Assembly (NCBI GenBank): GCA_963754875.1
Contig: CAVWHO010000020.1
Location: 401,405-465,404 of the forward strand
Length of the DNA stretch: 64,000 bases
Direction of reading: 5' to 3'
Origin: Nitrospirota bacterium
GTDB lineage: Bacteria > Nitrospirota > UBA9217
Shown: positions 1 to 64,000 of the stretch, one piece after another
Layout: each line of letters opens with the position of its first letter
How positions within the stretch are numbered: the first letter of the stretch is position 1
Program-made: the position numbers and the translations under genes
The notes under the pieces: model-generated
The model's database searches: none
Told to the model about the DNA's origin: nothing
Seen by the model: only the letters and a program-made list of their open reading frames with translations

Positions 1-16
1 ATTTTTGCCGAATGCA

Positions 17-919
17 TCAGCTGACCTGCTGGACCCCGCCGCCCGTTTTCCGGGCTACGCGTGAGAGCGCCGCGAACAGTATCGGCGCCAGATAAACGGT
101 CAGGATCGTCAGGGCGATTCCCGCGATGACATCGATAACGTAATGATACCGGAGATACACGGTCGAGATGAGCAGTCCCGTTACCACCGGGATCAAGCCA
201 GCAAAAAGTCTTTTCTCCTTTTTACTCCATGCATAATAGAGGCTCATAAGCGAGACGGCTGTATGGCCGCTCGGGAAGGCATCGGTCTTATTTTTTTCGA
301 GACTGTTCAGGACATCCTGAATCTTTTCGATGAACGGGGAAACCTGCAGTCCTTCGGTCTGGAGATGGCCGAGCGTAAAACGCGGCCCGATTGCGGGAAC
401 GAGCAGGTAGCCGACGTAGGAGAGATAGAAGCAGAGCAGGATGCCGAACAGGGCCTCTTCGAATTCCTCGAACCTGCCCCTGGCAATGAGTGCGACGCCG
501 AGCGAGAGGGGGATGAAATAATAACTGATGTAGGCGAACTGGAGGAGGGCCGAAAGAGTCGGGCTGATCAGCCGTTCGAGCCATACCGTGGGGTGAACGC
601 CGAAGAGCGCATGATCGACGGAGATGAGGCTGGCGTCGAATGTCGTCGTGTGAATGCCGGCGATGAGGGCCCCCAGGCTGTTAAATATAGAGAGAACCGT
701 GATCACCGTAACGACAACCGAAAGGTAGAAACCCTTCTTTGCCGAGTCTACCCTCGTTCGGTACGCGGCAACCGCCAAGATCGCAATTGCCAGCACTGTG
801 TACGTAGCGAGAAGTCCGGCCCACGACGGGTTCATACGCGCGGAAAATACCGTAAGGCCGGAGAGAAGGACAAGAAAAGAAAGCGTTAGCAGATCAGAGG
901 GTCTCAAGACAGGGCGCAT
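17..919 (-). CDS. PAP2-family membrane phosphatase/phosphotransferase
   Basis: Multi-TM ORF with PAxGPR, AFPSGH and RYHYVID PAP2 motifs. Confidence 0.85.
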   Translation of the reverse strand: MRPVLRPSDLLTLSFLVLLSGLTVFSARMNPSWAGLLATYTVLAIAILAVAAYRTRVDSAKKGFYLSVVVTVITVLSIFNSLGALIAGIHTTTFDASLISVDHALFGVHPTVWLERLISPTLSALLQFAYISYYFIPLSLGVALIARGRFEEFEEALFGILLCFYLSYVGYLLVPAIGPRFTLGHLQTEGLQVSPFIEKIQDVLNSLEKNKTDAFPSGHTAVSLMSLYYAWSKKEKRLFAGLIPVVTGLLISTVYLRYHYVIDVIAGIALTILTVYLAPILFAALSRVARKTGGGVQQVS

Positions 920-1288
920 AGCGATATATACACTACCTGAGGCGAAATTGCAATCTCAACATCGATCCCTGCCGAATGGGTTATATATGGGTAGAAGCTA
1001 ACGAATACATGTGAAACATTATGTGTTGCTAAGAATGGCGACGACAAGAACTACAGGATGCACAGTTAACTGTAAACTTCAAATGGCATTCGCCACTTCA
1101 TCTATGATCGACTGCTCCGCGATGACACCTACAAGCTTTGGAGTTTCGCTATATGGAAACTTCAACGAATACCGGTAGAAGCTTGCATATGCAGCCCTGC
1201 CCCGGCAGACCGGATTTACGGTCACCGTTTCTGCCGGGGCAAGGCGTGACAAAGCTCAATCAGTCAACATTTCGTTATTTACAGCCTT

Positions 1289-1929
1289 CTAATGCCCTTC
1301 CGATATAACCCGTATAACATCCACTCCCTCAAACGGCGTTGACCCTATCATGCCGCTTACATGGACCGGGACGTGGTCTCCTGTCGGCAGCACCGCAATA
1401 ACATCGCTCCGTTTAAATTTCACCGTAAGCTGAGAGTGATTGTGACCGGCGTGGTCGCGGTCACAGCCGTGCTCGAGGTAATGGTCTTTTATTTCGTACG
1501 GCCACAGGCTTGGAGGGCGAGGGCGGTGTCGAGGATGTAGCTATTGGGGCAATCATCAGCGCCTCCGAACCCACCGTCTGAATTGCGGTAGAGGAGCAAA
1601 CTCGCTACATAACCTGAGGTATCCTGCCCTGCGCGTTTGAGCGCAATGATCTGACGTGAAATATAATCCGTTGGAGAAACGATCTGGCTGCTCAGCCACT
1701 GGAAGGCCGGCCCGTAAGCCGGGTTTGAGGGATCAACTGAATAGATAGCGTCCAGCGCCGCCGCAGTAGAATAATAATCTGTGGTCACAACTTCCGGCCA
1801 GTTGCTGGATGTGGTTTGAGCGGAGTAGAGCCATGAGAGTCCATTGGAAATTTGCGGAGATTGCGCGAAGACGGATGAATTCAACGCCAACAAAAGAATA
1901 ACAACAAAGCCATATACTCTTTTCCGCAT
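1289..1929 (-). pseudogene. Internally deleted large secreted protein (prenyltransferase/squalene-oxidase-like repeat N-terminus joined out of frame to a C-terminal domain)
   Basis: Signal peptide plus 'RNSDGGFG...DTALALQA', then a frame change near 1507 into 'WPYEIKDH...LTVKFKRSDVIAVLPTGDHVPVHVSGMIGSTPFEGVDVIRVISEGH*'. Confidence 0.6.
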
Positions 1930-2071
1930 GGTCCCTCCCGAAAGGCACATGTAACCACAGATTGATTCAGGAACTACGAATACAAATGATCATCTCATCG
2001 TCAATTCGATACTTTGAAGGATGAAAGAAAGTATTTTTGTACCATCACAAAACTCCGCTATCACGTCATGA

Positions 2072-3055
2072 TTATTTACGAAGCATAAAACTTCGATTAA
2101 AAAAACGAACAAACCGTTTTGCAATTTTAATTGAATCTGTTTCGTATAACTCCATTGTCATTTCAATATCTGGATTTATTTTTTTTATTATTTCGGCGAT
2201 TTCTGTTATCTGAGCAATATAATCATCTAAGGTTGAAAACACTATTTCGTAAATATCGTTATTACCAGTTTTAATGATTAGAAAAGGGCGTATACTTTTC
2301 ATGAATTCTTTCATCTTGCCTTCAACCGCCTTAATTTCTGAGAGAGGGATAACATCTCTTTCCCGCCAGCTTTTGGGGAAACGAATATGAAATATTAAAT
2401 AATCAAGAATAATTACATTCGAAGTGGTAATTACGAAATGCTTTCTTGCAACTCTTTCACCATTCTTTAATTTTTGGAAAGATGACGTTAGCTTCTTATG
2501 AAAGAGTATTTCTTCATCAATTGCTAAACTCAATAAAGGCATTAACTGGTCTGGTATCTTGTCTCCTCTTACAATTGCTGAGGCATGATTTGTTGATGGA
2601 CCAAGAAGATCGCCTTTCTTGTATGAGCAATTTGAGCAGGTTTCAACCAGTTGAATATTGTAAAAATGACAAGACGGACACTCAATAAAATATTGGCCTT
2701 TTGCCAGACCAATTACCATTTTCTCAAACAGAATATGTATCAGTAGGTCTACAACCACAAACGTTGCCAAAACTATGAAATAATAATATGGCTTTGCAGT
2801 TTGCATAAATATCGGACCGTTAGTGGCGTCCAAATACATAGAAACAATAAAGGCCGGTAGAAAAATAAAAATATATTTTTTTTCTACTCCCAAAGCCTTT
2901 AGGAAACAGTAGCTCATATATATCAGGAAAAACCTGTAACTGCCGACGCCTGAAATAAGAAAGAGAATCCCAGTTACAACACCAGACATGTTTACAACAA
3001 AATCACGATACTGACTTGAAAACCGTTTAATCTTCACCTTTATAACTTCCTCCAA
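2072..3055 (-). CDS. Hypothetical membrane protein with zinc-ribbon (CxxC...CxxC)
   Basis: 327-aa AT-rich ORF, N-terminal TM segments, CPSC/CSNC. Confidence 0.7.
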   Translation of the reverse strand: MEEVIKVKIKRFSSQYRDFVVNMSGVVTGILFLISGVGSYRFFLIYMSYCFLKALGVEKKYIFIFLPAFIVSMYLDATNGPIFMQTAKPYYYFIVLATFVVVDLLIHILFEKMVIGLAKGQYFIECPSCHFYNIQLVETCSNCSYKKGDLLGPSTNHASAIVRGDKIPDQLMPLLSLAIDEEILFHKKLTSSFQKLKNGERVARKHFVITTSNVIILDYLIFHIRFPKSWRERDVIPLSEIKAVEGKMKEFMKSIRPFLIIKTGNNDIYEIVFSTLDDYIAQITEIAEIIKKINPDIEMTMELYETDSIKIAKRFVRFFNRSFMLRK

Positions 3056-3153
3056 TCAGGCCTTCACATTCCCGCATGAAACTTCTCCAAGTTTGCAGCG
3101 ACTGGAAATCGGTAGCAATAAAGAGACGTGGATCAGAATAAAATGCTTATAGT

Positions 3154-6100
3154 TTAAGCACAACAATGTAATTCTTTTCCCAAAATTAAACTCGGCTGGA
3201 CATTCATTGTCTTTATATACTCGTCATAAAACCCACTGAGGATTATTTCTGCATTCTGAGCAAGTCTCCAATAATTAGTTAAATGCTCCGATTGTTTTAT
3301 GTACTTTAAATATATGAAACACATGTAAACCATAATATAATATGCTCCACCAGTAGGATCTGTCGGTATTGGCCATGGCGGTGGCGAGTGTTGTGCATAA
3401 AACACTGAAGCATCATAAAAGGCAGCGCTCCACTTGACTTTTTGGAATAAATCAGCTAATTGTAAAGAATAATCTAAATATTTATCACTTACATTGCTAT
3501 ATAATGAGGCAAACAATACACCAATTGCTGAAATAAAGCTCGTGACAGCATCATCAAATGCTGCCGTAGTGGCAGCGATTTCGGGAGCAAATGCTCCCAC
3601 AAGCATTCCGATCGCTATGGTCAGAGCGATAATGGCAAGAATCCACATAACAGTCCAGAAATAATACCAGAAGCAAGATCCATTTAATCCATTGCTGATC
3701 ATATAAGCGCCTGCCCCGGTATTTGGGTCTATGATAATGTAACCACACCCGGTCCAGCCATTATAAGTGATGTTTGACTGTTGAACTGTAACAATTTTCC
3801 CGGTATTTACGGCATTTTGAATATCGGACTTTACATCTTCATTTACGCCCAGTAGCGGGAATATTGAATTTATATTCGACTGATTGATAACGTAAATAGG
3901 AATACCCTGATCATTCGCAAGCCTAAGAGCTGTAACAGCTGAAACGCCTTGCACATCATTTGTGGGCGTGGAAAATAGCTGCTCCGGTACGTCATGCTCC
4001 AGCGCAGATGAGTTGGATCCTGATGAAAGCATATATTGTTTGACTTTATCGAGACCCCCATCTTTACTGAAAACCGCTTGCATAATTCTGTCTACATCCA
4101 TCACCATACCTTTAGGGCCGGCACTTATAGGGATACCGAAAGCGTCAGTCACATTGAGTGCCATAGAGAACATGCCAACAGAGGGTATGCGATACCGAAC
4201 GATATTCGAGGTCCGGGCAGCAATCTCATCGGCCACATCTAGTTCGGCAAAATAACAGGCAATAACGGTGGAGAGGATGTCACCCATCAGATCGTCTTTA
4301 GTGATCCCGTCAAATGTTTGTGCCTCTAATTTAGTCTTTGTTGTTTCTAGTTTTGCTTTAAGAGCATTGAGTCGATCAGCACTAATCCGCCCTGTATCCA
4401 CACCAATTCCGTAATATTCTCCGGCTTTGATCACGTTGTTTATATTGCTTACACCAATGCCTGGTTCATTTAGCGATATCGTGAATGCTTGATCACTACC
4501 CATTGTTCCAGGAACGCCAGTTGCCACAATCTGTCCTTCGATCCGGAGTTCGGGCTTAAAATTAATAAGATACGCGGGAAGGGATAATGGTAATTGGCTC
4601 GGGTCTATGGGCGTTCCATTAGGATTGGGGACAGGAAGAAGCGATTCTAGCACCGCCTCATCATTGTCCGTAGCTGGTGAGAATGAGAGTGTTATCTTCT
4701 TCCCTGCGATCTGTGCCATACTCGTTGTGTAGGACAGTCCTGCAGTTGCTCCAGTCGGATCGGGGATGGTGAATCTAATAGTCTCACGGAGATTATCTGA
4801 AACTGCAGTAAATTCCGAACCAACTTGGACAGTTTTATAAGGAAGTGTTCCGAGGAGGATCGGGAAGTTCTGCTGAATAATCTGCTTCGTGCCGATCACA
4901 TCTCCAACAGTGGCGCTCGGATAGTTCTGCTGAATGTAGTCGTTAACACGGGTCTGGTAATCTTGCATGGTTTGCTGGACATACGCCGAGTTCAGATTTG
5001 TGATCGAGCCGAATGTCGTATCAGTCGTTGCCGTAGACAAGAACTGATTCATAAAGGTTTGACCGTCGAAACTCACAGCTGATGCTATGTCGATTCCCTG
5101 CGTGTAATTGTACTGCTTGTAGCTCGCATCAAGCGGTATCCAGGCATTTCCCTGCCTCTGTACTGCGCCCCGGCTTGGGATGTAGTCGATATACGCCTTG
5201 ACCCAGACGTGTTCGATCTGTTCGTATTGGATCGTACTGCCTGAAACGAGGGCTGTTGCTGGGACCCCGTTGGTGGCGAGAACAGTGCCTGCCATATTCG
5301 GGTCTGTCACGCCTCCCACCCAGTTCATGGCTTTATCTATCGGCATTTGTATGGTTCCGTAGACGTAATGAGCGTATATCCCCGATACTCTGAGGAGAGC
5401 GATGAGCAGACTGGCTGTGTCCATGTCGTTGCATATCTTTGACTGGAGGCACTGGTCCGCGCCCTGGATTGAACCGTAGGTTGGCGCGTATTCTATGTTG
5501 TTGCGGACCCAGTTGTAGATTTGTACGGGATTATTATTAAGCTGCGTCGCAAGATTAATAATATCTTGGGTGAACTGGATATCCGGAGTTTCAGCCAAGT
5601 CATCAGCGGAAGGTTGGCCCGTCATTTGTGCGAGAATGAATGGTGTTGAATCGACTAAGGCAAGTTGTGAAAGATCGTTGATTTCAGATTTCGGGATGAT
5701 ACCACCCCTCATCTCACTCCTTTCCCCTGAGGGGCGAGGGATTGTAAAGGAAATGTCGCTTGCAGTTTGATTGAATGCCAGAAGAACAGGTTTATGCTGA
5801 GGTGTGGAGTCTATTGAGCGTGAAATCTGCATGTATCTGCGTAAATCTGCGGATAAAAAGTCTTGCGGGTTTGAAGCAGTCCTTAATGACTTCTGCTGCG
5901 GAAAATCCTTTTCAAAATCTTCTTTCTTCAGCCTCGGCGATCGTTTTTTCCCTTTTACCATCCTGTTCGGGAGGTTATTCGGATCAAGTGTCTTATGCAT
6001 CTTTGGCGGCTTTACTTTTTCGAGATGCAGCCTAACTTTTTCAATTTTGGCCTTGAGGTCTGATTTTGTCTTTGCCTGCTCGACATCGTCGAGGTTCGTC

Positions 6101-6531
6101 CTCAGCTCTTTCAGATTATCTTCATAGTGCTTTACGAATTTATAGTGCCGGGCGAGGATTTCATTCGGCAGATGCGCGTCTTTAAGCTTCTTTTCCGTTG
6201 CAGGAAATTCTTTTTTAAAATCGGTATCTAATGAATCTATCTCGGCTCTTTTAGCTCTTATCGCTACTATTTCCGCTGAAGCGTCTTCACCTTTATTGGT
6301 TTTATCTCCTGCTTTTGCTGCTGTCTGACGGATATCTTCCAGCGCCTTCTCGAACCGCGCCTCTGGTCGCTCTTGACTTTTATCGGATGCCGCTGGACTC
6401 TGCTTTATCGTCCCTTTGCCCTGCGGTGTCGCTGCATATGCGACCGCTGCATACAAAGGCAAGTACGTCCAACAGAAAAAGAAGAGCGTGATACCAGAAA
6501 ATATTCTTAATGCCCGATAGAAAGCCCGCAT
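3154..6531 (-). CDS. Large secreted transglutaminase-like domain protein
   Basis: Signal peptide; 'IYNWVRNNIEY','DTASLLIALLRVSGIYAHYVYG','EHVWV','WIPLDASYK' motifs. Confidence 0.85.
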   Translation of the reverse strand: MRAFYRALRIFSGITLFFFCWTYLPLYAAVAYAATPQGKGTIKQSPAASDKSQERPEARFEKALEDIRQTAAKAGDKTNKGEDASAEIVAIRAKRAEIDSLDTDFKKEFPATEKKLKDAHLPNEILARHYKFVKHYEDNLKELRTNLDDVEQAKTKSDLKAKIEKVRLHLEKVKPPKMHKTLDPNNLPNRMVKGKKRSPRLKKEDFEKDFPQQKSLRTASNPQDFLSADLRRYMQISRSIDSTPQHKPVLLAFNQTASDISFTIPRPSGERSEMRGGIIPKSEINDLSQLALVDSTPFILAQMTGQPSADDLAETPDIQFTQDIINLATQLNNNPVQIYNWVRNNIEYAPTYGSIQGADQCLQSKICNDMDTASLLIALLRVSGIYAHYVYGTIQMPIDKAMNWVGGVTDPNMAGTVLATNGVPATALVSGSTIQYEQIEHVWVKAYIDYIPSRGAVQRQGNAWIPLDASYKQYNYTQGIDIASAVSFDGQTFMNQFLSTATTDTTFGSITNLNSAYVQQTMQDYQTRVNDYIQQNYPSATVGDVIGTKQIIQQNFPILLGTLPYKTVQVGSEFTAVSDNLRETIRFTIPDPTGATAGLSYTTSMAQIAGKKITLSFSPATDNDEAVLESLLPVPNPNGTPIDPSQLPLSLPAYLINFKPELRIEGQIVATGVPGTMGSDQAFTISLNEPGIGVSNINNVIKAGEYYGIGVDTGRISADRLNALKAKLETTKTKLEAQTFDGITKDDLMGDILSTVIACYFAELDVADEIAARTSNIVRYRIPSVGMFSMALNVTDAFGIPISAGPKGMVMDVDRIMQAVFSKDGGLDKVKQYMLSSGSNSSALEHDVPEQLFSTPTNDVQGVSAVTALRLANDQGIPIYVINQSNINSIFPLLGVNEDVKSDIQNAVNTGKIVTVQQSNITYNGWTGCGYIIIDPNTGAGAYMISNGLNGSCFWYYFWTVMWILAIIALTIAIGMLVGAFAPEIAATTAAFDDAVTSFISAIGVLFASLYSNVSDKYLDYSLQLADLFQKVKWSAAFYDASVFYAQHSPPPWPIPTDPTGGAYYIMVYMCFIYLKYIKQSEHLTNYWRLAQNAEIILSGFYDEYIKTMNVQPSLILGKELHCCA

Positions 6532-6849
6532 AGATCGATCTCCCGTACGTATTCAGATTTTCAAGCTAATAATAAGAAGTGAGTTAAGGCAAGATAATTC
6601 GGAAATACATGCTACTTTTGTAGCATAAATTTGCAGATCAAGTCAATGACCCAAATAGGGTATTTTCGGGCGATGTAATTTGAAACAACGATCTTCTAAA
6701 GCAGAAACTTTGCCTTCATGTGTATTCTGGTGAATTCAGGCAGGCATTCGGTTTCGTTTCGGGCACGCATTCCGATTCAATTCGGGCACTCTCCAACGGG
6801 ATAACCGATTGCTGGGTTAAAGCTACTATCTCATAGGGATTTTGACTTG

Positions 6850-7590
6850 TCAACGATTGATCTTTGATTTGCTCTTTCTCATTGATTCTCCTTTCAGGTC
6901 TATTTTGTAGGCGTTATGCACCAGACGGTCCATGATAGCGTCAGCCAAGGTCGGGTCGGCCAGGATATCATGCCAGTGCTTAACCGGCATTTGGGTAGTT
7001 ATGAGGGTCGACCGGCGATCATAACGGTCCTCGATGATTTCCAGAAGATCTCTTTGCTGTTCCGTCGTGAGCGGAGCAAGTCCGAAGTCGTCGAGGACAA
7101 GCAGGTCTGCCTTGAGAAGTGACTTCATCAGTTTCCGATACCGTCCGTCGTGATGCGATAGGGCCAGATCTTCAAGAAGCCTCGGCAGCCTCTGATACAC
7201 GACGGCATGACCATCACGGCAGGCTTTGTGGGACAGGGCGCAGGCAAGATAGCTCTTTCCCACGCCGGTCGGGCCGATGATAAGCAGATTGTGATGCTCG
7301 ATAATCCACTGGTTCGACGCAAGCGACAGAATGAGCGATTTGTCCAGCCCTCGGGGCTGACGGAAGTCGATGTCTTCGATAGATGCTGAGATTCTCAGTT
7401 TTGCAGCTCGTAAGCGCGTAACAAGCCGTCTGTTCTCTCGTTCTGTCAGTTCTCGGTCAATAAGGAGCCCAAGCCGCTCCTCAAAGCTTAGTGAAGTCGC
7501 TTTTTGATTCTGCAGTTGTTCACGCAGGGCTTTTGCCATGCCAAAAAGACGGAGTTGTTCGATCTTGTCGAGTGTGGGATGCGCTAACAT
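6850..7590 (-). CDS. istB: IS21 helper ATPase IstB
   Basis: Walker A GPTGVGKS, LLVLDDFG, DRLVHNA. Confidence 0.95.
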   Translation of the reverse strand: MLAHPTLDKIEQLRLFGMAKALREQLQNQKATSLSFEERLGLLIDRELTERENRRLVTRLRAAKLRISASIEDIDFRQPRGLDKSLILSLASNQWIIEHHNLLIIGPTGVGKSYLACALSHKACRDGHAVVYQRLPRLLEDLALSHHDGRYRKLMKSLLKADLLVLDDFGLAPLTTEQQRDLLEIIEDRYDRRSTLITTQMPVKHWHDILADPTLADAIMDRLVHNAYKIDLKGESMRKSKSKINR

Positions 7591-7608
7591 AATAGTCTCC
7601 TTTTGCAG

Positions 7609-9150
7609 TTAGTTATAGTATTCGCTGCCACGGATGTTGCTGTGAGTGATCGCCTGTGATGCGGCTTTTGGCTCTGGTAACGGTTTTTTGTCTAAATTTG
7701 TTTCAAGGATGGACTTGACGCTTCCGAAACTGATGCCCCCGATGGCGAGTGCTCGCTTGCAGGCAGCCTCGACGCGTTCTTTGCCAAACTTCTTGGAAAG
7801 AGTGATGATCCCCATACAGGAACGAAAGCCTTGTTGTGGGTGAAGCTTCTTTGCGAGAATGGCCGTAACCAGCTCTGCCGTTGATTTGCCGGTTTCCGAT
7901 GCCCAGCGTATCAGGCGCTCTGGGGTCCAGTCAGCATAGTCCCGATGGGACTTCGGCATGTGCTCGGCAAGTGTCGTATGTCTTCCCTTGGCATAGGACC
8001 GGATATGTGAGGCGATGCGTTTGTTGTGAAAGAAGACTTCTACAATCGATTCCGTTAGCCGTACGTCCAGGTATTCATTGCGGAGTTGGTAGGGTACGCT
8101 GTAATAGTGGTCATTGACTTCGACGTGGTAATCGATGCCGGAACGTTTTTTTATCTTCCATTCTGCGTACTCGAAGGCCACAGCAGGCAGCGGTTGTAAT
8201 GCAGGCTTATCGATCTCCAGAAAACGGCTCATACGGCTGCCGGAGAGCTTCTTGAAGGGCCGGTTATTGAGTCTATCCAGCAGTTCCCGGATAGCGGCAT
8301 TGAGTTCTGCGAGGCTGAAGAAGGTACGGTTCCTGAGGGCTGCCAGGATCCAACGCTGCACCAGAAGGACTCCGGCTTCAACTTTCGCTTTGTCTTTAGG
8401 CTTCCTGACGCGGGCAGGAATGACCGCAGCACCGTAATGAACTGCAAGCTCTTGATAGGTGCGATTGACGCCTGGCTCATAGCGACAGACCTTGGTGATG
8501 CCGGAGAGAAGATTATCAGGGATCAGGATCTCGGGCACACCGTCGATGAACTTAAGGGTCCGGACATGGGAACCGATCCAGTCTGGCAGACCCTGCGTAA
8601 ACGTTGCTTCGGCATATGTAAAGTTGCTGGCGCCTAGGACGGCGACGAAGATCTGACAGTTGTGTACCTCTCCGGTGGATTTGTCGATTACCGAGACTGT
8701 TTGGCCACAGTAATCAACAAACAGCTTTTCTCCTGCAAGATGAACCTGTCGCATGGAGATATCGAGCTTTTTTGCATAGGCGCGATAGAGGTCACAAAAA
8801 TGTGCGTACTGATATCCTTCAGGATATTGCGCTTTGTACTCGTCCCACAGGAGCATCAGGGTAACACTTTTACGCGCAAGCTCGCGGTGAACATCCTCCC
8901 ATACAGGGAGCGGACGTGGAGATGTGGAGACAATGACCGGCGGGTAGAGAAGATGCTCGAGGGCGGTATCGTCCAGGTCTGCCGGCAGGGGCCATGATAG
9001 CCCGGCCTGTCTGGCTCGTTTCGTATACTCGTCAACGGTGCTTCTGGCTATTCCACAGCTTTTGGATATAGCGCGGCGGTCTAGGCCGCAGGACCATTTG
9101 AGGCGTAAAACTTCTTTAATTGTTCGCACGGGTATTCTTTCTCTCGTCAT
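7609..9150 (-). CDS. istA: IS21 transposase IstA
   Basis: DDE transposase motifs (FVDY, PDNL, KPKDKAKVE). Confidence 0.95.
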   Translation of the reverse strand: MTRERIPVRTIKEVLRLKWSCGLDRRAISKSCGIARSTVDEYTKRARQAGLSWPLPADLDDTALEHLLYPPVIVSTSPRPLPVWEDVHRELARKSVTLMLLWDEYKAQYPEGYQYAHFCDLYRAYAKKLDISMRQVHLAGEKLFVDYCGQTVSVIDKSTGEVHNCQIFVAVLGASNFTYAEATFTQGLPDWIGSHVRTLKFIDGVPEILIPDNLLSGITKVCRYEPGVNRTYQELAVHYGAAVIPARVRKPKDKAKVEAGVLLVQRWILAALRNRTFFSLAELNAAIRELLDRLNNRPFKKLSGSRMSRFLEIDKPALQPLPAVAFEYAEWKIKKRSGIDYHVEVNDHYYSVPYQLRNEYLDVRLTESIVEVFFHNKRIASHIRSYAKGRHTTLAEHMPKSHRDYADWTPERLIRWASETGKSTAELVTAILAKKLHPQQGFRSCMGIITLSKKFGKERVEAACKRALAIGGISFGSVKSILETNLDKKPLPEPKAASQAITHSNIRGSEYYN

Positions 9151-9865
9151 CCAGCTCTCCTTAGAAGCGAATTTTAAGGAGCAGGATATACGAATTTGTA
9201 GAATTTACCCAGCGTCGTTTAATGCGTTAGAGGGTGCCTGAATTGGAGCGGAACACCGGCCCGAATTGCAGTGGAATGGGTGCCTGAATTGGAGCAGAAC
9301 AGGTGCCTGAATTGCAGTGGAATGGCTGCCTGAATTGGAGCAGAATACTCAGCCTTCAGTCTCATTCTTATAGACTGTAATTTCACCCAACATGATGGTC
9401 GCGGCACCATAGCATTGTCGGATGAGGTCGTCAATCAGGGAAACCCTATTTTTGGCTTCGATTTTCCTGATGTTATAAAATGGAAACGCGACAAGGGGAG
9501 AACAACGCAGTCAATCTGAAAAAAATGGAGATGCCTGTATCTGTATGTAGAAGTAGTGGACGTTATGATGTTCTCAAGCCTCAAAATAAGAGATTTCGAG
9601 TAGCAAATTCGACATGAAGTAGTGAAAAATTGACTGGCGACAAAATCACACCTTCAGGAAGATATTTGGACTGTAATTTTCAATCAGAATATTTCAGCTT
9701 TCTCTTCTCAGGCCGGCGTCGAAGCCACCTATTATTGTGCAATTTTAGCAAAGAAAATTATCATCAACTACCGCATGTAACTTACACATGAACGCTGCCT
9801 AAAGGTACGGCGTGGTTGGGATCAGCGGAAGGTCATCGTGCCGGCAATTCTGTGGATGAAAATTG

Positions 9866-11266
9866 CTACTTGTAATATTCCGGATATATCATTTTCGCGC
9901 ATTGCGGGCAGATACTGTGGCTGAATTCTGCCAGTGAATGCCTGCTCAGATATGCTTCGATCTGGTTCCAATATCCGTTGTCGTCGCGTATTTTCTTGCA
10001 GGACGCGCAAATCGGGATGAACCCGCGCAACGTCTTTATGTTGTCAAGAGCTTCCTGAAGTTCAGAAACGAGCTTTATCCGCTCTTCCTCCATCTTCTTT
10101 CGCTCCGTGATCTCGCCGGTCAGCTTATCATTCGCCATCATCAGCGCCGCAGTGCGTTCCTGGACCCGCAACTCCAGTTCGTCCCTCGACCTTCTGAGCT
10201 CGATCTCCGCCTGTCTGAGAGCGGTTATATCCCGCACGATGTACACATTGGCGAGCAGCCGGCCGTTTGCATCCTTCATAACGGATGCTGACAGGTTGAG
10301 AACCTGCTTGCGGCCGTCCGGATGGTCATAGGAAAGATCGAGCTGTTGCGCCTGCTTTCTGCCGGCCGCTACAGCGGTCTGATCTAAGGATACAACGTCG
10401 TTAAAAAACGCAGAAATATGCTTCCCCACGAGATCCGGGGTCGAATGACCGAGCACCTGGGTCGTGGGATTGTTCACAAGCCGGATAATGCCTTCCGCAT
10501 CGAGAACCAGTAACGCATCGTTCATGGTGTCGATGATGTTCTGAGCGGCGAATCGCGGAGAGATGTCCACTAATCGGTAACGGCTGATGGTCGTCTCAAG
10601 TATCCAAAGGGCGATAAAGATCGCAAAAAAGCCGAAGGGAAAGATTGGAACGCCAAGTCCTGGAAGATAGTCGACAAGACCTAAAGAGCCGATGCCGAAC
10701 GCGATAAAGTACGCTTTGATGCGATGGTATTGGACGCTGTTCGGTGCAGCCTGTTTCTGGCCGAGCCAGAAGTGACGCAGGCCGAGGCCATAGAACGTCA
10801 GCATATATATGATGAGCAGCGTGTTCTGTGGCGCCATTGCTCCCTGGTAACCCCAGGTGTAGTGAATGACGCCTTTCACGATAAGGTCCGTATTGATCGC
10901 GATGATCGAGAAAAGCGTCGACAGGATCCACCCCGTCCAAATGGTGGTTCGGTGCTTTTTGTCGACCCTGAGTGCCACGACAGCAAAATGGTAGATCCCC
11001 GCTGGGATGAACGAGATGCCGATATTGGACGTTTTTGCCCACCATATCGACACTGCTTCTTGGTTAGAACTATAGGTAAAAAAATTAGAAACAAGCCAAA
11101 TAGTAATGACGATGCCGAGGAAGGCCAGTGCGTCGGCGGCGAGGCTGAACTTTTCCAGGATCAGATGCCGTAGAGAAATGATCAGCGCCGTGACCGCGAT
11201 GAGGAGCGTGGGTATGGCGTAGGGATTGAAAAAGTAGTTTGTGGACTCAAAAATCTGGTTTGACAT
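9866..11266 (-). CDS. 7TM membrane sensor + PAS domain + C-terminal Cys-rich zinc-finger-like domain
   Basis: Hydrophobic N-half, PAS ('DALLVLDAEGIIRLVN'), coiled coil, 'PICASCKKIRDD...SHSICPQC'. Confidence 0.8.
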   Translation of the reverse strand: MSNQIFESTNYFFNPYAIPTLLIAVTALIISLRHLILEKFSLAADALAFLGIVITIWLVSNFFTYSSNQEAVSIWWAKTSNIGISFIPAGIYHFAVVALRVDKKHRTTIWTGWILSTLFSIIAINTDLIVKGVIHYTWGYQGAMAPQNTLLIIYMLTFYGLGLRHFWLGQKQAAPNSVQYHRIKAYFIAFGIGSLGLVDYLPGLGVPIFPFGFFAIFIALWILETTISRYRLVDISPRFAAQNIIDTMNDALLVLDAEGIIRLVNNPTTQVLGHSTPDLVGKHISAFFNDVVSLDQTAVAAGRKQAQQLDLSYDHPDGRKQVLNLSASVMKDANGRLLANVYIVRDITALRQAEIELRRSRDELELRVQERTAALMMANDKLTGEITERKKMEEERIKLVSELQEALDNIKTLRGFIPICASCKKIRDDNGYWNQIEAYLSRHSLAEFSHSICPQCAKMIYPEYYK

Positions 11267-11603
11267 GGGCTGTAACCCTGCCGTTTGAATAGTTTTGAAT
11301 GAATTCTATGCTTATCCTAAATGTTTGTCAACATGATGAGAGTTTTTTGATGAGAGTTTTTTATGAAAGGAGCTGGCGGAACATAGTGTTTAAAGCACGG
11401 TGCAATATTACGATAGTAATCGATCACAACGCTTTCCTTTTCATGACCTCTGCACGCAAGCCTGCTGGGATAGGACGGCAGCCACATTTCTTATCATGCG
11501 CCACGTGCCAGCTTATTCTTTCGTTGGATGTAAATCGATACTCGATTTGCCAAACGCTTGAGTCGTATCGGTCATTTCCCCTCCGTTAGTTAGACAATTT
11601 TCG

Positions 11604-12380
11604 TCACTTGCCTTTATGGTGGAATGCATTCAGTCTTGCTCTTACTTCGCCGAAATCGCCCACGTTCGAATAAGCATTGATCGTTTCGAGCTTCAAAGCA
11701 TCATCCAGGGTGCGGCCCACCACCTCAAGGATGGTCTCTTTTGCTGAACGAACAGCCTGCTGGCTGTTCTTCAATATCATGTTTGCATATGCTTCAGCCG
11801 TCGTAATAAGTTCATTCTGGGGGACAACTCGATTTACCAAGCCGAGCTGGTGCGCCTCGGTTGCCGTTATTGCACGTCCCGTCATTGCCAAATCCAAAGC
11901 CACGGCAAGTCCCGCGATGGCGACAAGGCGTACGATGCCTCCGTCGCCTGAATGCAACCCCTGGCGCACTTCAAAGGAGCCGAATTGAGCGGTTTCGGAG
12001 GCTATGCGGATATCGCACGCGAGCGCCAGTTCAAAACCGCCGCCAATTGCGTGGCCGTTTATCGCCGCTATAATCGGTTTGTAAATCCGATACTGACCCC
12101 TGGTTATGCCGCCTCCAATGCCTTTTTTTACATTCTTGCGAATATCGAGCATGGTCGCGTGTTCCCACTTCGGTATCCATGTCTTAAGGTCTGCCCCTGC
12201 GCAAAATGTCCTACCGGCCCCAGTGAGTATCGCTATGTCGACAGAATCGTCTGCGCTGAAGTCCGACCACACTTGCCAGAGGGCATTGTTAAGGTCGTCG
12301 TCCAGTGCATTCAAGACGTCGGGACGGTTCAGGGTAACATAGCCGATCCGGTTCTTCTTCTCATACATGACCTTGTTCAT
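11604..12380 (-). CDS. Enoyl-CoA hydratase/isomerase family protein
   Basis: 'LNRPDVLNAL','FCAGADL','KPIIAAINGHAIGGGFELALACDIR'; RBS before ATG 12380. Confidence 0.9.
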   Translation of the reverse strand: MNKVMYEKKNRIGYVTLNRPDVLNALDDDLNNALWQVWSDFSADDSVDIAILTGAGRTFCAGADLKTWIPKWEHATMLDIRKNVKKGIGGGITRGQYRIYKPIIAAINGHAIGGGFELALACDIRIASETAQFGSFEVRQGLHSGDGGIVRLVAIAGLAVALDLAMTGRAITATEAHQLGLVNRVVPQNELITTAEAYANMILKNSQQAVRSAKETILEVVGRTLDDALKLETINAYSNVGDFGEVRARLNAFHHKGK

Positions 12381-12634
12381 TGCATCCTCCCTGTTTCCAT
12401 ACATGTCAGCGTGATGCTATCCGCCTGGATGTTCACCATGAATTCTCGACACGTAGCAGGTCTGGTTGAACACAGGGATATCCAATCTATTTCGGAATAA
12501 AGTGACCGGCTTCGCTCGAACGAAGGATTACCCCAACTGCGGCCCTTTGCCGACCACCATCCTGCCGTTGTAATATCTTTGTTTGATTTCTTGTTCTTTT
12601 TCCAGATATTAGGCAATCCCGTGCTGTTTGAGGG

Positions 12635-13845
12635 TAGTGTAGTGTCTCTCAATTAACTGGTGTTATGTCATGATTTGTGATAGGATGCTGTTCATGGCAC
12701 GACACGCTTTAACCATAAACCTTACTGAGTCTGATCGACAAGAACTAGAGCAATGGGTGCGGGCTCATCGCACCCCGCAACAAGTTGCTCAACGGTGTCG
12801 AATTATTCTAGCCGCTGCGAATGGCCAACAAGACAAGGCCATCGCAAAGCAAATGCAAATCAATTATAAAACGGCTGCATTATGGAGGCAGCGGTTCTGT
12901 AGTGAAGGTCCGGACTGCCTTTGGGAAGTTGCGGCAGGTCGCGGACGTAAACCAGAGTTAACGGCAACCAAAATTAATAAAATAATTAATGCCACACTGC
13001 AAACGAAGCCTGCTGGAGCCACCCATTGGAGTTGCCGAACGATGGCTGAACAGCAGGGCGTGAGCAAAGCAACGATCAATAGGATCTGGCAAAGTCATCA
13101 TATTCAGCCGCACAGAACCACGGGATTTAAGTTGTCACGCGATCCACGGTTCTTGGAAAAGCTTACCGATGTCGTCGGGCTCTATCTCAATCCTCCAGAA
13201 AAAGCATTAGTGCTGTGTGTGGATGAGAAAAGCCAGATTCAAGCGTTAGATCGTACACAACCGGGACTTCCTTTAAAAAAAGGGCGTTGCGGTACCATGA
13301 CTCATGACTATAAGCGTAACGGCACGACAACCCTTTTTGCTGCGCTCGAATTGGCGCAAGGTAAAGTGATCGGTCAATGTTATGCTCGGCATCGCCATCA
13401 GGAATTTCTCAAGTTTTTAAAGCAACTGGATGCTGAATTCCCGGTCGAAAAGCAGCTGCACATAGTGATGGATAACTATGGCACGCATAAGCACCCCAAA
13501 GTCCAGAGATGGTTAACACGGCATCCACGTTTTGTTTCCCACTTCGTCCCGACCAGTTCAAGCTGGTTGAACCTTGTTGAGCGTTGGTTCGGAGAACTGA
13601 CGGGAAAACGAATACGTCGCGGAGTCTTTGTCAGCGTGGACGCGCTCAAGAGCGCTATCGAAGAGTATTTGGCTGCTTGGAACAAAGACCCAAAACCGTT
13701 TGTATGGACCGCAACCGTTGAATCGATCGTTAAGAAACTTGGACGCTGCAAACAAACATTGGAGAAAATTCAGCCAGGCTGCACATTACCTCGCTCTCGC
13801 AAGAAAAAGGCTGATAACACCAGTCGTTTGTGAGACACTACAGTA
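12635..13845 (+). mobile_element. IS630-family insertion sequence, copy 1
   Basis: Imperfect ~30-bp terminal IRs (TGTAGTGTCTC..ACTGGTGTTAT), flanking TA dinucleotides. Confidence 0.9.
12694..13833 (+). CDS. IS630 transposase
   Basis: 'CVDEKSQIQALDRTQP','MDNYGTHKH','SSWLNLVERWF'. Confidence 0.95.
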   Translation: MARHALTINLTESDRQELEQWVRAHRTPQQVAQRCRIILAAANGQQDKAIAKQMQINYKTAALWRQRFCSEGPDCLWEVAAGRGRKPELTATKINKIINATLQTKPAGATHWSCRTMAEQQGVSKATINRIWQSHHIQPHRTTGFKLSRDPRFLEKLTDVVGLYLNPPEKALVLCVDEKSQIQALDRTQPGLPLKKGRCGTMTHDYKRNGTTTLFAALELAQGKVIGQCYARHRHQEFLKFLKQLDAEFPVEKQLHIVMDNYGTHKHPKVQRWLTRHPRFVSHFVPTSSSWLNLVERWFGELTGKRIRRGVFVSVDALKSAIEEYLAAWNKDPKPFVWTATVESIVKKLGRCKQTLEKIQPGCTLPRSRKKKADNTSRL

Positions 13846-14216
13846 GCACAGGTTGAATATTTTAAGGTTGTGCGGCAGGACGTCCGCCGTGGGATTGAAT
13901 TTAACGCAGCGGAATTCCAAACACTCAAAACAGAAGTCGAGCCCTCGTTCTGTCGCGCATGCGTAGGTTACGCATGTGCCTTCGACGAACTGGTTCTTCC
14001 CCTTAGCCGGCCTGCATCCCGGACAAGGGGCCCCGTTCCATTTCGTCTTCTTAATCAGTACCTGCCGCAGAGACGGATCGTCCTTGACCTTGTAAGCCGG
14101 GCAGGTCCCGCAATGCATCCCTCATGGCGAACTAGAGTAATGTCGTCTTTTGTCTTCATGGAAGAAGCCTCCTTTTTGTTTTCTTCTATCCGTTAGACCG
14201 GCTCGGAGGCGATAGG

Positions 14217-15071
14217 TTACAAAAGATCAGGAAAAATAAACCACTCTTTGTTTCGAATACCTTCACGGATTCTTTGAGCAAAAGATTCGTCAGCCCTGTC
14301 CCGGTAAAGGTCGTGGTAAAAATCACGCAACGTTTTCATTTTCCTGAAATCTTCCCTTGCTTGGATGGTAATAGGAGGAAGGGGATTGACTGAAGCCTCT
14401 TTTGAAATCCAGCCCTGCGACAGGCCGAAACGAACGAACTGCCTACAATTACAGGGATTGGATTTCTTGATAAATTGACATCTGTTTTCCATGTAGCCGA
14501 ACCATCTTTTCTTGGCACGATGAAGCGTAGTTTTGACCGAGCTTACTGAGCAGTCGAGAATTTCGGCAACGAGTTTCTGAGGCAGACCTACAGTGATCGT
14601 CAGGCAAAAAACCTTTCGCTCGTTCGCTTGCAGGCATTCCGTCAAAGAGTGCAAACACTTGACCCGCGCCTGCTGGGCGAGCAGCGCGGTTTCAGGGTTG
14701 TTTGCGGGATTAGAGTCAATGACGTCCTCGAGAGAATAACCCAGGTCCTCGGTAAGCGTATAGATCGGCAGTTTGCTCCTGTATCTCAAGTAATCATTTG
14801 ATACGTTGATCGTAATTCGATATACCCAGGTAAAAAAAGAACTATCTTCGCGGAAGGTGTCATAGGAGCGAAAAGCACGAAAGAATGCTTCCTGGGTGAT
14901 GTCCTCGGCGTCGTATGCATTGCCTGCAAGTGACAACGCAAGCCTATAGACTTTCGATTGATTGTCACGGTACAGCTGGTCGAAAAGATTCCTCTGCTCG
15001 TCAATCACAGTCAGCACCTCTTTCATTTTCGGAGTTTTACTAAAGAGGTATCCCGATGATCTCCTCCGCAT
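14217..15071 (-). CDS. ECF RNA polymerase sigma factor with Cys-containing C-terminal extension
   Basis: 'DAEDITQEAF','FFTWVYRI','VKTTLHRAK', then 'NRCQFIKKSNPCNC'; start uncertain. Confidence 0.85.
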   Translation of the reverse strand: MRRRSSGYLFSKTPKMKEVLTVIDEQRNLFDQLYRDNQSKVYRLALSLAGNAYDAEDITQEAFFRAFRSYDTFREDSSFFTWVYRITINVSNDYLRYRSKLPIYTLTEDLGYSLEDVIDSNPANNPETALLAQQARVKCLHSLTECLQANERKVFCLTITVGLPQKLVAEILDCSVSSVKTTLHRAKKRWFGYMENRCQFIKKSNPCNCRQFVRFGLSQGWISKEASVNPLPPITIQAREDFRKMKTLRDFYHDLYRDRADESFAQRIREGIRNKEWFIFPDLL

Positions 15072-15157
15072 TTGACACCTTATTTTTCATTTTTTGTTTT
15101 GTATCTGTCTTTTTGATTTGATATCAACCCGGTTCGTGCATTTCCTCCGCCGCTGAC

Positions 15158-16444
15158 TTACGTTGGCTTTGTTTTTTTGCGGCCCAGAAAATAGACGGTG
15201 AAAGCCCCCAGGGCGCAGAAAAGACCGCCCGCCTGCAAGGCGTGGCCCGAACCCACCCTTTGGGCGATGACGCCCATCCAAAAGCTTCCGATAGGCATGC
15301 TCCCGCCGAAGACCAGTGCCCAAATGCCCATCAGCCTTCCACGCAGGTGATCAGGGGATTGGGTTTGGATGATGCTATTTCCGATGGAAAAAAATAAGAT
15401 GATGCCGAACCCGGCGAAGAAAAGAAGGAAGGCCGCTCCGACCGGTTGATGCATGAAACCGAAAAGAATGATGAAAGCTCCATAAATGCCCGCGCCGGTA
15501 TAAAGCGTTTTAACGCGGACGATACGAGATCCTTGGGCGGCGACGAATAAAGCGGCGGTACAAGCGCCGAGGCCATTCAGGGCCAAAAGCCAGCCATAGC
15601 CTTGGGCGTCCATATGCAATTGGGTTACCGCGAAGGCGGATAGCTGGGATTGGTAGGCCCAGCCTCCCAGTCCCATGATGAAAAGCAGGGTTACTGTTTG
15701 GGCCATGGTGGAATTTGTTTTTAAATATTTGAATCCTTCTAAAGTATATTTCCAGTCGGCTTTTACTTTTTTAGGCGCGTAGTGCGATGCGGGAAGCTGG
15801 ATTTTGTGAAGCGCGTAAAGAACCGCCAAATAACTCATGGCATCCAAAAGAAAGCACCAGGCAGCCCCGAAGGAAGCCAGTAAAAGACCTCCAATAGCGG
15901 GACCGATGACCCGGGTCGAATTCACCATGGCGCTGTTAAGCGCGATGGCGTTCACTAAATCTTTTTTGCCCACCAGTTCAACCATGAGGGTCTGCCGGGA
16001 CGGCATCTCAAAGGCGATGGATAGCCCCCAAAGGGCGGAAAAGATCATTAGATAGGCAATGTGAACGGGACCGCGGAACAACATGACGGCCAAAGTCAAT
16101 GAAGACAGTAGCGAAAACCAACTAGTCAAAGTAAAAATCCTGATTTTGGGAATACGGTCGGCCAGAGAACCGGCATAAACGGCGAAAAGGAAAATGGGAA
16201 GGGAATTGAGCATGAAAACAATACCCAGCAAAAATTCCGAATGGGTGAACTGAAAGGTAACCCAGCCTAAGGCGGCGGTGCGGGTCCAGGTGCCGATCAG
16301 TGAAACGGTTTGTCCCGAATAAAAATAGCGGTAATTAGGATTGCGTAAGGCGGAAAAGGTTTTATGCCATCCTTTGGAAGGGGGCAGCCCGGCATTGTTT
16401 GCCTCCGCTTGCTGCAAGGTTTCCTGGGAGTTCTCTGATCTCAA
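15158..16444 (-). CDS. MFS transporter
   Basis: Multi-TM profile, 'GSLADRIPK', 'PDHLRGRLMG'. Confidence 0.9.
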   Translation of the reverse strand: MRSENSQETLQQAEANNAGLPPSKGWHKTFSALRNPNYRYFYSGQTVSLIGTWTRTAALGWVTFQFTHSEFLLGIVFMLNSLPIFLFAVYAGSLADRIPKIRIFTLTSWFSLLSSLTLAVMLFRGPVHIAYLMIFSALWGLSIAFEMPSRQTLMVELVGKKDLVNAIALNSAMVNSTRVIGPAIGGLLLASFGAAWCFLLDAMSYLAVLYALHKIQLPASHYAPKKVKADWKYTLEGFKYLKTNSTMAQTVTLLFIMGLGGWAYQSQLSAFAVTQLHMDAQGYGWLLALNGLGACTAALFVAAQGSRIVRVKTLYTGAGIYGAFIILFGFMHQPVGAAFLLFFAGFGIILFFSIGNSIIQTQSPDHLRGRLMGIWALVFGGSMPIGSFWMGVIAQRVGSGHALQAGGLFCALGAFTVYFLGRKKTKPT

Positions 16445-16689
16445 TTATTCCGTCTGCTTTGCAATAAGGACACCAACTGTGAGGACCGTTGCTCGTGTCG
16501 GAAAAATCTTCTCGGTTTGAACAAGGGGTATATCCTGAGCGGCGTCGAAATGGGAATCTTTGATGACGACGTATCGAAAATCCAAGCCGAACGAGCGCTT
16601 TAGTGTAGGAAAAGTCTTGCCACTCGTCGACATTCCAAAGGTACCAAGTTTTTAATGGTTGAATGTTCTGCAGCTCGAATCATTCAAAG

Positions 16690-17689
16690 CTACTTTGACG
16701 AGAGGGTTTCAATAGCTCGTTTCGCCCAGGTGCTGTCTTGAAGGATTGCCCTTCCAACGCCGATCAGGTCAGCTTTCTTATCCTTCAATAATTTCTCAGC
16801 AGCGTTCACCATCAGTTATCCCTCCCGTAAGGATCACGGGAATGGAAACAACGCTCTTAATGGCTTCACTGAGTGGAGCAAAATATCCCTGACCGGTGAG
16901 GCCGGGGGGAGTATATCCAACAAAACCGCCGGAGATGTGAATCATATCCAGACCTGCTTTTTCAAAGGCCTGGGCGGCAATCATGCTGTCTTCAATGGTC
17001 GTTCCACCTTCTGTATAATCCGATGCCCCTAACCGTATCTGAATTGGAAAGTCCGGCCCGACTGACATGCGTACTGCCTGGATCACCTGTAAATGAATGC
17101 GAATGCGGTTGGAAATATCTCCGCCATACTCGTCTGTTCGTTTGTTTGTCAAAGGGGATAAAAACTGGTTGAGCAGGTAACCATGCGCAGAATGGATCTC
17201 CACAGCATCAAAGCCCGCGTCCCTGACCCTGCGTCCGGCCTCTTGAAAGGCATGCACAATATCACTGATTTCCTTCTTGGTGAGTTCGCGGGGCATGTCG
17301 CCGCGTCTCGGGTTCGCTGTTGCCGAAGGAGCCAAAGGCGTCGTTCCCGTGACCTCCTTGAGCGCCGCGCTTCCAGCGTGATTGATCTGCATTGCGGCTT
17401 TTGATCCGTTCCGGTGGATAATATCCGACAATTTACGCAGACCTGGTATTGCCGCGTCATCGCAAACAGAAAGCTGACTGTTGCTCGCCTTGCCTTCCGG
17501 GGTTATGTAGCTATGCTCAATGATGATCAAAGCAATATGGCCGCCTCGGGATTTTTCGTCATAGTAGTCGAGAAGCGACTGGCTTACTGTTCCGTTGAGT
17601 TCGGCTTTTGCGGTAGCCATCGGCGGCATAACCAGGCGGTTGGCCAGGTTCATTGAACGCACTTTTAACGGTGTGAGAAGACAGGTCAT
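16690..17689 (-). CDS. NADH:flavin oxidoreductase (old yellow enzyme family), frameshifted near 16808
   Basis: 'NRLVMPPM','EIHSAHGYLLNQFLSPLTNKRTDEYGG'; C-terminus 'AAEKLLKDKKADLIGVGRAIL...' lies in another frame. Confidence 0.85.
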
Positions 17690-18330
17690 GGATTAAGAAC
17701 CTCCGATACGCTCTTCACTATTTCAGTCGAATTTTTTACGATAGCGACCCGTTCGAGGTTTTTTAAAGAACGTTCATGCGCATCCCGGTCCATCGAAGAA
17801 ACGCAATCAGAAACAACCACCGGGTAGAACCCTCTGTTTGAAGCATCACGCGCTGATGACTCGATTCCTGCCTCAGTTGCTATACCGGTGAATATCAGCG
17901 TCGTTATCTGCCTGTTTCTCATCATAAGCTCGAAATTCGTCCCGATGAAAATGCTCGCAGTTGCTTTATCCAGAAGAATGTCTCCCTTCTCAGACTTTAC
18001 AGCCTCGGGGATTTCTCTTTCTCGTGAACCGGGCAACATGAAATTCGGCAGTTTGTCCGGCTCCTTGACATTATAGCGTCGCATCATATTGAAAATGCCC
18101 CAGGAAGACTGAAATTCACGTGGAAGGGGCGTGATCAGGGTATAGACAACAGGCATTTTATTTCTCATGCTCTCCACAAGACGTTTAAGGTTACTTATAA
18201 ATTCCTCCTTGTTGAATATTCTGTCCACAAGCCCGTTTTGGACATCCCAGACAATGAGGCACGAATGATCGGGATGGACTATTTCTTTCAGATCTTCATA
18301 TATGGTAAGGCCATTTGTATTTATCATCAT
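17686..18330 (-). CDS. Isochorismatase-family cysteine hydrolase-like protein
   Basis: 'LIVWDVQN','DKATASIF','SARDASNRGFYPVVVSDC'. Confidence 0.85.
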   Translation of the reverse strand: MMINTNGLTIYEDLKEIVHPDHSCLIVWDVQNGLVDRIFNKEEFISNLKRLVESMRNKMPVVYTLITPLPREFQSSWGIFNMMRRYNVKEPDKLPNFMLPGSREREIPEAVKSEKGDILLDKATASIFIGTNFELMMRNRQITTLIFTGIATEAGIESSARDASNRGFYPVVVSDCVSSMDRDAHERSLKNLERVAIVKNSTEIVKSVSEVLNP

Positions 18331-18371
18331 TGACTCCTTTCTGTAGAAAGCATCCCGTGACGTTATCAGGC

Positions 18372-18914
18372 TTATTTTGTTTGCACATAATTATTGGAGT
18401 AATGGTTGTGTTTAACCTTGTTATATGCCAGCTCGCTATCCGGAACTGGATTCTTAGTTTCGTTTGGGTAGCCAATGCTCACCATACATTCAACCTTGAT
18501 ATGTTCGGGCAGTCCGAGCAGATTCTGTATATATTGGCCAGCAGATATTATCTCTGAGTGATTACGATTCCTAATTTGTATCCAGCAGCAGCCCATGCCC
18601 AAAGCGTGAGCAGTCATCTGAACTAGTATTGCTGCAATGGAACAGTCCTCGACCCATACGTCGGATTTTGTGCTATCGGCACATACGACGATCCCCAAAG
18701 GTGCGTCCCGCAGGTGATGAGATCCTTGTTCTCTGGCCTTCGAAAGGTTAGACAGGAGCTCCCGATCATCAACAACGATAAACTCCCAAGATTTACCGTT
18801 TCGCGATGTCGGTGAACGAAGTAATGCCTCTATAAGTACATCAATGACTTTGTAATCAATAGGCGTTTGGGCATATTTACGAATACTTCTGCGTGTGCGT
18901 AAGAGATCGATCAT
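18372..18914 (-). CDS. Nitroreductase family protein
   Basis: 'RRSIRKY','SPTSRN..WEFIVV','LGMGCCWI'. Confidence 0.9.
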   Translation of the reverse strand: MIDLLRTRRSIRKYAQTPIDYKVIDVLIEALLRSPTSRNGKSWEFIVVDDRELLSNLSKAREQGSHHLRDAPLGIVVCADSTKSDVWVEDCSIAAILVQMTAHALGMGCCWIQIRNRNHSEIISAGQYIQNLLGLPEHIKVECMVSIGYPNETKNPVPDSELAYNKVKHNHYSNNYVQTK

Positions 18915-18987
18915 GTTGTGTCCTCCTCATGGTAAAACACAGCGGCGATGTAGTAACCGCTTCTTTGACCCTTTTCCCAGAGAGCGC

Positions 18988-19770
18988 CTACTTGAAAATC
19001 TCGCTGAAGAAGCTTTTCATCGCTTCCCATGAACGCTTATCCGCTTTTTCGTTATATGCGACGCCTTTCGATTTGTCCGTCCCGCTTTCAGGATTGGTGA
19101 ACGCATGTACGGCGTCAGCATACGAGACCAGGTACCAGTCAACACCCGCTTTGCGCATCTCATCTTCAAAGGCAATCACCTGCTCCGGCTTTGCATAGGG
19201 ATCGTCTGCTCCGGTGAGAACCAGTACTTTGCTCTTGATGTTCTTGGCATCCGCTGGGTTCGGCGTAGTGAGCCCCCCGTGAAAGCTAACGACACCAGCA
19301 AGGTCGGCACCGCTTCTGGCAAGCTCCAATACCGTGGTCCCGCCGAAACAGTACCCGATTGCTGCGACACGTTTCGAATCAACCAAGGAGTTCTTCTTCA
19401 GGGCTTCAAGCCCTGCATTCACTCGGGCGCGCAATAGATTCCGGTCGTTTCCGCCAAGATACTTGCCCGTAAGCGCCATCGCTTCCTGAGGTGTTTTCGC
19501 TCGGTTGCCTTTCCCGTAAATATCAGCTGCTAAGGCGACATACCCGAGCTGCGCCAGCTGTTCAGTTCGTTTCTTGGTATAATCGTTGATGCCCCACCAT
19601 TCATGAACAAGGAGGACACCTGGACGAGCGCCCTTGATCGTATCATCATAGGCCAAGTATCCTTCCAGCACTGTGTCTCCCTGTTTGTATTCAACGAGTT
19701 CGGTATGAATGGCCGCATTTGCTTTTACTGCGAGTAGCATGAAAAGCAGGCTTCCAATTATAATTTTCAT
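18988..19770 (-). CDS. Dienelactone hydrolase family protein (signal peptide)
   Basis: 'HEWWG','GYCFGG','HAFTNP'. Confidence 0.9.
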   Translation of the reverse strand: MKIIIGSLLFMLLAVKANAAIHTELVEYKQGDTVLEGYLAYDDTIKGARPGVLLVHEWWGINDYTKKRTEQLAQLGYVALAADIYGKGNRAKTPQEAMALTGKYLGGNDRNLLRARVNAGLEALKKNSLVDSKRVAAIGYCFGGTTVLELARSGADLAGVVSFHGGLTTPNPADAKNIKSKVLVLTGADDPYAKPEQVIAFEDEMRKAGVDWYLVSYADAVHAFTNPESGTDKSKGVAYNEKADKRSWEAMKSFFSEIFK

Positions 19771-19850
19771 TCTATCCTCCTGTAGATCTGGATTTGAACT
19801 CATCGTAAATTAAAATAATTTTAACACTTCCTTCATTTAGTAAGCCATGC

Positions 19851-20501
19851 TTATCCTTTTGCGGCAAGGCGATGTCCCAAATCAAAGGCTTTCTGACAGT
19901 CAATTGGGAATATTTCTTTTCGTCTCAAAGCCTTCTTCTCAGGATCAAAGTGCTCCATGATGACTTTTGAATAGTCGGGGAACTGATACGTGTCATAGGA
20001 GCACAAGGTTTCGGCCTCGCCGAAGATCCTCTTTAAAGATGCTTCGGTGGCGCTCATCATTGCTTGGTAGCCGATCTGCTTGCTCATTTCCTCGGGAACG
20101 TTCATCGTGTAGATCATCGCCGTACGCAATTTGCGCGGGAAAAGAGATCGTGGAGGTTGGGAATACACAAGAGGGGCAAAGAGGAGGCGTTCCATGCATG
20201 ATTTCAGCTCTCCGGACATGGACCCGAAATAGACCGGAGTTCCCAGCACCACTGCATCGGCCTGGTCCTCGATCATTTTTAAAACAGGGGTGAGCTCGTC
20301 TTTCATAGCGCATTTTCCCTTGTTGGGCGAGTCGATCAATTTACACGAGAAACAACTCGTGCAGCCTTTGAAGGTGAGATCGTAGAGATGAATCAGCTCG
20401 GCTTCTGCTCCTGCGGCTTTTGCCCCTTCGATTGATTTTTTCAGCAGCGTTGCGGTATTCCCGCTCTTTCTCGGACTGCCGTTAATGGCGATCAGTTTCA
20501 T
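19851..20501 (-). CDS. Flavodoxin-like/iron-sulfur flavoprotein
   Basis: 'NGSPRKSGNT','CTSCFSCK...C','GTPVYFG'. Confidence 0.85.
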   Translation of the reverse strand: MKLIAINGSPRKSGNTATLLKKSIEGAKAAGAEAELIHLYDLTFKGCTSCFSCKLIDSPNKGKCAMKDELTPVLKMIEDQADAVVLGTPVYFGSMSGELKSCMERLLFAPLVYSQPPRSLFPRKLRTAMIYTMNVPEEMSKQIGYQAMMSATEASLKRIFGEAETLCSYDTYQFPDYSKVIMEHFDPEKKALRRKEIFPIDCQKAFDLGHRLAAKG

Positions 20502-20578
20502 GTTGGATTAGCTCCTTATAAAGAATAACCTTAATGTCTGCTGCATGGCTCCGGCTCTAGGATGCGTCATTCTTATTG

Positions 20579-21646
20579 TCATCTCAGCGTAATGGCTTTC
20601 TCTGGACACATCTCCTGGCAGCAAAAGCACGCAATGCAAATGTCGGCGTTCACTCGGGGAATATTTCCAACCATGGATAACGCGGATACCGGGCAATGCT
20701 CAACGCAGGTACCGCAGCTTGTACATTTCTCCGGGTCCGCCTGAGGGCGCAGGATTGCCCGTCCATGAATCATTGACTGCATGGCCTCATTGCGGAATAT
20801 TGCTTCTCCGCCCAACGGGGGCAGTTTGAAATCAGGCAGCGTTTTCAACTCTCCGATGATTTCGATCGTCTTGAGATCGTAGTCACCCAAGCCCGCTTCT
20901 TTCGCCTTTTGAAGGAATCTCAGTTTCCCTGGATCGCATCCCATCATCGTTGCTATAACGGAGTCAACGGCAACAGCATTATCTGAGGCGAGGATCACGC
21001 CGATATTTCTGAGGTCAGGTGAGGCCGGTCCATTGCCTTCCATTCCGACTACGGCGTCAACGATGAACAAATCCGGCACCCGAAGCTTGAATACTTCTAC
21101 AATCACTTCATTAAAATCCGTCGGGTTGCCGGCAGCCCTGTGCAGCATGGCTTTCTGCGCGCCGGGCAATAAACCGTAACTGTTCTTGATCGCTCCAGTC
21201 AGAACGGTCAGACCGTGAGTTTTGAATTTAGGAAGACTGATGATAATATCAGCATCCAGCACGTCTTGCGAAACGCTGACAAAGGGCATGAATTTTGGAT
21301 GGAAGGCGACTTTCCGGGAATCATTTCCGATGTTTTTATAGTGGCCTTTGGCTGCGTCCATCAGGCCGGTTTTGGAAAAGCTCTCCTCGTTTGCGCCGTA
21401 GCTGAACAGGCCTGGATTATCTCCCACGATAAGAGAGGCGGGACTCATTGTTTCCACCTTTTCCACGACAGCGCGGAGGACGGCAGGATTAGTGACAATG
21501 CCATCTTTTGTTTCCGAGCTTCGGAGTACGTTGGGCTTGATCAGGACTTTCTTCCCCGATACCATCATAGGAAAGAGTTCAAATGCTCGGTCTACAGCTT
21601 GACGGACATTCTCATAACTGGCTGGATGGATCATGACTTTTGGCAT
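20579..21646 (-). CDS. DUF362 domain protein with C-terminal 2x[4Fe-4S] ferredoxin
   Basis: 'VLIKPN','PKFKTH','GMEGNGP', two CxxCxxCxxxCP motifs. Confidence 0.85.
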   Translation of the reverse strand: MPKVMIHPASYENVRQAVDRAFELFPMMVSGKKVLIKPNVLRSSETKDGIVTNPAVLRAVVEKVETMSPASLIVGDNPGLFSYGANEESFSKTGLMDAAKGHYKNIGNDSRKVAFHPKFMPFVSVSQDVLDADIIISLPKFKTHGLTVLTGAIKNSYGLLPGAQKAMLHRAAGNPTDFNEVIVEVFKLRVPDLFIVDAVVGMEGNGPASPDLRNIGVILASDNAVAVDSVIATMMGCDPGKLRFLQKAKEAGLGDYDLKTIEIIGELKTLPDFKLPPLGGEAIFRNEAMQSMIHGRAILRPQADPEKCTSCGTCVEHCPVSALSMVGNIPRVNADICIACFCCQEMCPEKAITLR

Positions 21647-21650
21647 AGCT

Positions 21651-22217
21651 TTACTCCTTTTTCCCTATCGAAAACGCCTTACCAATAAGCTCACCAATAC
21701 TATAATAAGCTCTTTGCCCTATATCAAAAATGAGCGGTTTGACTTTCAGGATATCCGCCATTTCCTGTTCGCCGAGCGCCGACTCTTCAGCCTTGACATC
21801 CATGATCTCTCCGATGAATTGCGTGTGAAGACCGATTTCGAGCGTGTGGATCACCTTGCACTCTATTACCAAGGGAAATTCTTTTACGTACGGAGCGTCA
21901 ACGAGGTCGCTTCGAACAGGGGTCAGTTTCGTCATTGCAAATTTATCGACATTTCTTCCCGAAGTCATGCCCACATAGTCCACCTCTTTCACCATCGCAG
22001 CGGATGGGATGTTAATGGTATATGCTTTGCGTTCCTTGATGCACCCGTATGTGTACGTTTCCTTTCGCAGGGAAATAGTGACGCAGGGAGGTTGGGAGCA
22101 GCATATTCCTCCCCATGCAATAGTCATGATGTTTGGTTTTCCGAGCGAATCATAGCTTCCGATAACCCATACAGGGGCTGGCTGGGCTAGTGTTTTGGCG
22201 CCGAGTGATTTTTTCAA
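21651..22217 (-). CDS. Flavin reductase (flavoredoxin-like)
   Basis: '[10 protein letters not shown]','[15 protein letters not shown]','HTQFIGEI'; TTG start after GGAGG. Confidence 0.85.
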
Positions 22218-22279
22218 AGTTACCTCCATAAAAAATGTCGTGAAAGACTGAAGAGCGGCATTATAGATTGGCTTACTGG

Positions 22280-23068
22280 TTATGTGCCGATGCTTTTTGA
22301 GGCTGGTACGCCATCGGCATTTTCGAGAGACCATTCTGTTGCTGTAAAGCGCCTGCCGGTGATTCTCCGTCCCTCGTCGGATGCGAGAAAGACGGCAACA
22401 GGAGCGATGATCTCCGGCTTGAGCAGGCGCGAGCGGAGATCGTCGGAAATGCCGGATGGGATCATGCCTGTATCGGTAGCACCTCCGGGAAGTATCTCGT
22501 TCACCGTTATACCCGTGCTTTCCAGGTCCTGGGCCCAGATGATCGTCTCGGACTCAAGGGCAGCTTTCGATGGACCGTAGGGCGAGAAACCTTTGCGCTT
22601 CATGGTCTCGTAGTTCATGGTCACATTGATGATTGCCCCGCTCTTTTGACGCAGCATGTGCGGCACAACTACGCGAGCCATGTAGAAGGGACCATTGACG
22701 TTCGTGTCTATGACCATCTTCCATGTTTCAGGGTCTGTTTCCCAGAATCGAGCTGGCTCGGCCATGAAGGTCGGGGAAACGTATTTCATACCCCGGCCGG
22801 CATTGTTCACGAGCACATCAATGCGTCCGAAACGGGAAATTGCTTCTTTTATAACGGCTTCACAGGCACGGTATTCAGCAACATCCGCTAAAAGGGCAAG
22901 GGTTTTATCTTTTCCCCATACAGACACAAAGGAATCGATCTCCTTCCGCTCTCGGGCTGCGATTACTACCACGCGGCACCCTTCCTGCACATATCTCTCG
23001 GCAATGGCTCTGCCCATGCCACGGCCGCCGCCGGTCACAACTGCCACTTTCCCGTCTAATTTGCCCAT
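22280..23068 (-). CDS. SDR family oxidoreductase
   Basis: [17 protein letters not shown]. Confidence 0.9.
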
Positions 23069-23453
23069 GATCACCTCTCGTATGCTTTTCGCAGATGCAC
23101 AATGCTGGAAGCCGCAACTTCTCGATGTGAGACACTTCAGCGGCGAATAGGCTGAATATCTAATCCTATCATGAATATATTCTCGATTCCAGGCGAAGTC
23201 AAACGGGACGGGTATGCCTGATGTGTAGAGGCTACGAAGGTGCGTTATAAAGGGAAATCTACTATGATATATTGCGGGCGTTGCTGCTGAGAAGCGTGTA
23301 CCTCACGCTGGGGACCGTTCCTTCGGCTATATACTTGAGGTACACAAACTTCGGGTTCATAGCTCGGAACGAAGTAGCCCACCTCCCTCAGTCGCGGTGT
23401 GGCAAAGAAATAACATCACCATCGACCGGTGGATTACATGGACCAATCAACTG

Positions 23454-24533
23454 CTAGTGTAGTGCGTCCAACGCTTCTTTACTTTTGGCGACCTTGGACA
23501 AAATCTGTTCCACAGGTGCAGTCCATACAAACACCTGCGGATTTTGGTTGTGATTATCGATATAGTTTTTGATAGCATCGATTAATGCTGGCACGTTCCG
23601 AAACGTGCCACGACGTATCCGCTTGTCGGTAATTTCTCGGAACCACCGCTCGACCATGTTCAGCCAAGAGCTCGAGGTCGGGATAAAGTGCAAATGGAAC
23701 CGTGGATGCCGCTTGAGCCAGGTTTTTACGCTGGGATGCTTGTGGGTCCCGTAATTGTCTACGATCAAGTGCAGGTCGAGACCGATCGGGGTCTCTCCAT
23801 CTATTTTCTTGAGGAAGCGGATAAATTCTTGATGCCGATGGCGCGGCAGGCAGTCGCCGATAATCGTACCGTCGAGCATGCTGAGGGCTGCAAATAATGT
23901 TGTTGTGCCGTTTCGTTTGTAATCGTGCGTCATGGTCCCACAACGGCCCTTTTTCAACGGCAACCCCGGCTGCGTCCGGTCGAGTGCTTGGATTTGACTC
24001 TTCTCGTCGACACAGAGCACGAGGGACTTGTCCGGAGGATTGAGATAGAGCCCAACAACGTCGTACAGTTTCTCGACGAAGTTTTTGTCGCGGCTGACCT
24101 TGAAGGTTTTGATCAAATGAGGCTTTAAGTCGTGTTGCTTCCATATACGGCGTATTGTGGCTTCGCTTAACCCTTGAGCCTTGGCCATGCTGCGAGTGCT
24201 CCAATGGGTTGCATTGGGTGGAGTGGTATGGAGGGTGGCTTCGATGACTGCTTGAACCTTCTTCACCGGTATTTTGGGGATACGACCAGGACGGGGTGCA
24301 TCCTTTTCCAGTCCCTCCAGTCGAAAAGCCAGAAACCGCTGTCGCCAAAGCTGCACGGTTGGCCGGGAGACACCAAGCTCCTGTGCAATATCTTGGTTCT
24401 GTACTCCATCCACAGCCATTCGGATGATCAGTGCACGTTGTACAAGTCGCAAGGGAAAGCTTTTTCCACGAACCCAGACGTCCAATTTGGATTGTTCCTC
24501 AGGAGACAAAATAATGGGCGCTGCGCTTTTCAT
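23454..24533 (-). CDS. IS630 transposase
   Basis: Same motifs as the 12694-13833 transposase. Confidence 0.95.
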   Translation of the reverse strand: MKSAAPIILSPEEQSKLDVWVRGKSFPLRLVQRALIIRMAVDGVQNQDIAQELGVSRPTVQLWRQRFLAFRLEGLEKDAPRPGRIPKIPVKKVQAVIEATLHTTPPNATHWSTRSMAKAQGLSEATIRRIWKQHDLKPHLIKTFKVSRDKNFVEKLYDVVGLYLNPPDKSLVLCVDEKSQIQALDRTQPGLPLKKGRCGTMTHDYKRNGTTTLFAALSMLDGTIIGDCLPRHRHQEFIRFLKKIDGETPIGLDLHLIVDNYGTHKHPSVKTWLKRHPRFHLHFIPTSSSWLNMVERWFREITDKRIRRGTFRNVPALIDAIKNYIDNHNQNPQVFVWTAPVEQILSKVAKSKEALDALH

Positions 24534-24594
24534 GATGGCTTAGCATACAGAGTTCCATATCATAAGTCAAGTTATTTATGACGCAGTACACTAG
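23454..24594 (-). mobile_element. IS630-family insertion sequence, copy 2
   Basis: Ends CTAGTGTAGTGCGTC / GACGCAGTACACTAG; transposase stop lies in the terminal CTAG. Confidence 0.9.
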
Positions 24595-24633
24595 ATTGAA
24601 TGGCCAACTGTCAGATCCTGACGCTGAAGATGA

Positions 24634-24662
24634 TTGACAACCCTCTATATATTCAATATATT
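24634..24662 (+). promoter_or_regulatory. Sigma70-type promoter
   Basis: TTGACA-17 bp-TATATT. Confidence 0.55.
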
Positions 24663-24768
24663 ATGCCCGTTGAGCGAAAGTTTCTTGGCTGCAGCCAGCA
24701 GCGGTAAACACTCCACGGGCGAGGAAAAGGGTTTCCCTACTTCGTCTACAAAGGGGAGCCATAGCTAG

Positions 24769-24804
24769 AAAAAGGGCCAATTTCAAAAGAAATTGGCCCT
24801 TTTT
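24769..24804. terminator. Bidirectional intrinsic terminator
   Basis: AAAAAGGGCCAATTTC-aaaa-GAAATTGGCCCTTTTT. Confidence 0.8.
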
Positions 24805-25209
24805 AACTTTGCGACTGCTAACTATACTATTACATTTTTTAACAACCGTTCACATCGGCCATATATTGTGATTTCATATTGTGTGAGCTTGTCCTGAGTG
24901 AAAAAACAGCTTTCAGATATCATTAGTTGTCCGGGCTGCGAAAATATATAAGTGCTGCAGTGTTGTCATGTATCATAAGATACAGGCTGTGTTATCTCCC
25001 CTACCTGAGGCTAATTTCCGCTCTTCCAATTCTTACCAACAGTAATTTATCGGCGCCCTCCGGAAGAATCGCTCTCTAAACATCATTGAACAACTAATCT
25101 CTGCGCTTCAAACGTCGTATTTTGCATCTATTTGAAAAACAGGCGGAGATATTGCATTTATGCGATAACAAATGCCTTATGTCCCCTGTAAATTCAACAT
25201 GCTGGTTCG

Positions 25210-25225
25210 CGGCATGGTTAATGCA
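25210..25225 (+). promoter_or_regulatory. Possible sigma54 -24/-12 promoter
   Basis: cGGCATGgttaaTGCA (GG-N10-GC) ~40 bp upstream of ATG 25265. Confidence 0.45.
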
Positions 25226-25264
25226 ATCATTAAATTAAGATTGAATAGAGAGGGGGACCGGATC

Positions 25265-25573
25265 ATGAAAAAGGTCATGTCAACTCAAGGCGTTTATATC
25301 GGCACAGGTGCAGGCGTCATTCTTTTTGCGCTCTTTGGATTTTTGCCGGGATGCCTGCTCGGTGGTGCTGCCGGTATCAGCATCGCCGGATGGCTTTTAG
25401 GCTTTCCCCTCGATCCAGGGCTGCTCTCACGAGTGATTATTCTGTTATCTATGCTCGCGGGAGTGCTCATATCGGCAAGCGTAATCGTTATTGCATTGTC
25501 CGCACTCGGATGGCTTTTCGGATCGTTTTTGCGCATCTTCATGGATGATAAAACCGTATTGTCAATACTATAG
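25265..25573 (+). CDS. Small Gly-rich membrane protein
   Basis: Hydrophobic ORF with RBS. Confidence 0.7.
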   Translation: MKKVMSTQGVYIGTGAGVILFALFGFLPGCLLGGAAGISIAGWLLGFPLDPGLLSRVIILLSMLAGVLISASVIVIALSALGWLFGSFLRIFMDDKTVLSIL

Positions 25574-25609
25574 GTAGTCAATACTCGATAAAAAGGGAGG
25601 GAGTCTTCT

Positions 25610-26419
25610 ATGAGCAAGAAACTAGTGGTTTTCATGATTGGCTTTATTGTTGTAGTCGGGGGTTTTTATCTCTACGAAACAAGAGTCGCATTCCAGAATC
25701 CGAAGAATTGCACCGCTTGTCACTTTGTAGTTCCCTATTATGAGAAGTGGGCGACGTCGACGCACAAGAACGTGCCTTGTTTGAAATGTCACGAATATTC
25801 AACCGAGCGCGCGCTTGCAGCTCAGTTCCTGTTTCTGGCCGGCTCTTATAATCCGCGGCCACTCACAAACGTCCCGGACAAGAATTGTCTCCAGTCCGGC
25901 TGCCATGATAAAAGGTTGGTCACATCCAAGGTGACGTTTACAAAAAGAGGCATCAGTTTTGATCATAAACCGCATTTTACGGAGATGAAGCGGGGCATCA
26001 AACTGCATTGCAGAAGCTGCCACTCCGACATCGTCCAGGGAGAACACCTTAAGGTATCGATGAACGTCTGCTATCTTTGCCACTTCAAAGGTGTTCCTCA
26101 TGACCAGGCCCAGACTGGATGTCCTTCATGCCATGCTGCTCCTGCGAACCCCATTGTCTACAAAGGCAAGAGCTTCTCTCATGCGGCGGCTTTGAATGCC
26201 GGTTACAAATGCAACAAGTGCCATATAGAGATTACGAAAGGCGATGGAGTCACACCTCGGGACAAATGCTACTTCTGCCATGTCGACAGAACGGAAAAGT
26301 ATTCTGATGTCAATCTGATCCACGAAAAACATGTTACCCAGAAACAGATTGATTGCTTGTATTGCCATTCGAAGATAGAGCACGGGAAAATTAAGATGGC
26401 TGAAAAGATGCCAATTTAG
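25610..26419 (+). CDS. Membrane-anchored multiheme cytochrome c (8 CXXCH + 1 CX4CH)
   Basis: N-terminal TM; CTACH, CLKCH, CLQSGCH, CRSCH, CYLCH, CPSCH, CNKCH, CYFCH, CLYCH. Confidence 0.9.
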   Translation: MSKKLVVFMIGFIVVVGGFYLYETRVAFQNPKNCTACHFVVPYYEKWATSTHKNVPCLKCHEYSTERALAAQFLFLAGSYNPRPLTNVPDKNCLQSGCHDKRLVTSKVTFTKRGISFDHKPHFTEMKRGIKLHCRSCHSDIVQGEHLKVSMNVCYLCHFKGVPHDQAQTGCPSCHAAPANPIVYKGKSFSHAAALNAGYKCNKCHIEITKGDGVTPRDKCYFCHVDRTEKYSDVNLIHEKHVTQKQIDCLYCHSKIEHGKIKMAEKMPI

Positions 26420-26450
26420 TTACGTCAGTCAGAAGTTAGAAAGTAATGAA

Positions 26451-26486
26451 AACCGCCATTGGTCATCTATTCTACCAATGGCGGTT
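26451..26486 (+). terminator. Hairpin terminator after the cytochrome gene
   Basis: AACCGCCATTGG...CCAATGGCGGTT. Confidence 0.6.
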
Positions 26487-26729
26487 ATTTAATTGACAAT
26501 GTTGTAATCGTTACTTTTGCTGAAATAATGGAAAACGCACGAATTTTGCGCATAACTTTGGCACAACAATTATTATTGTCTGCAATTTATATTGCAAAGT
26601 TTCATTCAATTTGGTAGCATTTGTTTGAGAGTTTAATGAATTTTTTTCGTCTTTAATGCATTTGTTTTTATTTAAACTTATGATTCCCTCCTCGTGCAGT
26701 TTTGACTGATGGGAATAAAGGTGGATTAG

Positions 26730-27167
26730 ATGTATAAGACCTTTCAATTCATAACATGGGCGTTCTTCTTCCTATTTAACCTCTACACGTTTTCTCCTAT
26801 TTATATCGTTCAACCATCCGGTGGCGGGACCGGGTTCAAGCTCCCGAATGATACATACGGCAGTACTCTTGCTAATCGGACTTTCCGTTTGCCTGGAATT
26901 GAAGAAATGGATGGTGATTTTCATCATCACGACTCACGGGGCAATGATTTGATCCGCATTGTGAAAAAAAGAGCCGTGATCAAGATGGCCGTCGATCTTA
27001 AACCCTTCCAGATTTCAGACGTAAAGCCTTTATCAGATTGCTGCAAAAGCGACTCCGCAACGGTCTACACCAGGCAGGCCGCGATAGACGTTGGCTTTAA
27101 GCATGGTGTGGATGAAGGCTTTTACTTCAAAATAACCGGTCTTTCACCTCCAACTCCTCTCTCATAG
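26730..27167 (+). CDS. Hypothetical protein
   Basis: 145-aa ORF, hydrophobic N-terminus, ends 'GLSPP'. Confidence 0.55.
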   Translation: MYKTFQFITWAFFFLFNLYTFSPIYIVQPSGGGTGFKLPNDTYGSTLANRTFRLPGIEEMDGDFHHHDSRGNDLIRIVKKRAVIKMAVDLKPFQISDVKPLSDCCKSDSATVYTRQAAIDVGFKHGVDEGFYFKITGLSPPTPLS

Positions 27168-27369
27168 CAGTTTCATAAATTTTCTCTTTTTTACTGACGA
27201 ACCCAACAACCTAATGTGACCCTTGTGGATATTACTGTACCCGTTGGGTCGAGAATCTGTTTGGAAATGTTTCCAAATACAGAGCTAATACGCTCTATTT
27301 ATTTTAAAGATGGCGCTCAAGCTAAATCATCATTAATCATTAAATACCAAGGAGGCTGGATAGTAAGCA

Positions 27370-27708
27370 ATGGTAAGGAAACTCTCGATGGTTTTCGTAA
27401 TGCTTGTCGTTTCTATTTATTTATTCGGTAGTGTTGCAAATGTTTTTGCCGAGACGGAATGGCAAAAGGAACACCCCCGCAGAAAAGAGGTAAATAAACG
27501 TTTGAACAGACAAAACAAACGCATCGACAGAAAGGTCAAAGAAGGGGAAAGGTCTAAAGGCGAATCCAAGAAGCTTCATCAGGAAGATAGAAATATTCGC
27601 CAAGAGGAACGGGATATGGCCAAGCAAAATGGTGGGCATATTACCAGGCAGGAACAGAGAGCACTAAACCAGCAGGAAAACCAAAACAGCAAGGCAATTC
27701 GCAATTAA
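27370..27708 (+). CDS. Secreted highly charged hypothetical protein
   Basis: Signal peptide, GGAGG RBS, 'HPRRKEVNKRL...NGGHITRQE'. Confidence 0.75.
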   Translation: MVRKLSMVFVMLVVSIYLFGSVANVFAETEWQKEHPRRKEVNKRLNRQNKRIDRKVKEGERSKGESKKLHQEDRNIRQEERDMAKQNGGHITRQEQRALNQQENQNSKAIRN

Positions 27709-27893
27709 TCCTGATTGTTGCTCTTACGACAAATTATATTGAAGCGACAATCCTCAGGAGAGACAATATTTCATTCGGTTAGCACGACATGCCCGAGTGA
27801 TTCTGTCTGAATACGTTTCTACATATTGGGGTAACCTGAGCGAAGGGGATACCCACCTTATTCAATTCTAATTTAAAAGGAGTCTTAAAAAAA

Positions 27894-29582
27894 ATGAAAA
27901 GATTTATGAGTGCAGCTTCACAATTTAGCACGATTTTATTTATTGCGGTTTTCCTTGGCGCCTGCGGGTCGGGAGGCAGCGGAGGGGGCGCCAGTTTAAC
28001 CCCTACCCCGACATACACCGTAACCTATAACGGCAACAGCAATACCGGCGGCAGTGACCCGGTTGACGCAACCAACTACGAGCAGGGACAGAACGTTACG
28101 GTGCTCGGGAACACAGGCAACCTTGTGAAGACGGGGTATTCCTTCGCTGGCTGGAATACGCAGGCTAACGGGTCCGGAACGACCTATACGGAGCCGCAGA
28201 GTTTCGCGATGGGTACTGCAAATGTTACATTGTTCGCGAGGTGGACCTCAAGCCCAACATATATCGTCACTTATAACGGCAACGGCAATACTGGAGGTAG
28301 CGTCCCGATTGACTCAACCAACTACGAGCAGGGGCAGAACGTCACGGTGTTCGGAGCGACCCTTGCGAAAACCGGATATTCCTTCGCTGGCTGGAATACG
28401 CAGGCAAACGGATCCGGAACGACCTATACGGAGCCGCAGAGCTTCACGATGGGCACGACAAATATTACCCTCTACGCAGTGTGGACGGCAAACCCAACGT
28501 ATAAGGTAACTTATAACGGCAACGGCAATGCCGGCGGTAGCGTCCCGACTGACTCAACTAACTACGTGCAGGGTCAGACCGTTACGGTACTTGGCAATAC
28601 AGGAAACTTGGTGAAAACGAACTATTCCTTCGCTGGCTGGAACACTCAAGCGAATGGATCCGGCACAACCTATACGCAGACGCAGACTTTCACGATGGGT
28701 GCGGCAAATGTTATCCTGTACGCAAAGTGGACTAACACTGTGACGGCTACACTAGCTTCCATAACGGTCACTCCGGCTAATCCCACTATCGCTCTCGGAT
28801 TAACACAGCAATTTACGGCGACCGGCCACTATTCGGACGGCTCGACTCAAGACCTCACGACGACCGCGATCTGGAGTTCATCTACGACGAGCGTCGCCGT
28901 GATCAGCAACGCGACGGGTTCAAATGGCCTCGCTACCGCTGTAGCCGTGGGAACTAGTACGATCACCGCGACCTCGGGCAGCATACCTGGTTCGACTACG
29001 CTAACAGTCAATGCTGTATCAGGCGGTACGACATATATTTACTACTCTCTAACTTTGACAACTGCACAAACAGCGACTCTAGACGCGAATGGCACACTTA
29101 ACATGGGTGGGTTGAAATTAACTGGGTTCAGTTTTGGTGTCAGCGCTTCAGACGCTTCGGGAACCCTTACAAGCTGGGCGGCACCGTTGAGTAACGTAAA
29201 TCAACCAAATGTTCCAGTGATGCTTTTTTGCGGGACGAACAATAAGTTGGCCTATGTGCTGCTGTTATCAAATGCCAATGATCCGAATAGAACAAATTCC
29301 AGTGTCGTTAACTTACTATCGGCAGTTGAAAGTGCAAGTCAATATAGCGGCATCGGAGTATACACTGACTGTTCTGGCACCTTTACTTCCTCTTGGAACA
29401 ATGACTTGCCATACACAGACTACTACCTTTGGCCCAATGTGATTAATACCTACAGCTACGCATATGTTGCGAGTGAGTTGAATAATGCCTTCATTTTTTA
29501 TGAAACAGGGCAAACATCCAACCCGGATAATTACCTTGCCATTACATGGAAGGGTACAACCCCTTTTGAAGTTTGGAAGTAA
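27894..29582 (+). CDS. Lipoprotein with three InlB B-type (Listeria-Bacteroides) repeats and a Big_2 Ig domain
   Basis: Lipobox LGAC; 3x 'YxVTYNGN...SFAGWNTQANGSGTTY...W'; 'SITVTPANPTIALGLTQQFTATG'. Confidence 0.9.
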   Translation: MKRFMSAASQFSTILFIAVFLGACGSGGSGGGASLTPTPTYTVTYNGNSNTGGSDPVDATNYEQGQNVTVLGNTGNLVKTGYSFAGWNTQANGSGTTYTEPQSFAMGTANVTLFARWTSSPTYIVTYNGNGNTGGSVPIDSTNYEQGQNVTVFGATLAKTGYSFAGWNTQANGSGTTYTEPQSFTMGTTNITLYAVWTANPTYKVTYNGNGNAGGSVPTDSTNYVQGQTVTVLGNTGNLVKTNYSFAGWNTQANGSGTTYTQTQTFTMGAANVILYAKWTNTVTATLASITVTPANPTIALGLTQQFTATGHYSDGSTQDLTTTAIWSSSTTSVAVISNATGSNGLATAVAVGTSTITATSGSIPGSTTLTVNAVSGGTTYIYYSLTLTTAQTATLDANGTLNMGGLKLTGFSFGVSASDASGTLTSWAAPLSNVNQPNVPVMLFCGTNNKLAYVLLLSNANDPNRTNSSVVNLLSAVESASQYSGIGVYTDCSGTFTSSWNNDLPYTDYYLWPNVINTYSYAYVASELNNAFIFYETGQTSNPDNYLAITWKGTTPFEVWK

Positions 29583-29588
29583 TCATAA

Positions 29589-29631
29589 GTCATGACACAC
29601 TGGCGTAACCGGTGTGTCATGACTCCTTTTT
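29589..29631 (+). terminator. Intrinsic terminator
   Basis: AGTCATGACACAC...GTGTGTCATGACT followed by a T run. Confidence 0.7.
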
Positions 29632-29678
29632 ATAGAATACGTATTTTTCTCTTTATCCTTTGACGCCTTTCAAGCTGC

Positions 29679-30496
29679 TTGTTGGGCAACGAGCTATCCG
29701 GCGTCGTCCAAGCCATTGGCCCGGGGTTGATGCGCTTCGCCAAGAACGACCGAGTGTTCGCGCGCGTGGACAAGAACATCATGGGCGCCTTCGCCGAGTA
29801 CGCCGTGGTCCATGAAGACTACGCGGCGCGAATGCCGGCGTCACTGGACTTCCCATCAGCAGCGGCGGTGCCGCTCGCAGCGCTCACCGCGCTGCAGGCG
29901 CTGCGCGACGAGCTGCACCTGAACGCCGGCCAACGGGTATTCATCCCGGGCGGTGCCGGGGGAGTCGTACCTTCGCGATCCAGATCGCCAAGCACTTGGG
30001 TGCTCACGTCGCCACGACGGCCTCGCCGCGTGGCGAGGCGCTCATCAAGCGCCTTGGCGCCGATGTGGTGATCGACTATTCGCGCGAGCGCTTCGAAGAC
30101 AAGCTGTCGGGTTACGACTGTGCCTTCGATCTGCTCGGCGGCGAAACACTGGCGCGGCTGTGCTCGGTGTTCAAACCGGGTGGACACGTCGTTTCGATCG
30201 CGGGCGTGCCTGAGCCCGTGACGGCGCGTAAGGATCTGCGACGTGGCAGCGGCCTTGCAGCGCTCTTCTGGTTCGCCAGTCTGCCGACGCGCCTAGCCGC
30301 TGCGCGCCATGGCCTCAACTATCGTTATCTGTTCATGCATCCGAGCGGCACCGACCTGGCCTATCTGGCTTCCCTTATCGACGCCATGCAGCTTGAAGTT
30401 GTCGTCGACCGAGTCTTTCCGTTTGCCGAGGCGAAGCAGGCGATGGCCTACCTGGAGGCCGGCCACGCCAAAGGCAAGATTGTCCTTGCCCTGTAA
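29679..30496 (+). pseudogene. NADP-dependent (MDR/quinone) oxidoreductase, 5'-truncated and frameshifted
   Basis: Starts mid-domain 'LGNELSGVV'; GGAGGV then a frameshift near 29962; ends 'GHAKGKIVL'; GC-rich relative to flanks. Confidence 0.8.
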
Positions 30497-30876
30497 CCCC
30501 ATCGCGAGACGCTCAACGTCCCAAACCTCGCCGGTTACGACGTGGAAACCGATGCCCAACCAGTGGGGCAAGGCGCCACGCGGGCTTTTGTCAGCGTCGC
30601 GTTCAAGCGAAAGCTACTACCAGTACTCGATAGAGTTTATTTTTCTCGAAACACCAATAGTAATAGGTGCTGTCGAGACCGAAGGAATTCAAGATGACGT
30701 GGGAAATTTCGCTTGAAGTATGCGGCGCGGTTTCCTTCCTGAAACAGTGGAGTTCTCAACTCTCGCAACAATAAACAGTTCAATCGGAAATTATCATTTT
30801 CTACCCAGAAAATACTCCTTTTGGTAATTGACATCCTTCGTATTCTTGATTCGTCGCTAAATATCGCTTGACAGAG

Positions 30877-30894
30877 GTTAGCATAATTGCTAAC
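30877..30894. promoter_or_regulatory. Palindromic operator of TA operon
   Basis: GTTAGCA-TAAT-TGCTAAC between TTGACA and the start codon. Confidence 0.6.
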
Positions 30895-31231
30895 ATGCCA
30901 AAGATGAAATATACCATCGAGTATTTCCATGCCCGTGTCAAAAACGACATCGAAAGCTGGCCCGATGGTATATTGGCAGATTATGCTCGTTTGGTGGAAC
31001 TCTTGATGGAGTTCGGGCCGAATCTGCGGATGCCGCATTCGCGCGCCATGGGTGACGGTCTCTTTGAGTTACGACCACGCGGCCGTGAAGGCATCGGTCG
31101 TGCATTTATATTGCTTCGTTGTGGGTCAACGCATCGTGATGCTTCACGCTTTTGTAAAGAAAACGCAAGAAACCCCGGAGAAAGAACTACGCCTTGCCCG
31201 AAAAAGAATGAAGGAGGTACGAAATGGCTGA
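30895..31231 (+). CDS. RelE/HigB (Gp49-like) toxin, +1 frameshift near 31106
   Basis: 'GPNLRMPHSRAMGDGLFELRP...GIGRA', then shifted frame 'YCFVVGQRIVMLHAFVKKTQETP'. Confidence 0.85.
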
Positions 31232-31607
31232 TTTAAAATATAAACCCGTTGCCCACGACCATGAGGCTTTCCTCAAAAAGGCCTCGAAACGGAAAGAGTT
31301 CAGAAAAGCATACGAGGACCTGGAAGAAGAGTATCGGCTTACCCGTGAGATGCTTGCAGCTCGTTCCAAGTTCGGCCTCACTCAGGAAGCCGTTGCAGAG
31401 TTGATGGGGACGACAAAAAGCGCGGTATCACGCTTGGAAGCTGCGGGTAAACATGCCCCATCTCTGACTACGCTCAAGAAGTATGCGCGGGCAGTCGGCT
31501 GTCGCCTGGAGATCAAGCTCGTTCCCAACGCTCGCCTAACCAAGACGCTCAACACGGACCGCCAAAAAGCAGGCGGCCGGCCAATTTCACGTTTAGCATC
31601 TTCGTAA
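31224..31607 (+). CDS. HigA-like XRE HTH antitoxin
   Basis: 'GLTQEAVAELMGTTKSAVSRLE'; overlaps the toxin gene. Confidence 0.9.
   Translation: MADLKYKPVAHDHEAFLKKASKRKEFRKAYEDLEEEYRLTREMLAARSKFGLTQEAVAELMGTTKSAVSRLEAAGKHAPSLTTLKKYARAVGCRLEIKLVPNARLTKTLNTDRQKAGGRPISRLASS
31534..31597 (+). repeat. Degenerate integron attC-like site
   Basis: GCCTAAC...CGCC-aaaaagca-GGCG...GTTTAGC at the gene 3' end. Confidence 0.5.
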
Positions 31608-31775
31608 ACTTTGCTTCCTGGAGTCTGCAATCGATACCATTTGACCAGTTGTGTAACTTCGAAGTAGTATAGTGCAACGACCTTCCCATTTCATACATCC
31701 TAACATTGGTGTTCTTGTTCTTCGCAACCATCACTACTTCATTCAGCAATTCACAGCGGTCTCAGGAGCATTTCA

Positions 31776-31819
31776 TTGACAACACCTTGCAGTGGTGATA
31801 CAATGTAAACACATTGTAT
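31776..31819 (+). promoter_or_regulatory. Sigma70 promoter with overlapping palindromic operator
   Basis: TTGACA-17-TACAAT; ATACAATGT-aaac-ACATTGTAT. Confidence 0.7.
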
Positions 31820-31831
31820 TAAGGAGGAAAT

Positions 31832-32059
31832 ATGATTAAAAAAATGGTTTCTCATGGAAATAGTGCGGCGATTATTATCGATAAGCCAATTTTGCAGCTT
31901 CTCAAGATAGATGAGGATACACCGCTTGAGCTCACAACTGATGGCAGAAATCTAATCATCTCACCAGTTGGCGATGAAAAACGAGAGAAGAGGTTCAAAT
32001 CCGCGCTTGAACGAGTGAACAAAAAGCATTCAAAAACTTTGCAGAGACTGGCCGAGTAA
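31832..32059 (+). CDS. AbrB/MazE-type antitoxin
   Basis: 'HGNSAAIIIDK'; upstream of doc. Confidence 0.85.
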   Translation: MIKKMVSHGNSAAIIIDKPILQLLKIDEDTPLELTTDGRNLIISPVGDEKREKRFKSALERVNKKHSKTLQRLAE

Positions 32060-32064
32060 TCTTA

Positions 32065-32445
32065 ATGAAGGGAAAGATTATTTTCCTAACGCTATCCGAG
32101 GTTGTTGATATTCATGCCGATCAGATTAAACGCTATGGCGGTTCGGACGGTATTAGAGATATTAGCCTACTGAGCTCTGCGGTTGCCATGCCATTCGCTA
32201 CTTTTTCTAGTGAATATCTTCACGACGACATATTTGAGATGGCGGCTGCTTATGCTTTTCATATTTGCCAGAATCACCCGTTCATTGATGGCAATAAACG
32301 TACAGCTCTTGTTTCAGCGCTGGTATTTCTTGACATGAACGGAGAAGATATATCATGCGGTACAAACAAATTGTACGATGCGATGATATCTCTTGCGACA
32401 GGAAAGCTCAACAAATCAAAATTTGCTGAAATATTGCGATCGTAG
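32065..32445 (+). CDS. doc: Death-on-curing (Fic/Doc) toxin
   Basis: HPFIDGNKRT motif. Confidence 0.9.
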   Translation: MKGKIIFLTLSEVVDIHADQIKRYGGSDGIRDISLLSSAVAMPFATFSSEYLHDDIFEMAAAYAFHICQNHPFIDGNKRTALVSALVFLDMNGEDISCGTNKLYDAMISLATGKLNKSKFAEILRS

Positions 32446-33076
32446 TTCAGAGGCTTTCTCCTGAACTATGCACTCAGTGCTGTATTGCCAGGGGTGTAAC
32501 TTTTAACCAGAAGTATTCACGTAGCTTCTACACGTTCGGGTCTAGCTTGGGGAGCCAAAGACTACGATACGTGACACCTTTACCTATAAGACGCATCGGA
32601 ACCTGTTTCGCTTTATAGTTTGACTCTCCGGACTAAGCACAGTAAGCTAGCACTACCCTAAACATTCCACATCATCTACTCTGTCCCAGCGATTGTCTAA
32701 GAGCCTTTATTGTGAAGATATCATTTGACACGACAATCGAACGTGTTTAAAATTTTAAATCAAGCGCAATGAATTTTCAGGCCGCCGTGTTGCCGAAACG
32801 GGTGCGATCACGTCTTTATAATAATTTTTATAAGCTGAATCATTTTCATTGATTCTGGCACCATCAATATTTCATCAAAATTTACTAACGAAGAACGTCT
32901 AATGAAGCACGTTGATATACCAATTTTACCGCTACATATTGGAATACGTTAACAGAGGTAATCTGGTATGTAGATGCATTAAATGATAGATAACACTCAG
33001 TGAATATTAGAATCAACGAGCACTCATCTAACGATATTTAATCGGGGGCTGCTCAATCACTTATAGTGGGAGAACA

Positions 33077-33463
33077 ATGCGAATCATATCATTGATAGCC
33101 ATAATGACAATTATGCTATTCTCTTGCAGCAATAGTGAGCAGGGGGCGCCATATGACCGCGCCGGCGTAGATCAGAGGTATCAGACTGTATATAATCTCA
33201 CCCAAGATCTCTCTTGCACCGATTCCTCCGTATGCCTAAGCATAGGTATCGGATCAAAGCCTTGTGGTGGCCCTTGGCGCTATCTAGTGTATTCAGCAGC
33301 AACAGTGGATCCAGAGAAATTAAATGCCGCAGTTGCCGATCTGGATGCCTATGAGGCCGGGTACAATCAGCAAGAGGGACTCATTTCGGATTGTAGCTTT
33401 CCCCCTCTTGCAAATCCGAGTTGCGTGAATTCTAATTGCGTTGATCTAAATGCAACACAATAA
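33077..33463 (+). CDS. Cys-rich lipoprotein
   Basis: Lipobox LFSC; 'IGSKPCGGPWRYLVYS'. Confidence 0.75.
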   Translation: MRIISLIAIMTIMLFSCSNSEQGAPYDRAGVDQRYQTVYNLTQDLSCTDSSVCLSIGIGSKPCGGPWRYLVYSAATVDPEKLNAAVADLDAYEAGYNQQEGLISDCSFPPLANPSCVNSNCVDLNATQ

Positions 33464-33561
33464 TTGTTTGAGCGTGTCGTTAAATAGTCAGCACTCCATC
33501 CTGTACTGTACACACTTGACGATTTGATCGATGTGTAAGTTTGAATTAGTATGTTAGAACA

Positions 33562-33801
33562 ATGCAAAATGATACTTCTAAAATAATTATTGCAGGCATC
33601 TTATTAATAGGCGCAGGCGGCTTTTTAATAGCATACGGAATAAAAGGCGGACTGTTTGATAAAAAAATCCTTGCTAATTATTGGTCAAAATCGTATGCAA
33701 CTGGTCCTGAAGCTGTTAGACGTGGTTGGTTCTATATCTCACTCGGAGCTATCATAATTGCAGTGTATCTTCTCGCGCTCATAAAAACATTTAAGGCTTA
33801 G
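33562..33801 (+). CDS. Small 2-TM hypothetical protein
   Basis: Two hydrophobic segments. Confidence 0.6.
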   Translation: MQNDTSKIIIAGILLIGAGGFLIAYGIKGGLFDKKILANYWSKSYATGPEAVRRGWFYISLGAIIIAVYLLALIKTFKA

Positions 33802-34080
33802 GATGAGGACTACTTGATGGGTCGTTCCGTCATGCGATGTCCTTCCTGAAGCAAACGAGTTGCCAGCCTTTGCAATATGCTAATTTACAACCTGAACTTT
33901 TCATGCATCTACTCTGAAATAACCCCATCAACCACATTCACACATTCATCACATTCGTTTGACATTCTCTTAGATCCGGCATATATTCGTATCGAATTAA
34001 GTCTGTTAATAAATGGTTTGCATTGCCGAAATTCATCTGCAATGTTTTACGACTTTTCACGGCGGAAAGAAAGGGCAGAC

Positions 34081-34578
34081 ATGAAACAACAATGGAAAGC
34101 CATATTCAATTGTTGTCTAATAATATTTGTTTGTTGCTTGTTAAATGGATGTGCTTTTCTTATAAAAGGAGTGGTGCCCGAGCCAGTTCAAATAGCGTCA
34201 ATCCCATCAGGTGCTACATGCGAAGTTTATAACAAATTAACCAGAGAAAAAATATCCACGTTGACGACTCCAACCACCATTTTGCTGGAGAAGAGCCGTG
34301 GATATTTTAAACCTTCGTCTTATCAGATATCATGCATTCTAGATAAACAACAACCACAAGAAGCACTGATAGAAGGAAGCATAAGTGGCTGGTATTGGGG
34401 AAACCTCGCTTTTGGTGGTTTGATCGGAATGCTCCTCGTAGATCCGGCTTCAGGTGCGATGTGGACGTTAGAACCGGATACTGTCCTTGTCAACTATGAA
34501 GACCCGAGTAAATCCATATTGAACGGTTCATCGTATCGAATTACTGATCGAGGATTTCGCACGCGTGAAAATAGATAG
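34081..34578 (+). CDS. Lipoprotein (PEGA-like N-region)
   Basis: Lipobox LNGC; 'SIPSGA','WYWGNLAFGGLIGMLLVDPASGAMW'. Confidence 0.75.
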   Translation: MKQQWKAIFNCCLIIFVCCLLNGCAFLIKGVVPEPVQIASIPSGATCEVYNKLTREKISTLTTPTTILLEKSRGYFKPSSYQISCILDKQQPQEALIEGSISGWYWGNLAFGGLIGMLLVDPASGAMWTLEPDTVLVNYEDPSKSILNGSSYRITDRGFRTRENR

Positions 34579-34833
34579 ACTTCTTAAGCTTTTGGTAACA
34601 TCTCAGGAGATTGATGCTGACACCTGAGATGTGTTCTACGAGTATCATGAGGCAGTATAGCATTCAGCCATCTGATTAAATCTGACCCGATATCCATGTT
34701 CCAATTTGAATTTTCCATTCAAGTCTGCATCCTGAATAGTGCATTTTTGGAAATTTGGCAACAGGTGTAATTTTCAACTCGAACAGCGTGTGCGCCGCAC
34801 ATGCGTCGGGAGTGTAAAAAAGAGGAAAGAGCT

Positions 34834-35256
34834 ATGAAAAGAAAATTTTTTTATCTTTTCTGTGGAGCAATATCTTTAGCCTTTTGCATTTTTGCCTGCT
34901 CTGGGACGACTAGTAACACGCCGGCTGGCGGGCCATGTACTTATAACGATATACCGGGAACTGCGACTATTATTTCAAACACGACGCCAACGAACTCAAT
35001 TAGCTGTTTTAACAATCCTGTAGAAGTGGTATACAACTTCGCTCCTACCGATCCTAATGCTGCCAATAATTATCGTTTTTCAAATTGGCTTGATACTGGT
35101 CAGATTTTTTTAATTTATGGACTTAATCCGTCATCCAGTTGTGTTGCAAGTCAAAATTTAATTACTGGATCTACACATTCGGCCATCAGGAAAGAAGGGG
35201 TGACTGGTACTTGTACACCTGTCGTCTTTGAAATTACTGATGTTAACATAACTTAG
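34834..35256 (+). CDS. Hypothetical lipoprotein
   Basis: Lipobox IFAC; 'GGPCTY','GTCTPVVFE'. Confidence 0.7.
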   Translation: MKRKFFYLFCGAISLAFCIFACSGTTSNTPAGGPCTYNDIPGTATIISNTTPTNSISCFNNPVEVVYNFAPTDPNAANNYRFSNWLDTGQIFLIYGLNPSSSCVASQNLITGSTHSAIRKEGVTGTCTPVVFEITDVNIT

Positions 35257-35394
35257 TGCGATAGTACCTGTAATTAAGTCTGTGAAGTGCGTCTGATCAA
35301 AGAACTAATCCATCCTGGAGTCGCAAATCGCGACCTTTTGACCTGACGTATTACTTTGAAGTAGAAATTAGCAAACGATTTAAAGTGAAATAAC

Positions 35395-35613
35395 ATGTCT
35401 GGAAGATCAGCGGTTAAATTTATAGAGCTTCTTATTGCATTGGCAATAACTGCATTGGTTTTGTTTGCTATTCGCTTAAAAACAGAAAAGCCTTGGCCGG
35501 TGATTTTAAAAGCTACCGATCGATTTTCTCGATACATTGAAATAGCAACTGTTATCTTCTTGCTGTTAATATTCGCAACATTCTTTTTTATAAATAACGG
35601 ATTCTTTCGTTAA
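35395..35613 (+). CDS. Small membrane hypothetical protein
   Basis: Two TM segments. Confidence 0.5.
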   Translation: MSGRSAVKFIELLIALAITALVLFAIRLKTEKPWPVILKATDRFSRYIEIATVIFLLLIFATFFFINNGFFR

Positions 35614-35800
35614 TTTCGTCACCAAGATTCTCCTGTAGTCGTGGAGTTTCCATTTTCAGCAACAGTGTTTGTATTCCGGTGAATCCGACCCCTGATTCCG
35701 AAGTTATGCGACCCCGCGTTCCGCTTCAAAGCGACCCCTCCGCTAATTGGGCTGACCAGGCGCTGGGCTGAAGCTACTATCTCACAGGGATTTTGACTTG

Positions 35801-36541
35801 TCAACGCTTGATAGATGATTTGCTCTTTCTCATTGACTCTCCTTTCAGTTCTATTTTGTAAGCATTGTGTACCAGACGATCCATGATAGCGTCAGCTAAG
35901 GTCGGGTCGGCCAGGATATCATGCCAGTGCTTTACGGGCATTTGCGTAGTTATGAGAGTTGACCGGCGATCATAGCGGTCCTCGATAATTTCCAGAAGAT
36001 CTCTTTGCTGTTCCGTCGTAAGCGGAGCAAGTCCGAAGTCGTCGAGGACAAGAAGGTCTGCTTTAAGAAGAGACTTCATCAGTTTTCGATATCGCCCGTC
36101 ATGATGAGAAAGTGCCAGATCTTCCAAGAGTCGTGGCAGCCTTTGATACACGACGGCATGACCGTCCCGGCAGGCCTTATGGGACAGGGCGCAAGCAAGG
36201 TAGCTCTTGCCCACGCCGGTCGGGCCGATGATGAGCAGATTGTGGTGCTCGGTAATCCATTTGTTCGACGCAAGCGACAGAATGAGCGATTTGTCCAGCC
36301 CTCGAGGCTGACGGAAGTCGATGTCTTCAACAGACGCCGAGATTCTCAGTTTTGCAGCTCGTAAGCGCGTAACAAGTCGTCTGTTCTCTCGTTCAGTCAG
36401 CTCTCGGTCAATGAGGAGCCCAAGGCGCTCCTCGAAGCTTAGGGCAGTTGCCTTTTGATTCTGTACTTGTTCACGCAGGGCTTTTGCCATGCCAAAAAGA
36501 CGGAGTTGTTCGATCTTGTCGAGTGTGGGATGCGCTAACAT
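35801..36541 (-). CDS. istB: IS21 helper ATPase IstB
   Basis: Near-identical to 6850-7590. Confidence 0.95.
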   Translation of the reverse strand: MLAHPTLDKIEQLRLFGMAKALREQVQNQKATALSFEERLGLLIDRELTERENRRLVTRLRAAKLRISASVEDIDFRQPRGLDKSLILSLASNKWITEHHNLLIIGPTGVGKSYLACALSHKACRDGHAVVYQRLPRLLEDLALSHHDGRYRKLMKSLLKADLLVLDDFGLAPLTTEQQRDLLEIIEDRYDRRSTLITTQMPVKHWHDILADPTLADAIMDRLVHNAYKIELKGESMRKSKSSIKR

Positions 36542-36558
36542 AATGATCTCCTTTGAGG

Positions 36559-38100
36559 TTAGTTATAGTATTCGCGGCCACGGATATTGCTGTGAGTGAT
36601 CACCGGTGATGCAGGCCTCGACTCCGGCAATGGCTTTTTGTCCAAGCCGGTTTGAAGGATGGATTTGACGCTTCCGAAGCTGGTGCCCCCGATGGCGAGT
36701 GCCCTTTTGCAGGCAGCCTCAACGCGTTCTTTGCCAAACTTCTTGGAAAGGGTGATGATTCCCATGCAGGAGCGAAAGCCTTGTTGCGGATGAAGCTTCT
36801 TTGCGAGAATGGCCGTAACCAGCTCTGCCGTTGATTTGCCGGTTTCCGACGCCCAGCGTATCAGGCGCTCTGGGGTCCAGTCAGCATAGTCCCGATGGGA
36901 CTTCGGCATGTGCTCGGCAAGGGTCGTATGTCTTCCCTTGGCATAAGACCGGATATGTGAGGCCACCCGTTTGTTGTGAAAGAAGACTTCCACAATCGAT
37001 TCCGTTAGCCGTACATCCAGGTATTCATTGCGAAGCTGATAGGGTACGCTGTAATAATGGTCATTGACTTCGACATGGTAATCGATACCGGACCGTTTTT
37101 TTATTTTCCATTCCGCGTATTCGAAGAAAATCGCAGGCAAAGGCTGTAGTGCCGGTTTATCGATCTCCAAAAACCGGCCCATACGGCTGCCGGAGAGCTT
37201 CTTGAAGGGCCGGTTATTGAGTCTATCCAGCAGTTCCCGGATAGCGGCATTGAGCTCTGCAAGGCTGAAAAAGGTGCGGTTCCTGAGGGCAGCCAGGATC
37301 CACCGCTGCACCAGGAGGACCCCGGCTTCTACTTTCGCTTTGTCTTTGGGCTTTCTGACACGGGCCGGAATGACCGCGGCCCCATAATGAACCGCAAGCT
37401 CTTGATAGGTGCGATTGACGCCTGGCTCATAGCGACAGGCCTTGGTGATGCCGGAGAGGAGATTGTCGGGGACCAGGATTTCAGGGACACCGTCGATAAA
37501 CTGCAGCGCCCTAACATGGGAGCCGATCCAGTCCGGCAGACCCTGCGTGTATGTTGCTTCGGCATATGTAAAGTTGCTGGCGCCCAAGACAGCGACGAAG
37601 ATCTGGCAGTCGTGCATCTCTCCAGTGGATTTGTCGATTACCGGGACTGTTTGACCGCAGTAGTCTACAAATAGCTTCTCTCCCGCGTAATGCACCTGGC
37701 GCATGGAGATATCGAGCTTTTTTGCATAAGCTCGGTAGAGTTCCGCGAAGAAAGAATATTGATATCCGTCCGGATATTGCGCTTTGTACTCGTCCCACAG
37801 AAGCGTCAGGGTAACGCTTTTACGTGCAAGCTCGCGGTGGACGTCCTCCCAGACCGGAAGCGGGCGCGGGGAATCGGAAAGAATTACAGGTGGGAAGAGA
37901 AGATGCTCAAGAGCGGCGTCGTCCAGTTCTGCCGGCAGAGGCCATGATAGGCTGGCCTTCTCTGCTCGCCTCAAATACTCGATAACCGTGCTCTTGGCGA
38001 TGCCACAGCTTTTGGCGATGGCACGGCGACCCAGGCCGCAGGACCATTTTAGGCGTAAGACTTCTTTGATTGTTCGCATAGGTATTCTTTCTCTCGTCAT
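36559..38100 (-). CDS. istA: IS21 transposase IstA
   Basis: Highly similar to 7609-9150. Confidence 0.95.
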   Translation of the reverse strand: MTRERIPMRTIKEVLRLKWSCGLGRRAIAKSCGIAKSTVIEYLRRAEKASLSWPLPAELDDAALEHLLFPPVILSDSPRPLPVWEDVHRELARKSVTLTLLWDEYKAQYPDGYQYSFFAELYRAYAKKLDISMRQVHYAGEKLFVDYCGQTVPVIDKSTGEMHDCQIFVAVLGASNFTYAEATYTQGLPDWIGSHVRALQFIDGVPEILVPDNLLSGITKACRYEPGVNRTYQELAVHYGAAVIPARVRKPKDKAKVEAGVLLVQRWILAALRNRTFFSLAELNAAIRELLDRLNNRPFKKLSGSRMGRFLEIDKPALQPLPAIFFEYAEWKIKKRSGIDYHVEVNDHYYSVPYQLRNEYLDVRLTESIVEVFFHNKRVASHIRSYAKGRHTTLAEHMPKSHRDYADWTPERLIRWASETGKSTAELVTAILAKKLHPQQGFRSCMGIITLSKKFGKERVEAACKRALAIGGTSFGSVKSILQTGLDKKPLPESRPASPVITHSNIRGREYYN

Positions 38101-38526
38101 CCGGATCTCCTCAGAGGCGTATTTGAAGGAGGCAGGATATACGAATTTATAGAATTTACCCAGCGTCGATTTGTGGATTAGCGAATGACCGAATTGAATC
38201 GGAATGGTGGGTCGGATACCACCGGAATCGTGGGTCGGATTAAAACGGAATCAGGGGTCGGATAACAGCGGAATGGTGGGTCGGTTAGGACCGGAATACT
38301 CAAACAGTGTAGTTATCACTCTGTAGTCGATAACTGCATGCCCCGAAAATACACCAATTTTGTTCTTCCCTTTCACCGCATCTTTTTTTATACTACAAAA
38401 TGAGATGACATAAGTGCCCGACCTGCTCATTGTGGAACTGGATTGCGCAATTTTCGAGGGGGGTGCTGAGTACAGGGGCTGCTCAATAAAGAGTTGGGCC
38501 TCATAAATAACAAGGAGTGCATAGAA

Positions 38527-39237
38527 ATGGTCTTAACACGATCTCAAGCGCAAACCTTTTACGACCGCTTCGGAAGAAGACAGGATGCACAGGCTTTTTA
38601 TGAAGATGCAGCCTTAGATGACTTGATCGCCCATGCTGCATTCGAAAAAGCAGAAAACGTTTTCGAGCTTGGGTGCGGTACGGGCCGCTTCGCACACCGC
38701 CTGCTGTCAAAGCATCTGCCTCCCCTCGCTACGTATTTTGGCATCGACCTAAGTCAGACAATGACGGATCTTGCGGGGGAACGAATATCATTATTCGGAG
38801 AGCGTGCTAAAGTAGCTCGATCAGACGGCTCCATGCGCTTTCCGCTTTCCAATCGTTCAGTCGATCGAATCGTCTCGACCTATGTGCTTGACCTCCTGTC
38901 GGACACAGACACCCGAGAAGCAATATCCGAAGCGAGCCGGGTACTCAGGCCGAGCGGAAAGCTATGCTTAGTGAGTCTCACAAACGGTGTTACGTTTTCA
39001 TCGCGGATCGTTTCTACGCTATGGTCGGCCGTATTTGGTTTGTACGCGCCCTTGGCAGGAGGCTGTCGACCAATTAAGCTCGATTCTTACTTTGATCACC
39101 AAAGTTGGTCGATAGATTATCGAAACGTGGTCACCCAGTTTGGGGTGCCATCAGAGGTGCTTATTGCAAGTCTCAAAGGCTCGCCCAACAAGACGTTCAA
39201 AGCGGACGTCAATCCTGCGGAAGGAGGTAACCTGTGA
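38527..39237 (+). CDS. Class I SAM-dependent methyltransferase
   Basis: 'FELGCGTG','GIDLS','RVLRPSGKL'. Confidence 0.9.
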   Translation: MVLTRSQAQTFYDRFGRRQDAQAFYEDAALDDLIAHAAFEKAENVFELGCGTGRFAHRLLSKHLPPLATYFGIDLSQTMTDLAGERISLFGERAKVARSDGSMRFPLSNRSVDRIVSTYVLDLLSDTDTREAISEASRVLRPSGKLCLVSLTNGVTFSSRIVSTLWSAVFGLYAPLAGGCRPIKLDSYFDHQSWSIDYRNVVTQFGVPSEVLIASLKGSPNKTFKADVNPAEGGNL

Positions 39238-40013
39238 TTTCCAGTGCTAAGCTGCTGTTTGTGATAGTCGCTAGCTCAGCGTTGCTCGCCGCTCGAAATA
39301 TCGGGTTTGCCTCACCCGATCCAACCGCGCTGGTCAAGGCCGCGCTGCATCACTGGCGCGGTTACAGTTCCTACACGGAAGTGGAGATGACCATTCACCG
39401 GCCCGCGTGGCAGCGCAGCATGGTCATGGCAGCCTGGACCCGGGGCGACGCGGATTCATTGGTACGCTTTACGAAACCGGCAGGGGACGCGGGGAATGCG
39501 ACCCTGAAGCTCGGCCAGTCGCTCTGGCTCTTTAACCCGAAACTGAGCCAGGTCATCCAGATACCATTTTCCATGATGGCGCAGAACTGGATGGGGTCTG
39601 ATTTTTCCTACAATGATTTCGCCAAGTCTGACCAGGTGGTGACCGACTATTCGCACAGCCTGGGCCCAATCGAAAAAAGCGGGGACCACACGATCTACAC
39701 CGTGGTTTGTCTGCCCAAGCCGGGCGCTCCGATCGTGTGGGGCAAGCAGGAACTCAAAGTCCGCGACGACGATGTCCTGATTGCGGAGACGTTCTTTGAC
39801 CAGGACATGAAGCCGGTGCGCAGGCTCGAAACAACGAAGATCGCGCCGCTGGGAGGCATGCCCTATCCTGTGATGATGCGCATGAGCACGCTGGATAAGC
39901 CCGGGCAGTGGACGGAGATGCGGTATACGCAAGGCGCCTTCAACATCGCTTTGCCGGATTATCTGTTCACGCTTTCCAACCTGCGGAATCCCCGGCACTG
40001 GAGCGCGCCATGA
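39234..40013 (+). CDS. Outer-membrane lipoprotein-sorting (LolA-like) protein
   Basis: 'WMGSDFSYND', 'FTLSNLRNP'; signal peptide. Confidence 0.85.
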   Translation: MISSAKLLFVIVASSALLAARNIGFASPDPTALVKAALHHWRGYSSYTEVEMTIHRPAWQRSMVMAAWTRGDADSLVRFTKPAGDAGNATLKLGQSLWLFNPKLSQVIQIPFSMMAQNWMGSDFSYNDFAKSDQVVTDYSHSLGPIEKSGDHTIYTVVCLPKPGAPIVWGKQELKVRDDDVLIAETFFDQDMKPVRRLETTKIAPLGGMPYPVMMRMSTLDKPGQWTEMRYTQGAFNIALPDYLFTLSNLRNPRHWSAP

Positions 40014-41230
40014 TCGCGCTTGCCTGGCGCAATATCTGGCGACAGCCGCGGCGAACGCTCCTGACCGTGTCTGCCATCGCCTTTGCCTGCATGATCATGG
40101 TCTTCCTGCTCGCCCTGCAGGTGGGGACCTATGCAGGCATGGAGGACAACAGCCTGAGCCTGTTCGACGGGTATGCCCAGATCCAGAAGCCGGGATACCT
40201 GGATGACCCCGGCATCGACAAATCCTTTGTCTTCCCTGAAACGCTTGTGCAAGAGATCGGCAAGGTTCCCGGCATCACCGTTGTGGCAGGCCGGGCGCAG
40301 ACCTATGCTTTGCTGACCAGGACCAATACGCAGCGCAGCATGGCAGCGATGATCGTGGGCGTGCAGCCGGATATCGAACAGCGCGTTTCGCGTCTCGCCA
40401 ACTCGATTAGAAACGGCCGCTATCTGCAGGACAACGCAGCCGAAGCAGTGCTGGGCGAGGCGCTTGCACGAAACCTCGATGTCCGGCCCGGCGACAGCGT
40501 GACGCTGCTCGGCATGGGTCGGGACGGGTCCGTGGCCGCGGACGTACTGATCGTCGCGGGAATCTTCTCGAGCGGGGTGCAGGATCTCGATCGACAAGTG
40601 GTGGAAATCCCGCTCAGCCGATTTCAGGCTGATTTCGCCATGCCCGGAGAAATTCACAGTCTGGTCATCTCCGGACCATCTCTTGCTTCCGTTGACCGCG
40701 GCCTGCCGGCCCTTCGCAGCCTCACGGAACAACGCAATTTGCGCGTGCTGAATTGGGGAGAACTCGAACCCGGCCTTAAGGACGCGATCCGCCTCGATGC
40801 CAGCAGCTCGATGCTTTGGTATGTCGTCCTTATCGTCGTGGTGATTGCGATCCTGCTGAACACCATCCTGATGTCGATCCTGGAACGGACCCGCGAATTC
40901 GGAATTATGCTGGCTCTCGGCATGCGGCCGTCAACCGTGGGCAGCATGGTCTGGATCGAGATCCTGATGCTCCTGCTCGTGGGACTCGCGGCCGGCATCG
41001 CAGTCGGCGCATCAGCAGCAGGATGGTTCGCAATCCATGGAATCGCGCTTCCCGGAGCCGAAGGCGCATTTGCCCAGTGGGGCATGCCCGGCAAGCTCTA
41101 TCCGAAGCTCACGCTCTTCAGCCTCTTTGCGGCGCCCGCGGCCATAGCCGTGTTCACCGCGGCGGCAGGCATCATCCCCTTTATCAGGCTTCGCAGGCTC
41201 GAACCGGTTGCCGCAATGAGGGCCACGTGA
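40010..41230 (+). CDS. ABC transporter permease (LolE/MacB-FtsX type)
   Basis: 'AWRNIWRQPRRT','MSILERTREFGIMLALG'. Confidence 0.9.
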   Translation: MIALAWRNIWRQPRRTLLTVSAIAFACMIMVFLLALQVGTYAGMEDNSLSLFDGYAQIQKPGYLDDPGIDKSFVFPETLVQEIGKVPGITVVAGRAQTYALLTRTNTQRSMAAMIVGVQPDIEQRVSRLANSIRNGRYLQDNAAEAVLGEALARNLDVRPGDSVTLLGMGRDGSVAADVLIVAGIFSSGVQDLDRQVVEIPLSRFQADFAMPGEIHSLVISGPSLASVDRGLPALRSLTEQRNLRVLNWGELEPGLKDAIRLDASSSMLWYVVLIVVVIAILLNTILMSILERTREFGIMLALGMRPSTVGSMVWIEILMLLLVGLAAGIAVGASAAGWFAIHGIALPGAEGAFAQWGMPGKLYPKLTLFSLFAAPAAIAVFTAAAGIIPFIRLRRLEPVAAMRAT

Positions 41231-42459
41231 TGGAAAAGTCCGGACTGCTCTTTTCGCTCGCCTGGAGAAATCTCTGGCGCAATCCGCGGCGGACCGCGCT
41301 GGTGCTGTTCGCCGTGGCAGTCGGCGTGTGGTCCATGCTGACCTGCACTGCGCTGCTCCAGGCATGGAACGCAAGCAGCCTCGACGCCGCGCTCAAAGAC
41401 ATGACCGGCCAGGGCCAGATTCACGGCCGGGGATATCTCGACGATCCCGGCGTGGGCCATCGCATGCCGTCTCCGTCAGGACCGCTGCTGGCGCTGCTGA
41501 AGGAGGCCGAGGTCATGCAGTGGGCGCCGCGCGTGCGAGTGCCTGCTGCAATCCAGAGCGAGTATGAGACCTGGCCTGTGAGCATGATAGGGATCGATCA
41601 AAAACAGGAGCAGGGCCTGTCGTTCATTGCCACAGCGGTGACCGAAGGCCAATCACTCGCAACCGGTCATGATCCGGCCATCCTGCTCGGGCGCAAACTG
41701 GCGAAGCGGCTGCATACCGCGATCAACAAGCGGGTCGTGCTCATGAGCCAGGACAGTTCAGGAGCCCTGGCCGAGCGCGGCTTCCGCGTCGTGGGATTGT
41801 TTTCCGCCGCGCCCGAGGCTGAAGACCGCTACGTATTCATCGGCATTGCGCAGGCGCAGGACATGCTCCGCATGGGCCACGACATTTCGGAGATCGCGTT
41901 CGATCTCCGCGACAGGACCGGACTTCCGGCTTTCATCACCCGACTCCGGCAAGCAGCCCCGGACCTGGATATCCAGTCTTGGGAAACGCTCCGTCCCCTG
42001 ACCAAGGCGATTACCCGGATGATGGACGGCTTTATCCAGGTCTGGATCGTGATCATGTTCGTGCTGATGGCGTTCGGGATCGTCAACACCCTCATGATGT
42101 CGCTCCATGAACGGGTGCGGGAACTGGCGCTGTTGCAGGCCCTGGGCCTGCGGCCCGGTCTCATCTTCGGCCAGGTTACGCTGGAATCCGCGCTCCTGGT
42201 CGTGCTGGGCATCGCGAGCGGAGCCGGCCTGGCGTTCGCAACGATACAGTTCTTCCACAACGGCCTCGACCTGGGGTTCCTTGCCCGGGGGGCCCAATGG
42301 TTCGGTGCGGGCAAGGTGCTCTACCCGCGGCTCACGGCATCGCAGTATATGGATATCGGGCTTCTCGTTTGGGTGTTGGGGATTCTCGCGGGTCTCCTGC
42401 CCACGTGGCGCATCGTGCGGCAGGTGCCCATGGAGGCTATCAGCAGGAGCACGACGTGA
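41230..42459 (+). CDS. ABC transporter permease (LolE/MacB-FtsX type)
   Basis: 'AWRNLWRNPRRT','ERVRELALLQALG'. Confidence 0.9.
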   Translation: MEKSGLLFSLAWRNLWRNPRRTALVLFAVAVGVWSMLTCTALLQAWNASSLDAALKDMTGQGQIHGRGYLDDPGVGHRMPSPSGPLLALLKEAEVMQWAPRVRVPAAIQSEYETWPVSMIGIDQKQEQGLSFIATAVTEGQSLATGHDPAILLGRKLAKRLHTAINKRVVLMSQDSSGALAERGFRVVGLFSAAPEAEDRYVFIGIAQAQDMLRMGHDISEIAFDLRDRTGLPAFITRLRQAAPDLDIQSWETLRPLTKAITRMMDGFIQVWIVIMFVLMAFGIVNTLMMSLHERVRELALLQALGLRPGLIFGQVTLESALLVVLGIASGAGLAFATIQFFHNGLDLGFLARGAQWFGAGKVLYPRLTASQYMDIGLLVWVLGILAGLLPTWRIVRQVPMEAISRSTT

Positions 42460-42533
42460 TGTTTTTAACATATTTTTCGATATGGCACCAAGAATTTTGA
42501 GCTGCGTTTTACGGCAAAGGCAAAAATCGATTT

Positions 42534-42609
42534 TCACACAAAGGCACGAAGCACACAAAGAAAGACTTTCAGACGCTTCACCCTTCGTGCTCTTTGTGTC
42601 TTCGTGTGA
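42534..42609. repeat. REP-like palindromic hairpin element
   Basis: CACACAAAGGCACGAAGCACACAAAG ... CTTCGTGCTCTTTGTGTCTTCGTGTG imperfect inverted repeat. Confidence 0.6.
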
Positions 42610-42682
42610 GATCGTTTCATGCTTTGCATTATTGAGTCCTTCGCGATGAACGATTTCGACGTAACGTGGACAGGAGCCCTTT

Positions 42683-43372
42683 ATGGAACCGATCGTGATC
42701 TGCAGTAAGCTGAGCAAGGTCTACGGCGAAGGCGCGACCGAGGTGCACGCCCTGCGTGACGTGGACCTGGAAATTCGGAAAGGCGAGTTCCTGAGCCTGT
42801 CCGGTCCGTCCGGTTCGGGCAAGACCACGCTTCTCAACCACATCGGCGGGCTCGACCGGCCTACGAGCGGCGAAGTCACGGTTGACGGGCAGAAGCTCAA
42901 TGAGCTGGACAAGGGGACGCTTGCTGATCTGCGGCTCAAAAAGATCGGGTTCGTGTTCCAGGCCTATAACCTGATCCCGGTCTTGAGCGCCTATGAAAAC
43001 GTGGAGTTCATTCTCCAATTGCAGGGCGTGGGTGCGCAAAAGCGCCGCGCACGGGCGCGCGAAATGCTCGCCGAGGTCGGGTTGGAGGGGCTCGGCAACC
43101 GCAGGCCGGGCGAGCTCTCAGGAGGACAGCAGCAGCGCGTTGCCGTCGCCCGCGCCATGGCTTCCACGCCCGCTATCATCCTCGCGGATGAACCGAGCGC
43201 GAACCTCGATTCCAATGCAACGGATGGCCTGCTCGCGCTCATGAGCAGGCTGAACGAAACACGCGGAGTAACGTTCTGCGTTGCGAGTCACGATCCGCGC
43301 GTTATCGCACATACGCGGCGGAAGGTGCGTCTGCGCGACGGCGGGATTGAAACGGATGAACGAATCTCATGA
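42683..43372 (+). CDS. ABC transporter ATP-binding protein (LolD-like)
   Basis: GPSGSGKT, LSGGQQQRV, ADEP. Confidence 0.95.
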   Translation: MEPIVICSKLSKVYGEGATEVHALRDVDLEIRKGEFLSLSGPSGSGKTTLLNHIGGLDRPTSGEVTVDGQKLNELDKGTLADLRLKKIGFVFQAYNLIPVLSAYENVEFILQLQGVGAQKRRARAREMLAEVGLEGLGNRRPGELSGGQQQRVAVARAMASTPAIILADEPSANLDSNATDGLLALMSRLNETRGVTFCVASHDPRVIAHTRRKVRLRDGGIETDERIS

Positions 43373-44634
43373 GAAGATGCCGGGGACCGTTGTTCATCGC
43401 CCTTTGCCTCGTGCTTTCAGTCCATGAGGCTGCCCATGCGGGAATCAAGGGCGAGGTCGATCTGGAGAGCGGGTATGCAGCCAATACCCATGACAGCCTG
43501 GACGCGGCTCTTGGCGAGCAGCGCCGATGGGACCAGTCATTGACAGCCCGGTTCATGTGGTCGGATACGTTTTCGTCGGGCTGGAATTTCGATGCCGCGT
43601 ATCTCGCTGTTGCGCGCTACGGCCTTGGCGTGGAGCTGCTGCGCAAGGAGCGCGCGAACGACCCGTTCTTTCCCGTTGATCCGGACCGGACTGCTTTGTG
43701 GCATCTGAACCATGTCCTGACTGATCGCGATCAGACGTACACCGAACATCGTCTCGACCGGTTGTCAGCTGGCTACAGCACCAGCCACCTCGTGCTGAAG
43801 GTCGGACGCCAGGCGCTCACCTGGGGCAGCGGCCTCGTGTTCCACCCCATGGACCTGTTCAATCCCTTCCCCCCGAACGCAACCTACACAGCATACAAGC
43901 CGGGCACGGACATGCTCTATGGACAATGGCTGTTCGAAAGCGGATCGGATGTCCAGGGCGTGGCCGTTCCCCGGCGCGATCTGAATACGGGCAATGTCAC
44001 GGAAGACCAATCATCAGCCGGGATCAAGTGGCATGGTTTCTTCGGTCGGGACCAGACGATCAGCATGGACCTGCTGCTGGCACAGAACTACCGGACGCAG
44101 GTGTTCGGGGTCGGCGTGAGCGGCCCTTTGAGCGGCGCAACCTGGAATGTCGAGGTTGTGCCGACGCGCAGTGACGACAATTCCGTGCTCACCTCGTTTC
44201 TTGCCAACGCTCAATATGCATGGGTAGGGAATGAAAAGAACGTGAACGCGTATATCGAATACTTCCATAACAGCTTCGGCGTGAGCGGAACCGGGCATAC
44301 GTTGTCCGACCTTCCGGTATCACTGACCGAACGACTCAGCCGCGGCGAGCTTTTCACGATGTCGAGCAATTACCTCGGAACAGGTGTCGATATCCAGTGG
44401 ACGCCGCTATGGGACTTGAAACCGTCGGTCATCTCGAATCTCGACGACGCCAGCATACTGCTGATCGGGCAGGCGATCTACAGCCTTACGCAAAACACGA
44501 ACCTGACCTTGGGATTTCAATGGGGCCTTGGCGGCCGGGGGACCGAGTACGGCGGCCTGGAGACTGTGCAGGGATCAGGAATCTATGCAGTTCCAGCCAA
44601 TCAAGCCTACATTAGGCTTACTTGGTATTTCTAA
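43369..44634 (+). CDS. Putative outer-membrane beta-barrel protein
   Basis: Signal peptide, 'GRQALTWG', C-terminal 'RLTWYF'. Confidence 0.75.
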   Translation: MRRCRGPLFIALCLVLSVHEAAHAGIKGEVDLESGYAANTHDSLDAALGEQRRWDQSLTARFMWSDTFSSGWNFDAAYLAVARYGLGVELLRKERANDPFFPVDPDRTALWHLNHVLTDRDQTYTEHRLDRLSAGYSTSHLVLKVGRQALTWGSGLVFHPMDLFNPFPPNATYTAYKPGTDMLYGQWLFESGSDVQGVAVPRRDLNTGNVTEDQSSAGIKWHGFFGRDQTISMDLLLAQNYRTQVFGVGVSGPLSGATWNVEVVPTRSDDNSVLTSFLANAQYAWVGNEKNVNAYIEYFHNSFGVSGTGHTLSDLPVSLTERLSRGELFTMSSNYLGTGVDIQWTPLWDLKPSVISNLDDASILLIGQAIYSLTQNTNLTLGFQWGLGGRGTEYGGLETVQGSGIYAVPANQAYIRLTWYF

Positions 44635-45115
44635 TTGTAAATATTATTTCGTGTGAAGATACTTCTCATTCAGAGAAAAGTAGTGAGCGAAAGTAAAAAG
44701 ATAAGATCGATGAGGAGAACGGCGTGGAACATGATGATGCCAACAATTTAGTTCGAGAGGCCACGAAAACTGCGGACCGCAGGGCTGTCATGTATAATTT
44801 TTCAACCTGAATTCTGCAGTGATTTTTTGTCAACGGGACCGCAAGATTGTAGGTGAAAGTCGCAAAATCCGGCATCATTTCTTTGCGCAGTTGAATTCAG
44901 TTGAATGCAAAATTAATTGCTCATTAACCGCATAAAATCAAGACTTCAGACAGAACTCATCATCCGCTGCATTACTAAAATATATTCTAAAATATATTCC
45001 TCTCTGATCTTCAGATAAATCGCTAGTTCAATTCTGAAGTGAAACACGTTGGTATGCAGGAAGTGATCTACGGTCCGTGTGGGAAAGAACTGCTTAAACG
45101 CATGACATTTTGCAA

Positions 45116-45304
45116 CTATTCCCGGGTAATTCCTGCTTTCGATCGTGCTTTTAATAGCGCCTCCAATTCCGCATAATCATTTTCAAGCGAATCGTATGCG
45201 GTCCTTACCTCGGGTTTTGACAGCAGACGTGTATTATCCTCGGTAGTATGAGGAAGGGGTTTGAATTGTTCCGACATCAGTTTATCAAAGCGTTTTTTAT
45301 CCAT
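45116..45304 (-). pseudogene. Truncated HigA-like antitoxin remnant
   Basis: 'KPLPH...VRTAYDSLENDY...ARSKAGITRE*' resembles the N-half of 31224-31607. Confidence 0.55.
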
Positions 45305-45525
45305 GATGTACCTGTGGAGAAACGACAGCAGCGGATTTGGAATTCCCTATCGAAATATAAAGATGCTTACGTATCTCTCGAATATTTCAATGAAAATATT
45401 TGACGAGATTTTATTCAGCAGATATTTTTTTGCAAACTCCCAAGAAATGAACTTCACAATAACTTCACACGAAATAGAAAAGGGGACAGCTGGCTTCAGC
45501 TAACCTCTTAATCTAATTATTTATT

Positions 45526-45571
45526 TTGGTGGAGCTGAGGGGGATCGAACCCCTGACCCCAAGACTGCCAG
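45526..45571 (-). repeat. att site: 46-bp direct repeat of tRNA-Ala 3' half
   Basis: Identical to 61565-61610. Confidence 0.95.
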
Positions 45572-45833
45572 ACAAGCCTGGAAAATAAGGGATTTTGGAT
45601 ATTATTGAACTTTCAATAACTTGATTCCCAAAAGGTGGTTCGGAAAAGGCTGTCAAAGACGTAAAACTAACCGCTTTGAACCTGGTACAGTAACTGGCAC
45701 AGTGACACAGGCGAAATGCTCATAGGCCCTCGGTCGCCGCCCGAGGGCCTGTTCTCTGTGATTTTGCAGAACGCAATGAGGTGAGACTTTCAAACGTTTT
45801 CATTGAACCGTTATAATACTGAAAAGCCAATTA

Positions 45834-46526
45834 TCAGGATGCTAGCGCTGAGAGTCTGTCCTGCGATTTGATCAAGATGTATTTATCCTCGAAATCGATC
45901 AGCCCATCGTTCTTCATCTTGTTGAGCGTTGTAGTGACCGTCTCCCGAGTAGACGCGATGAGGTCGGCATAGTCCTTGTGAGTGAGCTTGATCTGCAGCA
46001 GATACCCGTTCTTGTGCGGCACGCCGAAATCTTCAAGCAGATTGATGAACGTCTTGGCCAGCCGCTGTTCGACCGTCCGGTAGAGAAGGTCAAGCAGCTT
46101 GTTCTCGATCTTCCACCGCTTGAGCCCGATCATTTTCGACAGCCTGATGGCAAGGCCCGGCACCATCTGGATGAGGCGTTCGAAATTCTCCTTCGTCATG
46201 ATGCACAGGAGCGCGTCTTCCACGACCACCGCTGATTCATCACGTTCCTGCGGATCGATGACCGACATCTCTCCGAACATGCTGCCGCCGGAAAAGATAT
46301 CCAGGATGATCTCGTTCCCTTGAGGAGTCAGCTTCGTGATCTTGACAGCGCCTTTTTTCAGGAGATATACATTCTTGTCCGACGCGCCCTGCAAATAGAG
46401 GACATCTCCCTTGCTGACTTCTTTCATGCTGGAATACTGGTCGATCATCTTGTATTCTTCCGTGCGCATCTGGCTGAAGATGTCGAGGTTTTTCAAATAC
46501 CACAGTTTTGTGCGTTCAGGTGACAT
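45834..46526 (-). CDS. Crp/Fnr family transcriptional regulator
   Basis: cNMP-like domain 'FGEMS', HTH 'ADLIASTRETVT'. Confidence 0.92.
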   Translation of the reverse strand: MSPERTKLWYLKNLDIFSQMRTEEYKMIDQYSSMKEVSKGDVLYLQGASDKNVYLLKKGAVKITKLTPQGNEIILDIFSGGSMFGEMSVIDPQERDESAVVVEDALLCIMTKENFERLIQMVPGLAIRLSKMIGLKRWKIENKLLDLLYRTVEQRLAKTFINLLEDFGVPHKNGYLLQIKLTHKDYADLIASTRETVTTTLNKMKNDGLIDFEDKYILIKSQDRLSALAS

Positions 46527-46594
46527 AGTTTGTAATCCTTTGAAAAGTGTGTCTATCTTAAGCTGGGCTCATCATACCCGATCGACCGGAAAAC

Positions 46595-46616
46595 GTATGT
46601 AAGCCCCCTTACATAC
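46595..46616. promoter_or_regulatory. Crp/Fnr-type binding site
   Basis: GTATGTAAG-CCCC-CTTACATAC (TGTAA-N6-TTACA) in the divergent intergenic region. Confidence 0.65.
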
Positions 46617-46722
46617 ACTTTCCTTGTCTTAGTGTAGCATACCCTCAAATGAAAGACACGGATTGCGGACCCGGCTGAACGAAACCGGGGCACGCAATCA
46701 GAAAGAAAAGGAGGACAGGACA

Positions 46723-47181
46723 ATGACGATACTCTGGGGAAATGCGATAATCGCCGGATTGGCAGGAACAGCGGCAATGACAGTATTGATGTACATGGCC
46801 AAGGCAATGGGCCTGCCGATGGATATGCTGAGAATTCTTGGGCTGATGTTCACGCGGCCTGAGAACAAAACGGGCACATATATCGTGGGGCTTATGGCCC
46901 ACTTCATGAATGGTGTGATCTTTGCCGTGATATATGCTTTCCTGTTCGCGGTTCTGGGAGTGTCCGGCTGGACATGGGGCCTGGTTTTCGGCGCGGTACA
47001 CGGCGTAATGGCGGGACTTGCGATGGGCATGATGCATGTGGTACATCCGAACATGGGTCCGGGCAAGGAGCTACCGACCCTTGGTCTGTTCGCGAAGAAC
47101 ATCAGCCCGATGGCTCCGGTAGGGCTGATCATGCTGCATCTGGTGTACGGCGCTATCGTTGGAGTGATATACGCGGCGTAG
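46723..47181 (+). CDS. 4-TM His/Met-containing membrane protein
   Basis: 'AGLAGTAAMT','AHFMNG','HLVYG'. Confidence 0.8.
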   Translation: MTILWGNAIIAGLAGTAAMTVLMYMAKAMGLPMDMLRILGLMFTRPENKTGTYIVGLMAHFMNGVIFAVIYAFLFAVLGVSGWTWGLVFGAVHGVMAGLAMGMMHVVHPNMGPGKELPTLGLFAKNISPMAPVGLIMLHLVYGAIVGVIYAA

Positions 47182-47309
47182 CCTCGGTATAAGATGATAA
47201 AGAGAGAGGGTCTTGTGAACGTCTGTTTGTCGTTATACGGAAGCGGTGATGTTTGTGGAGGGGCAGGCGTACCGGCAATCGGTCCACAGAATGGTTAAGG
47301 CAATGCTGA

Positions 47310-48320
47310 TCAGCTATCCTCCACTGGTCCCGGGACGCCTGCTCCCGGCCTGAATCCGAATAAACTCAACAAAATGAAGGCCGCGCTTCCGATTGCCACA
47401 TGCCACGGGAAAGACCACAAATTTTTAGCCGGTATGATCATCGGCAGCAGCGCAATGGCGGCGGCCGGCGGGAAGGACAGCCTCAGCGTGTGAAAGAACA
47501 GATAAACCGATGTCATGGACAGCCCGGCGGAAATCCATACCGGCCACTGCAGGCGAGTTCCCACATACAGCCAAAACACGCCGGAAAAGGCTGCGAGAAC
47601 GAGCAGCACGAAGATCGTTCCGGATTTTTGACGCAAGGTTCCGTGCGGCTTCGACAATTCGACAAAAGCGACGATCAAGGGGGGAGCTATCACGAACATC
47701 CCGTGATATTTGATCGCAAAAGCGGCGACAATCAATACGGCGGCTAAAAGCTTTGTCCAGTGGCGGAAATCGCCAAAATCCTCTTTTGGGGTCAATTTCC
47801 CTTTCCCCGGCGCTGCGATGTCAATAACATTTGCTCCATCATTAATACGATCCAGCGTATGACGCCCGAGAACGATGATTCCGGTCAGAATGCTTACAGA
47901 GAGAGGATAGTACCAGCTGTCGCACCGGAGGATGATCGGCAAGATCGCGGCGGAAAGAGACGGCAGCACCGTGGAACGCAGCAGTTTCATCTGCACCGCG
48001 ACCAAAATGAAAGCCGCCGCAAGCGCAAGGTAGGGTGACGAGGGAATCAATCGCAGAAGCACGACCCCGGTCAAGGCGGCTAAAGAAGGAGACAACCAGA
48101 GGTGGTGGTTCCGGCTTTCCCAGGGCGACTTATTCATCACCCATGCGCCGAATGAGAGAGCGGCAATCTCCGGAAAGATGATCTCCTTCTCCTGGGCAAG
48201 GCCCGCGGCTGCCACCATGACCACGACAAGCAGAATGGCCAGGGGCTGCACGCGTTTGTTTATTTTCATAGGCAAAATGAAGTTCCCCAGATCAGTCGTA
48301 ACGAAATCGATAGCAAGCAT
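47310..48320 (-). CDS. HPP-like integral membrane protein
   Basis: Multi-TM, 'IIFPEIAAL','APPLIVAF','FPPAAAIALLP'; start uncertain. Confidence 0.7.
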   Translation of the reverse strand: MLAIDFVTTDLGNFILPMKINKRVQPLAILLVVVMVAAAGLAQEKEIIFPEIAALSFGAWVMNKSPWESRNHHLWLSPSLAALTGVVLLRLIPSSPYLALAAAFILVAVQMKLLRSTVLPSLSAAILPIILRCDSWYYPLSVSILTGIIVLGRHTLDRINDGANVIDIAAPGKGKLTPKEDFGDFRHWTKLLAAVLIVAAFAIKYHGMFVIAPPLIVAFVELSKPHGTLRQKSGTIFVLLVLAAFSGVFWLYVGTRLQWPVWISAGLSMTSVYLFFHTLRLSFPPAAAIALLPMIIPAKNLWSFPWHVAIGSAAFILLSLFGFRPGAGVPGPVEDS

Positions 48321-48481
48321 ACTATCACTTTAAGAAAGAATTTTCAAATTGTCGATTTCTAAGCCGGGGGATTTATACCATGAATAATTTTGTGATATAC
48401 TAAACATACCGGTCGTTCGGTTTTATACGGTGAAGCACATGAAGGCGGGAATACGTAAAAATCATCCGGCGGGAGGCGCTG

Positions 48482-48958
48482 ATGAGAAACGACCCATGCA
48501 GATTACTGGATACAGGCGATCAATTCCCGCCGATGGATATTCCTACCGTACAAGGCGATAGAATCATCCTACCTGATTATTTCACTGGTCACTGGAACGT
48601 GTTCCTGATCTACCGGGGACATTGGTGAACGTTCTGCCGCCAGCAGTTGCTGGAATTTCAGAAGACCATTGCCGAGTTTGACCGCAGGCATATCAACGTC
48701 GTTGCCGCATCAGCAGACCCCGTGGAAGAGGCGGCAAATACGGTCAGCAAATACGGAATTACCTTTCCCGTGGGATACGGCCTCTCGCCGGCCGATGTCT
48801 CAACGGCAACCGGCGCCTTCTTTAATCCCGAAAAACACTTTATTCATGCGGCAGGATTTATCATTGGACCGGATGGCAAAGTGGAGAATGCCGTATACAG
48901 CAGCAGATCTATAGGCCGTTTGACTGCAAAGGACTGTTTGGCATTCATCAAATCCTGA
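48482..48958 (+). CDS. AhpC/TSA peroxiredoxin-like selenoprotein (UxxC; TGA 48626-48628)
   Basis: RBS+ATG 48482 reads 'YRGHW*TFCRQQL' in frame with ORF 48647-48958. Confidence 0.85.
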
Positions 48959-49023
48959 TAATGAGCGGATAGCCCGCTTATCGGCCGATTTGTGCGAAAA
49001 TAAAGATAGTCGAGGTGATCGGC

Positions 49024-49611
49024 ATGCCGACAAAAGGGACAATGACAAAAGAGAAAATCCTCCGCGAGGCTATCGGCCTTTTTCATCAACGAGGGATCGA
49101 AGCGACGAGCATCAACGATCTGCAGTCCGCCACGGGGATGACGAAAGGCAGCCTTTATTTTCACTTCAAGAACAAGGATGCCGTGGCGAAAGCCGCGATT
49201 CGCAAAGCCGGCTTGGAATTCCTCGTTTTTCTCGACACTGCTCTGGCCGGAAAAACTCCCGGTGAAAGACTGGATAACTTCTTCCGAAGGGTCGTTGAGA
49301 AGCACAAGGCACTGCGGTTTGTCGGCGGCTGAATCTTCGGGAATGCCGCTCTGGAGATGAGCGACAAAGACAGGGATATGGCGGAGCTCGTGAACGGAGT
49401 ATTCGATGAGTGGCAAAAGAAAGTCAGGCAGGTTGTAGCGGCTTCTCAGAAAAACCGCCAGGTTCGAACCGATCTTTCAGCCGATATCCTTTCCCGCCAT
49501 ATCATCATGACGATAGAAGGCGGCATCATGCTGGCCAGGCTCAAGAAAAGCGAGAAACATCTCAGGGAATCCCTAATATCGCTGAGAACCCTCCTGGGGT
49601 TGAAGATTTAA
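49024..49611 (+). CDS. TetR/AcrR regulator, putative selenoprotein (TGA 49330-49332)
   Basis: HTH 'GMTKGSLYFHFKNK' in frame through 'VGG*IFGNAALEM' with the C-terminal TetR domain. Confidence 0.8.
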
Positions 49612-49741
49612 GAACCATGTAAGGATCATTACATACCATAAAGCGTTTGCATGGTATCGTGTTTGCAGACGGTAAATCATATTTCAATGCGAGCGGCAAT
49701 AAACACCATGAACCAATAACGCGGAGAGAAGGAGACGAGCA

Positions 49742-50074
49742 ATGACTGATTATTACAAAGCGGAGGACCTGGACAAGTTCGGCGATGTGGGCAAGCACAA
49801 TCCCGCCCTCTTCAAGAAGTTTATTGACTGGTACACATCGGCGCTGGAACCGGGAAAGCTTACCAAGCGCGAAAAGGTGCTGATCGGAGTCGGCGTAGCC
49901 CACGTCATTCAATGCCCCTACTGCATCGACGCGTATACCAAATCCTGCCTTGAAGAAGGCATGAGCCTGGAGCACATCACCGAAGCTGTGCATGTTGCGT
50001 CGGCCATTCGCGGGGGAGCTTCGCTGATCCACACGCTGCAGGCGCACAATGCAGTTGAACGGAATTCTCTTTAA
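49742..50074 (+). CDS. AhpD/CMD peroxidase-like protein associated with ArsS
   Basis: 'REKVLIGVGVAHVIQCPYCIDAY'; immediately upstream of arsS. Confidence 0.85.
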   Translation: MTDYYKAEDLDKFGDVGKHNPALFKKFIDWYTSALEPGKLTKREKVLIGVGVAHVIQCPYCIDAYTKSCLEEGMSLEHITEAVHVASAIRGGASLIHTLQAHNAVERNSL

Positions 50075-50099
50075 GCGATCGGAAAGGACTTGACAGGCG

Positions 50100-51053
50100 A
50101 TGATCAGGAAATTCAGTGAAACAATTTTATCCCATGGGCCGCTCAAGGCACTTGAAAGCAAAATTCTGCAGGTCAACCTCGGCTATCGCTGCAACATGGC
50201 CTGCAAGCATTGTCATGTGTCCGGCGGTCCGGCACGGAATGAGATCATGGACCGGGACACCGCTGAACGGGTCCTGCAGGTGCTGCTGAAGAATCCTTTT
50301 GAAACGCTCGATCTCACCGGCGGCGCACCGGAGCTGAACCCGTCCTTTCGCTGGATTGTTGAGGAGGCGCGAAAGGCCGGCCGTCATGTCCTTGTCCGGA
50401 CAAACCTCACGATATTTTATGAGCAGGGAATGGAAGACCTTCCCGAGTTTTATCGGGACCATGGCGTCGAGCTGATCGCATCCCTGCCGTATTATCTGGA
50501 GGACAGCGTTGACCGCGTGCGCGGCAGCGGGGCCTATCAGAAAAGCGTTAATGCCCTCAAAAGGCTGAATGCCCTTGGATACGGACGGGATGCGTCGGGC
50601 CTCGTGATAAGCCTGGTCTACAATCCTCCGGGGCTGTTTGTCGCGCCGGGCCAGTGCGCATTGGAGGCGGAATACAAGAAAGAGCTTGGGGGGCGCTTCG
50701 GCATCGTGTTCAACCGGCTGTACACCTTCACCAATATGCCGATCGGCAGGTTCAGGGATTTCCTGATCAGGACGAACAATCTGGAAAAGTACCTTCAGAA
50801 GCTCGCTGACGCCTTTAATCCGGCAACACTGGAGGGCATCATGTGCAGATATATGGTGAATGTGGGGTGGGATGGAAAACTCTATGATTGCGATTTCAAC
50901 CAAGTGATGGGGCTCCCGACCGGTCCCGGCGCGCCGCCGCATATCAATGAATTCGACTATCAGGCGCTTGCAGGGCGGTCGATCGCGGTAGGTGACCACT
51001 GCTATGGATGTACAGCCGGGCAGGGATCGTCATGAGTAGGCGCGATAGCGTAG
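50100..51053 (+). CDS. arsS: Arsenosugar-biosynthesis radical SAM (seleno)protein ArsS (TGA 51033-51035)
   Basis: CNMACKHCH, 'DLTGGAPEL','DCDFNQ','HCYGCTAGQGSS*VGAIA-TAG'. Confidence 0.85.
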
Positions 51054-51096
51054 CAGGCGGTCGCCTGCAAGGAAATGAACGAAAGGGGTGAGTTCA

Positions 51097-51519
51097 ATGT
51101 CAGAAAAAGTCATTATTCGCCAGAATCGTAATTATGAGACAACCACGATGGCGCTCGATCCGGAAGCGAAGGCCGGGGAAAAGCCACGGTCTGTGTCGAA
51201 CATCAACGAGCTGACGCCGTACGGCATGGTGCTTGCCGGAATCGGCACCTGCACCGGGTTCGTCGTGAACACCTACGCCGAGCATCACGGTCGCAATGTG
51301 GACACTGTGGAAATTCAGCTGTCGTATCAGCGGTCGTTCAAAGAAGACTGCGCTCATTGCGAAGAGATCGACAAGTACGAGGACGTGATCCACATGACTG
51401 TCGGTTTCGAAGGCAACCTAACCGCTCAGGAACGTGATAAACTGTATAAAATATCGTTGCACTGTCCTGTGCATAAGATGGTCAAGAGCGGCATCAGAAT
51501 CCAGTCAGAGCCTGCCTGA
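51097..51519 (+). CDS. OsmC family protein
   Basis: 'TPYGMVLAGIGTCT','DCAHCE','CPVHK'. Confidence 0.85.
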   Translation: MSEKVIIRQNRNYETTTMALDPEAKAGEKPRSVSNINELTPYGMVLAGIGTCTGFVVNTYAEHHGRNVDTVEIQLSYQRSFKEDCAHCEEIDKYEDVIHMTVGFEGNLTAQERDKLYKISLHCPVHKMVKSGIRIQSEPA

Positions 51520-51635
51520 AGAACTGAGTCGTGAGGTTCTGATGAAGGTTGGAGAAGTGCTGGCTGGTCTGGCCAAAACGGCCGTTGCTCCCTGATTGCA
51601 GCATCCGGCCGGGGACCATCGAGACGGGAGGGTTC

Positions 51636-52379
51636 ATGCAGGATCATGCTGATTTGCACAAAGATATGCTGTGTCCCCATTGCGGCTCACGAATCGAGAA
51701 CCATCGCTTCATCAAACGTGCCGATGGGTCGGCCCGCTGTGAACACTGCTATTTTGAAAACACGTATCTGCAAGGCATCGCACAGCAGATAGAAGCGAGC
51801 TATCTCGTGACCCTGGAGGCCTTGGTGAGCACTATCGATGCGCGGGAGCATGAGACCGGCAGTCACTCGCTGCGCGTGACGCAGTTCGCGCTCATCATAG
51901 GCCATTCCTACGGCATCTCCGGTCGGGACCTTGTTGACCTGTACGCAGGAGGGCTGTTGCACGACATCGGCAAGATCGGCGTGCCTGACGCCGTGCTCCT
52001 GAAAAAGGGCCCCCTTTTATCCGAAGAAAAAACAACCATGAATGGACATCCGGAAATCGGGTATTCAATCATCAGCCGCATCGGGTACTTTGCCAATTCC
52101 GCAGAGATCGTTCGGTCTCATCATGAGCATTTTGACGGCTCAGGGTATCCGCGCGGGCTAAAGGGTTCGGATATACCGCTCGGTGCACGGATATTTGCCG
52201 TGGCCGACGGCCTCGATGCATTGACCGTCAAGCGACCTTATCGTGAACCGCTTTCATTCGAGGATGCGCAGCAAGAGATTCAGAAAGCGTCGGGAACGAT
52301 ATATGATCCGGCGGTTATTTCCGCCTTTCTGAATGCCGGGAATGAGTTGAGAGAGTATGTCGGCAAAGTTCTCTATTAG
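51636..52379 (+). CDS. HD-GYP domain protein with N-terminal CxxC/CxxC
   Basis: 'LLHDIGK','HHEHFDGSGYP'; CPHC, CEHC. Confidence 0.9.
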   Translation: MQDHADLHKDMLCPHCGSRIENHRFIKRADGSARCEHCYFENTYLQGIAQQIEASYLVTLEALVSTIDAREHETGSHSLRVTQFALIIGHSYGISGRDLVDLYAGGLLHDIGKIGVPDAVLLKKGPLLSEEKTTMNGHPEIGYSIISRIGYFANSAEIVRSHHEHFDGSGYPRGLKGSDIPLGARIFAVADGLDALTVKRPYREPLSFEDAQQEIQKASGTIYDPAVISAFLNAGNELREYVGKVLY

Positions 52380-52416
52380 CTCCATCTCCGTTATGCCGGT
52401 TCAACAGGAGTAAGCG

Positions 52417-53241
52417 GTGATATCGTCCATGACGAAACAATTGCTGATACTATCCCTTTTGAGCATCCTCGTCATTCCGACCGCGTCTCCGGGAAATGAC
52501 TTCGCGTACGCGAGATATGAACAGGTGCTTAACCACGCCGTGAAACCCAACGTCGTCATTGACGGCATCGAGGTCAATGCCGTTGATTACGCCGGGCTGG
52601 CAAAGGACGCCGCGACATCCGGCTCGCCGTACGCGCTCCTGCTCAATGAGCTGGCGACTTTTGACCCCGCAACCCTCGGGAGCAAAGAAGAAAGACTGTC
52701 ATTCTGGATCAATGTGTACAATATTGCCGCGATCAAGACGATCGTAGACCACTATCCTGTCGACAGTATTAGAAGCAAAAGGATCAACTGGCTCGGATTG
52801 CCGTGGAGCAGAAAGGCTATCGTGGTGGGTGGGAAAGGCTATTCACTTGGCCAGATAGAAAATGACCTTCTTCTGGAAGGGTTCAAGGATCTCAGGATTC
52901 ATTTTGGGATCAATTGCGCTTCCGTCAGCTGTGTTGACCTCATGCCGGAGCCATACCGGGCTGATATCGTGTACAACCAGCTTGAGCAGCAGGGAAGGCG
53001 ATTCCTTGCCAATCGAGCCAAAGGGCTGCGCCTGGATCAGGAACGGAAAAGGATATATCTCTCGCAGGTGTTTAAGTTCGATAAGAGGCATTTTGACTCC
53101 TATGCGGGAAGCGCGCTGAAATTCATTCTGCCCTACGTTCCAGCCGGGGAGCGGGACATTCTGCTCCAGGGCGCCTATGAGATAGATTATCTAGAATATG
53201 CTTGGAAGGCGAATGACGCAAAGAATGTTTCAAGAAAGTAG
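52417..53241 (+). CDS. DUF547 domain periplasmic protein
   Basis: 'VDYAGL','FWINVYN','RIHFGINCASVSC'. Confidence 0.85.
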   Translation: MISSMTKQLLILSLLSILVIPTASPGNDFAYARYEQVLNHAVKPNVVIDGIEVNAVDYAGLAKDAATSGSPYALLLNELATFDPATLGSKEERLSFWINVYNIAAIKTIVDHYPVDSIRSKRINWLGLPWSRKAIVVGGKGYSLGQIENDLLLEGFKDLRIHFGINCASVSCVDLMPEPYRADIVYNQLEQQGRRFLANRAKGLRLDQERKRIYLSQVFKFDKRHFDSYAGSALKFILPYVPAGERDILLQGAYEIDYLEYAWKANDAKNVSRK

Positions 53242-53253
53242 CGAGGTTACTTC

Positions 53254-54780
53254 ATGAAAGATACGCCGCTGGTTCTTCCCCGCGACAAAAGCAATGAAAT
53301 TCTCCTCAATAACGTGCATCCTGCCGCGTGGCGGAATCCCGAACCGGCCTCACGGTATAACCTTGTCGTGATCGGTGCCGGCACTGCCGGTCTCGTCACG
53401 GCCGCAGGCGCGGCGGGCCTGGGCGCGAAGGTTGCCTTGATCGAGCGGCATCTCATGGGCGGCGATTGCCTCAACGTGGGGTGCGTGCCTTCCAAGGGCA
53501 TTATCCGGGCGAGTCGGGCGGTCCATGACGCGAAGACTAGCAGCGAGTTCGGCGTAAAAGGGGCGGATAACGTTTCCCTCGACTTCGGGAAAGCAATGGA
53601 ACGCATGCGGACGATCAGGGCGGGCATCAGTCACCATGACTCCTTCGAACGATTCAGCAGGGAACTGGGCATCGATGTCTTCCTCGGGAGCGGGGCATTT
53701 ACCGGGCCGGATACGATCAGTGTTGATGGAAAAGAGCTTCGTTTCGCAAAGGCTGCGATTTGCGCCGGCGCGCGGGCTGCGGCGCCGCCCATGCCGGGAA
53801 TAGAGGAGACCGGCTACCTGACGAATGAGAATGTTTTCTGGCTGACCGACCTGCCGAAACGCCTTGCGGTCATCGGCGGCGGTCCCATCGGGTGCGAACT
53901 TTCCCAGGCCTTCGGCCGCATGGGGAGCGTTGTGACGATCGTTGAGAATACCGGACATGTATTGTCACGGGAAGACGCCGATGCTGCCGAGATCGTTCAA
54001 CAGTCGCTCATCCGGGATGGTGTAAAGCTTCTCTTTAACGCCAAGATACTGGGTGTCCGTAAAGAGAGCGAAGACAAGGTCCTTGCTCTTGAGCGCGGCG
54101 GACAGAAGGAGGAGATCAGGGTCGATGAAATCCTTGTCGGCATCGGCCGCGCTCCGAATGTGAACGGCATGAACCTTGAGGCAGCAGGCGTCGCCTACGA
54201 TCCACGGCTGGGTGTGAAGGTCAACGCGCTGCTCCAGACTTCGAATCCGCGTGTGTACGCAGCCGGAGACATCTGCTTTCCCTATAAGTTCACCCATACG
54301 GCAGACGCGCTCGCCCGCATCCTGATCGCGAATGCATTGTTCAAGGCGCGGCAGAAGACCTCATCACTCGTCATTCCCTGGTGCACCTTCACCGATCCTG
54401 AAGTCGCCCACGTTGGCATGTACGAAAAAGAGGCCCGCGATAAAGGCATCGATGTCCATACGCTTACGGTCAATCTTGCGGACGTGGACCGGGCTCTTCT
54501 GGACGGCGAAACCAATGGGTTCGCGCGCGTGCATCTGAAGAGAGGCACCGACAAGATCATTGGTGCCACGGTCGTTGCCCGCCACGCAGGGGAAATGATC
54601 AACGAAATATCCCTCGCAATCACCTCCGGACTCGGTCTCTCCGCGATCGGCAGAACGATCCATCCCTACCCCACACAGGCCGAGGCGGTTAAGAAGCTGG
54701 CTGACGCGTACAACAGAACGCGGCTGACGCCTTTTGTAAAAAGGCTATTTGTCAAATGGCTCAAATGGCAGCGGTCGTAA
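53254..54780 (+). CDS. Pyridine nucleotide-disulfide oxidoreductase (MerA-like, lacks C-terminal CC)
   Basis: GGDCLNVGCVP, GGGPIG, HPYPT. Confidence 0.9.
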   Translation: MKDTPLVLPRDKSNEILLNNVHPAAWRNPEPASRYNLVVIGAGTAGLVTAAGAAGLGAKVALIERHLMGGDCLNVGCVPSKGIIRASRAVHDAKTSSEFGVKGADNVSLDFGKAMERMRTIRAGISHHDSFERFSRELGIDVFLGSGAFTGPDTISVDGKELRFAKAAICAGARAAAPPMPGIEETGYLTNENVFWLTDLPKRLAVIGGGPIGCELSQAFGRMGSVVTIVENTGHVLSREDADAAEIVQQSLIRDGVKLLFNAKILGVRKESEDKVLALERGGQKEEIRVDEILVGIGRAPNVNGMNLEAAGVAYDPRLGVKVNALLQTSNPRVYAAGDICFPYKFTHTADALARILIANALFKARQKTSSLVIPWCTFTDPEVAHVGMYEKEARDKGIDVHTLTVNLADVDRALLDGETNGFARVHLKRGTDKIIGATVVARHAGEMINEISLAITSGLGLSAIGRTIHPYPTQAEAVKKLADAYNRTRLTPFVKRLFVKWLKWQRS

Positions 54781-54790
54781 GGGTGATGTC

Positions 54791-55463
54791 ATGAACAAAA
54801 AGAAGCTTTTGGTCATCGCGTTCGTTGCAATCCTGGCAGGGCTGTTCTTTTATCTCGACCTGGGGAAATACCTGACCCTGGCGTCGCTCAAGGACAACCG
54901 CGCAGCCCTTGCGGCATTCTACGGGCAGCACCGCGTTGCCATGATTTCGCTATTCATCGCGGTCTATATCATTCAGACAGCGCTGTCTCTGCCCGGTGCG
55001 GCCGTGCTGTCGCTTGCAGGGGGGGGCCGTATTCGGAGCCGTCATGGGCGCCCTCTTCGTCAATATCGGCGCGACTCTTGACGCTTCAGCCGCGTTCCTC
55101 GTGGCCCGCTATTTGTTCCACGAGGTAATACAGAAAAGATTCGGCCCCCGATTGGAAAAGCTAAACAGGGAACTCGAAACGAGGGGGTTCAATTATCTCC
55201 TGTTCCTTCGTCTGGTCCCGGTATTTCCCTTCTTCCTCATTAATCTCGGCGCGGGCCTGACCGGAATGCCTTTACGGACCTATATTCTCGGGACCATGGT
55301 GGGAATCATCCCCGGCAGCTTCGTATATTGCAATGCCGGGGCGAGTCTTGCCACGATCAACAGCATGAGCGAGGTCGCCTCTGTCCGTGTACTCGGCTCT
55401 TTTGCACTGCTGGGACTGTTCGCGCTGGTGCCGGTGGTCTATCAGAAGATAACAAAGAAGTAG
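54791..55463 (+). CDS. TVP38/TMEM64 (DedA/SNARE-associated) membrane protein, +1 frameshift in G8 run 55019-55026
   Basis: 'LSLPGAAVLSLAGG' then shifted 'AVFG...LRLVPVFPFFLIN'. Confidence 0.85.
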
Positions 55464-55547
55464 TAAGGGGTAATGCGCTATCGACAAGGGCTCGTGAGCG
55501 CAGCCGGATGCTTGTCAGTGACAAACAATGAAGTCGGAAGGCGGGTC

Positions 55548-56687
55548 ATGCCAAAGAAAAAAATTATTATCTTCCTTACGATTTGTATCGCGGCATTTCT
55601 GGCATGGAGACTCTTGCGGCCCTTGAACATTTTCGTCGTCGATGAGAGGTTCGAGCTGCCGATGACGGTGAGCACGCCCAAGGGTCTGCACTCACTGAGC
55701 GCTCGTGACTGTGGTCGGTGCCATGAAGAGATATATCGGGAGTGGTCGGGCAGCATGCACGCGCGCGCGTGGACGGAGCCCTATTTTCAGGTCGACTACC
55801 GCTACGACGGCTCGCAGCAGATCTGCCTCAACTGCCACACGCCGCTCGTGAACCAGCAGGAAAACCTTGTTCTCGGGTTCAGGGACCGGGAAAAGTTCGA
55901 GCCGATTCTCGCGCCCAATCCCGGCTTCGATCCGGCGCTTAAAAATGAGGGGGTTACCTGCGCGGTATGCCACGTTCGTGACGGAAAGATCATCGGACCT
56001 TTCACGACCGGTTGGGCGCCCCATCCCGTCGAGGTCGATACGGAAATGTCGTCGGGCATGAAACCCTGCGTGCGGTGTCATGTGGCGTCCGGAGAGCGCT
56101 GGGACACGTTCTACGCAATTCCCGCGTGCGGCACGGTCGCGGAGATCCAGCGCGGAGGGCAAAGTCCCGACTGCGTCGGCTGTCATCTGCCCGGCGTGGT
56201 CCGGCCGGCGGCCAACGGCATGTCCTCGCGGACGGGAAGAATGCATCTATTCCAGGGCGGACATTCTCCTGAGTGGGTCAAGAAGGCCCTCAAAGTGGAA
56301 TATCGGAAAGAGGCTGATCGATATGTGATCACCCTCACCAATGTGGGCACGGCGCACGCTTTCCCCACGGGAACGCCGGACAGACATCTGACCCTCGAAC
56401 TGAGGCTCCTGGATCCTGCGGGAAAGGTCCTCAAGGAAAAGGTCTATACCATGAAACGGTATATTCTGTGGAGGCCTTTCATCGTGGACATTAAAGATAC
56501 TCGATTGGAATACAATAAACCGAGGTCGTATGATTTTCGTTTTGATAAACGAACAAATGACGCGCCGGCCGTGCTCGACGTGACGGTGAAGTACCATCTT
56601 CTGGATGAGAAAAGAAGGAAAAAGATAGGTTACGAAACTCAATCACCCATCGCCTATCCGATATACAACGTGAAGATAAAGCTTTGA
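55548..56687 (+). CDS. Pentaheme cytochrome c (c554-like)
   Basis: CGRCH, CLNCH, CAVCH, CVRCH, CVGCH; 'WSGSMHA'; 'HAFPTG'. Confidence 0.85.
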   Translation: MPKKKIIIFLTICIAAFLAWRLLRPLNIFVVDERFELPMTVSTPKGLHSLSARDCGRCHEEIYREWSGSMHARAWTEPYFQVDYRYDGSQQICLNCHTPLVNQQENLVLGFRDREKFEPILAPNPGFDPALKNEGVTCAVCHVRDGKIIGPFTTGWAPHPVEVDTEMSSGMKPCVRCHVASGERWDTFYAIPACGTVAEIQRGGQSPDCVGCHLPGVVRPAANGMSSRTGRMHLFQGGHSPEWVKKALKVEYRKEADRYVITLTNVGTAHAFPTGTPDRHLTLELRLLDPAGKVLKEKVYTMKRYILWRPFIVDIKDTRLEYNKPRSYDFRFDKRTNDAPAVLDVTVKYHLLDEKRRKKIGYETQSPIAYPIYNVKIKL

Positions 56688-56705
56688 CGCAAAGAAGGTG
56701 AAATC

Positions 56706-56930
56706 GTGAAAGAACGGACGCAAACATTCCGAAAACGATTCTACGCCGCACTCGCCGGCACGATCGCGGTTGCGATATGCTGTTTTACGCCGATCCTGGT
56801 CATCGCACTGGCCGCTGTAGGTTTGGGCGCGCTCACCCCGTACCTCGATTACGTGCTTTTCCCCGCATTGGGGGCGTTCGTAATCCTGACGGTCAGTTCA
56901 TACAGGAAGTGGCAAAAAACCCATGGCTAA
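56706..56930 (+). CDS. merF: Mercury transporter MerF
   Basis: 'AICCFTPILV...YLDYVLFPAL'. Confidence 0.9.
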   Translation: MKERTQTFRKRFYAALAGTIAVAICCFTPILVIALAAVGLGALTPYLDYVLFPALGAFVILTVSSYRKWQKTHG

Positions 56931-56959
56931 CGTTGACACATAAACAACGAGGCAACCAT

Positions 56960-58363
56960 ATGAAAACATTCGATCTCGTCATCATCGGCGGCGGGGCAGG
57001 CGCATTCGGGGCAGCCATCCGCGCGAATGAACTCAAGACGGGAACAGCCATGATCAATGCCGGGCTTCCCCTGGGCGGTACCTGCGTGAACGTCGGCTGC
57101 GTGCCGTCAAAAATGCTGCTCTATGCTGGGGAAATCATGCATCTTGCCAGGAATCACGGCATTCCCGGCATCGAGCTTGATGTAAGGAAATTCGATTTCA
57201 GGAAGGTCATTCAGAATGAACTCGCACTGGTCGAGACGCTGCGGAATGAGAAATACAGCAAGGTGCTGAAGAACCTTGAATACGTTACGTTTCTTGAAGG
57301 AACAGCTAAGTTCGTTTCCTCGCATGAAGTCGAGGTAAACGGCGCGACCATTCGCGGAGAGAAGTTCGTCATTGCCACCGGATCGACCGCCTCGGTCCCG
57401 GCTATCGAAGGCATCCGGAATGCGGGTTTTGTAACGCATATCGAGGCGTTGAAGCTTGAGAAACAGCCGAAAGAGCTGATCATCATCGGCGGCGGACCGG
57501 TCGGGCTCGAATTTGCTCAGATGTTCTCGCGCTTCGGAACAAAGGTCACTATCCTGAAGCGGTCGCCAACTCTTTACCCGGCATCTGAACATGAATTGAC
57601 AGGGCGACTCGCGGAGATTCTTGCAGGGGAAGGGATAGCAATAAAGAGAGGGATAACGTTCAAGAAGGCATGGGCAGAGGGCCAGAAGAAAACCGTTTCG
57701 TTCACCCTTGATGGAAAAGAAGAACGAGCATCGGCGGAAGAGATTCTGCTCGCCTCGGGAAAGATCCCCAATACGGCAGGTCTGGATTTGGACAAGACCG
57801 GTGTACGGATTGACGGTGATCAGGCAATCGTCGTCAACAAATTTCTCCAGACCTCGAATCCCGATGTGTTTGCTGCCGGCGATGTGGCCGGGCTTCCGTT
57901 GCGCCTTGAAACGACCGCAGGTCATGAAGGCACCCTTGCAGCCGAGAATGCTTTAACCGGATCAAAGAAAGCTATCGACTACGACACGGTGCCCTATACG
58001 ATCTTTACCGATCCCCAGCTTGCAGGTGTCGGACTCACGGAAGAGAAACAGATGGAAAAATTCGGGACGTGCATGTGCCATACCGTATCATTTGCCGATG
58101 TTCCGAAGGCGATCATTACGAAGCGCACCGAAGGCTTGATCAAGATGGCGATCCACCCGGAGACCCGACAGATAACCGGCGTTCATATTCTCGCTCCTCA
58201 GGCGGGAGAGCTCGCGGCCCAGGCGATGATGCTTGTCAAGAACAAGAATACCATCGACGACGTGGTTAACTCTCTGCCCATGTTCCCGACGCTTTCCGAG
58301 TCGATCAAGCTTGCGGCGCTGTCGTTTACGAAGGACATATCAAAGCTGAGCTGCTGTACATAA
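56960..58363 (+). CDS. merA: Mercury(II) reductase (no N-terminal NmerA domain)
   Basis: GGTCVNVGCVP and C-terminal 'KLSCCT'; follows merF. Confidence 0.9.
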   Translation: MKTFDLVIIGGGAGAFGAAIRANELKTGTAMINAGLPLGGTCVNVGCVPSKMLLYAGEIMHLARNHGIPGIELDVRKFDFRKVIQNELALVETLRNEKYSKVLKNLEYVTFLEGTAKFVSSHEVEVNGATIRGEKFVIATGSTASVPAIEGIRNAGFVTHIEALKLEKQPKELIIIGGGPVGLEFAQMFSRFGTKVTILKRSPTLYPASEHELTGRLAEILAGEGIAIKRGITFKKAWAEGQKKTVSFTLDGKEERASAEEILLASGKIPNTAGLDLDKTGVRIDGDQAIVVNKFLQTSNPDVFAAGDVAGLPLRLETTAGHEGTLAAENALTGSKKAIDYDTVPYTIFTDPQLAGVGLTEEKQMEKFGTCMCHTVSFADVPKAIITKRTEGLIKMAIHPETRQITGVHILAPQAGELAAQAMMLVKNKNTIDDVVNSLPMFPTLSESIKLAALSFTKDISKLSCCT

Positions 58364-58390
58364 AAAACAACGCTGAAAGGAGAACATACA

Positions 58391-58705
58391 ATGAAAACAT
58401 TATCGTCAATACTTTCTTTCACAGGTTTCTCGCTGGCCACTGTTGCCGCTGCTCAGGCACAAACCCAGGGCAACGGCCCCTGGCCCGGCATGATGGGCTG
58501 GGGCTGCGGTATGGGATGGCCTATGCCCATCATGTTTATATTCTGGATTCTTGTTATCGCCGGGATCGTCTATTTTGTGCGGTCAGGGTTTAAGTGTCGC
58601 GGCAACGCTCAGGACGAATCGGCCCTCGAAATCCTCAAAAAACGGTATGCACGGGGAGAGATCAACAAGGATGAATACGAGAAAATGAAGAAGGATATTT
58701 CATAG
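58391..58705 (+). CDS. SHOCT domain membrane protein
   Basis: 'ALEILKKRYARGEINKDEYE'. Confidence 0.85.
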   Translation: MKTLSSILSFTGFSLATVAAAQAQTQGNGPWPGMMGWGCGMGWPMPIMFIFWILVIAGIVYFVRSGFKCRGNAQDESALEILKKRYARGEINKDEYEKMKKDIS

Positions 58706-58729
58706 GCAGAGCTATAAAGGAGAGTAATC

Positions 58730-59716
58730 GTGAAGATCGACTGCTATATCTCACAGGGATGCGGTTCAGAGGAAGCGTTAAAGGAGAATATCGACCGCGC
58801 CCTGGAGGCTGAAAAGATTCAAGCAAAAGTAAGCATTCACCGGATCAGCGATGAAAAGGCGGCGGAATTGAAGCTCAGCGGATCGCCGTCAGTCTTCATA
58901 AACGGCAGGGAATTGCAGTCGTCCGGCACCGTCGGCTTTTCCTGAAGGATGTTCACTGACGAGTCAGGCAGACTCGCGAATGTGCCGTCCGTAGATACGC
59001 TGCGAAAGGCCATGAAGGAGCCGGAGTGCGGGACGGGTGTTGATTGCAACAAAGAAGTGTCCGCTGTGAAAAGCCTTATGGACCAGATTGGGGCTACAGT
59101 ACAGGGGAGACTGTCCGCGGCCAACCTAAGCCAATCGGAAAACGAGACGCGAAAGTATTTTTTGAAAGAGTTCGCGAAGACCGGCAAGCCTCCTGCCGAA
59201 CAATCGATCGTCGATGCAATGAAACTGCCGTCCCTGGAATCGGTCCGCAGGTTCATCGAAAGACTGCATAAGGCGGATATCCTTACGATGGAAAACGGAG
59301 AGATCGTATCCGCATATCCTTTCTCCGCAAAACCGACACGCCACAAAGTGGCGTTCCCGGATGGGCATGAAATCCATGCGCTTTGCGCGACAGACGCCCT
59401 GGGCATTCACTTCATGCTCGGACAGGACATCGTTGTCCGGTCGCGCTGCCCTGAGTGCGAGGGGGAAATGAAGATCGAGATGAAGGACGGTAAGATCGTC
59501 TCTTCCGTTCCGGATGGCGTGGTTGAATTTATCAGCAGCGGGGACCACTGTGGATGCACCGCAAAGACCTTTTGCCCGTTCATGAACTTCTTCTGCTCGA
59601 AGGACCATCTTGAGAAGTGGCGGGAAAAGAACCCCGCCTCCGCTAACGGCGAAATGTACCAGCTTCAGCAGGTCCTGGAGCATGGGAAAAACATCTTCGG
59701 AGATTTTCTGAAATAA
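58730..59716 (+). CDS. merB: Thioredoxin-fold (seleno)domain fused to organomercurial lyase MerB (TGA 58943-58945)
   Basis: 'GSPSVFING...GFS*RMF...NVPS' in frame with the MerB core 'AYPFS','HALCATDALG','SRCP','FCPFMNFF'. Confidence 0.8.
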
Positions 59717-59741
59717 ACGGACTGCAATACCTGGAGGGCAA

Positions 59742-60101
59742 GTGGTGAACAGAATAACAAAAACGATTATTTTCATTGTGGTTTGCGCTCTGACGGTGAT
59801 CTCGCTCTATAAGTCTGCGTCAGCATGCCAGGTGGACGAGTTTTACATGACGAAGGAAGGAGCTTTGGCCGCTTCTACTTCAGAGACATTAAATCTGGCG
59901 ATCAAGCTCGAAGAAGAAGGTAACAAAGACAAGCTTGCATTCGTCATTAAGAGCGGGACAGTTCTGCGGCTCACAGACAACGTCAAGGTTCAGGTTCTGG
60001 AAAGATCCGTTGAATTCAAGACGCTCAAAATAAAGTTCCCGGACGGAAGAGATCCATATTGGGTAAAGGACGGCTCGTTGAAGCAAATCAACTGTAATTA
60101 A
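59742..60101 (+). CDS. Secreted hypothetical protein
   Basis: GGAGG RBS, signal peptide. Confidence 0.7.
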   Translation: MVNRITKTIIFIVVCALTVISLYKSASACQVDEFYMTKEGALAASTSETLNLAIKLEEEGNKDKLAFVIKSGTVLRLTDNVKVQVLERSVEFKTLKIKFPDGRDPYWVKDGSLKQINCN

Positions 60102-60331
60102 CTGACAATCTTGCTGCTTAGAGAGCGAGGACTATCCGAACCGAAATCGGGGGCCTTGTCTTTGTAAATCAGGGGGATCATGGCGGTTCCGAAATAAAGA
60201 TGTAGTATTTTTCTGACGATTTAGACCGAATTCGATATCAAAGTCGCCGGCAAGTGTATGGACCGCGTGCAGCACGATCATGAGGAAAGCAATGATCGTC
60301 CGGTTGAAACGTTTTTATCATCCATTCCTCA

Positions 60332-60802
60332 TTATTTCTCTTTCCACATTCTTGCGTCAAAGACAAAGGGCATTGGGTCGCTAATGCGGATTTTCTTGAA
60401 ATCGCGGTGAGCGGGATTGAGCAGATAGTTCCAACTTTTGGGAACCAGCACGGAGGGGACCCGGAAAACCGCTGTGTCCGCCTTCTTTGCCCAGGTAGAA
60501 CCGATCTCTTTGGTTGAATCCCTCGGCGGTTCGGCGGTCCAGTCATCGGGGAGATCGGCGCTCTTCAGCTTTTCAATAGGGACGCTGTCCGGAATCTCGA
60601 TTTTATAGTACACGAACTTGATGTGAGAAGCGTCGAACCCCAGGTGAACGAACTTCTCCAGAACGGACAGGGCGATGGACTCGCTTACGTAAATGACGGG
60701 TATACCCTGGTGATGCCATCGGCCGCTTACGCGGCGCGCTCCTTCGCCGGTAAACGCTTCCTTGGCACGCTTCGCTTTATCCAGGCGCCAGGCAGTGATC
60801 AC
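60332..60802 (-). CDS. RES domain toxin
   Basis: 'GEGARRVSGRW','YVSESIALSVLE','NYLLNPAH'. Confidence 0.9.
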   Translation of the reverse strand: MITAWRLDKAKRAKEAFTGEGARRVSGRWHHQGIPVIYVSESIALSVLEKFVHLGFDASHIKFVYYKIEIPDSVPIEKLKSADLPDDWTAEPPRDSTKEIGSTWAKKADTAVFRVPSVLVPKSWNYLLNPAHRDFKKIRISDPMPFVFDARMWKEK

Positions 60803-61239
60803 GAGATAACCCCGTATTCAATGCGCCAGAGAAGGTCTTCAACCTCCTTTGCACCGGCTTCGGTATGCAGCAGATCAAGGGGTGTTTTACCGCCTAATCC
60901 CACCTGTTGACGACGAAGCCACTCCTTGGCTTTTTCCTCGTTCTCCAAGACCTCACAGGCGATCGAAAAGATCCTTGCCAGCCGGTAAAGCCGGTCGCTG
61001 GCGATGGCCGACAGGCGCTGACTCGGCGAGTTACGGACTCGGGCCAAGGTTCGCTCGCTCACTTCGATTATGCCGGCAAAAATGGGAAGGGGAAGGTCCA
61101 GCAAGCCCCTGACATGGTTGCCCGCTTTATAAGGAAACCCCTCGCGGATGAGCTTGTCCAAGTCCAGGGTGCTTTTAATTTTGCGTCCAAGAGATGTCTG
61201 TCCGCCAAGGACTGATACTATATTCTGTTCGGTAAACAT
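60799..61239 (-). CDS. Xre/MbcA/ParS antitoxin
   Basis: 'SDRLYRLAR','LGGKTPLDLL..EAG..VEDLL.RIEYG'. Confidence 0.9.
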   Translation of the reverse strand: MFTEQNIVSVLGGQTSLGRKIKSTLDLDKLIREGFPYKAGNHVRGLLDLPLPIFAGIIEVSERTLARVRNSPSQRLSAIASDRLYRLARIFSIACEVLENEEKAKEWLRRQQVGLGGKTPLDLLHTEAGAKEVEDLLWRIEYGVIS

Positions 61240-61565
61240 GGAAGTAACCTCCTGTCATCTGGCATTATATTATCAGACAAATGGCATGCTGTCAATGACG
61301 ATGTAGTTCGAGAATATTATGTTTCCGATGAATTAAAGGGAACCGAGCGCTCAGGCCGGCCACAAGAGTTCCACAAAAGTGACCGCATGATTTTGGCTGT
61401 CGAGAAGCAAGTAGGATTTCGGATCTCATGAATATTTCAAGGAAACCGTGACGGAAAATTTTTCGATTATTTCTATTATTGCCCATGAAAAAAAATGAAC
61501 TGGTACAGTAACTGATACAGACATAGAAAAAGGGTCAGCTTTTGCAAGCTAACCCCTTGATTACT

Positions 61566-61641
61566 TGGTGGAGCTGAGGGGGATCGAACCCCTGACCCCA
61601 AGACTGCCAGCCTTGTGCTCTCCCAGCTGAGCTACAGCCCC
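61566..61641 (-). tRNA. tRNA-Ala(GGC)
   Basis: GGGGCTG acceptor stem, anticodon loop CTGGCAG, TTCGA, CCA end. Confidence 0.97.
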
Positions 61642-61712
61642 ACATAATTTGCCGCAACAAGGTGATTAATTTAACATCACGTACTGATGTTGTCAAGAAA
61701 AAAGACGGATTT

Positions 61713-62568
61713 TCAATGCACGGAGCAGGATATGCAGGGGTCGTAAGACCTGACGAGCATCTGGGCGAGGAGTTCTATCTTCTGATCATTGGCCCCTTGT
61801 TTTGCATACTGGGCAACAAGGGCGCTGAGATCGTGTTGGATGTTGGCGTGGTTCTGGCTCGTGGGAATGACACAATCAGCGGACATGATTCTGCCGTCCT
61901 TGTCGAACTCGTAGCAATGATAGAGGATCCCCCGTGGCACTTCAACCGCGCCGACACCGACGCCGCTCTTTGGGGCAACCTTCTGTCGCGGTTCCTGCCA
62001 TGCTGAGCCTGTAAGCTCGTCGATAAGAGTGATGGCGTCCATGACCACGTGAATGCATTCTACCAGCTGCGCGATGTTGTTCATATACGGATTGTGGTTC
62101 ACCGGCTTGAGCCCGAATCTTACTGCAATCTCCCTGGCTGTGGGGTGAAGAAATATATAATTATTGTTCACACGCGCAAGCGCTCCAACGGCAAACGATT
62201 CGCGCGACAAGCGGCTCCATTTTGAAGTCGACTGCTCCACCAGGAATTCATTGGTCATCAACCGGTATTCGTGTTCTTTCTTAATAACGCCGTCCGTGGA
62301 AGCCAAATCTCCACCGATGAAGGGATAGCTTCCTTCACCTTTCAGCGAGACAAATTCGGTCTCCCGAGTGAAGTCGGGCAGTACAATCTGCCGGAATAGT
62401 TCCGCGGTGCGCAAAAGGTCTTCTCCAGCGTCTTTCAACCGGGTACTGAATTGCACGAGTTCTTTTTTTTCGGGCAACATGGTGAAGCCGCCCACGATTG
62501 TTCTCGTAGGGTGCATCCGTCGTCCGCCGATGCAGTCGCAAACGTCATTTGCCAATTGCTTCATCCGC
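61713..62568 (-). CDS. [NiFe] hydrogenase large subunit (group 3b-like), C-terminal part only
   Basis: 'VGALARVN','EVPRGILYH','YDPCISCSVH'; 5' part lost at the fold-back. Confidence 0.9.
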
Positions 62569-64000
62569 GCGGACGACGGATGCACCCTGAGAACAATCGT
62601 GGGCGGCTTCACCATGTTGCCGAAAAAAAGAACTCGTGCAATTCAGTACCCGGTTGAACAGCTGGAGAAGACCTTTTGCGCGCCGCGGAACTCTGCCGGA
62701 CATTCGTACTGCCCGACTTCACTCGGGAGACCGAATTTGTCTCGCTGAAAGGTGAAGGAAGCTATCCCTCGTCGCTTCCACGGACGGCGTTTATTAAGAA
62801 AGAACACGAATACCCGGTTGATGACCAATGAATTCCTGGTGGAGCAGTCGACTTCGATGGAGCCGCTTGTCGCGCGAATCGTTTGCCGTTGGAGCGCTTG
62901 CGCGTGTGAACAATAATTATATATTTCTTTCACCCCACAGCCAGGGAGATTGCAGTAAGATTCGGGCTCAAGCCGGGTGAAGCGCGATATCCGTTTATGA
63001 ACAACATCGCGCAGCTGGTAGAATGCATTCCACGTGGTCATGGACGCCGTCACTGTTATCGACGAGCTTACAGGCCCACATGGCAGGAACCGCGACAGAA
63101 GGTTGCCCCAAAGAGCGGCGTCGGTGTCGGCGCGGTTGAAGTGCCACGGGGGATCCTCTATCATTGCTACGAGTTCGACAAGGACGGCAAGATCGTGTCC
63201 GGTGTGTGCTGTTGTCCCACGACCAGAGGCCAGCCGCCAACATCCAACACGATCTGACGCCCTTGTTGCCCAGTATCCAAAACAAGGGGCCAATGATCAG
63301 AAGATAGAACTCCTCGCCCAGATGCTCGTCAGGTCTTACGACCCCTGCATATCCTGCTCCGTGCATTGAAAATCCGTCTTTTTTCTTGACAACATTGGTA
63401 CGTGATGTTAAATTAATCACCTTGTTGCGGCAAATTATGTGGGGCTGTAGCTCAGCTGGGAGAGCACAAGGCTGGCAGTCTTGGGGTCAGGGGTTCGATC
63501 CCCCTCAGCTCCACCAAGTAATCAAGGGGTTAGCTTGCAAAAGCTGACCCTTTTTCTATGTCTGTATCAGTTACTGTACCAGTTCATTTTTTTTCATGGG
63601 CAATAATAGAAATAATCGAAAAATTTTCCGTCACGGTTTCCTTGAAATATTCATGAGATCCGAAATCCTACTTGCTTCTCGACAGCCAAAATCATGCGGT
63701 CACTTTTGTGGAACTCTTGTGGCCGGCCTGAGCGCTCGGTTCCCTTTAATTCATCGGAAACATAATATTCTCGAACTACATCGTCATTGACAGCATGCCA
63801 TTTGTCTGATAATATAATGCCAGATGACAGGAGGTTACTTCCATGTTTACCGAACAGAATATAGTATCAGTCCTTGGCGGCCAGACATCTCTTGGACGCA
63901 AAATTAAAAGCACCCTGGACTTGGACAAGCTCATCCGCGAGGGGTTTCCTTAGAAGCGGGCAAGCATGTCAGGGGCTTGCTGGACCTTCCCTTCCTCGGC
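62569..64000 (+). other. Error-rich inverted duplicate of ~61090-62527, including a second tRNA-Ala copy at 63441-63516
   Basis: Reverse complement of the left arm with many indels; ~40-nt loop at 62528-62568. Confidence 0.9.

Follow-up and report, generated by a model that had tools for sequence, protein, structure and literature searches.

A TetR-family repressor gene with a predicted selenocysteine at the conserved sensing-cysteine position in a Nitrospirota genome

The gene at positions 49024–49611 (+ strand) of the window (the whole stretch of 64,000 nucleotides analysed here) raises the question of whether a bacterial transcriptional regulator carries selenocysteine (Sec), and of what such a residue would sense. 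The interval holds 195 codons followed by TAA in one frame, and its sole internal stop is a TGA at codon 103 (49330–49332, + strand, in the context FVGG*IFGNAALEM), in agreement with the earlier note, which had described a single frame broken only at this codon. Read through, the product is a TetR/AcrR-family repressor with a NemR/CifR-like Gly-Cys pocket and a predicted Sec103, as judged from its sequence, Pfam matches, alignments and a structural model. It scores above the Pfam cut-offs for PF00440 (TetR_N, residues 12–57), PF21993 and PF16925 (TetR_C_13, residues 81–182), the last of which spans the TGA codon. The AlphaFold2 model of the read-through protein, built on a 64-row alignment, has a pLDDT of 94 and nine helices forming a complete TetR fold; its best structural matches are TetRs (TM 0.8–0.9), and residue 103 immediately precedes the helix formed by residues 104–112. 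According to this model, a 102-aa product ending at the TGA is left without helices 6–9.

Because gene callers stop at TGA, homologues were sought again with the 102-aa half as query, and the matches it gave were aligned for a further search, from which the best 120 of 295 matches were used. All 120 full-length homologues compared (the best 120 of 304 matches) carry Cys at column 103, within an invariant GC..GN context. The matches listed gave 187 rows of cluster representatives, counting the window's but neither the query as read through nor 8 additional members of clusters; 17 of these end exactly at column 102, 4 end at scattered internal places and 166 are full length, and each of the 170 that extend past column 103 has Cys there. 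Among these matches, 16 database clusters besides that of the window stop exactly at column 102. The DNA of three of the 16 was inspected (loci L047, L048 and L111, the last from genome G471), and in all of them a TGA is followed in frame by the downstream half; L047, like L048 a metagenome contig, is cut by the contig end at residue 162. A fifth TGA locus, L152 of genome G928, comes from another phylum. The earlier note had allowed that the TGA might be an isolated mutation or error; four further loci have it, with identities to the window's protein of 76% (L047), 69% (L048), 50% (L111) and 42% (L152). Over 43 distinct DNA loci, codon 103 is TGA in 5, Cys in 38 and nothing else. Two clusters, P0002 (Cys form) and P0125 (truncated form), each list a longest contig of 6406 bp, and may be paralogues sharing one contig.

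Codons 104–107 vary only synonymously across the five TGA loci, which argues that they are translated. Between TGA loci (G928 excluded) the half after the TGA has a pN of 0.13–0.35 and a pS of 0.58–0.82 (both uncorrected), the values for the N-terminal half are similar, and by this comparison the downstream half is under purifying selection. A tree of 42 rows from the quick search (three short matches and columns 103–114 being left out) needs three changes, and a single clade of the five TGA loci is rejected (p-AU 0.0007). The Sec form may have arisen three times, or further back with subsequent losses. It is rare: among genomes of the host's class the gene is present in 6 of 64 genomes, with TGA in the host alone, and no further TGA copy was found in 61 relatives, 401 genomes of the phylum or 64 of the class. 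One TGA locus was found in 390 genomes of another class, and one in 401 genomes of another phylum. In a scan of genome contigs, the high-identity matches reaching column 103 were all Cys. The same-genus genome G003 has a Cys orthologue with the same order of tetR, CMD and arsS (the neighbours described below), together with selB, which indicates that Sec is not required.

A candidate SECIS element follows the codon. The hairpin that had been claimed from the sequence, CGCTC[TGGAGAT]GAGCG, is located at 49347–49363 (+), and is predicted to be a bacterial SECIS. The published bSECIS model asks for a loop of 3–9 nt with G in its first two places and a stem of 4–16 bp, at 16–37 nt from the UGA and with an MFE of −7.5 or lower (PMC13188914, section 5). 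The hairpin fits this model, with a 7-nt loop (UGGAGAU) starting 20 nt past the TGA and a 5-bp stem, and its energy is −8.3 kcal/mol with an extended stem and −6.4 for the 5-bp core alone. Conservation of the hairpin, which the earlier note had proposed to check, turned out to follow the codon: over the 43 distinct loci, five Watson–Crick pairs at the window's register are formed in 5/5 TGA loci and in 0/38 Cys loci. Nor do they occur in any of the 18 Cys loci in which the residues A[LV]E[ML][SG] would permit the hairpin. The TGGA start of the loop, taken alone, is found in 5/5 TGA loci and 16/38 Cys loci. The L111 hairpin has one compensatory pair (U-A to C-G); covariation over the five loci lacks significance (104 of 500 shuffles), the 61-nt region has no folding advantage over shuffled versions of itself (z −0.47), and the MFE structure predicted for it differs from the hairpin. 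Six other TGA genes of known families in the host (SelD, a second peroxiredoxin, an Hdr-associated gene, two FdhA and one molybdoenzyme) all have G-loop hairpins starting 19–24 nt downstream, and the tetR hairpin shares its position and GG loop with those of SelD, FdhA and the peroxiredoxin. A bSECIS-type rule, whose thresholds were chosen after the candidates had been seen, accepts all four sites of the window and 5 of the 6 from known families, against 56 of 3000 host Cys codons and 35 of the 1484 TGAs that end long ORFs. The hairpin constrains codons 109–113 and was kept in three lineages, which implies selection for Sec.

The host genome (4.3 Mb, 90% complete) encodes selA, selB and tRNA-Sec(UCA) on the contig of the window, and a selD with its own in-frame TGA; TGA is also an ordinary stop there, terminating 1484 long ORFs. 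selB was found in G471 and selA in G928. Eight tested genomes with the Cys form carry Sec machinery too, so the machinery alone does not predict the Sec form. Taken together, the conserved TGA, the TGA-specific hairpin, the Sec machinery and the purifying selection give strong support to the earlier proposal of Sec at the NemR-equivalent Cys, and the in-frame TGA is very likely read as Sec in a SelB-dependent manner, as far as sequence comparison can tell. Two ways in which this could be wrong deserve mention. The UGA might be decoded as Cys, for instance by a Cys tRNA of the shape of tRNA-Sec, giving an ordinary Cys TetR. Such a tRNA-Sec-shaped gene, with a GCA anticodon, does lie beside selD in the host (L165:1980–2081, G000:C13), where ARAGORN found no ordinary tRNA-Cys in the assembly, and selC* tRNAs are described in Nitrospirae in the accessible part of PMC5389517. 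The same part of that source shows opal decoding for selC* with a UCA anticodon, though, whereas that of the host is GCA, and with a true tRNA-Sec(UCA), selA and selB in the host such decoding would be a back-up at most; we regard it as highly improbable. Least probable of all is a nonsense mutation, an assembly error or a gene split into a 102-aa HTH half and an 84-aa half starting at Met112. Gene callers do annotate two pieces, and an ATG is available at 49357, but the same TGA recurs in five loci down to 42% identity, the synonymous-only codons 104–107 lie between the TGA and Met112, the C-terminal half is under purifying selection, and the hairpin is specific to TGA loci.

What the residue could do is suggested by known regulators. 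The fold is that of E. coli NemR (PDB 4yze; Z 21.7, rmsd 2.4, 188 residues aligned, 18% identity), and by transitive alignment NemR Cys106 (the single Cys of 4yze, numbered 108 in the chain) corresponds to Cys104 of homologue L010 and thereby to residue 103 of the window's protein, which thus has Sec where NemR has Cys. NemR has six Cys in total, against one chalcogen residue here. The HOCl switch of NemR is a sulfenamide, according to the available part of PMC7464077, and its partner Lys175 aligns with Arg172 of the window's TetR (R in 119/120 homologues, the best 120 of 304 matches); this switch is therefore not simply transferable. An invariant Lys175 of the window's protein sits three residues beyond Arg172. 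P. aeruginosa CifR (PDB 6nsn; Z 19.0, rmsd 3.3, 191 aligned, 16–17% identity) likewise shares the fold and a Gly-Cys pair next to helix 6, and senses epoxides with Cys. In the portion of PMC10827105 available, Cys107 is needed for epoxide sensing by CifR, and NEM releases CifR from DNA. S. aureus GbaA is a TetR thiol switch too, with its reactive Cys104 in helix 6; it is a two-Cys system forming an intramolecular disulfide (PMC8693949, in excerpt), whereas the window's protein has one predicted Sec and no Cys. A second Cys near the C-terminus, present in 101/120 homologues (the best 120 of 304 matches), is missing here, which makes this a one-selenol protein. ArsR and MerR metal sensors have the ArsR or MerR fold and two to three metal-binding Cys; the window's protein has a TetR fold with a single U and no C. 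The single selenol fits a covalent switch of the monothiol type, and argues against multi-thiol chelation.

The regulator is also placed where an autorepressor would be expected to act. A promoter-like site with an extended −10 box (TG..TATACT) matches the consensus at 48372–48401 (+), a consensus that has 10 matches where shuffled sequence would give 7.9. Immediately downstream of the −10 box, at 48405–48424 (+), a TetR operator with the family consensus TAGACCGATCGGTCTGTTTT is predicted by a scoring matrix. The matrix was derived from the regions upstream of homologues (22 of 27), with the window left out; in these regions the motif mostly stands right after a −10-like box. The predicted operator is the top-scoring site of the 4.3-Mb genome (20.5 bits), but column-shuffled matrices reach top scores of 19–23 bits, so the evidence for the operator is its place and not its score. 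The earlier guess of an operator within 48390–48430 thus gains from the family motif, and we predict that this operator-like palindrome is the site of the TetR at its own promoter. A site proposed for 49612–49740 fared less well: over 44–62 kb of the window, no operator match above 8 bits was found in that interval or before the mer genes. A genome-wide regulon derived from the same matrix was discarded, with 51 matches above 13 bits against 28–51 for shuffled matrices.

The interval 49612–49740 does hold a different palindrome, TGTAA-N6-TTACA at 49618–49633 (+), before CMD and arsS, which is likely of the Crp/Fnr type and not a TetR operator. It has two exact copies in the 4.3-Mb genome, at 49618 and at 46598, the latter adjoining the gene of a Crp/Fnr-family regulator (45834–46526, − strand, Pfam), a candidate for its binder. 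Since the same palindrome with other spacer lengths gives 0–3 genome copies each, the places of these copies matter and not their counts. The box recurs in L047 (at 114), in L048 (at 192 and 1045, again between tetR and CMD) and in L049 (at 4711). From these boxes we infer that in this genome CMD and arsS seem also to respond to a regulator of the Crp/Fnr type, as a second input.

The operon begins with an AhpC/TSA peroxiredoxin-like gene (48482–48958, + strand) with a TGA at 48626 (UxxC) and a hairpin at 48640–48653. After tetR come a gene for an arsenosugar biosynthesis-associated peroxidase-like protein of the CMD fold (49742–50074, + strand, TIGR04169 above cut-off) and arsS, for a radical SAM selenoprotein (50100–51053, + strand, TIGR04167) with its TGA at 51033 in GQGSS-U and a hairpin at 51053–51068. 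The operon thus holds three predicted selenoproteins (Prx, TetR and ArsS); OsmC is also among the neighbours. NemR has nemA and gloA beside it, which the window's TetR lacks, and the two are alike in having redox and detoxification neighbours. Near homologues (110 of 205 ORFs submitted), these are CMD/AhpD, Prx, FMN reductases, nitroreductases, NADH:flavin oxidoreductase, GrdB-like proteins and DsrE. Downstream of the regulator gene, arsS is present within 4 kb in 4/4 TGA loci and in 4/21 Cys loci, out of 44 loci of which 19 were dropped for short flanks. In G471 it starts 28 bp downstream of the Sec-TetR gene, and in G928 a GrdB/PrdB-like gene with a TGA and then CMD stand before it. Of the four Cys loci with arsS, three are closely related, and of the four TGA loci, two belong to one clade; the number of lineages behind the enrichment is therefore three. 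Of the control over downstream As and Hg genes that the earlier note had suggested, the arsenic link is made plausible, for arsS only, by these counts; the mercury part, discussed below, found no support. arsM is absent from the operon; an arsM-like TGA gene elsewhere in the host is below the family cut-off, and no match was found in G003.

From these elements we propose the following mechanism. SelB would use the hairpin to insert Sec at codon 103, and the full-length TetR(Sec) would form a homodimer that represses Prx(U) and tetR(U), from which transcription probably reads through into CMD-arsS(U). That it is a dimeric autorepressor bound over its own transcription start appears very probable from the sequence. 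Sec103, at the start of helix 6, would offer one selenolate for reaction with a soft electrophile or an oxidant, and its modification would shift helix 6 and the spacing of the HTH domains, as described for CifR Cys107; release from DNA would then induce Prx(U), tetR(U) and probably CMD-arsS(U). By analogy, we hold it quite probable that the modified single selenolate moves helix 6 and releases DNA. The reading as a whole, in which Sec is inserted, the protein is a dimeric autorepressor and modification of the selenolate releases DNA, seems to us rather likely.

The identity of the inducer is its least certain part. An oxidant or organic electrophile has close to an even chance and is somewhat more probable than a methylarsenical; a trivalent methylarsenical is a tentative candidate, and some other compound would be improbable. 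DMAs(III) has a single bond to offer to a thiol or selenol. It would be an example of the methylarsenicals considered here as a substrate of ArsS, which adenosylates it (in the available part of PMC13598754). A bolder and more doubtful idea is that selection in several anaerobic lineages made the single selenolate a sensor of trivalent methylarsenic that switches on arsS, while the UGA ties the repressor level to selenium supply. If true, one gene would integrate arsenic and selenium status, and it would be the first bacterial Sec transcription factor.

Other functions for an inserted Sec were weighed against this mechanism. Any Sec codon in a repressor can be expected to bring some coupling to selenium, and its main role could be to let Sec-tRNA set the amount of repressor: with selenium scarce, translation would stop at codon 103, no dimer helices would be made, and the operon would be derepressed (or subject to polarity). 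The lack of helices 6–9 in the modelled product ending at the TGA suits this, as do the three predicted selenoproteins of the operon and the arsS or other TGA-bearing redox genes downstream in 4/4 flanked TGA loci. Such a gauge could use any position, however, and the codon stands exactly at the chemically conserved pocket Cys, the place that a gain in reactivity would predict; moreover, in G003 the same pair, CMD-arsS(U), is preceded by a Cys orthologue. As a main role it is unlikely, and because termination at codon 103 removes the dimer helices, we see an effect of selenium supply as a by-product. Many TetRs bind their ligands non-covalently. Residue 103 could accordingly be merely part of the pocket, with a near-neutral Cys/Sec swap in selenium-rich anaerobes, and the interleaving of Cys and Sec forms in the trees would suit such a swap, as would the finding (in the consulted part of PMC10827105) that the CifR-equivalent Cys occurs in 52% of 938 TFRs aligned to CifR, most of them untested. 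Against it stand the hairpin kept over codons 109–113 in three lineages and the redox and detoxification neighbours, and it has in our estimation only a small chance of being right.

The earlier note had raised, as one possibility, a sensor of soft metals that may control the downstream As/Hg genes in place of ArsR/MerR; for the mer genes this would be a sensor of Hg(II) or inorganic As(III). Selenols bind Hg tightly; merF, merA and a merB-like gene lie 7–10 kb downstream of tetR on the same strand, and there is no MerR or ArsR match within the window. The mer genes, however, have no operator match above 8 bits before merF, merA or merB, and a second merA-merB block on the same contig, 86% identical, has no copy of this TetR with it. 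None of the 43 other loci had merF or merB nearby (within a 6-kb limit and with many flanks short), five MerR-family and seven ArsR-family matches are present elsewhere in the host, and the protein offers one Sec and no Cys. Control of the mercury genes in place of MerR is thus very unlikely, and covalent modification of a single selenolate in an autorepressor remains our preferred reading.

Eukaryotic SELENOH is described as DNA-binding, so any claim of novelty is limited to bacterial HTH regulators; within these, we class the Sec-TetR as a new family of selenoproteins and, among TetRs, as a variant of the thiol-switch type. Neither the window's protein (18 NCBIfam families match it, none above the curated cut-off and none a selenoprotein family) nor that of G928 reaches any curated NCBIfam cut-off, and in the protein collection searched all genes of this kind are called as fragments of 101–114 aa, which makes the family invisible in annotation. 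Catalogued bacterial selenoproteins are mostly enzymes or redox, transport or metal-binding proteins (PMC13188914). That catalogue of 119 prokaryotic families follows the same logic of Cys/Sec pairs and SECIS as used here, and lists the neighbours Prx-like UxxC, radical SAM TIGR04167 and the DF family. Its Table 1 (119 families) contains no TetR or other HTH transcription factor, the nearest entries being an FmdB-family 'putative regulatory protein' and methylated-DNA-protein-cysteine methyltransferase. A TetR selenoprotein is likewise absent from the main text, as far as available, of PMC9312934, PMC13326102, PMC13745706, bioRxiv 2022.07.06.499078 and PMC8318568, and was not found in the accessible portions of four deep-Sep supplements and one BSepDB supplement; a prior listing elsewhere is possible. 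The sole recoded TetR found in the literature is Methanosarcina MA2902, whose conserved in-frame stop is read as a recoded amino acid. It differs in being a TAG/Pyl case from archaea, a candidate left unverified in that paper, and in having no Cys/Sec pair (PMC1914089, in part). If true, the Sec-TetR takes selenocysteine from catalysis to signal sensing. The natural Cys/Sec pair with the same gene order (G003 and the window) would make any advantage of Sec over Cys testable as DNA release, and the regulator offers a handle on the unexplained role of arsS and CMD in anaerobes.

Several further observations were made around these loci. A possible second Sec regulator, an ArsR-like TGA match at G000:C4:3883–3948 (−), was rejected, as it is frameshifted, does not have its TGA at a Cys and looks like a pseudogene. 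In the window, a DF-family thioredoxin-like domain and a MerB-like lyase share one frame at 58730–59716 (+) across a TGA at 58943 with a hairpin at +21, and likely form one selenoprotein of 328 aa by sequence; a copy with 85% identity lies at G000:C20:387911–388894. The GrdB/PrdB-like gene of G928 (L160:6236–7447, − strand), between the Sec-TetR gene and CMD-arsS, has an in-frame TGA (V-U-PFC) and a long C-terminal extension, and its product is below all family cut-offs except for a partial Pfam GRDB match. Prx-like genes split at a TGA occur near family members in L048 (6655–7341), which reads through as UxxC, and in L057 (2887–3534) and L061 (6025–6666), which are seen as two ORF pieces. The arsS of G471 (L118:1–788, − strand) runs out of homology and ends around residue 230, close to the end of its contig, and may be broken or misassembled. 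At 61085–63995, the end of the contig has a match to itself in reverse orientation (95%), with degenerate repeats of a hydrogenase-like gene, which is possibly an assembly artefact. The left edge of the metal/redox island is marked at 35801–38300 by a transposase pair, which we take to be IS21-like, with several copies in the genome.

Follow-up and report, generated by a model that had tools for sequence, protein, structure and literature searches.

A likely selenoprotein that joins a DF-like domain to a predicted mercury lyase in a Nitrospirota mer operon

On a contig of a Nitrospirota bacterium (CAVWHO010000020.1), two open reading frames of 71 aa (58730-58945) and 255 aa (58949-59716) stand in one frame with TGA-AGG between them. 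Coordinates refer to the window, that is, the whole stretch of 64,000 nucleotides analyzed. Are these two genes, or a single gene whose TGA is read as selenocysteine (Sec), and what would a Sec-containing domain do on an enzyme of the MerB type? On the sequence evidence, the two annotated genes are likely one selenoprotein, in which a DF-like domain precedes a predicted mercury lyase.

Probable selenocysteine at codon 72

A preliminary description of the locus had noted TCC-TGA-AGG-ATG at 58940-58951 and had read the TGA as U, which yields a protein of 328 residues containing GFS-U-RMF. This reading is correct, and the proposed Sec read-through is supported by the Sec machinery of the genome (selA, selB and selD above their cut-offs, plus tRNA-Sec), by the in-frame TGA and by the aligned Cys of homologs. 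Altogether, these observations make Sec insertion at codon 72 very probable. The closest named relatives are Nitrospirota records with 83-85% identity. The layout of the locus is given in Table 1.

Table 1. Features of the operon and of the fusion gene, with their positions in the window
Feature	Position	Strand	Basis or remark
merF, mercury transporter	56706..56930	+	NF033565, 87.2 bits against a cut-off of 50
merA, mercuric reductase, 467 aa	56960..58363	+	TIGR02053, 508 bits against a cut-off of 454
SHOCT-domain membrane protein, 104 aa	58391..58705	+	PF09851; precedes the fusion in related loci too
Ribosome-binding-like site AAGGAG, upstream of fusion gene	58717-58722		
Fusion gene, DF-like domain plus MerB, 328 aa, one in-frame TGA	58730..59716	+	
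DF-like thioredoxin-fold domain, residues 1-97, with Cys11, Pro53 (GSP motif) and Sec72	58730..59020	+	
Cys11 codon, first-cysteine position of thioredoxin motif	58760..58762	+	
TGA codon 72, inferred Sec72	58943..58945	+	TGA/Cys column comparison
SECIS-like hairpin, 6-bp stem, loop AGGCA, 20 nt past UGA	58960..58976	+	
Variable linker, residues 98-112	59021..59065	+	pLDDT <50 at residues 100-112; dN/dS 0.55 (11 fused genes)
MerB-type lyase, residues 113-328	59066..59713	+	PF03243 match
Lyase residues C219, D222, C240, C282	59384, 59393, 59447, 59573		Extra C243, C289, H293
Likely exported protein, 119 aa	59742..60101	+	Often directly downstream of this MerB clade

The loci fetched for comparison gave 95 matches, 71 of them distinct, with the column absent from three partial matches. 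Codon 72 is TGA in 66 of the 71 distinct loci and a Cys codon in the remaining five, which are distant fusions. Thirty-five TGA loci run at least 200 codons on into MerB; the other 31 end sooner and comprise 27 stand-alone genes and four loci that resemble broken fusions. The TGA is retained in 35/35 distinct close fused loci, and no Cys version of the close fusion was found among these or among the best 120 listed proteins. Cys-version fusions, which the preliminary description had proposed to look for, exist further away: in the best 120 of 1,185 longer homologs the residue aligned with the TGA is Cys in 120/120, and the SCRxY motif that the preliminary description had given for small thioredoxin-like proteins near mer loci is real, as Cys homologs read SCRLY. 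Among the best 150 of 3,492 cluster representatives, column 72 is Cys in 117, absent in 30 (most of which terminate exactly there) and another residue in three, namely one Arg cluster and two further ones. The Arg cluster (P0254, five members) is a close stand-alone DF, and may reflect loss of the site or a variant.

When the front part was scored on the NCBIfam model NF049942, Cys at the TGA position scored 7 bits better than X. Both a second copy of the fusion (72 kb off, 85% identical) and a stand-alone DF gene in the genome retain the TGA. In a set of 11 fused genes, dN/dS amounts to 0.107 in the part ahead of the UGA, 0.125 behind it and 0.113 in MerB. An ATG lies 3 nt past the TGA in 34/35 fused loci, and the front part is absent from every gene call among the best 120 listed close database homologs. 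Databases end the gene at the UGA, and the listed MerB proteins of the clade therefore lack the front domain.

The hairpin described earlier, CGAGTC-AGGCA-GACTCG, is present downstream of the TGA and forms the core of the MFE structure. Its dimensions (loop of 5 nt, stem of 6 bp, loop sequence AGGCA, spacing of 20 nt, -15.3 kcal/mol over 48 nt) lie within the bSECIS ranges given in the available text of PMC13188914: loop of 3-9 nt, stem of 4-16 bp, G in the first two loop positions, spacing of 16-37 nt and MFE <= -7.5. Taken alone, the hairpin is no better than shuffled sequences (z -1.39 to +0.54 in four windows). Support for it comes from comparison between loci: the 5-bp stem is conserved at synonymous sites. 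Stem cells are paired in 98.1%, compared with 10-42% with slid partners, and the closing pair shows 10 two-sided changes in 66 rows. The Glu codon of the stem is GAG in 59/59 against a background of 130/306 (42%), its Leu codon is CTC in 58/62 against 45/222 (20%), and dS in the hairpin codons is 0.46 compared with 1.1-1.2 elsewhere (11 sequences). The 5-bp stem did not exceed its column-shuffle control (500/500) because the stem columns hardly vary.

A thioredoxin-fold domain on a MerB-type lyase

An HMM search of the N-terminal part, recommended in the preliminary description, gave NF049942 ('DF family (seleno)protein') as the best NCBIfam match for residues 4-94, across the TGA and over the full length of the model (positions 2-96 of 96), though under its cut-off (52.3 bits, E 4e-14, cut-off 70). 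Actinobacterial Cys forms likewise remain under the cut-off, with 47-57 bits. By its score, hence, the front domain is a related subgroup of the DF family and not a member by cut-off. The thioredoxin fold that had been proposed is supported by the predicted structure (AF2, pLDDT 89) and by a VIA match to a thioredoxin with Z 8.2, rmsd 2.9 and 77 of 97 residues aligned; the top VIA rows are nearly all thioredoxin-fold proteins. Foldseek matches of this domain are weak (best E 3e-3). The conserved thioredoxin proline is present (GSP, Pro53), and the CxxC redox motif is absent from the domain, with CGSE at the site.

The invariant residues of the front domain include Cys11, Gly51-Ser52-Pro53 and Cys/Sec72. 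Cys11 is found in 36/36 aligned domains, in 120/120 of the best 120 of 1,185 longer homologs and in 148/150 of the best 150 of 3,492 cluster representatives. The earlier view of a Cys/Sec N-terminal domain thus stands, but it had missed this second conserved ligand. In thioredoxins, a bridge to the substrate cysteine is formed by the residue preceding the conserved proline. Both AF2 models have isolated beta-bridges at Ser52 and at residue 72; taken with this anatomy, they indicate that residue 72 probably adjoins Cys11, and in the models it likely occupies the substrate-cysteine position.

Four loci of a Desulfobacterota sample described below (L202, L204, L205 and L206) have TGA at both 11 and 72. 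Judging from these codons, their DF genes are likely double selenoproteins, which supports the idea of a functional pair. A clear hairpin is found in these loci only past the second TGA. The DF genes of L202 and L204 adjoin ArsC-like genes, and in all four loci DF lies beside a 363-aa membrane protein that we take to resemble Acr3. A relationship between DF and DUF2703 was also considered and is unsupported (hhalign probability 2.8%).

The name 'hypothetical protein DF' comes from deep-Sep, which described the protein from one organism and detected no homologs with a TGA (PMC12013277, available text); DF is also included, under NF049942, in a 2026 review (PMC13188914, in the part available). 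The front domain is the same small Sec/Cys domain, with a match to the full-length model. In an alignment made by eye, however, the DF sequence given in PMC12013277 has U at our Cys11 and ends in FGIS just before our Sec72, and the published Sec site (position 11) is not matched by the fusion protein, which has Cys at 11 and Sec at 72. The available text of these two papers does not mention a mercury link of DF, and that of PMC12013277 mentions neither MerB nor a fusion.

As to the lyase, Pfam MerB (PF03243) matches residues 198-324 with 107.7 bits against a cut-off of 27. The preliminary description had the MerB core keep its CxxD catalytic pair and later cysteines, and indeed C219, D222, C240 and C282 align to C96, D99, C117 and C159 of solved MerB, the signature used in PMC8261052 according to its available text. 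C219, D222 and C282 are found in 93/93 aligned rows. C240, C243, C289 and H293 are present in 82-88 of the 93 and may represent a treble-clef metal site that has been retained (for the history of the fold, see the available part of PMC4999995). The AF2 model of the full protein has a pLDDT of 88.9, and Foldseek aligns it with E 1.7e-13 and a target-normalised TM of 0.82 to 5c17 and 0.72 to 3f0o. The cut-offs of the NCBIfam MerB equivalogs are missed by far (NF033555, 54.6 of 200 bits; NF009710, 63.9 of 193). Scored in this manner, the lyase belongs to the MerB family by Pfam and lies outside the narrow NCBIfam equivalog. In sum, the fusion shares with MerB (3f0o, 5c17; PF03243) the fold, the four-residue signature and an operon with merA and merF, and differs from it in an extra N-terminal part of 112 residues with Sec, in an identity of ~20% and in the additional C243, C289 and H293.

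Another Sec-containing MerB homolog, SaoL (NF040728), carries a CU motif at its lyase active site and belongs to a nine-gene sao operon, as described in the available text of bioRxiv 2022.07.06.499078. In contrast, the lyase site of the fusion is FCPF, all Cys; its Sec lies in the added domain and its context is mer. The fusion scores 92.3 bits on the SaoL model, whose cut-off is 140.

The nearest unfused MerB relatives come from Methanoperedens, Geobacter, Dehalococcoidia and other groups, in which merA and merT are frequent neighbors. In the trees, the Sec fusions make up a single clade with support (SH-aLRT 98-99) amid unfused MerBs, and the same MerB clade is also found without DF. The 1,185 longer homologs carry PF03243 in 106 of the best 120, the named ones coming from Actinomycetota, and public databases annotate the Cys fusions as 'alkylmercury lyase family protein'. 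In these proteins (for instance WP_065848419.1, on a Streptomyces anulatus plasmid) domain order and length (~320 aa) are the same and Cys11 is paired with Cys72; they differ from the Sec fusion in having Cys in place of Sec, in an identity of ~30% and in lying on a separate branch of the MerB tree. Trees, in one of which L116 was wrongly entered as fused, suggest separate origins of the Sec and Cys fusions, with a single origin not rejected (p-AU 0.128). As the Cys form is common in Actinomycetota, the architecture is not new.

Neighboring genes and carriers of the fusion

The preliminary description had placed next to the fusion a MerA devoid of an NmerA domain. The protein does lack NmerA (a search for the HMA domain gave no match) and it ends in CC. 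It is near the fusion but not adjacent, as the gene for the SHOCT-domain protein sits between them. The 119-aa product downstream has no match in Pfam or NCBIfam; the atlas lead consists of hypothetical clusters and Sap1 only, with a recognition score under threshold. The operon sits downstream of an ArsS cluster, and promoter and terminator scans around it remained at chance level.

Additional observations were made on the DNA around the operon. A second copy of the merA-SHOCT-fusion-119-aa gene array (G000:C20:386148-389279) shows 87% DNA identity over 4.5 kb, and its merA is broken by a frameshift, possibly an assembly error. A RES-Xre toxin-antitoxin pair is found past the operon (60332-61239) and likewise after the second copy. 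The ArsS radical SAM gene (50100-51053) contains a C-terminal TGA (GSS-U-VGAIA), read-through of which completes the TIGR04167 model and lifts its score from 424 to 433. A peroxiredoxin-like gene (48482-48958) harbors an in-frame TGA in a U-x-x-C motif (GHW-U-TFC), and gene callers would place its start downstream of the TGA. A VTT/TVP38-family gene (54749-55463) appears split by a frameshift, and two near-duplicate, partly broken segments of a NiFe hydrogenase large subunit with their flank (61292-63790) may be an assembly artefact.

In other genomes the DF domain is found in several arrangements with mercury genes. MerR-like, MerT and HMA genes occur in related loci, and stand-alone DF lies downstream of merA in L157 and L161 and downstream of merR and merT in L200. 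DF is divergent from a MerR-family regulator on two of the three actinobacterial plasmids viewed. MerR-MerB accompanies a separate DF gene in L110, L111 and L116, and P0112 has the reversed order MerB-DF and ends at GFS, an arrangement known from the protein alone. In L045:4314-5984 and L103:1423-2838, a MerR-like regulator is in frame with DF(TGA)-MerB as a three-part protein, the database form of which (P0122) ends at the TGA. Upstream open frames in L193, L194, L199 and L200 were examined as MerR-DF fusions and rejected, since DF is a separate gene there. A divergent MerB-like gene with a CALDA motif, seen at L207:2-676 and L208:460-1368, has an in-frame TGA near the C159 position (TAARSL-TGA-RKMVF), and the next gene is a separate DF whose codon 72 is TGA; from its sequence, this may be a second type of Sec-MerB paired with a Sec-DF.

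Stand-alone DF is also found in ars operons and beside Fur/rubrerythrin/CMD, GDSL/M28 and TlpA/CcdA genes. Given the ars operons and the contexts without a metal gene, the domain is not mercury-specific. In the Desulfobacterota sample (401 genomes around a Geobacter genome), 33/401 genomes have the domain; 25 DF loci of that sample comprise 18 with TGA and seven with Cys at 72, and none is fused to this MerB.

An intact fusion is carried by 13 genomes, 10 of them among 401 genomes of the phylum and three found in addition. All 13 have hgcA above its cut-off; this is no enrichment, as hgcA is present in 52/64 genomes of the family. In the host genome, hgcA (G000:C16:598766-599746, L173) encodes the NVWCAAGK motif and is followed by an hgcB-like ferredoxin that ends in CC. 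The carriers are likely mercury-methylating bacteria. When their genomes were queried with the protein and every candidate was scored, merA was found in only 4/13 (G000, G188 at a contig end, G402 and G403); in the other nine no MerA homolog was found, the best match being a generic oxidoreductase with 31-33% identity. The carriers are MAGs and may be incomplete, with several 98-100% complete in <=10 contigs; completeness of merA-less carriers is 100% in G095, 99% in G087 and 98% in G131 and G173. In five merA-less genes the fusion is under purifying selection (dN/dS 0.13-0.15). Among five genomes with an unfused MerB and an adjoining MerA that lacks NmerA, none has a clear DF, and one has a weak thioredoxin match. 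The suggestion that the domain serves to hand Hg(II) to MerA is thereby weakened: with MerA undetected in 9/13 carriers and the gene still under selection, hand-off to MerA cannot be its general role.

Nitrospirota MAGs with hgcAB and merB have been reported before, both with merA (PMC9948709, available part). According to the available text of PMC8261052, none of the MerB-only genomes encodes HgcAB, and the turnover of MerB without MerA is left open. In the present analysis, nine genomes have hgcA and this MerB, with no MerA found.

A proposed mercury-handling site and other interpretations

The interpretation that we favor, to which we give an even chance, is that of an organomercurial lyase with a tethered Cys11/Sec72 mercury-handling site, from which mercury would pass on to MerA where MerA is present. 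The proposed steps can be summarized as follows:

(i). SelB would recognize the hairpin and Sec would be placed at codon 72, as the evidence strongly indicates.

(ii). As the family, the fold and the operon suggest, R-Hg would be protonolysed to R-H and bound Hg(II) by C219, D222 and C282.

(iii). Cys11/Sec72 in the thioredoxin groove would take R-Hg or Hg(II) by ligand exchange and, by analogy with free thiols or NmerA elsewhere, would feed the lyase or clear its product.

(iv). MerA, where present, would receive the mercury at its C-terminal CC. As most carriers lack a detectable MerA, their end acceptor would be something else.

Capture of mercury by the front domain is plausible from its sequence. 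MerB retains its Hg(II) product until an acceptor takes it (PMC10114901, available text). The proposed role resembles that of NmerA and MerP as small tethered two-ligand mercury carriers. The likeness would be one of role, as the front domain differs from their HMA domains in fold and gives no HMA match. Binding of Hg by Se is very tight according to the available part of bioRxiv 2022.07.06.499078, and onward transfer from Sec is therefore harder to picture.

The main rival is a redox-repair role, which we regard as a possible though less probable explanation. The front domain would then be a thiol oxidoreductase that carries no mercury, and Cys11 and Sec72, cycling as a selenenylsulfide, would hold the cysteines of the lyase, or proteins damaged by metals, in the reduced state. 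The thioredoxin fold with its GSP proline motif fits such a role, as do the stand-alone DF genes in ars operons and near Fur/rubrerythrin/CMD or TlpA/CcdA genes, and Sec mostly serves redox catalysis (available text of PMC13188914). However, there is no CxxC and the partner residue lies 61 positions off; 106 of the best 120 longer homologs have MerB as the partner in the fusion; and an exposed selenol beside an enzyme that handles mercury would presumably bind Hg.

A third possibility, which seems improbable, is that Sec72 is a terminal trap, with near-irreversible Hg(II) binding or selenium-mediated demethylation that makes MerA dispensable. The 9/13 carriers without detectable MerA, several of them nearly complete, favor this explanation, and demethylation mediated by selenium, with HgSe as its product, is an established reaction (PMC10114901, part available). 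A one-shot trap would, however, limit the enzyme to one turnover per chain, Cys serves in the same architecture in Actinomycetota, and MerA is present in the operon of this genome.

Also quite improbable is a main activity of the lyase on some other organometal(loid), for example organoarsenic, organolead or organotin, with mercury secondary. Such a substrate would agree with the lack of merA in most carriers, with the ArsS cluster upstream of the operon and the DF genes in ars operons, and with the low scores on the MerB equivalog models; it agrees less with the presence of all four canonical MerB residues, with merF and merA in the operon or with the MerR-like, MerT and HMA genes of related loci. 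Finally, the TGA might be a true stop, either between a 71-aa gene and a MerB gene of 255 aa or in a fusion that has decayed. This would suit the database gene calls, the ATG past the TGA and a hairpin that alone does not exceed shuffles, but is very improbable because the TGA interrupts what Cys homologs encode as one continuous domain, stand-alone versions extend just 26-40 codons past it, selection is equal before and after it, the stem is conserved at synonymous sites and further Sec-type TGAs occur elsewhere in the window.

The literature searched (subscription journals and bioRxiv supplements being outside its scope) contains no description of a DF-MerB fusion or of Sec72, and term searches of the available text of PMC13326102 and PMC13745706 gave no match. 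Haft and colleagues state that no selenoprotein of mercury resistance came to light in their work (bioRxiv 2022.07.06.499078, available part), and in the available text of PMC9312934 the only ones listed are the MerB-like SaoL and putative selenoproteins of MerT and MerA. The architecture, widespread with Cys, and the named domain family were known beforehand; the papers searched describe neither the Sec form and its Sec72 site, nor the location of this site within a mer operon, nor its retention in likely methylators that lack merA.

A broader reading may be put forward for the phylum, with considerable doubt: its mercury-methylating anaerobes might carry a selenium-dependent demethylase that operates without MerA, in which Cys11/Sec72 would unload or trap the mercury released by MerB. 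DF would then count among the core components of mer, so far overlooked as such, with two ligands that can each be Sec. If so, selenium supply would set the balance between the making and the destruction of methylmercury inside one cell. The locus provides a likely selenoprotein of mercury resistance, in an operon with merF and merA, which would place selenium in bacterial mercury detoxification. To the question of MerB turnover in the absence of MerA, a tethered two-ligand domain offers a testable answer, and with the Cys form being common the biochemistry is easy.
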